Assembly (NCBI GenBank): GCA_030606485.1
Contig: JAUWGH010000002.1
Coordinates: 390,001-422,000, forward strand
Length of the DNA stretch: 32,000 nt
Origin: Promethearchaeota archaeon
GTDB taxonomy: Archaea > Asgardarchaeota > Lokiarchaeia > Sigyniarchaeales > SOKP01
Direction of reading: 5' to 3'
Part shown: in pieces, positions 1-32,000 of the stretch
Numbering within the stretch: position 1 is the first letter of the stretch
How the letters are laid out: every line of letters begins with the position of its first letter
Position numbers and translations under genes: made by a program
Notes under the pieces: model-generated
Told to the model about the DNA's origin: nothing
What the model saw: only the letters and a program-made list of their open reading frames with translations
The model's database searches: none

Positions 1-171
1 ATAATATTGTGATTTATTTCCTGAAATTCTATCGACTGCAGCTGTTGCTCTAGTAATTAAACCATAAGTTTCTTCCCTATCACCTAATTTTCTACCTAAC
101 TTTATTTCTTTATATTTTTCTAAAATCTCTTCTAATTGTTTAATAAATATATCCGTTAAATCATTTGGCAT
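1..171 (-). CDS. Hypothetical protein, N-terminal 57 aa (runs off the window start)
   Basis: ATG at 171 preceded by AAGGT; open to position 1: MPNDLTDIFIKQLEEILEKYKKIKLGRKLGDREETYGLITRATAAVDRISGNKSQYY. Confidence 0.55.
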   Translation of the reverse strand, partial: MPNDLTDIFIKQLEEILEKYKEIKLGRKLGDREETYGLITRATAAVDRISGNKSQYY

Positions 172-572
172 TCTTAATTACCTTTATGTTCTCTAGTTTA
201 ATTTTGTCTTTAAGCATAAAAAATTTTTTATTAATCTCAAATTTTATTAGACTTTATCAATATTATCAATTTTTTTCAATAATATTTTTTCGATCGAAGA
301 TTTTGACTTAGAGAAAATATGATATAAACTATAATTAATTATTCTCAGGAAGAAAAATCTCTACCGACAAAACGATTTTTGATATGCAATCTATAGTTAA
401 TACTTAGATATAAAAAATTAAAAAATCATAATACCCCTAAAACTTTTGAGTAAAAATACCAACTATTATTGTGATAGTTGTTATTTTTCAAAATCTAAAC
501 TCAAAATAATCAAAATAAAACAATTTTAGACAATGTTGGAAAGTTGGTATTATATTGTAAAAAATCTCTCAG

Positions 573-1301
573 GTGATTAAAATAGAAGTTTTCACACAAC
601 AAAATGATTTTAAAACATTCGAAGCCCAAATAATTAGCAATTTATATGAACAAAACCCTGATCTTAAAGAAAAAAAACAGGAACTAAAACTTAAGTTTGC
701 ATTGTTAGAAGTTCAAATGAATGAACTCATAAAGGTTGCGAAAAAAACTAATATGAAACATGCAAGAATGATTGAGACTCAATTAAATTGCGGTCTCAGG
801 GTTAGTGAATTAATCCATTTATCAATTAATCAAGTAAATCTTGAGGGAAAGTTTCTAAAAATTGAGAAAAGAGAAAAGAATCTCTATGTTGATGCATTTA
901 AGCCAAAAACGAAGAATAGCACCAGAATTCTTCCCCTAAGTGACAAAACCATCGACATTCTTAGATAACAAATTGACAAAAAGCGAAATGGATATATATT
1001 TCCATCCAATAAAGGGGTCCATTTCAACAAGTCTTCTGTAATCAGATTTATTAATAAATATGCAAGAGAGAGCAGAACTATAGGATTTAATATTGGATCC
1101 CATTCTTTAAGAAGAACTTTTGCATCATATTTAATTACAGATCCAAAAAGATCACCAGGAGAGGAACAAATCACAATTTCCGATATTTGTAGATTACTTG
1201 GCCATAAAAATATCAAAACCACAATGGAATATCTTTTCAATATTGTTAATTTAGTTGATTTCGAAAAAATAAGAACCTCTATAGATAGAATGCATAATTA
1301 A
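573..1301 (+). pseudogene. Tyrosine recombinase/integrase (catalytic domain) with one in-frame TAA at 966-968
   Basis: The frame continues past the TAA to 1301. Catalytic motifs: GLRVSE (R), PKTK (K), HSLRR (HxxR), LLGH (H), TTMEY (Y). Confidence 0.9.
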
Positions 1302-1330
1302 ATCTGATAATTAAGGAGAATAATCAAAAA

Positions 1331-1540
1331 ATGAAGAAAAAGAAGGAGACACTTGCTGAGAAAAATGTTAAGGTTGCTATAGATATCCTCAAAGAGGCAG
1401 GAGCAGAGTTTAATAAAGAAACAGGAGAATGGGAATTGCCCTCCTCTTCAAAAGAGGGAATCAAAGTGCCCAAGAAATATGAAGGGGATTATTGTGGAGC
1501 AAATTTTGTGAAGAAAGATCGAAAACGCAGAGGATATTAA
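1331..1540 (+). CDS. Small hypothetical protein (69 aa)
   Basis: ORF with AAGGAG upstream; no recognised motif. Confidence 0.6.
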   Translation: MKKKKETLAEKNVKVAIDILKEAGAEFNKETGEWELPSSSKEGIKVPKKYEGDYCGANFVKKDRKRRGY

Positions 1541-1576
1541 AAAAGAAATTATAATATTGCCGACAAAAATATAATT

Positions 1577-2122
1577 ATGTCAAGACAAGAATCGAATAAA
1601 AAATTTCAGATTACAGGTGCTTTTTATATTATCTTTGCAATTATCTTTCTAGTGTCTGGGATCGGTATTTTCGAGAATGCTTTCTTCGATTCAATATATG
1701 TATTTCAATATTTTGGTTATACTCTATTGATATTTGGAGGTTGAGAAGGATTAATTTTAATCTTCATCTCAATTATCACTCTTTTCAGTTTTAAAATCAA
1801 GAGATCATTAATATTTGGGATAATTGGATGTGTTCTGATCGGAATTAATTTCATAATAATCCTAATTGATCATTCTATGCGAATTGCGATTGGATATAGA
1901 GCATTTTTCGTTGCTCCTTTCTATATCACCCTCATAGCATGGATAATTCTCTGCTTCATCAATGGAATTATATATATTCAAAAATCGAGGTTGGAGATCC
2001 CCATATCTAAAGAGGAGAAACCAGAAGAAAAAGCTCCCGAAGGAATGAAGTACTGTTCTTCATGTGGAGAAAAAATTAAAAAACAAGCAAACTATTGTGA
2101 GTTTTGCGGTTCAGAACAATAA
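1577..2122 (+). pseudogene. Membrane protein with C-terminal zinc ribbon (CSSC-x10-CEFC), in-frame TGA at 1742-1744
   Basis: ATG 1577 is in frame with the tracked ORF 1877..2122. About four hydrophobic segments, one internal stop (FGG*EGL), and a Lokiarchaeia-like terminal zinc ribbon. Confidence 0.75.
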
Positions 2123-2185
2123 ATTAAAAAATATTTAAAATTTACTTTTTTTCTACACTCTATTTTTTTAAATTTTAATATAAAG

Positions 2186-2225
2186 AATATTTATACTGAA
2201 AAAATAATATTTATACTGAAAAAAT
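2186..2225 (+). repeat. Perfect tandem repeat, 2 x 20 bp (AATATTTATACTGAAAAAAT), upstream of the ParB gene
   Basis: Read directly at 2186-2205 and 2206-2225; each unit contains TTTATA (TATA-box-like). Confidence 0.9.
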
Positions 2226-2243
2226 AGTAAAAGGGTGAAAATT

Positions 2244-3560
2244 ATGAAAATAAAATTTGAAAATTTAGTACCAAATAAATATAATCCACGCAAACTTTTT
2301 AGAGGAGCATCTATGGAAGAGCTTAAAGAATCTACTAAGGATTTCGGACTTATAGAGCCATTAGTAGTGAGACAGCTCAAGAACGGAAAATATGAAGTTG
2401 TTGCTGGAATGCGTAGATATCATGCTTTGAAGGAGCAAAAAATAGAAGAAGTAGAATGTAATGTTCTAGATTTAACCAACAAACAAGCTATTGACGTTGC
2501 TTTTATCGAAAATATCCAAAGACAAGATTTAACTGCAATAGAAGAAGCTAATATGTTTTTAAATCGTTTAAAAATAAATCCTGAATTTTTGAAGAAATTC
2601 AAAAAATCGGAAACCGTTTCCGATTTTTTCTCTAAAAACTTAATATCTGGAGATTCCAAATTTACTAAAGAACTTGGTGATACCTATCATATAAACCCAA
2701 AAACAATCTTTAATAAACTTAGTTTATTATGTCTCCCAGAGACATTACAGAATGCTATTGAAATTGATGAATTACAATTAAGAATTGCTTATAATATAGC
2801 AAGATTGCGTCAAATAGAAGATAATGATCTTGCTCAGAAATCTATGCTTGAAATATATAATGACTATAAAAAAGAGAGAGATTCGATAAGTTTAGATGAA
2901 ATAAAAATGAGAGTATCCAAAAAAATTGAGTATTATAAATCCAAAAAAGATGAACAAGAAGAAATTACTGAACAGAGAATTCAAGAACTAAAAAGGAAAA
3001 TAAAAGAGACAAAAGAGAGCAAAGATGAAATATTGAAGAAATTAGCTAAGAAAATAATAGAAATTCATAATAATGAAGCATTTACCGATATTGATTTCTC
3101 TGAAATGGAGATTATTGAATATGATGATGATAAAGAGTTATTTGAAAAAAATGATAGAGAAACCATTTTTTCAAAAGGTGAGAAAGTTTCTGAATTTTTG
3201 GAGGAAGAAGATAAAAAATATAGGGGAAATGAAATATATGAACGAATAGTAGAAAATATTGATGATTTAGAAAATAAAATCTCAGATATTCGATTACTAA
3301 TAACTAGGGTTAAAGAAAAAAATATTACGCAATGTCCTTTCTGCTATGCAAGGATTGACCTACCTGAGATTAATAAAAAAACAGAGGAATACCAAGATGA
3401 ATTAGAAGACTTAAAATCACAACGTTCTAAAATAGCAGGTATAAGTGGTTTTATTTCAGACAGACGGAAGGCAATAAATAAGATATACAGTGCTTTCGAA
3501 TCTAAGGATAAATTTATAGAAGACTTTGAAAAAGAACTGGAGGACTTAAGAATTGACTAA
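2244..3560 (+). CDS. ParB/RepB/Spo0J-family protein with long C-terminal coiled coil and central CPFC motif
   Basis: N-terminal NPRK, GLIEPLVVR, AGMRR (GxRR) and ENIQR motifs, then an HTH-like segment and a charged helical C-terminal half with CPFC at 3333-3344. ATG 2244 follows a GGGTGA SD (track start is GTG 2235). Confidence 0.88.
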   Translation: MKIKFENLVPNKYNPRKLFRGASMEELKESTKDFGLIEPLVVRQLKNGKYEVVAGMRRYHALKEQKIEEVECNVLDLTNKQAIDVAFIENIQRQDLTAIEEANMFLNRLKINPEFLKKFKKSETVSDFFSKNLISGDSKFTKELGDTYHINPKTIFNKLSLLCLPETLQNAIEIDELQLRIAYNIARLRQIEDNDLAQKSMLEIYNDYKKERDSISLDEIKMRVSKKIEYYKSKKDEQEEITEQRIQELKRKIKETKESKDEILKKLAKKIIEIHNNEAFTDIDFSEMEIIEYDDDKELFEKNDRETIFSKGEKVSEFLEEEDKKYRGNEIYERIVENIDDLENKISDIRLLITRVKEKNITQCPFCYARIDLPEINKKTEEYQDELEDLKSQRSKIAGISGFISDRRKAINKIYSAFESKDKFIEDFEKELEDLRID

Positions 3561-4341
3561 ACCTACATATAAAGAAGTTAAACCAGACGAAAAAGTTCCA
3601 TTTGAAAAAGTAGAAGTTCATAGAATCTCAATTGATCCAGTCTTATCTCTTCTAGAATTATTAACTATAATAAATGAAAGGGAAAAAGAAGGGGTAATAA
3701 AGTTATTAGATATCTCTTTTGAAAGCTCTCCCCAATCAGCAAAATATGGCTCCAGAATTGGGTTTGGTAAAGATGAAAGACTTATTGTAAGAAGGATGGA
3801 AGAGACAATGTATGTTCCTAAAAGAACATTTAAGTTTACAAAAGATTATACAATTGAGGACGCTATTGAAGCTTTTGAAGATTTAGACCAATATCTTATA
3901 GAAACCAAACATGACTATACTTTAGACATATATCCCACTTCTCTTAATGTTTTGGATATGGGATCTAAACCAGAACGTGCACAAATGATTATAAGATTTG
4001 GGAAGAAAAGAAAAGTTGATAAAAATAGTGAAATAGGTTTAGAATTAAGTGGAGCTCAAATAATGCCACTTGATGCTATCAAACTTTTTATAGCCATAAG
4101 AGATAAAAGAACTAAAAATTGGAGAAAAGGATCAATCCCATCAAGAATTGCTGATAAAATGAAAAAATATGTTGATGGAACCTATTTTATTGAAGCTGAT
4201 GACATTAAAAACTACACAAGACATATTTATAAATCCGATTTTACAATTAAGACAACTTGTATAGTAGGTAAAGAGAGAAAAACTTTCGATAGATACACAC
4301 CAATTCCTGGTGGCAAATGTAGAAAAGTCCCTAAAGATTAA
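3553..4341 (+). CDS. Hypothetical protein (262 aa), overlapping the ParB stop
   Basis: Long ORF whose TTG start overlaps the parB end by 8 nt; no family recognised. Confidence 0.8.
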   Translation: MTKPTYKEVKPDEKVPFEKVEVHRISIDPVLSLLELLTIINEREKEGVIKLLDISFESSPQSAKYGSRIGFGKDERLIVRRMEETMYVPKRTFKFTKDYTIEDAIEAFEDLDQYLIETKHDYTLDIYPTSLNVLDMGSKPERAQMIIRFGKKRKVDKNSEIGLELSGAQIMPLDAIKLFIAIRDKRTKNWRKGSIPSRIADKMKKYVDGTYFIEADDIKNYTRHIYKSDFTIKTTCIVGKERKTFDRYTPIPGGKCRKVPKD

Positions 4342-4475
4342 TTTTTTATTTTTTACTTTCAGTCTCCCCTCTCAGTGTCCTATAAATAGATTAGAGTGCG
4401 TGGACTTACTGATTTAACAAATATTTATATTATTGATCATCCTAATTATTTTTGTCGATAAATAAATTAACAAAA

Positions 4476-4640
4476 ATGGAAAAACATAAGATGAAAACCG
4501 AAATTGATCTTCCTGATGAAGAATATAAAAAATTAAAAGAAATCTACAAAATATTTGATAAAGACATTAATGAATCTATAGAACATTTAACAATAAATTT
4601 AATAAAAGATTCTTTTACTGAAATCAAGTCTCTGATATAG
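4476..4640 (+). CDS. Small CopG/ribbon-helix-helix-like protein
   Basis: MKTEIDLPDEEYKKLKEI pattern (beta strand then helix); start uncertain (4452, 4476 or 4491). Confidence 0.5.
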   Translation: MEKHKMKTEIDLPDEEYKKLKEIYKIFDKDINESIEHLTINLIKDSFTEIKSLI

Positions 4641-4782
4641 ATTTCTTTATTTCTTCTAATCTTCTTCTTACAGACTCATTAATAAATTCATGATGTGTTC
4701 TATAACCCAATTCTATATGCTCTTTAATGATTTTTAGGATTTCTTCTATAACTTCTTCTGGAATTTTTACAATGTTCGAAAT
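4624..4782 (-). CDS. Ribbon-helix-helix (CopG/MetJ/Arc-like) protein, apparent ATT start; not in the ORF track
   Basis: Translation NIVKIPEEVIEEILKIIKEHIELGYRTHHEFINESVRRRLEEIKKSISET* fits the RHH pattern. GGGGG lies upstream of ATT and there is no ATG in frame. Confidence 0.65.
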   Translation of the reverse strand: MSNIVKIPEEVIEEILKIIKEHIELGYRTHHEFINESVRRRLEEIKKSISET

Positions 4783-4811
4783 AAATGGACCCCCAAATGA
4801 CCCCCTTTTAA

Positions 4812-4914
4812 TGGTGCGCCCGCCGGGATTCGAACCCGGGCCCCTAACGTGGCAGGCTTTTATCTATTTCTTAAGTTAAGAAAATAAAGGATAATACCAC
4901 TATACTACGAGCGC
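4812..4914 (-). tRNA. tRNA-Gly(GCC) with encoded CCA and a 29-nt intron
   Basis: Acceptor stem GCGCTCG/CGGGCGC, T-arm CCGGG-TTCGAAT-CCCGG, A73 and CCA. The anticodon stem CTAGC/GTTAG around CT-GCC-AC forms once the intron is removed (74 nt mature). Confidence 0.95.
4859..4887 (-). other. tRNA intron at non-canonical position 28/29 with bulge-helix-bulge-type junction
   Basis: Intron TTATTTTCTTAACTTAAGAAATAGATAAA. Exon TATC (23-26) pairs with intron GATA (4-bp helix), 3-nt bulges are CT|T and AA|A, and the internal hairpin is TATTT(T)CTTAA/TTAAGAAATA. Confidence 0.85.
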
Positions 4915-4945
4915 TTATTCTATAGATAAAAAAAAGAATATAAGA

Positions 4946-5965
4946 TTAAATATTAATTTTACTAATCGTTTGTTCAACTTGATTCTTTTCTATAAATTCC
5001 TCGAGTGTTCTTACATTATTTGGTATTCCTTCTCTAACACCAGTATCACTACATTCTAAAGCAGACATAGCGGTTGCAATTTTACATAATTTCGGTAGTG
5101 AAAAATTCATAAATAGTGAAATAATTATTCCACTCATAAACGCATCTCCAGCTCCCGTCGTATCTTCAATGGGAGTGTTAAATATATTAGTTCGAATCAT
5201 CTCATTTCCATCGAAAACAGTGGAACCATTAGCACCATCAGTTATTGAAATTAAATCAACACCCATTTTATGAATATCCATTAAAATATCAATAGTTGAT
5301 AACTTATTTGTAAATTCTGAAGCTTCCTCTTTATTGAAAGAAACCACATTGGATTTGCTAATTAATTTTTTTGCCCATTGAGGATTATTTTTAATTATTG
5401 ACATACTGGGTGCGGCAAAAACTTTTTTTCCAGCATTTTTAGTTAAATCAATTGCTTTATCTATAGCCTTACATCCACTTTCTGAAGTTAATGAAGTCCA
5501 AGCGAAGCCATCTATGTCTTTAAATATTTCTTCCTTCACATTTGTTGGAGTTATTAAATTGTTTGCGCCTTTGTACGCCAAGATACTTCGATCTCGTCCC
5601 CATTCGGTTTTTAGAATTAATGAAAAGGCAGTAGAATCCTCATCCGTTTGAATAACATTACTTACATCAACATTTCTCTTTTTCAAATCATCAAGACATA
5701 TGGAAGCTGAAAAGTCCTCACCTATAACTCCGATATATATACCCTTCATGCCGATCATTGATAAATCAGCAGCAATATTTGTTGCAGAACCTCCAGGAAC
5801 AAATTTGATATTTTCAACATTCAATTTGCGCGAATATTCAATGGCAGTATATTTTTTGATAACTTCTTTTTCAAATAATTCAAATCTTAAGATATCTTTT
5901 ATTTGAATGATACAATCGAGTGTGCAACTGCCAATTGTTACAATTTTTAAATCAGATAAGTTAAT
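4946..5965 (-). CDS. PfkB/ribokinase-family carbohydrate kinase (339 aa, apparent ATT start)
   Basis: GGSATN and DTTGAGDAF signatures. The frame extends above the track start to include the N-terminal IVTIGSCTLD motif; ATT at 5965 lies 6 nt after a GGTGA SD. Confidence 0.92.
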   Translation of the reverse strand: MNLSDLKIVTIGSCTLDCIIQIKDILRFELFEKEVIKKYTAIEYSRKLNVENIKFVPGGSATNIAADLSMIGMKGIYIGVIGEDFSASICLDDLKKRNVDVSNVIQTDEDSTAFSLILKTEWGRDRSILAYKGANNLITPTNVKEEIFKDIDGFAWTSLTSESGCKAIDKAIDLTKNAGKKVFAAPSMSIIKNNPQWAKKLISKSNVVSFNKEEASEFTNKLSTIDILMDIHKMGVDLISITDGANGSTVFDGNEMIRTNIFNTPIEDTTGAGDAFMSGIIISLFMNFSLPKLCKIATAMSALECSDTGVREGIPNNVRTLEEFIEKNQVEQTISKINI

Positions 5966-6110
5966 ATTTTCTCACCTATTTTTATTTGGAATAGTAAACA
6001 GTCATAAAAATCAGATTTAAGTTTAAAGCTAAATTTTTTAAATTTAAATTTTGTTAAAAAGGCAAAAAAAAAATATTTAGATTCTATTTCTGTACTGCAC
6101 ATCGGACAAA
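5951..6110. repeat. 160-bp direct repeat, copy A
   Basis: 156/160 identical to 7683-7842; contains the zinc-finger gene 3' end, the intergenic spacer and the pfkB start. Confidence 0.95.
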
Positions 6111-6293
6111 AAGTTTACTTATGTAAAAACATAATAATCCAGCAATCATTGATCCAATAATTCCCATGAGCCCTCCTATAAACCAAACCCAAATCATTCC
6201 TGTTGCAATAAGAATAATCTCAGAAGGTATGGGAATTAAAAGACCTTGTATTGCCATAATCGTTAAAAATAGAAAAATTCCAATAATTCCCAA
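6111..6293 (-). pseudogene. Internal fragment of a DedA/TVP38/TMEM64-family membrane protein
   Basis: AIQGLLIPIPSEIILIATGMIW...GSMIAGLLCFYISK resembles the DedA core; truncated at the repeat boundary. Confidence 0.7.
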
Positions 6294-6307
6294 TTCGTAT
6301 ATATTAT

Positions 6308-6619
6308 GTGAATTTTGATAAGTTATATTTAGTTTTAAATAAATGCGGGTTTTTTAACATTCTTCATGTTCTTTCACTGTATAAAGATTATAGAGTAGAA
6401 AAAGGAGAATTTTACAAGAAACTTACTGAGTTCAGTAATTTTAATTCTTTTCTTCGTATAAAAGATAAATTGCTGGAGAAAGAATTAATATTGGTTGATA
6501 GACATAATGAAGAAGAGTATATCGAGCTTACTAAGAAAGGCAGATCCGTATACGATAATCAAGAGATCAATTCAATCTATTTAAAGAAAAAAGTAATTAA
6601 AATATGTAGACCAAGATGA
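6308..6619 (+). CDS. Winged-helix-like small protein, possibly with a degenerate C-terminus
   Basis: C-terminal wing pattern LLEKELILVD...YIELTKKG. Confidence 0.55.
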   Translation: MNFDKLYLVLNKCGFFNILHVLSLYKDYRVEKGEFYKKLTEFSNFNSFLRIKDKLLEKELILVDRHNEEEYIELTKKGRSVYDNQEINSIYLKKKVIKICRPR

Positions 6620-6699
6620 AAAAGTTAAATAATAGTAAAATTTGAAGTGGTTAAAGTAAAAGTATTGTTATAGTTCTATTAGACCATATCTATTATTAT

Positions 6700-7428
6700 C
6701 TAAATCTTTCCAATAATAGCTAAGTAAAGAGCAATTTCATATTCACCATCGATATTGATAAGGTCATCTAGTTCTTTTTGATTATAAGCGACAATTGCAC
6801 AAGTACCAGCATCAATTGCACTACAAGCAAGATAAAGGTTTTGGCAGATATGTCCAACACCAATTAAGATATCTTTAAGAGAATCATCTCCATATCTCCA
6901 TTCTGTTCTATAGGGTCTACAACTCCAGATAAAAACAACAGCAGCAGTACCTATAAAGGCTTGTCGATTACAAACTTCTACGATCTTTGACGGAAACTCT
7001 GGTTCATTAGTATTTAATGTCAATAGTTTATGTTCTATAGCTAAATAACGGTATAATCCGGGGGGTATTTCGTTTACACGATTAATTATTAAGTATGTTT
7101 CATATGGATGCATAGCTCCTCCAGAAGGAACAGTTCGTAATGTTACGAGCCCCCCACGATCAAGTTTCTTTACTCCTTGTGTTGTCCAGAGCAAAAAAGA
7201 TAATTCTTCTATTGTTAATGGTGATTTAAGATAATTTCGATGACTTTCTCGATTATTAATTGCCTTAATTAAAGAAATATTACCTAATTTAATATTCTCA
7301 GGTACTACTAGATCAATTAATTTAGCATCTTTAGGATAGGGCTTCTGGATAGGAGGAATGGGTAAGCCTTTCATTTGATCTGTTTCATCTTCTAAAATTG
7401 GATTTTTAAGATATTTACGATATTCCAT
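6700..7428 (-). CDS. SagB/ThcOx-family nitroreductase-like dehydrogenase
   Basis: RESHRNY, LRTVPSGGAMHPYETY and GHICQNLYLACSAIDAGTCA motifs. Confidence 0.9.
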   Translation of the reverse strand: MEYRKYLKNPILEDETDQMKGLPIPPIQKPYPKDAKLIDLVVPENIKLGNISLIKAINNRESHRNYLKSPLTIEELSFLLWTTQGVKKLDRGGLVTLRTVPSGGAMHPYETYLIINRVNEIPPGLYRYLAIEHKLLTLNTNEPEFPSKIVEVCNRQAFIGTAAVVFIWSCRPYRTEWRYGDDSLKDILIGVGHICQNLYLACSAIDAGTCAIVAYNQKELDDLINIDGEYEIALYLAIIGKI

Positions 7429-7682
7429 ATATTCATAACCTCAAAAACTGAATTCTTGAGCAAATTATTCTTTAAAATATTCAATATTTAAAAGGATTAG
7501 GAATAGATAATAAAAGAATTTTATTAAATTTAAAATGAATTTTTTCATTAATACAATTGAAATCATAATAAAATGGGTATCATTACACTTTTTAAATAGA
7601 GAGAATGTTGTTAAGTATTTGAACAATGATGTCTCTAAAAAAACCAATTATAAAAAAATTTATAGTATCTATTAATACTGGT

Positions 7683-7842
7683 ATCAGATAAGTTAATGTT
7701 TTCTCACCTATTTTTATTTGGAATAGTAAATAGTCATAAAAATCAGATTTAAGTTTAAAGCTAAATTTTTTAAATTTAAATTTTGTTAAAAAGGCAAAAA
7801 AAAATTATTTAGATTCTATTTCTGTACCGCACATCGGACAAA
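7683..7842. repeat. 160-bp direct repeat, copy B
   Basis: 156/160 identical to 5951-6110; carries the functional stop of 7805..8194. Confidence 0.95.
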
Positions 7843-8194
7843 TAGTTATTCCTTTTTTAATCTCTCCTCCGCAAAAACGACAATAGAGTATTTTTTCACT
7901 ATATACTACGGGTGCTTTTGGGAGTTTTGTAGTTTGAGACACACTCTGAGCGCGTTTCCAATTAGGTGGATAACTAAGAATTCTCGTAGTCTTGATGGTT
8001 TTTTGATTACATCTATCACAACGTCCTCTTTTTAGATTTCTACTACAAGAATTGCAAATAACTCTCTCACAAGAGGGACATAAGCGAATTTCAACCCATG
8101 GATTTTTTTTTGCAATATCACGTCCACAAATATCACATGGCAGTGGGGTTTTCGGTTCTTTATTAACCTTAAAAAATTTTTTTATGAAAGACAT
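7805..8194 (-). CDS. Zinc-finger protein: N-terminal 8-Cys domain (FYVE-like spacing) plus C-terminal zinc ribbon
   Basis: C-x2-C-x15-C-x2-C-x4-C-x2-C-x8-C-x2-C, then CRFC-x10-CPMC; starts 21 nt after the ESCRT-III stop on the same strand. Confidence 0.8.
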   Translation of the reverse strand: MSFIKKFFKVNKEPKTPLPCDICGRDIAKKNPWVEIRLCPSCERVICNSCSRNLKRGRCDRCNQKTIKTTRILSYPPNWKRAQSVSQTTKLPKAPVVYSEKILYCRFCGGEIKKGITICPMCGTEIESK

Positions 8195-8215
8195 TTTAAT
8201 ATTTTTAATTACATT

Positions 8216-8863
8216 TTAGTCGTCAGATTCTTTCAATTCTTTAAGCTCATTTTCTAAATCTTTAATTCTTTGATCCCCGCCCACTGTAGGGAGTTGTATT
8301 CCTGTTTCAACCGAAATTTCAGCATCAATTTCTCCTAATACATTCATAACATCTTCATTCGAAACACTTGTGTCAACATTGATATTTTCAATTCCATCTG
8401 CAGTAATTTCCTCAGTAACTTGAAAATCTTCGATTCCTATATCAATGTCTTTGATTGTTTCGGTTATTTCAGGAATAGATATCTGTGATTTTAATCCTGA
8501 AACGGAACCAGCTATTGCTTTCATAATTCCAGCAACATCTTTAATTGCGGAGGCTTGTTCTAACTTAAATTGCAATCCTTCAAGATTTAATTTAAAGGTT
8601 GAAATTCCTTTTGACCATTTTTTAAATTGTAAATAACCCCGGGCATGAACTTCAGCACCTTTCATATCTCCTTCTTTTCGAAATTTAACAGCTTTAGTTC
8701 TTGCTTGTTTTGCTTTCGCTTCAAGTTTTTTTGCTTGTCTCTCTAAGCGTTTGTTAAAGATTTTAAGTTTAACGGTAACGGATCGAACATCTCGATCTTT
8801 TGATCTACCACCACTTAACCAACCACTTACGTCTTTTAGAAAACCCAAAATGATTCTACTCAA
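8216..8863 (-). CDS. ESCRT-III protein, Vps2/24/46-like (Snf7 family)
   Basis: Helical Snf7-type core (basic N-terminal half, acidic C-terminal half), amphipathic N-terminus and MIM1-like tail (RIKDLENELKELKE); divergent from Vps4. Confidence 0.88.
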   Translation of the reverse strand: MSRIILGFLKDVSGWLSGGRSKDRDVRSVTVKLKIFNKRLERQAKKLEAKAKQARTKAVKFRKEGDMKGAEVHARGYLQFKKWSKGISTFKLNLEGLQFKLEQASAIKDVAGIMKAIAGSVSGLKSQISIPEITETIKDIDIGIEDFQVTEEITADGIENINVDTSVSNEDVMNVLGEIDAEISVETGIQLPTVGGDQRIKDLENELKELKESDD

Positions 8864-8918
8864 TTATTTTAAAATTAATCTTCTTAAAATTACTTAAGAA
8901 ATAAATATTTATTTTAAT

Positions 8919-8985
8919 ATATATCTTAAAAAATATTTAAGATATTTCAATCTATTTTTATTAGTAGATATATCTTAAAAAATAT
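8919..8985. promoter_or_regulatory. Repeated motif in the divergent ESCRT-III/Vps4 promoter (candidate operator)
   Basis: ATATATCTTAAAAAATAT at 8919-8936 and 8968-8985; inverted repeat ATATCTTAAA-N5-TTTAAGATAT at 8921-8945. Confidence 0.45.
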
Positions 8986-9008
8986 ATTCTGTTGTGAGTA
9001 AAAATTAA

Positions 9009-10226
9009 ATGAGCTCTTTAGATTCTAAGTTGTTTTCTTTTGCAATGAAAGAAGCAAAAGAAGCAGTTGAGTATGATAAAAAGGCTGAATATCAAAAAGC
9101 CATTAATAAATATAGTAGAGCAGCTGAAATATTAATTCAATTTGCAAAATACAATAAAAATCCAAGTTTGCAAAAACTATGCCAAGAAAAAATTCACGAA
9201 TATGTCTCCCGTGCTAAGACATTAAAAAGAAGTTTGAAACCTTATAAAAAAGGAAGGATTTCAACTCGTAAGAGAGTAACTAAAAAGGGAAAAGATTCAG
9301 AAGAAATCGAAGAAGAGGAGATTTTAACCAAAGAGCAACAAGAACTTAGAGAAGTTATTTCAGGAACAATCATCACCGAATTACCTGATATTCGATGGGA
9401 CGATATTGCAGGATTAGTGGAATGTAAACAATCTCTTAGAGAAGCAATAGTTTTGCCTATAATGAGACCAGAATTATTTACCGGTGCTAGAAAGCCATGG
9501 TCTGGTATTCTTTTATATGGTCCTCCAGGTTGCGGAAAAACTCTCCTTGCTCAAGCGGCAGCAACAGAATGCGATGCAACTTTTTTTAGCGCATCAGCAG
9601 CTGAATTATTATCAAAATGGCTTGGGGAAAGTGAGAAATTAATTAGCTCATTATTTAAATTAGCAAGACTTGAAGCACCAAGCATCATATTTTTTGATGA
9701 AATTGATTCTATTACGACTTCGAGGGGATATGGATCGGAGAGTGGTGGAGAGAGAAGAATCAAAACTCAATTATTAGGTGAAATTCAAGGTCTTAAATCA
9801 AGGACTGAAAAATTACTTTTAATTTTAGGTGCGACAAATCGACCTTGGGATATTGATACAGCAATGTTGCGAAGATTTGAGAAAAAAATTTATGTCCCTC
9901 TCCCAGACGAAGAAGCGAGAGAAGTGATTTTTAAAATACATACAGCTGGGGTAAATCTCTCACTTACAGATAATGATTTTAGAGAACTTGGAGAAAAAAC
10001 TGCGGGATATTCTGGATCTGATATTGCAAATGTTTGTAGAGAAGTGATTATGAGACCGATAAGAGAGTTAGATATGAGTGGAAAAATAACTGCCGAAGCA
10101 GAGGAAATTATCGTTAGAGATGTAAATATAGAAGATTTTAACAAAACACTTAAAAAAATAAAACCAATTGTATCTGAAAAAGAAATAAAGAGATACCATG
10201 AGTGGTTTGAACAATTTGGTGAATGA
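9009..10226 (+). CDS. vps4: Vps4-like AAA+ ATPase with N-terminal MIT domain
   Basis: MIT-like helices (AVEYDKKAEYQKAINKYSRAAEIL), GPPGCGKT Walker A, IIFFDEID Walker B, GATNRPWDID...RRFEK and GYSGSDI. Confidence 0.93.
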   Translation: MSSLDSKLFSFAMKEAKEAVEYDKKAEYQKAINKYSRAAEILIQFAKYNKNPSLQKLCQEKIHEYVSRAKTLKRSLKPYKKGRISTRKRVTKKGKDSEEIEEEEILTKEQQELREVISGTIITELPDIRWDDIAGLVECKQSLREAIVLPIMRPELFTGARKPWSGILLYGPPGCGKTLLAQAAATECDATFFSASAAELLSKWLGESEKLISSLFKLARLEAPSIIFFDEIDSITTSRGYGSESGGERRIKTQLLGEIQGLKSRTEKLLLILGATNRPWDIDTAMLRRFEKKIYVPLPDEEAREVIFKIHTAGVNLSLTDNDFRELGEKTAGYSGSDIANVCREVIMRPIRELDMSGKITAEAEEIIVRDVNIEDFNKTLKKIKPIVSEKEIKRYHEWFEQFGE

Positions 10227-10255
10227 TAAATAGTAATTAGGTGCATCCTTGAACG

Positions 10256-11137
10256 ATGGAAAGACAAAAAGCTAAAGAAGTCCCAAAAGAAGAAATTGCT
10301 GTATCAGATGAAAAAATTGAAGAACTAAGGAAAGAATTAGAAGATCTAAGAAAAAAAAAAGAAATAAAATTACAAGCAGAACAAAAAAAGGTAAAGGAAA
10401 AAGTAGAACCAACAATTTCCATCGATTTAGATGATATAGAAAAAAGATTAGATGCTATTGAAGAATTTCTTGAAGAAAAATCTCAAGCAACCGAGGTTAT
10501 AATTAAAGCAAAAGATTTGGATGAGATTGAGAAAGAACTTCAGTCTATCGAAAGCGAAATTGTAATTGAACCAAAGGTTATAGAAAAGGAATTAACTTCT
10601 TATGAAATATTAATTAAAGAGCATACATGGCTTGAAGAAGCTAGATATGAATATATGTTTTCTGCTCCAGATACAAAGAAAAATGCTAAAGATTATCAAT
10701 CTTGGTTAATTGAGTGGAGCCAAGTAATTTATGATTATGCCCGAATATCGATATTGCACGTTCTCTATATTAGAAAATTAAATGCTGAGAAACCATTTTC
10801 TAAACTACGCAATAGAGATGGCGCAATCGCTGCAATAGCTCAAAAATTAGTGGATCAAAATATTGGAGTATGGTTAAATAAAAAAAAAAAAGAAACATTA
10901 AGAATTTATTGGAAAACTTTAGATGAGTGGGCAGAAGAAATACTTAATTGGGCACGGGAAAACGGTAAATTAGAACCAATTCTAACTTTTGAAATTCGCG
11001 AGTCTGGGGAACTTTTTGCAGATTTGCCCAAAAGGGATTTAACACGAATATTTAAAAGATTAGAAAAAGAAGGCAAAGGAGAAGTAATTAAATCTGAAGA
11101 AGGAGATATTACTTTTAAAATAAATTTGAATTATTAA
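10256..11137 (+). CDS. vps25: ESCRT-II Vps25 (EAP20)-like protein with acidic helical N-terminal extension
   Basis: C-terminal tandem winged-helix pattern (QSWLIEWSQVI, YWKTLDEWAEEILNWARENG, IFKRLEKEGKG); directly after Vps4. Confidence 0.75.
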   Translation: MERQKAKEVPKEEIAVSDEKIEELRKELEDLRKKKEIKLQAEQKKVKEKVEPTISIDLDDIEKRLDAIEEFLEEKSQATEVIIKAKDLDEIEKELQSIESEIVIEPKVIEKELTSYEILIKEHTWLEEARYEYMFSAPDTKKNAKDYQSWLIEWSQVIYDYARISILHVLYIRKLNAEKPFSKLRNRDGAIAAIAQKLVDQNIGVWLNKKKKETLRIYWKTLDEWAEEILNWARENGKLEPILTFEIRESGELFADLPKRDLTRIFKRLEKEGKGEVIKSEEGDITFKINLNY

Positions 11138-11206
11138 ATTTTAATTGAAATTCTTTTTTATAAATGCTTATTTGATTTACCTTAATTTTCAGATTCAGAA
11201 AAAACT

Positions 11207-11761
11207 TTATTTATTTGCTTCTTTCATGATATAGTGAAAGATACAGCGTTTCTTACCTGTAGCCTGACGCTCTTTTAGGATGAGCTTTATATCTGGGTTG
11301 TATCCTTCAAGGATACAATAGTCCACATATTTGCAATAGATTTTGGCATAATCACCTAAACCCCAATCTTCAGCGCCATTATAAAAAGTGCAATTTTTCA
11401 CTTTTATAATAAAATCACTGTCTTCTATGCTCGCTATTGGTTTAAAGTTTTTTATTGAATCTATGTCTGAATATATTAACCAGTTCTTGAATGTTAAGGG
11501 TTTCCCCTCTGCTCTTACCCTTTCAGCAATTCTTTTTCCCCTTTCCCTTCCAAAATATTCCACAGCCTCCTTAAGGAGCGCCTCGCCATCTTCAGGTCCT
11601 AGCTTCTCGATTATAAATTTGGCAACACTAGAAAACAACTGAGAGGCTAAACCAAATCCCGGTGTCTGATATTTATCTCCAATCTCTATTTTTTGGGGGA
11701 GAACATCATCTAAATATTCGAAATCAAAACCTTTTTCATTTTCTCTTTTTAAATCATCCAT
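11207..11761 (-). CDS. L-2-amino-thiazoline-4-carboxylic acid hydrolase-like (V4R/HNOX-clan) protein
   Basis: AVEYFGRERG, VKNCTFY, YCKYVD...GYNPD and a late Cys (KRCIFHY). Confidence 0.75.
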   Translation of the reverse strand: MDDLKRENEKGFDFEYLDDVLPQKIEIGDKYQTPGFGLASQLFSSVAKFIIEKLGPEDGEALLKEAVEYFGRERGKRIAERVRAEGKPLTFKNWLIYSDIDSIKNFKPIASIEDSDFIIKVKNCTFYNGAEDWGLGDYAKIYCKYVDYCILEGYNPDIKLILKERQATGKKRCIFHYIMKEANK

Positions 11762-11873
11762 TTCTTTTCAACATTATATTAGAAAACTTTATATAATTAA
11801 TTAATGCAAAAATAAGTTATTTTCTTCCATCTTCTCTGCGTTTCTCTAAATTAGGGGTATTTCCTTTATTGAA

Positions 11874-12590
11874 CTAAGAGATCGAAGGAAAATACCACTT
11901 CTTTCCTCTTAAGTATGACTCATCTTTTTTGGCAAAACCACTGGCTTCTAAAGAATTTAATGCCCTCAATGCTCTTTCTTGAGACCATGATAATTCTGAG
12001 CATGCATCTTCTAAAGAAATAAAACCCTTTTCTGAAGCTAATGAAATTACTTTTGCCTCATCATCGGTATGTTGAATGGAGAAAAATCTAACTTCAATAA
12101 CTCCATCATCAAGCTCCCGAATATTAGGAATTACTTTCCTTTTCTTTAAAAGATACATAGCTTTAATTACATCTTCAATCTCTAAATGATTCATGAGAAT
12201 ACCTGTATTCACAATTTCAAATACGTCAGAGATCGGCATAATACCTCCAGTTTCTTCTTTTTCCATTAAAACTCTTTGGTATGCTAACATACCTAATTTT
12301 TCATGATCAATTTTTCTCTTTTTTCTTAAGACGTCTATTTCTTCAATTCTTTCAGTAATAATTCGCGAAGTAGGAATATCAAATTTCCTCTGTAGTTCTT
12401 TAATTTCATCTCTTAATTCAGGATCTAAAGCAAGAATTACTCCGTGTTTGATTGCAATTTCTCTTATTTTGTCTTTGGCAAATTCTCTTGTTTTTGCTTC
12501 TTCTTCAAGTTCTTTTTGCTTTAACTCAATGCCCTTCCTCTTCATTGCTTCTTTTAGATCAATATCATCCTCTATTTTGCGAATCCCCAT
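11874..12590 (-). CDS. vps22: ESCRT-II Vps22 (EAP30)/Vps36-like winged-helix protein
   Basis: GGIMPISDV, LSWSQERALRALNSLEASG and terminal WYFPSI; ATG 12590 follows a GGAG SD (track start 12617). Confidence 0.8.
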   Translation of the reverse strand: MGIRKIEDDIDLKEAMKRKGIELKQKELEEEAKTREFAKDKIREIAIKHGVILALDPELRDEIKELQRKFDIPTSRIITERIEEIDVLRKKRKIDHEKLGMLAYQRVLMEKEETGGIMPISDVFEIVNTGILMNHLEIEDVIKAMYLLKKRKVIPNIRELDDGVIEVRFFSIQHTDDEAKVISLASEKGFISLEDACSELSWSQERALRALNSLEASGFAKKDESYLRGKKWYFPSIS

Positions 12591-12695
12591 ATAGTTCTCC
12601 GACTTTTTTATATGCACTTACTTTTATTTTTTAATATTATAATTATTAAATAATAACAAGATTATATTTTTTTTTCGCTTTATTAATTTAAGATA

Positions 12696-13280
12696 ATGCC
12701 CAATTATGAAGAAATTTTTCGAAAAGCAAATGAAAATGAAAAAAGAATTGTTAAAGATTCTCTATATCATATCTCAAACAAGATTTGGAAATATATTCTT
12801 GAAGAGGAATATGAAATTTATATTAAAATCTCAGAATCAAGGCAAAATAAAAACACTCTTGAATTGTTTCTAATTCCCCAACAATTAGAGTCAGAAATTA
12901 ATAAAATCAAAAAACTCGCAGCAATAAAATTTTCGGGAATTCCATTGGGGTTTATTAAAAATAAGCGATTGTTTTTAAGTTTAGAAGCGGCTGAATTATT
13001 TTTCAATTTGCACAAAATAGATCCTAGGAATATTTTAATCCTTAATGAAAATGGTGAAAAATCTGTACTATATGGAAATCCAATAAAAAAAGCCATGATT
13101 TTAAATATTTCGTCAGAAATTCGGACAAATAAGATGGTTTTTTTGATCAATAAAAGTCAAGAGTTTCTCGGCCTTGGATTATTAAAGGTTAATTACGAGA
13201 ATTTTAGAAAATTAAATAATAAAGATAATGTTGCATTAAATTTGGTTGATAAGGGTTCTTATTTGAGAAGAGATCAATAA
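12696..13280 (+). CDS. NIP7-like ribosome biogenesis protein (PUA domain)
   Basis: GEKSVLYGNPI, FLGLG and LVDKGSYLR motifs; next to a NOP2/RsmB-family gene. Confidence 0.75.
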   Translation: MPNYEEIFRKANENEKRIVKDSLYHISNKIWKYILEEEYEIYIKISESRQNKNTLELFLIPQQLESEINKIKKLAAIKFSGIPLGFIKNKRLFLSLEAAELFFNLHKIDPRNILILNENGEKSVLYGNPIKKAMILNISSEIRTNKMVFLINKSQEFLGLGLLKVNYENFRKLNNKDNVALNLVDKGSYLRRDQ

Positions 13281-13321
13281 TTACAAGAAGATTTAGAAAT
13301 TAGAATTAGTGTAGTAGGTGT

Positions 13322-13501
13322 ATGAAAATTTTAAGAGAAGAAGATATTGAAAGAATAAAAAGTGAGGTTGAGCTAGAATTTTAAAACGATTTCGCATTAC
13401 AACAAATCCATATTGCCAGGAAAATTATTACTAAAGAAGCGGAGATGAAGGGATTAAGTTATCTTGATTATATCAAGTTATTAACTAAAGATAAATCTTA
13501 A
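13322..13501 (+). pseudogene. Small helical protein (59 codons) with in-frame TAA at 13382-13384
   Basis: MKILREEDIERIKSEVELEF*NDFALQQIHIARKIITKEAEMKGLSYLDYIKLL; AGGTG upstream; protein-like on both sides of the stop. Confidence 0.55.
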
Positions 13502-14442
13502 ATTCGTTCTAATAGACAGTAAAAAAATCCCTCAGAATCGTGTATGTGAGGATACAACTTTTGAGAATATTTTGTATCAGGATGAAAAATATATTTTTCA
13601 AATTTTTCTAGACCAGGTACTCCAATTTGGTCTTTTATTTTTAAAATTCTTACTCCAACATATTGATTTAAAACGTCATTTAAAACCATTTCATTTTCTT
13701 CAGGTGCAATTGAGCAAGTGCTATATACCAGATGGCCTCCCTTCTTAAGGGAATCCAAACCTGAAATTAATAATTTAGATTGAATTTTACTTAACTTCTT
13801 AATGTCTTCTAATGTTCGACTTGTCTTTCTTTTAGGATCTCGGCGTATTAGACCTTCTCCAGTGCATGGCGCATCCAATAAGATTTTATCCGCCTTGATA
13901 TCCATTTTTGGTAAATCTATAGCGTCTTGATTAATAACAATAGAATTATAAACTCCTAATCGTGATAGGTTAATTTTCAATGCAGGAATCCGATTAACAT
14001 TTTTGTCTATTAAGATTAGTTTTCCTTTATTTTCCATCAATTGAGAAATTTGAGTAGATTTACTACCCGGAGCAGCACACATATCAATAACTGTTTCTCC
14101 CGGTTTAGGGTCTAATACATGGCAAGGAACCATTGAAGAAAAACTTTGTAAATAGTAATAACCCTGCAAAAATTCATGCAGTGAGCCTAAATTCATTGGA
14201 CTTTTAATTACTTTAAATCCATAGGGTATCCAAGAGAGAGGCTCCAAAACAAATCCTTTTTTTTGAAGCCTATTGAGTAAATCATCAATCTTTATTTTCA
14301 ATGTATTAATTCTTATCGTTGGAATAAGAGGTATCTCATTAGCTTCAAGTAATTTTAAAGTTTCTTCTTTACCCAAAAATTTTATGTACCTTTCAATCAT
14401 ATAGGGTAAATAACCATATTTCTTTGCAATTGAAATAATCAT
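13498..14442 (-). CDS. NOL1/NOP2/Sun (RsmB) family RNA m5C methyltransferase
   Basis: DMCAAPGSKST, ILLDAPCTGEG and YSTCSIAPEENE motifs. Confidence 0.95.
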   Translation of the reverse strand: MIISIAKKYGYLPYMIERYIKFLGKEETLKLLEANEIPLIPTIRINTLKIKIDDLLNRLQKKGFVLEPLSWIPYGFKVIKSPMNLGSLHEFLQGYYYLQSFSSMVPCHVLDPKPGETVIDMCAAPGSKSTQISQLMENKGKLILIDKNVNRIPALKINLSRLGVYNSIVINQDAIDLPKMDIKADKILLDAPCTGEGLIRRDPKRKTSRTLEDIKKLSKIQSKLLISGLDSLKKGGHLVYSTCSIAPEENEMVLNDVLNQYVGVRILKIKDQIGVPGLEKFEKYIFHPDTKYSQKLYPHIHDSEGFFYCLLERI

Positions 14443-14514
14443 GATCTAATCAAGTCTAAATCTTATTAACAAATAAAAATAAGATGTGGGAAAGAAAAAA
14501 TTTTATCTATTATT

Positions 14515-15828
14515 TTAACACTTATTCTTTTTGATTTTATTACGAGCACTCGGTAAATATTTTTTTATCTTTTTAATCCAGCCTAAGGGGATTTTTGTAT
14601 TTTCGAAAATCGTTTTATTATCTGCTTCTTCTAATTGATCGAAATAAAAATAGCCATTTTTAATAAATTGAGCTAATCTCTTAGTACCAAGATACTTTAT
14701 ACAATCTTTATATTTCCTTAAACTTAGCGTATGAATCAATTTTTCCGCCTGAGCCGGGAAATGGGAAATATACCATTTAAGATTTTTATCAGTAATTTCA
14801 ATATAATCTTTTCCCAGTTGTTCGTCAGTATAAATATTAAAACCCAATCGTGCCAAGTTTTCTCTAATTGTGGGAATATTTACATTTAATTTTTTTCTCA
14901 ATTGAGTTATATCATATTTTTTTTCAATTGATGAAAGCTCATTAATGAATTTAAATATAAATTTAGTTTCAGGAGAACTTTCGATATTATTTTGAAAAAA
15001 TTGAATTTCATTCTTAGAGTTTAAATAATACTCCTCTAATTCCCGATATTCATCAAATTCACTTGCAATCATTTGAAGGATATTTTTGATTTGACTCCTT
15101 TTTAAAACTCTAGATTCTTCTAATTCTTCAAACTCACTATCGATATTTTGAATTAAGGTTTTTATTTTTTGTTGAATATCTTCAATTCCATTATTTATTT
15201 TTTCTATACAATCATAAAGTTCATTTTTTGAAATAGAGTAAAGCCCATCTTCTTCTATTTTTTTATTTTGAAAAATAGATGAGAAATGTTTAGAGAAAAA
15301 ATCTTTACCCAAAACCAGTTGAGATATATTTTCATTTTCATTCTTTTTTAATTCAATATCTAATCCAATTTCAGATGACTCATATTGTTTAATCCTTTGG
15401 TTAAATGTATCTATGTTATTTACACTAAAAGTCCCTAAGATTAAATTAAATTCACCTTGATTGAGATCGATAATATGATGATCTTCAACTATAGGAAGAT
15501 TATTACTCCTTTCGATTAGAATGTTATATATCTTTCTTAATAAAATCATAAGGGGTAAAGTTTTGAAGCCATCGATTTTGATCTCATCATTATAAACACC
15601 ATCCCATAACTCTTTATTTAAACTGAAATCAAAATTTATTCCTTCTAATTTTTCTATATTTTTTTGAAGTTCAAGTGAAATATTTTGAAATTTTTTTAAG
15701 TTTTCTCCTAATTCTTGTATCTGTGCACCCAAATTATGATTTAATAAATCCTTATCTACAAGAAATTTTTCTACTTCTTTAAATTCCATAAAAAAATAGT
15801 CTAAATATTCGGTTTCCATAAAAATCAA
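14515..15828 (-). CDS. Hypothetical helical/coiled-coil protein, possible C-terminal helix-hairpin-helix
   Basis: Long ORF with no recognised catalytic motif. Confidence 0.7.
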   Translation of the reverse strand: MIFMETEYLDYFFMEFKEVEKFLVDKDLLNHNLGAQIQELGENLKKFQNISLELQKNIEKLEGINFDFSLNKELWDGVYNDEIKIDGFKTLPLMILLRKIYNILIERSNNLPIVEDHHIIDLNQGEFNLILGTFSVNNIDTFNQRIKQYESSEIGLDIELKKNENENISQLVLGKDFFSKHFSSIFQNKKIEEDGLYSISKNELYDCIEKINNGIEDIQQKIKTLIQNIDSEFEELEESRVLKRSQIKNILQMIASEFDEYRELEEYYLNSKNEIQFFQNNIESSPETKFIFKFINELSSIEKKYDITQLRKKLNVNIPTIRENLARLGFNIYTDEQLGKDYIEITDKNLKWYISHFPAQAEKLIHTLSLRKYKDCIKYLGTKRLAQFIKNGYFYFDQLEEADNKTIFENTKIPLGWIKKIKKYLPSARNKIKKNKC

Positions 15829-16010
15829 ATAAGTTTTTTCTATTATTTTTACATATTATTCACATTCAGAAATTTTTATTGATATATTACGTGAATATTT
15901 TACATTTGAACAAAATACAAATAGTAGTATTTTATTAGTTTTATTATTAGTTATGAACTTAACTCAATACATAATAGTTTTTATCAAGATAGAATTTAGG
16001 CAATTTATCA

Positions 16011-16604
16011 ATGTTTGAAGTAGAAATAAAAGTATTGTTGGAAAATAAAGAAAAAATTAAAAAAAAGTTAATTTTAATGGGTGGAAAATATATTCATTCA
16101 CTTGAACATGAAGATACTTATTTTAATATGCCTAAAAAACTTAGAAACTTTTATAGAACTGATGAGGCATTAAGAATAAGAAAATCTATTGAATTTAATG
16201 CAAATAAAATTGAAGAAAAAAGAATTTTTGAATTTTTAACATATAAGGGACCAAAAGTTGATGATTTAACAAAAACGAGGAAAGAAATAGATTTTAAAGT
16301 GGAAGATGGAGAAAAATTAAAGGAGATTTTAAAAATCTTAGGCTTTAGAGAAGTATATACTATAAAAAAAGAAAGAGAACTTTTCGAAATTGAATACTAT
16401 TCAGAAAAATTTGAGATATTATTTGACTATTTACCTGTATTAAATCAAAATTTTATGGAAATCGAATGCCAAACTGAAAAGAAAAATGAAATAGCTCTAA
16501 AGAGGGATAAAATTTTTAAATTTTTAAAAAAATTAGATATAAGTAAGGACAAATCAATTAGGAAATCATATTTGGAACTAGTTCTTGAAAAATTATTTAA
16601 ATAA
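16011..16604 (+). CDS. cyaB: Class IV adenylate cyclase/CYTH-domain protein
   Basis: N-terminal EVEIK (ExExK), DTYF, ALRIR, TYKGPK, RKE and RKSYLEL motifs. Confidence 0.9.
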   Translation: MFEVEIKVLLENKEKIKKKLILMGGKYIHSLEHEDTYFNMPKKLRNFYRTDEALRIRKSIEFNANKIEEKRIFEFLTYKGPKVDDLTKTRKEIDFKVEDGEKLKEILKILGFREVYTIKKERELFEIEYYSEKFEILFDYLPVLNQNFMEIECQTEKKNEIALKRDKIFKFLKKLDISKDKSIRKSYLELVLEKLFK

Positions 16605-16644
16605 ATCAAACTATTTTTAATAAACTATATAGATGAGAATTACA

Positions 16645-17262
16645 TTATAATAGTTCTTCTTTTAGTTTTGAATTGAATAAATCTACTATTTTCTTTTTCT
16701 CAAGAGCCATTTCTTTAGATTTTTTTAAATACAATTGTTCATTTAACTTCAGAATCTTTTCTTGCAGATGTTTTAAAACTCCATTTACACCCGTTCCATG
16801 ATTTACTTGATAGGCAATTGTACGATAAATTCCAATTGCCCCGATTGCATCTAATTTATCAGCATCACTCAGAATTTTTGCTTCAATCGTCTGAGGTTCA
16901 ATTTTATTTGAAAAAGAATGTGCTCTAATGCAATGTATGATTCTTGAAATAATAGGAGAATTTAAATTTATATATTGTCGCAAATATTTTTCTGCAATTT
17001 GAGCTGAAATTTCAGCATGATTTACATCCTTTTTAAGGTTTAAAAACAAATTATTATCATAATTAATCCCTTCCAATAAACGACCAATATCATGAAGCAA
17101 AGTAGAAATTTTTACAATAAATGAATTACAATTCTCTGATTTTGATAAAACTTCAGCGATTTTTAGGACTCGTATCACATGGGGAAATCCATGAGTATCA
17201 TCATCGGAATAATACTTTTTTACAAAATCCAATGTTCTTTGAAAAATTTGAGGTTGATCCAT
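16645..17262 (-). CDS. HD-domain phosphohydrolase
   Basis: HGFPHVIRV, LLHDIGR, HAEISA, HSF and LSDADKLDAIGAIG motifs. Confidence 0.92.
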   Translation of the reverse strand: MDQPQIFQRTLDFVKKYYSDDDTHGFPHVIRVLKIAEVLSKSENCNSFIVKISTLLHDIGRLLEGINYDNNLFLNLKKDVNHAEISAQIAEKYLRQYINLNSPIISRIIHCIRAHSFSNKIEPQTIEAKILSDADKLDAIGAIGIYRTIAYQVNHGTGVNGVLKHLQEKILKLNEQLYLKKSKEMALEKKKIVDLFNSKLKEELL

Positions 17263-17377
17263 TTATTAGATATACAAAATTTTAAGAATATAATCAATAA
17301 TTTTAATAAATTAATTTAATTTATTATTCTCAAGTTAATTTCTCTTGTTATTAAATTATTAATAAGTTAAGAATAAT

Positions 17378-17620
17378 ATGTGCTTAGCAATTCCCGGTAA
17401 GATTTTAGAGGTTAATGGTGATAAAGCCAACGTGGATTTTAATGGCGTTAAACGTGATGTCATCATAGCCTTAGTAAAAGATGCAAAAGTTGGAAAATAT
17501 GTTTTAGTTCATGCAGGTTACGCTATAGAATTATTAAATGAAGAAGAAGCTCAGGAAACTCTCAAACTCTGGAAAAATATTGTTGAAGAAGAGCATTTAG
17601 ATGAATCCTTATTCCTTTAA
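17378..17620 (+). CDS. hypC: HypC/HybG/HupF hydrogenase maturation chaperone
   Basis: MCLAIPG start and VLVHAGYAI motif. Confidence 0.95.
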   Translation: MCLAIPGKILEVNGDKANVDFNGVKRDVIIALVKDAKVGKYVLVHAGYAIELLNEEEAQETLKLWKNIVEEEHLDESLFL

Positions 17621-17771
17621 TTTTTTATTAATTCTTTTATAGATTCATGGTGACAAAAATGAATAGAGGTTTTTTACCAACTAATTTAAGATTATCTTTT
17701 ACAGATGCGTAAGTTGATGGTAATAAAACTAAATTCTCATTAGTTCCTTCAATTTTAGCCCTTTCCCTAAT
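17617..17771 (-). pseudogene. Frameshifted relic of the 3' end of an NDP-sugar pyrophosphorylase gene (homolog of 19565-19717)
   Basis: IRERAKIEGTNENLVLLPSTYASVKDNLKL / FCHHESIKE aligns with IGEKTKIEGSGNNLVILSSWVSVKDNLDL...VCHHELVKE; its stop overlaps the hypC stop (TTAA). Confidence 0.8.
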
Positions 17772-17891
17772 TAATAAAAATTTTATATATCTTAGCTTTT
17801 TAATTTTTGACAAAAATGCATAAATTTAAATATTAGATTAATATAATTAATAATATTATCAGTATTATAATTATTAAAAATAAATTCTAAT

Positions 17892-19541
17892 ATGATAAAA
17901 GGGAAAAATTATCTAATAATTATAAGTGGAATTCTCTTACTAACTCTGATATTGGCTTTTCAATTTTCTTTATTTGGCTATGAATTTTCATGGAATGAAT
18001 ATTATAATGATAAAAATAATCTGTTCCTTTCTCAATCTACAGATCATCAATATCTTTTGGAGTGGAATAAAATATGGAATGAATATGACGTAAGCGAAGT
18101 AAGTGGGATAGGAGTTGATTCTTCTGATAATGTATTTATTGTGGGAAGTATAAAAAGTCTTGATACGGGAAAAGATGATGTATTTCTTCTGAAATATAAT
18201 AAAACTGGAGATCTACTGTGGAATAAGATATGGGGCGGACCTAACTATGATAATGCATATGGTTTAGTAATTGATTCTTCTGATAATATATATATCGTAG
18301 GAAGTACAGGTAATGATACTGGAGAATATGTTGGTTTTGAACTTGACAAACTTAAAAACTTAGATATAATTCTTATAAAATATAACAATTTGGGAGTCGA
18401 ACAGTGGCATAAGACTTGGGGGGGAAGTTTTGATGAGGTAGGTCGAGCCATAGCATTGGATTTGGAAAATAATATTTATATTGTGGGAGACTCAAATAGA
18501 ATTGATGAGGATCATCCTCCAAACTTGGATATTGATGTTATTCTTGTGAAATTTGATTGTTTAGGCAATTATCAATGGGATAAAATATTATATGACCTTA
18601 GAGGTATGGGTTGGGAACATGGTCGTGGAGTAGAAATTGATTCTTCTAACAATATTTATATTGCGGGATATATGCATTGGGAGGAGATGATGCTGTGGAA
18701 ATACACTAGTTCCGGAATCCAAGAGTGGAATACAATACGGGATATGAGGATTATGGATATAGGGGGAATAGCAGTCGATTCTTCTGATAATATTTATATT
18801 ATAGGAACAACTGGCTTTCATTCTTTAGGAACAACTATTTTTCTTTCGAAGTATAATTGTTCAGGAAAACAGAAATGGTATAAAGCATGGATGAATGTAT
18901 CTTACCCAGCTCAAGATCACGGTACGGGAATAGCAATTGATTCAGTGGATAATGTCTATGCTATAGGAACTGCTTTACTAAAATATAATTCCAATGGCGC
19001 CCTACTATTATTAACTACAGAAATAACTGGTAAGAAAATTGGTATAGATTCAGAAGATAATTTATTTATTACTGGCGCGTCAGGCAGTGATGTATTTCTT
19101 AGAAAATACAATATTGATTCGGATGGTGATGGATTATCGGATAGGGAAGAGGAAAACATTTATTTTACAGATCCTTATGATTCAGATTCTGATGACGATG
19201 GGTTAACAGATGGCGCAGAAATTAACAATTATTCGACAGATCCGAACGATTCTGATTCTGATGACGACGGGTTAACCGACGATGAAGAAGTGAATAGTTA
19301 TTTGACAGATCCAAATAATTCAGATACTGATGGTGATGGATTTAAGGATGGAGAAGAGGTATTTAGAGGTTTTGATCCTAATAATGCATTGAATAATCTT
19401 TTGATGGGTAATATAGGAATAATTATAATACTTTTGACAGTTTTCGGATTAATTACAATCTTTATAATTTATCCTCGTATAAAGGTGAAAAGAAAAGTAG
19501 AAGATTTAGAAAGCGAATTATCGAAACAGACATCAATTTGA
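17892..19541 (+). CDS. Membrane-anchored surface protein: SBBP-like beta-propeller repeats plus TSP3-like Ca-binding repeats
   Basis: N-terminal hydrophobic signal/anchor, repeated GIAVDSSDNIYIVG units, four DxDxDG(L/F)xDxxE repeats and a C-terminal TM helix. Confidence 0.88.
   Translation: MIKGKNYLIIISGILLLTLILAFQFSLFGYEFSWNEYYNDKNNLFLSQSTDHQYLLEWNKIWNEYDVSEVSGIGVDSSDNVFIVGSIKSLDTGKDDVFLLKYNKTGDLLWNKIWGGPNYDNAYGLVIDSSDNIYIVGSTGNDTGEYVGFELDKLKNLDIILIKYNNLGVEQWHKTWGGSFDEVGRAIALDLENNIYIVGDSNRIDEDHPPNLDIDVILVKFDCLGNYQWDKILYDLRGMGWEHGRGVEIDSSNNIYIAGYMHWEEMMLWKYTSSGIQEWNTIRDMRIMDIGGIAVDSSDNIYIIGTTGFHSLGTTIFLSKYNCSGKQKWYKAWMNVSYPAQDHGTGIAIDSVDNVYAIGTALLKYNSNGALLLLTTEITGKKIGIDSEDNLFITGASGSDVFLRKYNIDSDGDGLSDREEENIYFTDPYDSDSDDDGLTDGAEINNYSTDPNDSDSDDDGLTDDEEVNSYLTDPNNSDTDGDGFKDGEEVFRGFDPNNALNNLLMGNIGIIIILLTVFGLITIFIIYPRIKVKRKVEDLESELSKQTSI
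19116..19385 (+). repeat. Four intragenic TSP3-like repeats (DSDxDGLxDxxE...TDP), ~23 aa each
   Basis: Visible in both protein and DNA (gattctgatgacga repeats). Confidence 0.85.
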
Positions 19542-19564
19542 GCCCCTTTTGGAACATAATGACT

Positions 19565-20698
19565 TTATTCGAGTATAGATTCTTTTACCAATTCATGATG
19601 GCAAACAGTTATAGAAGTCGTTTTGCTCTTTAAATCCAAATTATCCTTTACAGATACCCAACTTGAGAGTATAACTAAATTATTACCGGACCCTTCAATT
19701 TTTGTTTTTTCTCCAATTGAACAATAATCTGCAATAATTGTATTATTCATTTTAACTCCCTTAGAAATATAACAATGATCAAACAAAATTGAATTTGAAA
19801 TTTCGCAATTATCACAAATCTTAGAATATTTTCCAACTATTACATTAGGACCTATTCTTGAATTGTTTTCGATTATAACATTTTGATCGAGAGCAACGGG
19901 GGGGATTATTTCTACATTTTTACCTATTTTACAACCTTCACTTATTAGTTTTTTCTGATCTTTACCTTTTTCTTGAAAAAGATTTTCTAATATCATGAAA
20001 TTTCCATAAAAATAATCTTCAGGTAAGCCAATATCTTTCCATATACCCGAAATCTCATACGCATATAAATTATCTTCTTTCGCTAAAACTGGAAAAACCT
20101 TCCTTTCAATAGAAACAGGACGATCGGATTCAATATAGGATAATACTTCATTTTCAAGAACATAAATACCAGCATTTATTGGCATCGGTTTAATTTCAGA
20201 AATAGTATCATCTATGATTTTTTTTTCTAGAAATTTAATAATACGAGAGTTATTATCAATAACTAGTGTTCCATAGCGCCGTGGATCCTCAACTGTATAA
20301 CTACTAATAGTGCCTAATCCGCCGTAATTCTTGTGAGCCTTTAGCATTTGGGAAAAATCAAAATAACTTATAACATCACCGTTTAACATGAAGAAATTAT
20401 CAGTTCCAATTAAATTTTCAGCCAATTTTACTGCACCCGCCGTTCCCATAGGTTCTTTTTCCTCTGTATAATAAATAGATATTCCCCATTTAGAACCATC
20501 ACCAAAATAATTTTCTAGCTGATCTGACATGACACTTACAGCTAAAATTATTTCTTTTATACCAGCTTTGATTAATCGTTTGATAGTATTTTCCATTAAG
20601 GGCACATTAACGATAGGAATTAGAGTTTTTGGGATTGTGCAAGTTAGTGGCCTTAACCTTGTACCCCACCCACCACTTAAAATAACTGCTTTTGTCAA
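19565..20698 (-). CDS. NDP-sugar pyrophosphorylase (mannose-1-phosphate guanylyltransferase-like) with left-handed beta-helix C-terminus
   Basis: ILSGGWGTRLRPLT, PKTLIPI, EPMGTAG, NGDV, INAGIY and WKDIG motifs; hexapeptide repeats. Confidence 0.92.
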   Translation of the reverse strand: MTKAVILSGGWGTRLRPLTCTIPKTLIPIVNVPLMENTIKRLIKAGIKEIILAVSVMSDQLENYFGDGSKWGISIYYTEEKEPMGTAGAVKLAENLIGTDNFFMLNGDVISYFDFSQMLKAHKNYGGLGTISSYTVEDPRRYGTLVIDNNSRIIKFLEKKIIDDTISEIKPMPINAGIYVLENEVLSYIESDRPVSIERKVFPVLAKEDNLYAYEISGIWKDIGLPEDYFYGNFMILENLFQEKGKDQKKLISEGCKIGKNVEIIPPVALDQNVIIENNSRIGPNVIVGKYSKICDNCEISNSILFDHCYISKGVKMNNTIIADYCSIGEKTKIEGSGNNLVILSSWVSVKDNLDLKSKTTSITVCHHELVKESILE

Positions 20699-20702
20699 AT
20701 AC

Positions 20703-21854
20703 TTAACCTTCCTTTGTTATTTTTGTTGAATATTTAAATTTTCCGGGATCTAACCCTTTTTTTAATGCTAATTTATAAAAAATTAATTGTAATATCACAA
20801 TCTCCATAATTGGGGCTATGTAAGGGTTTGTTACTTGATGTTTAAATATATATAATCTTTTATTTTCATTCCTTAAAAAATTTTGATTAGTAATATGAAA
20901 AATTTTACCTACACTCCATTTTTTTAGCAAGTTCTTTATTAATTGAGAATTTAATTCAAAATCTGGTAAACTCGAAGAGAGAACTACCATTTTAAAATCT
21001 TCATCAAGCATCTCAATACATCCATGTCGAAACAAGCCAACAGATAATGCCTCTGACTTTTCTTTAACAATTTCTTTAAAATTGAGTGCAGCTTGATGTG
21101 CAGTTGCAATTGATGGACCTTTTGCAATAAATTCTAAGAATTTTACATCTCTACCTAGAAATGAAATTATTTTATCAATCTCATTACTTGTTTCATAAAA
21201 GATTTTATGAAAAAGTTGTATTTCTTCAAATAAAGACTCGATTTCATAAATTTCTGATTTTATTGAATGCTTGCCATTAAAAAGATAATTCAGACATAAA
21301 TATAAGGCTAAGATTGAGCATGTATATGTTTTAGACGTCGGACCATTTTCATAACCCGCTTTCATTAAAAAGCAAATATCACTAAATTTAAATAAGGAAC
21401 TTTTAGGTTGATTTGTTAAACCAATAATTAAAGGTGGCTTTTGATAATTTCTTAATTTTTCTAATAACTTAACTAATTCCCCAGATTCCCCAGATTGAGA
21501 CACACAAAAAATTAATACATTTTGAAATGATATATATAAATCTCTCTCTGTTTCCATTGGTAAAGAATTATATAAAAACTCTGAAGTGTCTCTTAGATCG
21601 CAAATTATTCCTTTGGAATTTAAAAAGTAATAAGGGATATAACAACAAAAAAGACTCGAACCCATCCCAGTGAAGATTATATATTTTATCTCTCTTAATT
21701 GAATTTCTTTTTTTAATTTAAATAGAAGGTCTAAACCCTCAGTTTGAAAATAATTTAATGTATTTTTCAAGGTAAAGGTTTGATCCAGAATTTCCTCTAA
21801 AAAATCATTCACATTTTTATCGGATTTCAATAAATTTTTCATCCCATTATTCAA
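20703..21854 (-). CDS. Double SIS-domain sugar-phosphate isomerase/deaminase (GlmS C-terminal-like, no glutaminase domain)
   Basis: FTGMGSS, SQSGESGE, GLTN, SKTY, ALNFKE and FRHG motifs. Confidence 0.88.
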   Translation of the reverse strand: MNNGMKNLLKSDKNVNDFLEEILDQTFTLKNTLNYFQTEGLDLLFKLKKEIQLREIKYIIFTGMGSSLFCCYIPYYFLNSKGIICDLRDTSEFLYNSLPMETERDLYISFQNVLIFCVSQSGESGELVKLLEKLRNYQKPPLIIGLTNQPKSSLFKFSDICFLMKAGYENGPTSKTYTCSILALYLCLNYLFNGKHSIKSEIYEIESLFEEIQLFHKIFYETSNEIDKIISFLGRDVKFLEFIAKGPSIATAHQAALNFKEIVKEKSEALSVGLFRHGCIEMLDEDFKMVVLSSSLPDFELNSQLIKNLLKKWSVGKIFHITNQNFLRNENKRLYIFKHQVTNPYIAPIMEIVILQLIFYKLALKKGLDPGKFKYSTKITKEG

Positions 21855-21965
21855 AAATAGTTGTAAGTAAAAATTATAATAATTTACAATTTATGTGAAT
21901 AAAAAATAAAAGCCATAATAAATATATATAACTTAATTTAGTAATTCACTTAAAACGATAAATTT

Positions 21966-22349
21966 TTGATTGATATGTTGTGTCCTCACGGCTTAGACAA
22001 TATTGCCTGCCCAATATGCCGAATTGGTATTAAAGTAATGCCTCCCGTTCGTTTAGAGATTGAAGATTCTCAATCAAAAATATTACAACAGATAAACCCG
22101 GCAATAAAAGAAATTAGAGATAATAGAATTAAAATATTTAATTTATTAACTGATATAAAACCAAATTTGAGTTTTAATCCAAATTTATTTATACCAGAAC
22201 CACCTTCAATTGGCAAAATCTCATTAATGAACCCTCCTATATACAAAAGATTGAAGGAACTAGATGCTGAAATCCCTAAAGAATTTAATCCACTTCAAGA
22301 GGTTTCAGTAAAACTGCCAGATGGGAAGATTAAAAAAACTAAATTATAA
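21966..22349 (+). CDS. Hypothetical protein with N-terminal CxH-x7-CxxC zinc finger
   Basis: CPHGLDNIACPIC; start may be the ATG three codons downstream. Confidence 0.65.
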   Translation: MIDMLCPHGLDNIACPICRIGIKVMPPVRLEIEDSQSKILQQINPAIKEIRDNRIKIFNLLTDIKPNLSFNPNLFIPEPPSIGKISLMNPPIYKRLKELDAEIPKEFNPLQEVSVKLPDGKIKKTKL

Positions 22350-22412
22350 TCAATTAGATTATAATTGAGTAATAGAAACTAATTTAAAAGCTCCCATCTA
22401 TTAATATATATT

Positions 22413-23618
22413 ATGGTTAAAATAGCAGCCCTGCAACCTTATCTTCCAAATAACCCAGTAGAATTCACTACTAATCCATATGATATAATTGGAAAAGAAG
22501 AAGAACAGCAATTAAAACAAAATCCAAATTCATTAATTCATCTGATTTTACCTGATGGTGAAGGTGACGAAATTTATCAAAATGCTGCCAAAGCCTATAA
22601 AAAATTTAACGATGATAATATTGTTACTTATGAAAAAACACCAAGTATTTTCGTTTATCGTCAAGAATCAGAACAATTTAATCAACAGGGTTTTATAATT
22701 GGGCTTTCACTTCAAGATTATGAAGATGGGAACATAGTAAAACACGAACATACTAGAGAAAAACCACTCAGAGATCGTACAAATCACATTGTCTCAACTA
22801 ATGTTGCTGCGGGGCTTGTATGGTCAGTATATCGTTCTGATAATAAAATTAATCAATTATTAGAACAAATTAAACAAAAAAAACCAAAGTTTGATTTTAA
22901 AAAATATGGATATCGTAATATCCTTTGGCAAGAGACAGACCCCAAGATTATCAAGCAATTAACAGAACTCTTTCAAGATAAAAAAGTCTATATTGCTGAT
23001 GGTCATCATCGAGCAGCTAGTGCTGCAAAGTATCGCAAAATTAAATTGAATGAATTAAAAGTATCTAATGATTATGATGCTCCATGGCAATATTTATTGT
23101 CTTATGTAGCGTCTGACGATCAAATTCGAATATTACCCTATAATCGGGTAATTAAACGATTACAGATGGAGGAAAAAGAATTTTTAGATAAATTAGAAGA
23201 AATCTATAAGATAACCCCTATGAAACAAGCATTTAATCCCGAAAATAAAAATCATATTGCCATATGTATTAATGGTAAATGGTTTAAACTAACAGTTATA
23301 GATAAATCATTTAAATCAAAGCGTGATAGCTTGGATGTAGCAATTCTTCAAGATAAGGTTTTAGAACCAATTTTAGGAATTTCCGATCCTCGCTCTGATG
23401 AAAATATCTTTTTTGTAGGTGGTATCCAAGATCCAATTAAGATGGAGAAATATGTAGTCGATGAAGGAAATGATTTGTTTATCAACCTTTTTCCTGTTGA
23501 TATACGAGATCTAGAGTCTATTGCTGATAAGGGAGGAGTTATGCCTCCAAAATCAACATGGTTTGACCCAAAAGTTCTTTCTGGCTTAGTTCTTCACGAT
23601 TTAACTATAGAGTGGTAA
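22413..23618 (+). CDS. DUF1015-family protein (ParB/Srx-like DGHHR motif)
   Basis: PYDII, KHEHT, IADGHHRAASA, ILPYNR and MPPKSTWFDPK motifs. Confidence 0.9.
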   Translation: MVKIAALQPYLPNNPVEFTTNPYDIIGKEEEQQLKQNPNSLIHLILPDGEGDEIYQNAAKAYKKFNDDNIVTYEKTPSIFVYRQESEQFNQQGFIIGLSLQDYEDGNIVKHEHTREKPLRDRTNHIVSTNVAAGLVWSVYRSDNKINQLLEQIKQKKPKFDFKKYGYRNILWQETDPKIIKQLTELFQDKKVYIADGHHRAASAAKYRKIKLNELKVSNDYDAPWQYLLSYVASDDQIRILPYNRVIKRLQMEEKEFLDKLEEIYKITPMKQAFNPENKNHIAICINGKWFKLTVIDKSFKSKRDSLDVAILQDKVLEPILGISDPRSDENIFFVGGIQDPIKMEKYVVDEGNDLFINLFPVDIRDLESIADKGGVMPPKSTWFDPKVLSGLVLHDLTIEW

Positions 23619-23625
23619 TAATTTG

Positions 23626-24558
23626 TTATGACTTCTTTAAAAAATTTGACATTTTTTCAGCGATCATAACAGCTGCTTGAACTTGTGTTTCTTTTGTTTG
23701 GCTTCCTATATGAGGAGTTAGGATTAAATTACCTTCAAATTCCCATAATTCCTTTTCTTTAAGTGGTTCTTCTTTATACACATCAAGGGCAGCACCTCCG
23801 ATTTCCTTATTTTTCAAAGCTTTCAATAACGCCATGTCATCAATTAATTTTCCTCTAGCAGTATTGATAATTATTGAATTTTCCTTCATTAATTTTAATC
23901 TACTCTCATTGATGATATTTTCAGTTTTAGGTGTTACAGGCAGATGTAAAGAGATAATTTGAGCATCTTGTAGTAATTCATCTACAGATGAATAAATACT
24001 ACACCCTATTTGTTTAGCTTCTTCTATTGCTTTTGGACCTTTACTAAATCGGGAATATACACCAACGCTCATCCCTAATGCTAATGCTCTTTTAGCCAAT
24101 TCTTTAGCAATATTTCCAAAACCAACTAAACCTAATTTTTTCCCTTTTAGTGTATAACCTAAATATTGACTTTTATTCCATTCTCCAATATGCATAGTTC
24201 GATCAGCATTTGAAATATATCTTGCCAAAGTAAACATTAATCCAAGCGCTAATTCTGCTACAGAAACGGAAGGCGCCTCCGGCGTATTTAAAACTTCTAT
24301 GTTTAATTCTGCAGCTTTTTCCCGATCAATATTATCCAGTCCAACCCCAGCTCTTCCAATCACTTTTAAATTGTTTGCATTTTCTAAGACTGCTGCGGTT
24401 AATTTGGTTCTTGAACGAACTACGATTCCGTCATATTCTCCAATTTCTTTTTTCAACTCATCATTTGTTATTGTGAAATTCTTTACAACATCAAAGCCAT
24501 TATCTTGAAATATTTTAATTCCTTCTTCTTGGAGCTTATCACTAATTAGAATTTTCAT
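23626..24558 (-). CDS. serA: D-3-phosphoglycerate dehydrogenase-like (short form, no ACT domain)
   Basis: RAGVGLDNID, VAELALG, GFGNIA, INTARG, LDVY and TPHIG motifs; clustered with DUF1015 and a class V aminotransferase. Confidence 0.8.
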   Translation of the reverse strand: MKILISDKLQEEGIKIFQDNGFDVVKNFTITNDELKKEIGEYDGIVVRSRTKLTAAVLENANNLKVIGRAGVGLDNIDREKAAELNIEVLNTPEAPSVSVAELALGLMFTLARYISNADRTMHIGEWNKSQYLGYTLKGKKLGLVGFGNIAKELAKRALALGMSVGVYSRFSKGPKAIEEAKQIGCSIYSSVDELLQDAQIISLHLPVTPKTENIINESRLKLMKENSIIINTARGKLIDDMALLKALKNKEIGGAALDVYKEEPLKEKELWEFEGNLILTPHIGSQTKETQVQAAVMIAEKMSNFLKKS

Positions 24559-24738
24559 TTATATCAATTTTACATAATTTTATTTAATTGGATAATACTT
24601 TTAGTAAATTAAGGTTTAAAGAATTTTTTGTTAACTTTCAAAAAAAAGAATATAATATCTTAATAGATATGAATTAGATAATTAGAGTAAATCTTTTTTA
24701 CATATTTTAATATTTCAGTTATGAAAGGATTTTTCTCG

Positions 24739-24904
24739 TCAATCATCTCCAGTTGCAAAAGACCCAAAATGATATATTGAACTAATTGGAAATTTTTCTT
24801 TTTATCCTTTAATATAATCTTTTAGTTCTTTATCAATTTTTTTCGGTCATCAATATTGATTCGGCATAATTTATACATTTTTTAGCATCTTCCTCCTCAT
24901 AAAA
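24739..24904 (-). pseudogene. Degenerate HEPN (C-terminus) and MNT nucleotidyltransferase (N-terminus) toxin-antitoxin relic
   Basis: FYEEEDAKKCINYAESIL, then ATG 24850 and, after a frameshift and a stop, KEKFPISSIYHFGSFATGD (MNT GS motif). Confidence 0.6.
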
Positions 24905-24911
24905 CAATGAT

Positions 24912-25145
24912 TTAATCTTTTAAAATTCCCATTGCTTCGTCAATTGTTAAATTCTTTAACTCTTTTGCTTTTTCATAGTGTATTTCACAAAACCATTCAG
25001 CATAAGGTGGATGTCCAACCATTCCTTTTTTTTCCATCGTTTTCTGCCATTCTTTATCAGATTGACGTTTTTTAAAATATATTAGCCCTCCATCATCTGG
25101 ATAATCTAATCTTTTATGACAAATACAGCAAATTGGAGGTTTCAT
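24912..25145 (-). CDS. Small putative zinc-binding protein (CCIC...CEIH)
   Basis: 77-aa ORF directly downstream of the class V aminotransferase. Confidence 0.7.
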   Translation of the reverse strand: MKPPICCICHKRLDYPDDGGLIYFKKRQSDKEWQKTMEKKGMVGHPPYAEWFCEIHYEKAKELKNLTIDEAMGILKD

Positions 25146-25202
25146 AATAAAATTTCCCGAATTTTAAAAAAAAGATATATAAATAAATTATAATATTTCT
25201 TT

Positions 25203-26315
25203 TTACTTTAATTCTGAGACAATTTCTGCCAAAATATTTAACATTTCTTCAAGATCTTTTAAAGTTATTTCGCCCATATGTCCAATTCTGAAAGTTTTAT
25301 TCTTTAAGGAGCCATAACCATTTACAATTCGATAACCTTTCCCCAATAATATAGAGACCATTTTTCCAATATCGATGTTTAATGTATTTTTCATAGTAGA
25401 GACTGTATTTGACTCATATCCTTTTTCAGGAAACATATCAAAATTTATTTCTTTTGCCCATGTTCTTGTGCGCTTTCCAAGCTGTTCGTGTCTTTCAAAT
25501 CTTTTTTCTAGCCCTTCTTGGTTTATAATATAGTCTAATTGAGCAGCTAAAGCTCTAATTTGTGGGATAGGTGGCGTAGTTGGAGTCTGATGAACTTCAT
25601 TCTTTTTAAGTAAGCCAAGAAAATCGAAATATAGACCTCTATTTTTCACTTGAGATGCTTTATCGATTGCAGCTTCTGATATCGAACATACCGCCAACCC
25701 TGGTGCAATAGAAAAACACTTTTGAACGGAAGCCAAACAAATATCTATTCCTAATTTGTCAACCTCGACTTTTACACCCGCCATCGATGAGGTTGCATCC
25801 ACACACACTAAGGCACCATAATCTTTAATAACCGGGACTACTTCATCAATCGGGTTATAAACTCCGGTTGATGTTTCATTTGATTGTATAAAGACAACAG
25901 AATATTTATCCTTGTTTAGAGATTCTTGAGCGAATTCTGGCGTTATAGCTTTACCCCATTCAACACCTTCTTTCACTGAATTTTTACCATTACTAACTCC
26001 AATCTGATACCAACGATCTCCGAACGCTCCAATTGAAAAAAATAATGCTTTTTCATCATCTTTAACCAAATTCCTTACACAAGCCTCCATAATACCGGTT
26101 GCACTAGATGTAAATATAAGACTTTTATTAGAAGTATATAAAACTTTTTTTAGTCCTTCTTCAACAAGTTGGTGCATTTCTGAATATGGTTTAGATCTAT
26201 GTGTATCATTAGGTTTAGCCATTTCTTTTAATATTCTCTCTGGAACATACACAGGCCCGGGGGTGAATAATTTTAATTGAGAACCCTTTTCTTTATTAAA
26301 ATGAATTTCAGACAT
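25203..26315 (-). CDS. Class V PLP aminotransferase (serine-pyruvate/alanine-glyoxylate or archaeal phosphoserine aminotransferase type)
   Basis: FTPGP, SSATG, NETSTGV, VDATSS, SVQK (PLP Lys) and FRIGHMG motifs. Confidence 0.9.
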   Translation of the reverse strand: MSEIHFNKEKGSQLKLFTPGPVYVPERILKEMAKPNDTHRSKPYSEMHQLVEEGLKKVLYTSNKSLIFTSSATGIMEACVRNLVKDDEKALFFSIGAFGDRWYQIGVSNGKNSVKEGVEWGKAITPEFAQESLNKDKYSVVFIQSNETSTGVYNPIDEVVPVIKDYGALVCVDATSSMAGVKVEVDKLGIDICLASVQKCFSIAPGLAVCSISEAAIDKASQVKNRGLYFDFLGLLKKNEVHQTPTTPPIPQIRALAAQLDYIINQEGLEKRFERHEQLGKRTRTWAKEINFDMFPEKGYESNTVSTMKNTLNIDIGKMVSILLGKGYRIVNGYGSLKNKTFRIGHMGEITLKDLEEMLNILAEIVSELK

Positions 26316-26473
26316 AGTTTAATCAACATACATAGTTTATTGAAAATTTTTATTTTAATTTATAAAATAATAGTGTAAACTTTGATATTATTTTTTATAT
26401 TTTTAATTGACCAAGAGTAATAATTGTTTCCTTAATAAATAATAATTAAAAATTAAATCTATTTTTATAAAAT

Positions 26474-27664
26474 ATGAAATATGCTGAAAGAATGGATCGA
26501 CTGGGATCGGAAACTGCGTTCGAAGTACTCCGACAAATTCAATCTTTCCCAAAAGAAAGACAGGAAAATATTATTTCATTTGCAATAGGAGAACCAGATT
26601 TTAATACTCCTGAGCACATTAAAGAAGCGGGAATTAATGCAATAAAAGAAGATTATACACATTATACACCTTCAGCAGGAATTCCAGAGCTCAGAAAATC
26701 TATTGCTGATTACGTCTCTGAAGAAAAAAATATTTCAATAGGACCAGAGAATATTGTGGTTTATCCGGCTGCGAAAATAATTTTGAGCTTTGCAATCCTT
26801 ACATGCACTAATCCTGGAGATGAAGTTATTTACCCCAATCCTGGATATCCAATATATGAGAGTTTAATTAATGTATTTGGATGTAAACCTATTCCTGCCC
26901 AGTTATGGGAGTATGCTGATTTTAATCATAATACTGATGAGCTCCGAGAGCTCATAACCGATAAGACAAAATTAATTATAACAAATAGCCCTCAAAATCC
27001 TACAGGTTCGATTTTAAATAAAAATAACCTTGAAGCGATTTCGGAAATTGCCTTAGAGAATGATATTTGGATTTTATCAGATGAAATATATTCGAATATG
27101 GTTTATGATAATATAAAATATTACAGTATAGCGGCTGCTCCCGATATGCAGCAAAGAACAATTATTTTAGATGGGTTTTCCAAATTCTTCGCTATGACAG
27201 GGTGGAGACTTGGGTATAGCATAACTAATACAACAATTGCTGAATATTTTGCTAAATGGTCAACAAATATTGTCTCATGTCCTGCTTCATTCACTCAGAT
27301 GGCAGGATTAACCGCAATGTTAGAGGATAAATCTCCGTCATTGGAGATGGTAAGGGAATTTGATAAACGCCGTAATTTAATTTGCGAAAAACTTAATTCT
27401 ATTGATGGAATTTCAGTTCGGAAACCAAAGGGGGCGTTCTATGTGTTTGCGAACGTAACAGAAGCATGCACAAAATTAAGATTAAGAGATTCTTTAGAAT
27501 TCCAGGAATTTTTATTGGAAAAAGCGGATGTGGCAGTATTATCTAGAGATTATTTTGGAACTCGAGCTCCTAAAGAAAATCAGGAATATGTAAGATTTTC
27601 TTATTGTGTTTCTCAAGAGGATATTATTAAAGGAATAGATCGAATACAAGAAGCTGTTGAATAA
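26474..27664 (+). CDS. Class I/II PLP aminotransferase (aspartate aminotransferase-like)
   Basis: IGEPDF, HYT, NSPQNPTG, SDEIY, GFSKFFAMTGWRLG and GAFY motifs. Confidence 0.93.
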   Translation: MKYAERMDRLGSETAFEVLRQIQSFPKERQENIISFAIGEPDFNTPEHIKEAGINAIKEDYTHYTPSAGIPELRKSIADYVSEEKNISIGPENIVVYPAAKIILSFAILTCTNPGDEVIYPNPGYPIYESLINVFGCKPIPAQLWEYADFNHNTDELRELITDKTKLIITNSPQNPTGSILNKNNLEAISEIALENDIWILSDEIYSNMVYDNIKYYSIAAAPDMQQRTIILDGFSKFFAMTGWRLGYSITNTTIAEYFAKWSTNIVSCPASFTQMAGLTAMLEDKSPSLEMVREFDKRRNLICEKLNSIDGISVRKPKGAFYVFANVTEACTKLRLRDSLEFQEFLLEKADVAVLSRDYFGTRAPKENQEYVRFSYCVSQEDIIKGIDRIQEAVE

Positions 27665-27841
27665 ATTTCAGTTTAAAGATTTCACGATAACAAAAAGAGA
27701 GCCCAGATTTAGTTTAAGTAGATTTATATCTAATTTCGTTTTTGACTAATTCAAAAATGTTTTATATTAAAACAATGAATTATTACTTACCATATTTCAT
27801 AAAAATAATTATAACAAAAATCAGTAAAGGAAGATTAAAAA

Positions 27842-28855
27842 ATGAGTATTGATATATCTGATGGTATTGATGAGGGAAATCTAAGAATAAAAGTTTTAAC
27901 AACTAATACAACAATTATAACTTTATTAACTGAGGAAAAATTTAATGGAAAAGTTATCCAACCAGGAACCACTGCTAATAGAGTAGTGGGCGAACATGGA
28001 TTGGCAATGAGTATTGAAGTATTGGAGGGAGATACAACTCATCTTTTTTTATTAGATACCGGAGGGCTAATGCAAACGATAATTGAAAATAGTAAACAGC
28101 TTAATGTAAATTTAAATGAAGCTGAAAAATTAATCTTAAGTCATGGTCATATCGATCATTTTGGTGGATTAATGAAAGTAATTCCAGAACTAAAAGAAGG
28201 ATGCGAGTTTTATTTGAATCCAAACTGCTTTAATCAAAATCATATTGTAATTACTAAATCTGGAGATGAAATTCCTCCCGAAGAATTAGGGATTTCTTTA
28301 AAAAAATTAAATAAAGAAGGAAAACTAAAATTTTATGTAAAATTACCCCTACTTAACAAAAATTTAATAGCCAATCTCGCAAATCAACAAAAAGTAAAAA
28401 TTATTGAAACTATTAAGCCTGAAAAATTATATAATGGTATCACTACGAGCGGCGAAATTGAATTATTTGATAAAAACGAAGTTACATCAGGATTTTATAT
28501 TGAAAAAAGTAGAAAAGAGTTTGAAAAAAATTACTTCAGAGATGAAACATCAATTTATATTAATGTAAAAAATAAAGGCTTAGTTGTTCTTACAGGTTGC
28601 GGGCATTGCGGGATCATAAATACAATAAAACATGGGCAAAAATTAACTGGTATCGATAAGATTTATGCGGTAATCGGGGGATTCCATGAGGAATGGAACT
28701 CGGATGAGATTATTGATAAAAAAGTTAAATATTTTGAAGAGATAAACCCTGAAATTATTTGTGGAATGCATTGCACCGGCTTTAAATTTAATGCAAAAAT
28801 GTCAAAGCATCCAGCTCATTCTCTTGGTATTGTAGGAACTGAATTTCATTTATAA
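27842..28855 (+). CDS. MBL-fold metallo-hydrolase (MJ0448-like family)
   Basis: EHGLA, LDTG, SHGHIDHFGG, TGCGHCG, GGFH and MHCTG motifs. Confidence 0.88.
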   Translation: MSIDISDGIDEGNLRIKVLTTNTTIITLLTEEKFNGKVIQPGTTANRVVGEHGLAMSIEVLEGDTTHLFLLDTGGLMQTIIENSKQLNVNLNEAEKLILSHGHIDHFGGLMKVIPELKEGCEFYLNPNCFNQNHIVITKSGDEIPPEELGISLKKLNKEGKLKFYVKLPLLNKNLIANLANQQKVKIIETIKPEKLYNGITTSGEIELFDKNEVTSGFYIEKSRKEFEKNYFRDETSIYINVKNKGLVVLTGCGHCGIINTIKHGQKLTGIDKIYAVIGGFHEEWNSDEIIDKKVKYFEEINPEIICGMHCTGFKFNAKMSKHPAHSLGIVGTEFHL

Positions 28856-28949
28856 TTTTTTTTTTTATATCAAAAATTTCGATTTAATACTTCAAAAACA
28901 TTTGGATTTTTAGATGAAATATTTCTTTTTAAATTTCTTACTAGATAGT

Positions 28950-29171
28950 ATGAATGTTGGAAAAATAAGTAAGAAAGGTCAAGTTATAATTCCAAAGGAA
29001 ATTAGAGAAAAATTTGGAATTAAACCAGGCGATGCGTTAATTTTCAAAATTCAAGGAAATAAAGTTATCATAGAAAAAATTCAAGAGAAAATGTCAGAAA
29101 TCTTAAAAAACAGCAAACCAATTGAAAATAGTCTTAATTATCAAAGAAAATTAAGAGAGGAATGGGGATGA
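28950..29171 (+). CDS. AbrB/MazE/SpoVT-family antitoxin (VapB-like)
   Basis: KISKKGQVIIPKEIREKFGIKPGD and terminal LREEW; ATG 28950 preferred over the track start. Confidence 0.9.
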   Translation: MNVGKISKKGQVIIPKEIREKFGIKPGDALIFKIQGNKVIIEKIQEKMSEILKNSKPIENSLNYQRKLREEWG

Positions 29172-29203
29172 AGGTTTGTCTTGATATCATATATCAAAAA
29201 TAA
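29168..29203 (+). pseudogene. Stub of a PIN-domain (VapC-like) toxin
   Basis: ATGA overlap with the antitoxin stop; MKVCLD resembles the PIN beta-1/Asp start and the frame stops after 11 codons. Confidence 0.55.
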
Positions 29204-29298
29204 TTTTTTATGAAAAAGATACACTTTAAATAACATTTCTTTTTTCCATCTACTTTAGTTGAATATAATTTAAAAATTATAAATAATTGAATTAATAC

Positions 29299-29769
29299 AT
29301 GGATATTCCAGAAAAATGCCCTGGAAAAGAAGATAAAATTTATACGATAATAAATCTCATTCGACTTGCTATATCTTGCGTGATTTTATATTTTCTTCAC
29401 TGGGGTTTTACAATTGGATTCTTAATTTATTGGATAGTGTTTATTTTTATATTTTTTGATAGATATTTGTGTAATCGATGCATCTATAGATTAGGTAAGG
29501 AATTTGAATCAATACAAGAATATAATGAAAAATATGGTACTGAATTTAAACACCGGTTAATGGTTTCCTTTCCATTTTTATTAATTGATTGGTTTTTCGC
29601 GATTGGTATTGGAATATACATTATTATAATCGATTTTTCATTAATTCTAATTATTTTGCCCTTGATAATAATTCAATTCATATTAACAATGTATAACCTA
29701 ATTTCAACACCAAAAAAACACTGCCCTGAATGTTTATTCCGGGAATACTGCCCAGTATCGAAAAAATAA
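29299..29769 (+). CDS. Hypothetical membrane protein with Cys motifs (CNRC, CPEC-x5-C)
   Basis: About four hydrophobic segments. Confidence 0.7.
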   Translation: MDIPEKCPGKEDKIYTIINLIRLAISCVILYFLHWGFTIGFLIYWIVFIFIFFDRYLCNRCIYRLGKEFESIQEYNEKYGTEFKHRLMVSFPFLLIDWFFAIGIGIYIIIIDFSLILIILPLIIIQFILTMYNLISTPKKHCPECLFREYCPVSKK

Positions 29770-29800
29770 CATAATAGGAATTCTTATATTATGATAGAAA

Positions 29801-30088
29801 TTATAAATTTATCTCAATTAATTCAAAAAGAGAAACCTCATTAACTGTCTTTTTTTCTATCAATTTTTTTAGTTTATTATTTCTTATAAACTGAAAACCA
29901 CTTTCTTGAGCATTTATTATTGCAAATATTAGCCGTTTTGCTGTAGGTAAACTAATAGCATCATTACACTTCACTCTTAACATTTTTCTTATGTCTGTAA
30001 TCGTATAAAGCGTGTTTAATTCTAATTTATGAAATATATCAACCATTCTTTCAATCCAATTTCTCTTAACTTTGTTCTCTTCTGGCAT
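29801..30088 (-). CDS. Hypothetical protein (possible winged helix)
   Basis: 95-aa ORF; helical pattern only. Confidence 0.55.
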   Translation of the reverse strand: MPEENKVKRNWIERMVDIFHKLELNTLYTITDIRKMLRVKCNDAISLPTAKRLIFAIINAQESGFQFIRNNKLKKLIEKKTVNEVSLFELIEINL

Positions 30089-30310
30089 AATAAAAAGAAG
30101 TTTTTAATTATTCTTTATAAAAATATATAGAATAAATACTATAAAAAAGTTACTAAACAAGATCTCTTCTTTGGTTTATAAGACTTTTTCTCTAGTTAAG
30201 GTGATTTTTTCTCGAGTAAAGTAAAGTTTAAATATAAGTTTGTCCACTAAACTTAATGACTATTAACTTTTAATACTACAAAAAAATATTAAAAAAATAA
30301 GATTATTATA

Positions 30311-32000
30311 ATGGAACAGGAAAAAACAATGTTAAAACCTGTAAAACCTCCAATCAAACCTATAGCTGTTAAAGAACCAGCTAAAGTTAAGAAAATAAAA
30401 GAGAAGAAAATAACGATGACATTAGAAAAAAATCTTAAAAGTCTTGTTCATTTTATGGCATTTCCAGGGCCTCGATTAGGTAGGAGCACAATGTATGGTG
30501 AAGCTCCTGAAAAGTATATGCTAGATTCAATAAATTGGATCGGAAGGCACGGCTTTTTTAAAGGAATTGAGATCACCCTCATAAAAGATCACGAGATCCG
30601 ACAGAAAGTTATTAATTTATTAAAAAAATACAAGTTTTACATTACATTTTGCGCTCAACCAATTCAACTAGTTAATGAGGATAATTTAATTGCAGAAACA
30701 GATATTAGTTCAATTGATGAGTTAGAAAGAACTAACGCTGTTAATCGTCTTAAAAGTTATTTAATTGAGGCCTATGAATTTGGAGCAAGTAATTTCTGTT
30801 TTTTAAGCGGTAAGGATCCAGGGACTGAGAATGGATTACGTTTAAGACGACAGGCAACACAATCTTTAATTTGTTCAATTCATGAAATTTGTGTTTATAA
30901 TAAAAGTATTGCTAAAAAATTGAATAAAAAGCCTATGAAAATTACATTGGAAACGTTTGACAGGCTTTCAGAGAATAATTGTAAAAATCAATTGATAGGA
31001 CCTTCTGATGAAGCAAGAGAGCTTGCTGAAATAGTTAGAAACAATTATGGTCATGATATTTTCGGCATTTTATATGATTTGGGTCATATGTTTTTATTAA
31101 GGAGTGGATTTGATCATGAAGAAGTAAATGTATTGCGTTCGCTTGCTCCATATTTAAATTTTATTCATATTGCAAATACAATTATTGACAAGGAACATCC
31201 TCAATATGGCGACTCTCATGTGGGGATGAACCATCCAGATGGAGCTGTAACTTCCGAAGTACTAGCAAATTTTGTAAAAACATTAAATGAGATTAATTAT
31301 AAAAATCCAATTGGTTTTGAGTTTATGCCACAAGGAAGACAATTAAGTGAATCTGTCGTTAATATTGCAGTTGCATCGTATAAGGAAGCAGCTGAACAGA
31401 TTGATGTGAATTATGCTTTAGGGTCATATAGATTTAAGACACGTAGATTTCTTCCTGAAAAGATTTTCTATATGATTACAGATTACAAACTAAGTAAGTA
31501 TGAGGTTATTCGGCAGGAAATGAAAAATCGGCAGAGAAGAGAAAGACCTTGGGGAGAAAATTTGATCATTATAGCTGCAGATCATCCGGCGAGAAGAGTT
31601 ACTCGAGTGGGAGAAAATGATTTAGCGATGGGAGATAGACAACAGTATTTAGGTAGAATTTTGAGAGTTCTAATTCATGACCGAGTTGATGGAGTAATGA
31701 CTACACCAGATATTATGGATGATTTATTTCTGATTAATTATTTATATAAAGAAAATGGTGGGGAATCATTTTTGGATAATAAGATATTGTTGGGATGCAC
31801 TAATCGAGGTGGATTGTCCGGGTCTTCTTACGAAATGGATGATTTATTAACAGCATACACAGTGGAAGATATTATAGAGTGCAATTTAGATGGTGCAAAA
31901 ATGATGTTCAGAATTGATTTAGAAACACGTCAAGCAAGATATAGTCAAAGGACAATTGAAATATGTTCAAAAATCATTAGAGCATGTAATAGAAACAGTA
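30311..32000 (+). CDS. Fusion of a xylose isomerase-like/AP endonuclease 2 TIM barrel and a Cgl0159-like aldolase domain (3' truncated); not in the ORF track
   Basis: Open frame from ATG 30311 to the window end (563 codons, translated by hand). Metal ligands TLETFD, YDLGH, IHIAN and FEF, then AADHPARR, MGDR, VDGVMTTPDI, NRGGLSG and EMDD. Confidence 0.85.
   Translation, partial: MEQEKTMLKPVKPPIKPIAVKEPAKVKKIKEKKITMTLEKNLKSLVHFMAFPGPRLGRSTMYGEAPEKYMLDSINWIGRHGFFKGIEITLIKDHEIRQKVINLLKKYKFYITFCAQPIQLVNEDNLIAETDISSIDELERTNAVNRLKSYLIEAYEFGASNFCFLSGKDPGTENGLRLRRQATQSLICSIHEICVYNKSIAKKLNKKPMKITLETFDRLSENNCKNQLIGPSDEARELAEIVRNNYGHDIFGILYDLGHMFLLRSGFDHEEVNVLRSLAPYLNFIHIANTIIDKEHPQYGDSHVGMNHPDGAVTSEVLANFVKTLNEINYKNPIGFEFMPQGRQLSESVVNIAVASYKEAAEQIDVNYALGSYRFKTRRFLPEKIFYMITDYKLSKYEVIRQEMKNRQRRERPWGENLIIIAADHPARRVTRVGENDLAMGDRQQYLGRILRVLIHDRVDGVMTTPDIMDDLFLINYLYKENGGESFLDNKILLGCTNRGGLSGSSYEMDDLLTAYTVEDIIECNLDGAKMMFRIDLETRQARYSQRTIEICSKIIRACNRNS

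Follow-up and report, generated by a model that had tools for sequence, protein, structure and literature searches.

Prokaryotes have two main ways of holding DNA by a nucleotide switch, ParB clamps and Rad50/SMC rings. In the CTP-dependent sliding clamps ParB/Spo0J and Noc, an N domain bearing GxRR and ENxQR motifs is followed by a helix-turn-helix (HTH) and a C-terminal dimerisation domain. Rad50/SbcC proteins, working with an Mre11/SbcD partner, combine an ABC ATPase head with a C-P-x-C hook at the tip of an antiparallel coiled coil (PF04423; structures 1l8d, 6zff, 5gox and 7zqy). KorB of plasmid RK2 is a ParB-family CTP clamp with a regulatory role that is independent of ParA and assisted by a partner, the small HTH repressor KorA, and the ParB of pNOB8 (Sulfolobus plasmids) works with AspA and ParA. 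In PadC of Myxococcus xanthus, a bactofilin-ParA adaptor, the ParB-like nucleotide-binding domain is devoid of the catalytic Q/E and catalytically inactive (10.1101/2021.05.05.442810). In addition, ParB-like genes are found on mobile elements of Asgard archaea (Atabeyarchaeia mobile elements, the Heimdallarchaeial HeimV1 and aloposons) as well as on archaeal plasmids and viruses; the C-terminal parts of these proteins are endonuclease, methylase or unknown flanking domains, and a coiled-coil hook or a comparable partner is not mentioned in the consulted portions of the two sources (PMC11529989, PMC8813620).

The window analysed here, the whole 32,000-nt stretch of an Asgard archaeal contig, comes from an organism whose sample source is a cold seep. 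One of its genes encodes, in a single chain termed ParB-hook in the following, a ParB N domain and HTH followed by a long coiled coil with a CxxC motif at the hairpin tip (Table 1). This architecture had been read from the letters in the original prediction and is borne out by Pfam, Foldseek and the AF2 model; the CPFC lies in exactly the quoted sequence context, and GMRR and ENIQR are present as well. It had not been recognised as described, in line with the literature searched, in which no description of the ParB-hook combination was found, and to our knowledge a ParB clamp and a Rad50/SMC-type hook have not been reported in one chain.

Table 1. Features of the ParB-hook locus; coordinates refer to the window.
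Feature	Coordinates	Strand	Details and basis
Tyrosine recombinase (integrase) of the element	573..1301	+	both halves match Phage_integrase
Tandem direct repeat, 2.2 x 20 nt	2182..2226	+	TRF score 83; ends 18 nt before ATG
ParB-hook open reading frame	2235/2244..3560	+	441 aa from GTG; 438 aa from ATG 2244
ParB N-terminal nucleotide-binding domain	2244..2528	+	residues 1-95; YNPR, GMRR, ENIQR; Pfam PF02195
ParB-type HTH DNA-binding domain	2529..2873	+	residues 96-210; Foldseek, VIA, Pfam HTH_ParB in homologs
Basic helix and acidic linker	2874..3128	+	residues 211-295; AF2, alignment indels, pI by segment
Antiparallel helical hairpin with hook loop at tip	3129..3557	+	residues 296-438; AF2
Hook motif codons, C364-P-F-C367	3333..3344	+	residues 364-367; translation
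Partner gene	3553..4341	+	262 aa; TTG start overlaps ParB-hook stop by 8 nt; pI 9.2
Intron-bearing tRNA gene, integration target	4815..4914	-	Rfam RF00005, 42.1 bits
att core, right copy, 14 nt, TGCGCCCGCCGGGA	4815..4828	+	exact repeat

In sequence as well as in fold, the best matches of the N-terminal half are ParB/Spo0J and Noc. The Pfam ParB_N model covers residues 2-92 (E 3.4e-22, 78.8 bits at a cut-off of 26.3), and phmmer relates the protein to the Noc/Spo0J structures at E 3e-21. GMRR occupies residues 55-58 and ENIQR residues 89-93, and among 21 homologs the nucleotide-contact residues R16, G55, R57, R58, E89, N90 and R93 are invariant or nearly so, all of them except R16 being identical in 21/21 family sequences. 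Alignment to Noc 7ng0, however, places N14 (in YNPR) at the position of the catalytic Q and M56 (in GMRR) at that of the catalytic E, in contrast to ParB/Spo0J and Noc; M56 never varies among the 21 sequences, and at least 90% of them have N14. In the M. xanthus ParB, the catalytic residues for CTP hydrolysis are Q52 and E93 (10.1101/2021.05.05.442810). Because both are replaced, the ParB-hook protein is expected to bind CTP with little turnover, so that the intact CTPase originally proposed would hold for the nucleotide-binding motifs but not for the catalytic residues. The catalytic Q/E is likewise absent from PadC, which is a structural match (6ryk) but has neither an HTH clamp nor a hook, and the N domain fold also matches that of pNOB8 ParB (5k5d).

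The HTH_ParB model scores only 17 bits in the protein itself, under its cut-off of 22.6, and exceeds the cut-off in the homologs L191 and L193. In Foldseek searches with the model, about 229 columns comprising N domain and HTH align to Noc, ParB, Spo0J and KorB (E 3e-10 to 6e-6), and VIA gives a Z of 12.7 against Spo0J 1vz0 (model residues 20-222, rmsd 3.6, 165 aligned). Past residue ~230, no ParB structure matches in either Foldseek or VIA, and PF23552, listed for canonical ParBs, is listed for no full-length member of the ParB-hook family. Hence, unlike ParB/Spo0J, Noc and also KorB, which retains its C-terminal dimerisation domain and has no coiled coil or hook, the ParB-hook protein continues without this domain into an arm of ~230 residues with the CxxC at its tip. 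When genome contigs were scanned with a profile of the full ParB-hook alignment, ordinary bacterial ParBs dominated and no family members were recovered.

According to the AF2 model, the arm begins with a basic helix of 59 residues (217-275, pI 9.1, pLDDT 86-93) and an acidic linker (276-295, pLDDT 67-83) that is rich in indels in the alignment. The helices 296-358 and 373-437 then form an antiparallel hairpin of about 9 nm around the loop 359-372. The helix-loop-helix surroundings of the CPFC are modelled at pLDDT 87-93, and the motif sits at the tip of this helical hairpin, as had been anticipated. Compared to the homolog at locus L007, the hairpin region 296-438 shows a dN/dS of 0.17. All 21 homologs, with identities down to 25%, have C364 and C367, at least 90% of them have P365, and three additional genome copies retain C-x-x-C (CVYC, CPYC). 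A lone CxxC might be due to chance, but its confirmed conservation across homologs argues for more than that. Within the arm, these two are the only invariant cysteines among the 21 sequences and no histidine is invariant, which fits a half-site needing a second chain. Structural comparison is less specific: many two-helix hairpins align to model residues 327-404 at an rmsd of 1.6-2.5 Å, and the Z values obtained with the Rad50 hooks 5gox_B (8.8, 169 aligned) and 7zqy_A (8.4, 165/175 aligned), spanning residues 230/243-437, are no better than those for many other helical hairpins. Complex prediction with two C-terminal segments and zinc scored 0.12 against a mark of 0.42 and gave no usable model.

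The resemblance to the Rad50 hook, part of the original prediction, can now be based on profile searches. With a profile of the C-terminal region, the Pyrococcus furiosus Rad50 hooks 6zff and 1l8d rank first and second among 177,635 PDB sequences at E-values of 0.0015 and 0.0022 (next match 0.14), values that are borderline and of a kind that coiled-coil composition can inflate. CPFC lines up, in register, with CPVC in P. furiosus Rad50 as well as with the CxxC of Rad50-like proteins from Asgard archaea, and the flanking hydrophobic positions are conserved. Over 400 genomes of the phylum, the same profile retrieved four family members and five other proteins, all of the latter being Rad50/SbcC-like ABC ATPases in which the match falls on the hook. 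A comparison by hhalign with the Asgard Rad50-like hooks results in a probability of 98%, and of 74% after deleting the hook columns, versus 1-13% for coiled-coil controls; its E-value is optimistic and the test partly circular, as the Asgard alignment was picked among the profile's own matches. The curated Pfam model Rad50_zn_hook (PF04423), the comparison suggested in the original prediction, does not match the ParB-hook gene even at E 10 in a search of its own genome, and single-sequence scans of 19 C-terminal segments gave only scattered coiled-coil families and not PF04423. This model is generally weak, passing its cut-off in just 3 of 14 control genomes and with no match in the present one reaching it. 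In a Protein Atlas feature search with residues 296-438, best scores were 0.88, and 12% of the proteins in the cluster ranked 8 have PF04423, which is a lead only. Longer proteins carrying the hook segment were not found among 895 candidates, which is weak evidence. Overall, the comparisons support a sequence relationship of the arm tip to the Rad50 zinc hook, with values that are borderline and partly circular. At the other coil end, an ABC ATPase head is missing and the ParB N domain and HTH are found in its place, so the protein is not a Rad50 and carries only a hook-like module. Further differences to Rad50/SbcC are the lack of an Mre11/SbcD partner and the dimensions of the arm, in which the paired stretch is only ~60 residues long and the tip lies ~140 residues away from the DNA-binding domain.

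The protein is not encoded alone. In every locus with DNA examined, the partner gene lies directly downstream, at odds with the original idea of a clamp acting by itself and in contrast to ParB/Spo0J and Noc, for which such an obligate orphan partner is not typical. The two genes are translationally coupled, always occur together and are under purifying selection (dN/dS 0.16 for ParB-hook and 0.10 for the partner). They are located in a block (2161-4359) that is 87% identical to loci L007 and L008, with homology ending at both edges, and thus represent a discrete, fixed two-gene cassette. Both products are small and soluble-looking. The partner family comprises only 21 clusters in 1.84 billion representatives, and no Pfam, PHROG, PADLOC or PDB sequence match was obtained. 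Its structure model is confident yet without fold match (Foldseek against PDB, best E 0.025 and TM 0.13; VIA-align, best Z 4.1; Atlas TM at most 0.38). Weak rows pointing to RepDE, CYTH and TBP-like folds were dismissed as noise, and no fold could be assigned. Of its cysteines C236 and C256, the sole ones in most members, one is invariant and the other nearly so.

Upstream of the operon, the tandem repeat is a candidate for a duplicated promoter, an operator or a ParB binding site. Each 20-nt unit has a TTTATA box, and because the same AATATTTATA box also precedes the next gene, the repeat may be merely a duplicated promoter. It belongs to the 87%-identical block, is kept as two copies in L007, and its exact 18-mer is confined to these two places in the genome. 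Other family loci show different repeats or palindromes upstream, in several subfamilies; a parS as known from ParB/Spo0J and Noc was not recognised at the locus, where the repeats are candidate sites.

The cassette rides an 8.1-kb element that has a tRNA gene as its integration target. This intron-bearing gene was missed by ARAGORN and detected by Rfam, and it is a tRNA-Gly, since its anticodon loop reads GCC. The left copy of the att core is situated 8,105 bp upstream of the right one, at window coordinate -3290 and thus outside the window, and a second copy within the window was not found. Contigs of runs X3 and X4 from two other metagenomes possess the empty site: they join the flanks, skip exactly 8,105 bp and share the 14 letters. 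The element is, accordingly, a true insertion with empty-site alleles. Its integrase is interrupted by a single in-frame TAA (966-968), with the frame unchanged across the stop and the two halves matching Phage_integrase profile positions 4-79 and 90-166. One further family member resides on an IMG/VR viral contig and adjoins an RFC-like ATPase, and the distribution is best explained by a cassette travelling with Asgard archaeal integrative elements and virus-like contigs. No ParA is nearby, as noted before: of the 12 genomic sites matched by the AAA_31 (ParA/MinD) model, none is on the 490-kb contig of the window, and no ParA-type gene adjoins any of the homologous loci listed.

Our tentative preference, held with just short of even confidence, is a ParB-family clamp with a hook-tipped arm which, together with the orphan partner, would serve ParA-independent maintenance of element DNA. 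From the motifs and models, we infer zinc binding, dimerisation, DNA bridging and this function for the ParB-hook protein. Its CTP-binding N domain and HTH would form the clamp, in which the ~230-residue arm would replace the C-terminal dimerisation domain. The HTH would bind a site on the element, with the repeats just upstream of the operon as candidate, and CTP binding would shut the N-domain gate, with a closed state proposed to be long-lived because both catalytic residues are replaced. Two arms could then be joined by four cysteines, two per chain, holding one zinc as in Rad50, which would result in a Rad50/SMC-like ring or in a bridge between DNA molecules. The partner might be an adaptor or a second subunit. 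The likely role would be ParA-independent pairing, tethering or compaction of element DNA, possibly along with silencing of the own promoter. Somewhat doubtful appears the extended proposal that CTP-locked ParB heads joined by the zinc hook make a Rad50/SMC-like ring running on a CTP switch and not on an ABC ATPase, where the orphan partner would close or adapt the ring and perhaps share the metal site via its two cysteines.

The cassette might also be a conflict module, with the orphan partner as effector and the ParB-like protein as sensor or clamp of foreign or competing DNA, akin to ParB-superfamily sensor defence, exclusion or addiction cassettes. It is typical of such systems that two genes move together as a cassette from one context to another, and defence or toxin-antitoxin genes are neighbours in several loci (GmrSD_N and BrxE at L001; Peptidase_M78/DUF4411 and PemK at P0027). 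Moreover, the cassette is intact though the integrase of the element is broken, which would also fit a host-benefiting function or an addiction module, and ParB-superfamily domains are the sensors in GmrSD, SspE and Menshen (PMC12065111). Nevertheless, we consider this unlikely: apart from the ParB-N-like stretch within a methyltransferase model, PADLOC matches neither protein; the N domain and the HTH have their matches in canonical ParB/Noc/KorB and not in DUF262; no fold or motif of a nuclease, protease or NTPase could be recognised in the partner; and one family member adjoins replication genes on the viral contig. Improbable, in our view, is a silencer of the KorB type that would load at the repeats of its own promoter, slide as CTP clamp and repress element genes, the coiled coil providing constitutive dimerisation and the CxxC being structural. 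Repeats or palindromes in the operon promoter region of several subfamilies agree with this, as do the Foldseek matches to KorB 8qa8/8qa9 (E about 2e-6), and KorB works with a partner protein, KorA. The invariant two-cysteine motif at the hairpin tip with its Rad50-like flanks would, however, be left unexplained, and so would a 260-aa partner unlike any repressor; besides, such silencing overlaps with the preferred clamp and does not exclude it.

Two further alternatives concern the CxxC itself. ParB-hook C364/C367 and partner C236/C256 might make up one shared metal site, with the partner capping the arm. The conserved cysteine pair of the partner, the coupling of the genes and the fact that the ParB chain gives just two ligands would suit this, but it is marginally less probable still than the silencer, as a partner homolog (P0088) is devoid of C236 and the arm resembles in sequence the Rad50 hooks, which self-pair. 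Least probable is that the motif is no zinc hook and instead represents a redox-active pair or a site closing on itself, for example with C72 of the N domain. The latter is the third invariant cysteine of the family, with Ala there in canonical ParBs, and the Pfam hook model is without match. In the AF2 model, however, C72 is part of a core strand in the N domain, separated from the hook by ~290 residues and a long rod, a fourth conserved ligand is absent from the 21 sequences, and cytoplasmic disulfide chemistry is unlikely in a cold-seep organism that is probably an anaerobe.

If the preferred hook-tipped clamp is correct, each chain should carry about 0.5 zinc, chains should join in a cysteine-dependent manner, CTP should be bound but not turned over, and the protein should bind the promoter repeats, all of which is directly testable in vitro. 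With a ParB head on such an arm, the zinc hook would prove to be a portable module for joining, and a CTP gate able to stand in for an ABC ATPase head. As the family is found on Asgard mobile elements, where DNA segregation and maintenance are almost unknown, these elements could, if the proposal is true, do without a ParA motor when pairing their copies or hitch-hiking on the host chromosome.

Its head and HTH place ParB-hook, which combines a ParB N domain, an HTH domain and a coiled-coil arm with a CPFC motif, in the ParB family. The ORF is unbroken, and the motifs lie where the original prediction had placed them (GMRR at residues 55–58, ENIQR at 89–93, CPFC at 364–367, corresponding to window 3333–3344). 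Residues 2–92 match Pfam ParB_N (E = 3.4e-22), and the best PDB sequence matches are Noc, Spo0J and ParB (phmmer, E from 3e-21 to 3e-13). In an AlphaFold2 model based on an alignment of 21 family sequences (mean pLDDT 86.6), the N and HTH domains align over about 229 columns with Noc, ParB, Spo0J and KorB (Foldseek, E from 3e-10 to 6e-6), and Spo0J 1vz0 fits residues 20–222 with a Z-score of 12.7 (VIA-align). The CTPase domain, originally described as intact, retains the nucleotide-contacting residues of ParB, whereas its catalytic pair is lost: in the alignment to Noc, N14 and M56 occupy the positions of the catalytic Q and E, with M56 invariant in the family and N14 conserved in at least 90% of members. 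In M. xanthus ParB, these residues are Q52 of the QPR and E93 of the GERR motif, without which hydrolysis is abolished and ring closure is still possible, and both are lacking in an inactive PadC domain (10.1101/2021.05.05.442810). From this combination of replaced catalytic residues and retained contacts, the sequence leads us to expect a CTP-binding switch whose hydrolysis would be very slow or absent.

Beyond the HTH, the protein bears an arm that ends in a hairpin, carries an invariant CxxC there and has sequence similarity to Rad50 hooks. As originally proposed, the model places CPFC at a hairpin apex, without a compact zinc ribbon, and the motif is conserved: all 21 homologs, with identities as low as 25%, have both C364 and C367, and P365 is nearly invariant. 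Numerous two-helix hairpins fit residues 327–404 (rmsd 1.6–2.5 Å), and the eukaryotic Rad50 hook fragments 5gox_B (Z 8.8, 169 aligned) and 7zqy_A (Z 8.4, 165/175 aligned) superpose on the arm (residues 230–437 and 243–437, respectively) with Z-scores not above those of other long hairpins; superposition is evidence of the geometry of the modelled arm, not of kinship. At the sequence level, a profile of the C-terminal 130–145 residues of 19 family members was run against 177,635 PDB sequences. Its two best matches were Rad50 hook fragments from P. furiosus, 6zff (E = 0.0015) and then 1l8d (E = 0.0022), with CxxC in register and at borderline E-values, followed by a third match at E = 0.14. At a threshold of E = 1e-5, the profile matched nine of 400 genomes of the phylum, four through the ParB-hook family itself and five through other proteins (637–933 aa) with SMC_N/AAA_23 heads, each matched at its CxxC; two of the latter score above the cut-off of Pfam Rad50_zn_hook. 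Comparison by hhalign with a Rad50-like set, subject to circularity as its proteins were selected by the hook profile itself, gave a probability of 98%, 74% after removal of the 13 hook columns and 54% for the C-side arms alone, versus 1–13% in controls (cross-arm, other coiled coils). The Pfam hook model does not match the ParB-hook family; it is generally weak, with no match above its cut-off in the window's genome. The predicted resemblance to the Rad50 hook is borne out by the profile and hhalign results; ParB-hook is not a Rad50 but bears a hook-like module.

An orphan gene, here termed partner, is an obligate companion of ParB-hook. Its homolog lies directly 3′ in every locus with DNA sequence (L001, L002–L004, L005/L006, L007/L008, L030, L191, L192 and L193), including those with ParB-hook proteins only 27–30% identical, and two more contigs outside this set show ORFs of 280 and 251 aa at this position. 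With 21 clusters among 1.84 billion representatives, the partner family is a small one; its proteins are mostly basic (median pI 8.7), with Y127, D174 and C256 invariant and C236 nearly invariant; cluster lengths are 231–289 aa, none being longer, except for five shorter rows (43–197 aa) matching the profile only in part. Partner gave no match in Pfam, PHROG, PADLOC or PDB sequences, nor did its confident structure model (pLDDT 83.7, pTM 0.79) in fold searches.

The cassette formed by both genes is mobile, under selection and without ParA. Window 2161–4359, which runs from the upstream region through both genes to 18 nt past them, is 87% identical to L007/L008 (blastn), and likeness stops on both flanks; the two genes thus travel together. 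Against the L007 copy, dN/dS is 0.10 for partner and 0.16 for ParB-hook. The original remark that no parA is nearby extends to the whole contig, on which no ParA-type gene was found. The upstream 20-nt repeat is retained as two copies in L007, and what lies upstream differs in other subfamilies: L005 has direct repeats of its own, also of 20 nt, L030 an inverted repeat of 20 nt and L002 a palindrome of 17 nt. In one subfamily, a gene of 268 aa, encoding HFX_2341_N and WHD_DUF6293 domains, is transcribed away from the cassette, with the palindrome in the intergenic region between them; this gene is possibly a dedicated regulator.

Named ParB-hook homologs stem from Promethearchaeota and Thorarchaeota, with sporadic occurrence in the phylum (4/400 genomes, all within one family-level group). 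One is found on an IMG/VR viral contig, adjoining an RFC-like AAA+ ATPase and a GIY-YIG nuclease. The genome also holds two paralogous modules, in which a ~260-aa gene is followed by an overlapping ParB_N protein having a different C-terminal domain without hook, and locus L012 contains a third ParB_N gene, of 341 aa.

In the window, the cassette lies within an 8.1-kb integrated element, bounded by 14-nt repeat copies at −3290 and 4815–4828, the right one forming the 3′ terminus of a tRNA gene with an intron (anticodon loop GCC, Gly; CCA end encoded) that Rfam found and ARAGORN failed to detect. Both halves of the element's integrase match the Pfam model and its catalytic-region motifs look intact; the in-frame TAA may reflect either recent decay or an error in sequencing. 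Contigs from metagenomes of two other studies, X3 (subsurface) and X4 (sediment), connect the flanks directly, lacking exactly 8,105 bp and sharing 14 letters, and represent the empty site. In X3, this contig of a host-like genome has a depth of 142, and the cassette (L209 5937–8354) is on a separate 2.65-kb contig (record 19, ~91% identity, depth 8); there it belongs either to a minority strain or to another replicon. Between the same 14-nt cores, one sister species (G146) carries another insert, 2.9 kb long, and a second (G145) has a divergent ParB-hook and partner beside the same tRNA flank. A conserved ~55-nt motif, in which short inverted repeats (CACTCT ... AGAGTG) enclose a TATAAATA box, occurs in five copies distributed over three distinct elements that share this tRNA site (87–89% identity over 61–67 nt between genomes) and is probably their shared promoter/operator.

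Elsewhere in the window (G+C ~29%; source sample likely a cold-seep metagenome), an ESCRT gene cluster (8216–12617) marks an Asgard archaeal host, as does the origin of the named ParB-hook homologs. Two arrays with identical consensus units recur 1,732 bp apart (Tandem Repeats Finder), which suggests a duplicated segment flanking a nitroreductase gene region, and a 69-nt tandem repeat encodes an acidic D/E/G-rich peptide repeat.

Features of the cassette, its carrier element and their surroundings (window coordinates unless stated otherwise)
Feature	Location	Strand	Remarks
Integrated element	−3290 to 4828 (G000:C1:386711–394828; L209 710–8828)		8.1 kb; 14-nt direct repeat at both ends
Tyrosine integrase gene	573–1301	+	one in-frame TAA, 966–968
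Direct repeat	2182–2226		2.2 × 20 nt, upstream of cassette
ParB-hook gene	2235/2244–3560	+	438 aa from ATG
Helix after HTH	residues 217–275		59 residues (AlphaFold2 model)
Acidic linker	residues 276–295		many insertions/deletions (model)
Helix	residues 296–358		AlphaFold2 model
Loop containing CPFC	residues 359–372		AlphaFold2 model
Helix	residues 373–437		AlphaFold2 model
Partner gene	3553–4341	+	262 aa; start 8 nt ahead of ParB-hook stop
~55-nt motif	4345–4400; L208 4160–4214, 7200–7260, 8241–8300; L207 1266–1331		L207 copy reverse
tRNA gene with intron	4815–4914	−	100 nt; Rfam, 42 bits
Repeat arrays	6015–6058; 7747–7790		
Snf7	8216–8863	−	
Vps4 with MIT domain	9009–10226	+	
ESCRT-II subunit	10256–11137	+	
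EAP30/Vps36	11874–12617	−	
Tandem repeat	19116–19361	+	in ORF 17892–19541; 69-nt unit, 3.6 copies, 72% matches
HFX_2341_N/WHD_DUF6293 gene	L001 7078–7884; L002 7068–7874; L003 317–1123	−	
Paralogous ParB_N modules	L010 (G000:C13:59352–62675); L011 (G000:C10:104136–107447)		ParB_N proteins of 368 and 391 aa

Mechanistically, the two cysteines of each chain would provide half of a zinc site joining two chains; the 21-homolog alignment shows no further conserved Cys or His in the arm. Alternatively, the hook might pair with the cysteines of partner, of which C236 and C256 are the sole ones in most family members, or CxxC might have a non-hook role. With CTP, ParB-hook would close on DNA and then remain closed, the upstream repeats being a candidate loading or operator site. 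A purely regulatory role resembling that of KorB, itself among the Foldseek matches, is a competing explanation, as is a conflict module (defence, exclusion or addiction); further ParB-hook loci sit among defence or toxin genes.

In two reports (PMC11529989; PMC8813620), the ParB-like genes mentioned on Asgard mobile elements have C-terminal parts differing from that of ParB-hook. The architecture had not been recognized as described in the original prediction, and our literature search for ParB combined with a zinc or CxxC hook likewise found no description of it. To our knowledge, the ParB-hook design, with its orphan partner, is undescribed within the ParB family, and the two proteins may act together on the DNA of the element, maintaining, pairing, tethering or silencing it.

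Follow-up and report, generated by a model that had tools for sequence, protein, structure and literature searches.

The DNA analysed here, called the window throughout, is a 32,000-nt stretch (G000:C1:390001-422000) of a 3.75-Mb draft genome of 29% GC in 13 contigs, and a glycine tRNA gene spans positions 4812-4914 of its minus strand. ARAGORN calls no tRNA in the unedited window, and an Rfam search of the window returns one tRNA (4815-4914, minus strand, 42.1 bits), which aligns solely with a large insert. Once 4859-4887 is removed, the remainder forms a standard cloverleaf whose anticodon loop is valid, and ARAGORN then reports a 74-nt tRNA-Gly(gcc). The gene is divided as follows.

4888..4914, minus strand: exon 1 of tRNA-Gly(GCC), Sprinzl positions 1-28, placed by the excision test and invariant across 7 related alleles
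4859..4887, minus strand: intron of 29 nt at 28/29, 14% GC, placed by the excision test; missing in intron-less homologues, with length and position kept in relatives
4812..4858, minus strand: exon 2 of tRNA-Gly(GCC), Sprinzl positions 29-76, with the anticodon GCC at 4851-4853, from ARAGORN; it matches the intron-less Gly(GCC) genes of related families

Among 1,788 parsable single excisions, ranked by cloverleaf score alone with the splice motif left out, the 29-nt excision at 28/29 comes first (39.25 versus 37.0 for the next). The sequence-only reading of this locus as a tRNA-Gly(GCC) with an intron at 28/29 is borne out by this ranking. The cloverleaf that it had called perfect is a good one after removal of the intron, but it contains a U13·U22 mismatch and G·U pairs at 10-25, at 30-40 and in the acceptor stem. 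The spliced product aligns to the intron-less Gly(GCC) genes of related families, G30·U40 pair included, and its predicted junction reads CCU|AGCCUGCC. That the locus is a real tRNA-Gly(GCC) gene with an archaeal intron of the enzyme-spliced type in its anticodon stem is well supported, and splicing itself is inferred from sequence.

Splice motif and precursor fold

The predicted bulge-helix-bulge (BHB) elements, all on the minus strand, are listed below.

4890..4893: exon strand UAUC of the central BHB helix (Sprinzl 23-26, the 3' strand of the D arm in the mature tRNA), from motif geometry and alleles
4861..4864: intron strand GAUA of the central helix, from motif geometry; invariant in all alleles
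4865..4886: intron hairpin, helix h', from folding; two compensatory pairs in a distant allele
4887..4889: 5' bulge (C27, U28 and intron nucleotide 1), with the predicted cut at 4888/4887, from BHB geometry
4858..4860: 3' bulge or loop (the last two intron nucleotides and A29), with the predicted cut at 4859/4858, from BHB geometry

The central helix consists of four Watson-Crick pairs between exon nucleotides -6 to -3 and intron nucleotides n-5 to n-2, and six contiguous pairs of h' lie next to it. Both bulges are 3 nt long, and the predicted cuts follow the second base of each. This is the geometry that had been proposed from the letters of the window, and chance seldom reproduces it: a central helix of four Watson-Crick pairs arises at the site in 0.7% of 20,000 dinucleotide-shuffled introns, and such a helix together with an h' of at least 5 pairs in 0.015% of them. 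When the intron was relocated to 57 other positions, the complete helix appeared once.

On the exon side the motif is less regular. In the strict register the outer exon helix h is a single G·U pair (probability 0.01 or less), and the outer exon-exon helix that closes the 3' bulge in a strict hBHBh' motif is absent; to that extent the earlier statement that such a helix is not evident holds. It does not extend to an offset register, in which G18-G19-U20 pairs with G30-C31-C32 as a 3-bp exon helix (probability about 0.25-0.35) and, in the folding model, may shut off the 3' side into a small internal loop. By its sequence the motif is of the relaxed HBh' class, as had been proposed in calling it relaxed, or, with the offset exon helix, a bulge-helix-loop.

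In the computed ensemble between 10 and 37 C, the central-helix pairs have probabilities of 0.39-0.49 (0.39-0.42 at 37 C itself) and the D-stem and anticodon-stem pairs 0.00, which predicts that the precursor adopts the splice fold by default. The D-stem value also agrees with the earlier claim that the 3' strand of the D arm must unpair. The central helix is already within the unconstrained minimum-energy fold of the precursor. Energies at 37 C, which take no account of modifications, Mg2+ or tertiary contacts, are -22.8 kcal/mol for HBh', -25.3 for the structure with the offset helix and -16.0 for the cloverleaf plus intron hairpin. The folding z-score of the whole gene is an unremarkable -1.45.

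A cut at a neighbouring position, such as 27/28 or 29/30, would alter the anticodon stem slightly. Errors in the prediction of relaxed motifs are on record, as in S. tokodaii, where one predicted BHB junction differed from the measured junction (PMC4307357), and the equivalent intron of a second genus in the family can be read at either 27/28 or 28/29. In the window gene, however, the junction shows no slippage: one-base shifts cost 3 points of cloverleaf score, break an anticodon-stem pair and retain 1-2 of the four central pairs. The excision at 28/29 is also the sole Gly(GCC) reading with a complete central helix within the ten best excisions, and we regard a shifted junction as very unlikely.

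Conservation of the intron among alleles and relatives

A metagenome scan open to intron-less and intron-bearing forms alike returned four loci, all four with a 29-nt intron at 28/29. In G002 and G003 the gene is identical to that of the window, and across these two and four further alleles (L146-L149) the position and length of the intron are the same and the central helix is invariant. In two of the four loci, L148 and L149, the exons are nearly the same and the intron interior is much changed, beside a PfkB gene that is 76% identical. Their introns keep the central-helix strand and the terminal bases, and two h' pairs are altered on both sides (A-U to C-G and U-A to G-C). In the allele alignment 40 of 40 counted cells are paired, compared with 45-65% and no compensatory pairs in slid controls. 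Because 20-23 of 500 shuffles equal the observed covariation values, in a set of four distinct sequences with one divergent allele and with a structure derived from the window sequence itself, we treat the covariation of h' as supportive of the splice structure. A one-contig intron variant in the DNA run X1 has one base added and one lost with the motif kept, but its other differences are not visible and it is given no weight. In G001 and G004, of the same genus, neither a Gly(GCC) gene nor a PfkB orthologue was found, so the locus counts as not recovered rather than as intron-free.

Farther afield the Gly(GCC) gene is intron-less in 23 recovered related genomes, and in other relatives its introns lie at 8/9, about 15/16, 22/23, 27/28, 30/31, 37/38 or 39/40; the search patterns favour genes without 3' introns, and these counts, compared without a tree, are not frequencies. 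G013, from another genus of the family, has a 39/40 intron and nothing at 28/29 in the syntenic gene beside PfkB. In the genus g2, three genomes carry a 30-nt intron unrelated to that of the window, for which 28/29 is the best position and 27/28 comes close; its central helix has A26-U where the window gene has C26-G. Among the g2 introns (L123:1441-1545, L124:1441-1545, L145 and L125:1169-1272), some species appear to have 28/29 and others 27/28, possibly a one-base intron slide. As a separate observation, the anticodon arm of the window gene (within 4812-4858, minus strand) is closer to that of family f2 than to that of most genera of its own family.

The intron is lineage-restricted, and on these comparative grounds it was therefore likely gained within the family, before the arrival of the adjacent element described below. 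The pattern among relatives fits the repeated lineage-specific gains of Goswami et al. 2026 and the intron-rich sets of Valentin-Alvarado 2024. Position 28/29 of tRNA-Gly(GCC) might even be a recurrent insertion hot spot in Promethearchaeia, with at least two independent hits (the window genus and g2), a suggestion that we make tentatively and consider somewhat doubtful. We propose that the intron has been maintained since its gain by selection on the splice structure.

The tRNA gene set of the genome

BLAST and pattern searches recovered three Gly tRNA genes in the genome (GCC, CCC and TCC). No second Gly(GCC) gene, which together with an unspliced locus had been named as refuting the reading, was found by these searches in the 13-contig draft, in which the census missed some anticodons and a heavily interrupted copy may have escaped. 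That census, approximate since its parser leaves positions uncertain for several D-loop introns, counts 44 tRNA genes, of which 11 are intron-less, 8 have a 37/38-compatible intron only and 25 have non-canonical or several introns. The 25 include tRNA-Sec. About 24 of the 44 have non-canonical introns, and about three quarters of the tRNA genes have inserts. The Ala(TGC) gene carries two introns.

Several other loci in the set are unusual. The gene at G000:C2:186808-186969 (plus strand) has two introns (37/38 and 59/60) and is best read with the anticodon UAU, as a tRNA-Ile(UAU), which is unusual for archaea. ARAGORN reports a tRNA-Sec candidate with an insert in the anticodon arm at G000:C2:189902-190018 (minus strand). 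Genes for Lys(CTT), Arg(GCG) and Arg(CCG) were not recognised in the genome scans and are probably hidden by introns or unassembled.

These counts bear on whether the window gene works at all. It could be a tRNA copy that an AT-rich insertion has inactivated, with GGU and GGC read by another tRNA; standard finders do miss the gene, and BHB-like shapes do arise by chance in AT-rich DNA, as in the window's protein-coding genes, where a search for BHB introns gave 23 chance-like matches and none that convinces. Yet the alleles differ at just two exon positions altogether, against many in the intron, where pairing is kept, the searches found no other Gly(GCC) gene, and inserts of this kind are the rule among the tRNA genes of the genome. 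We consider a dead copy extremely unlikely and retain the reading of a working gene.

The intron also stands apart from transposed intron families of the Thermoproteales type, with their near-identical copies in other tRNA genes. No such copies occur in the genome, where the longest exact match is 15 nt, a length that 92% of shuffled introns reach or exceed.

Splicing endonuclease and ligase

Two EndA paralogues are encoded on contig C10 of the genome, at G000:C10:66737-67336 and 670247-670867. The first (L001, 199 aa) is an EndA α whose closest relative is the A. pernix EndA α (E 3e-37), aligned through the Crenarchaea-specific loop. In this loop K57 and R59 align to A. pernix K44 and R46. 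The triad Y140/H148/K179 aligns to Y125/H133/K164, and R172 and W196 align to R157 and W183. The second (L002, 206 aa) has neither the catalytic His nor the Trp nor the loop motif, in keeping with a β subunit, and α4-type and M. kandleri chains are its nearest sequences. The typing of EndA subunits that had been suggested thus gives a catalytic α (L001) and a non-catalytic β (L002). EndA relatives in Promethearchaeota/Promethearchaeia include those of 2R3_4 (97%), ABR01 (96%) and WORB4 (78%). Together with the ESCRT-III, Vps4 and ESCRT-II genes of the window, they assign the genome to Lokiarchaeia (Promethearchaeia). RtcB is also encoded in the genome.

The roles of the catalytic and recognition residues and of the loop come from A. 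pernix, in which the loop confers cleavage of relaxed motifs (Hirata 2011, PMC3241643); EndA without the loop cuts HBh' poorly (Kaneta 2018, PMC5829648). By homology, then, the genome appears to encode an EndA of the (αβ)2 type with the L1 loop, a broad-specificity type. At the sequence level this upholds the earlier claim that the lineage has a broad-specificity enzyme, in that both subunits are present and the loop has the equivalent of K44. The claim is not new, because an (αβ)2 EndA with the L1 loop has already been reported in Asgard archaea (Kaneta 2018, PMC5829648). According to Goswami et al. 2026 (bioRxiv 10.64898/2026.10.13.758758), no Asgard EndA has been assayed and the substrate range is unmeasured. 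Compared with the published (αβ)2 enzymes with the L1 loop (PMC3241643, PMC5829648), the pair described here has the same Y/H/K triad, the R and W, the loop K/R and a non-catalytic β paralogue; it differs in its full-length β (206 aa), which lies near the α4-type and M. kandleri chains.

An integrated element at the 3' end of the gene

The tRNA gene adjoins an integrated element, the features of which are given below.

G000:C1:386710-394814 (window <1-4814; L033:6710-14814), no strand: integrated element of 8,105 bp, from empty-site contigs and a direct repeat; judged not to be the source of the intron
4815..4828, minus strand: 14-bp att core, from the 3' side of the T-loop to the discriminator, from the direct repeat; empty-site contigs join exactly there
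G000:C1:386710-386723: second copy of the att core, 8,105 bp away and outside the window, from the direct repeat
4812..4814, minus strand: CCA encoded in the gene, lying to the element side of the att core; TTC or TTT takes its place in element-free alleles
4790..4805, minus strand: G-rich motif inside the element end, repeated inside the other end; a probable integrase arm-type site
573..1301, plus strand: tyrosine integrase gene with an in-frame TAA at 966-968

In contigs from two DNA runs of one study (X1 and X2), the flanks of the element meet exactly, with 14 letters in common, and the X2 empty-site contig passes through the tRNA gene without a gap, intron included. Two RNA runs from the same study gave nothing over the stretch, which is silent on expression. 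Three further alleles are free of the element, L147 with an identical intron and L148 and L149 with a diverged one. In G003 and L146, other sequences are inserted at the same site of the intron-bearing gene. The att core, made up of the final 14 nt of the tRNA, lies 30 nt to the 3' side of the intron. Since element-free alleles carry the intron and the att core is confined to those last 14 nt, the intron predates the element, lies outside the crossover and was no bar to integration.

The proximity of the two had been read differently: an AT-rich intron beside a mobile element was taken to suggest late acquisition, an argument that finds no support here. A rival account has the element bringing the intron recently through an intron-containing attP, and there is a published precedent in the tRNA-Thr gene of Caldiarchaeum (Sugahara 2012, PMC3293823). 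An integrase-bearing element does adjoin the tRNA, and of 28 introns scored in the genome, with a median of 32% GC, this one is lowest at 14%. Low GC does not, however, indicate youth, with the orthologous L148 intron at 38% GC and one 37/38 intron of the same genome at 15%. The intron lies outside the att overlap and is present at the empty site, a crossover in the att core cannot place it, and G003 and L146 have different elements behind this intron-bearing gene. No word of the intron longer than 11 nt occurs in the element, and a pattern search of viral contigs for a donor gave no match. Goswami et al. 2026 likewise saw no link of intron gains to mobile elements. Delivery by the present element is largely refuted, and we hold recent delivery through such an attP to be highly improbable. 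A former element, since lost and with a long att of the 5' type, might conceivably have been the source.

The Caldiarchaeum tRNA-Thr(GGU) gene (PMC3293823) is similar in that an intron-bearing tRNA gene stands beside an integrase element with a tRNA fragment as the direct repeat. There, however, the repeat is the 5' part of the tRNA and holds the intron, whereas in the window gene it excludes it; the window intron moreover exists without the element.

Other genes in and around the element are noted here for completeness. Two tandem related genes of 220 aa in the element (L033:8527-9186 and 9503-10171, minus strand) end in an R-x4-H-like motif (RNNAAH/RNNSAH); NCBIfam gives no match of weight, and the motif is suggestive of HEPN-type defence proteins. 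A gene at window 2235-4341 (plus strand) fuses a ParB N-terminal domain to a long coiled coil with a CPFC motif and overlaps a 262-aa gene for which Pfam and NCBIfam give no match. An ESCRT cluster at window 7805-12617 encodes a zinc-ribbon protein, Snf7, Vps4 (MIT-AAA), an ESCRT-II protein (Vps25-like) and EAP30/Vps36.

Relation to known archaeal tRNA introns

Introns outside 37/38 had been described as typical of Thermoproteales. That description is too narrow, with non-canonical tRNA introns reported as common in Asgard archaea (Valentin-Alvarado 2024, PMC11291895; Goswami et al. 2026, bioRxiv 10.64898/2026.10.13.758758). Goswami et al. 2026 describe repeated lineage-specific gains, and by their account none of the newly found Asgard intervening sequences has been demonstrated as spliced. 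Like these introns, that of the window is short (20-30 nt), lies off 37/38, is missed by standard finders, combines four central pairs with one flanking helix, occurs with an (αβ)2 EndA, is lineage-patchy and has no link to mobile elements. The Asgard papers, in contrast, centre on Jordi-, Frey- and Atabeyarchaeia, the main text of the preprint naming neither Lokiarchaeia nor Promethearchaeia, and the window genome has fewer introns per gene than their focal families.

Among Crenarchaeota, A. pernix tRNA-Trp(CCA) and S. tokodaii tRNA-Leu(GAG) (PMC4307357) also combine an anticodon-stem intron and a BHB-like junction with an (αβ)2 EndA with the loop, and A. pernix tRNA-Lys(CUU) (PMC4307357) is likewise without the outer exon helix. 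They differ in the tRNA, the exact position and the phylum, and they were confirmed by cDNA or cleavage, whereas the present case is read from sequence alone.

With high confidence, we regard the locus as a working, single tRNA-Gly(GCC) gene with a standard archaeal enzyme-spliced intron at a non-canonical site, processed by the host EndA and RtcB and with the intron gained before the element. In the mechanism that we propose, the precursor would pair exon positions 23-26 with the intron GAUA and form the intron hairpin, a pairing potential evident in the sequence. This fold, computed to be favoured over the cloverleaf, would leave the D-stem and anticodon stem to form only after splicing. The host (αβ)2 EndA, with the L1 loop in its α subunit, would cut after the second base of each bulge, as its homologues suggest, and RtcB would presumably ligate U28 to A29. 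The intron would have arisen in the family before the relatives with a PfkB now 76% identical branched off, and the 8.1-kb element would have entered the 3' end of the gene later, unrelated to the intron.

The intron is an ordinary one for Asgard archaea, and it adds one well-supported case to a published phenomenon. The gene could serve as a test substrate for EndA: its junction is unambiguous, its alleles covary and the αβ pair has been identified. It also separates an intron and an element that had seemed linked, which has a modest bearing on how such introns arrive. On the same tentative reading that makes 28/29 a hot spot, the locus would further be a clean natural counter-example to the idea that introns shield tRNA genes from integration, since several different elements have integrated at the 3' end of a gene that bears the intron.
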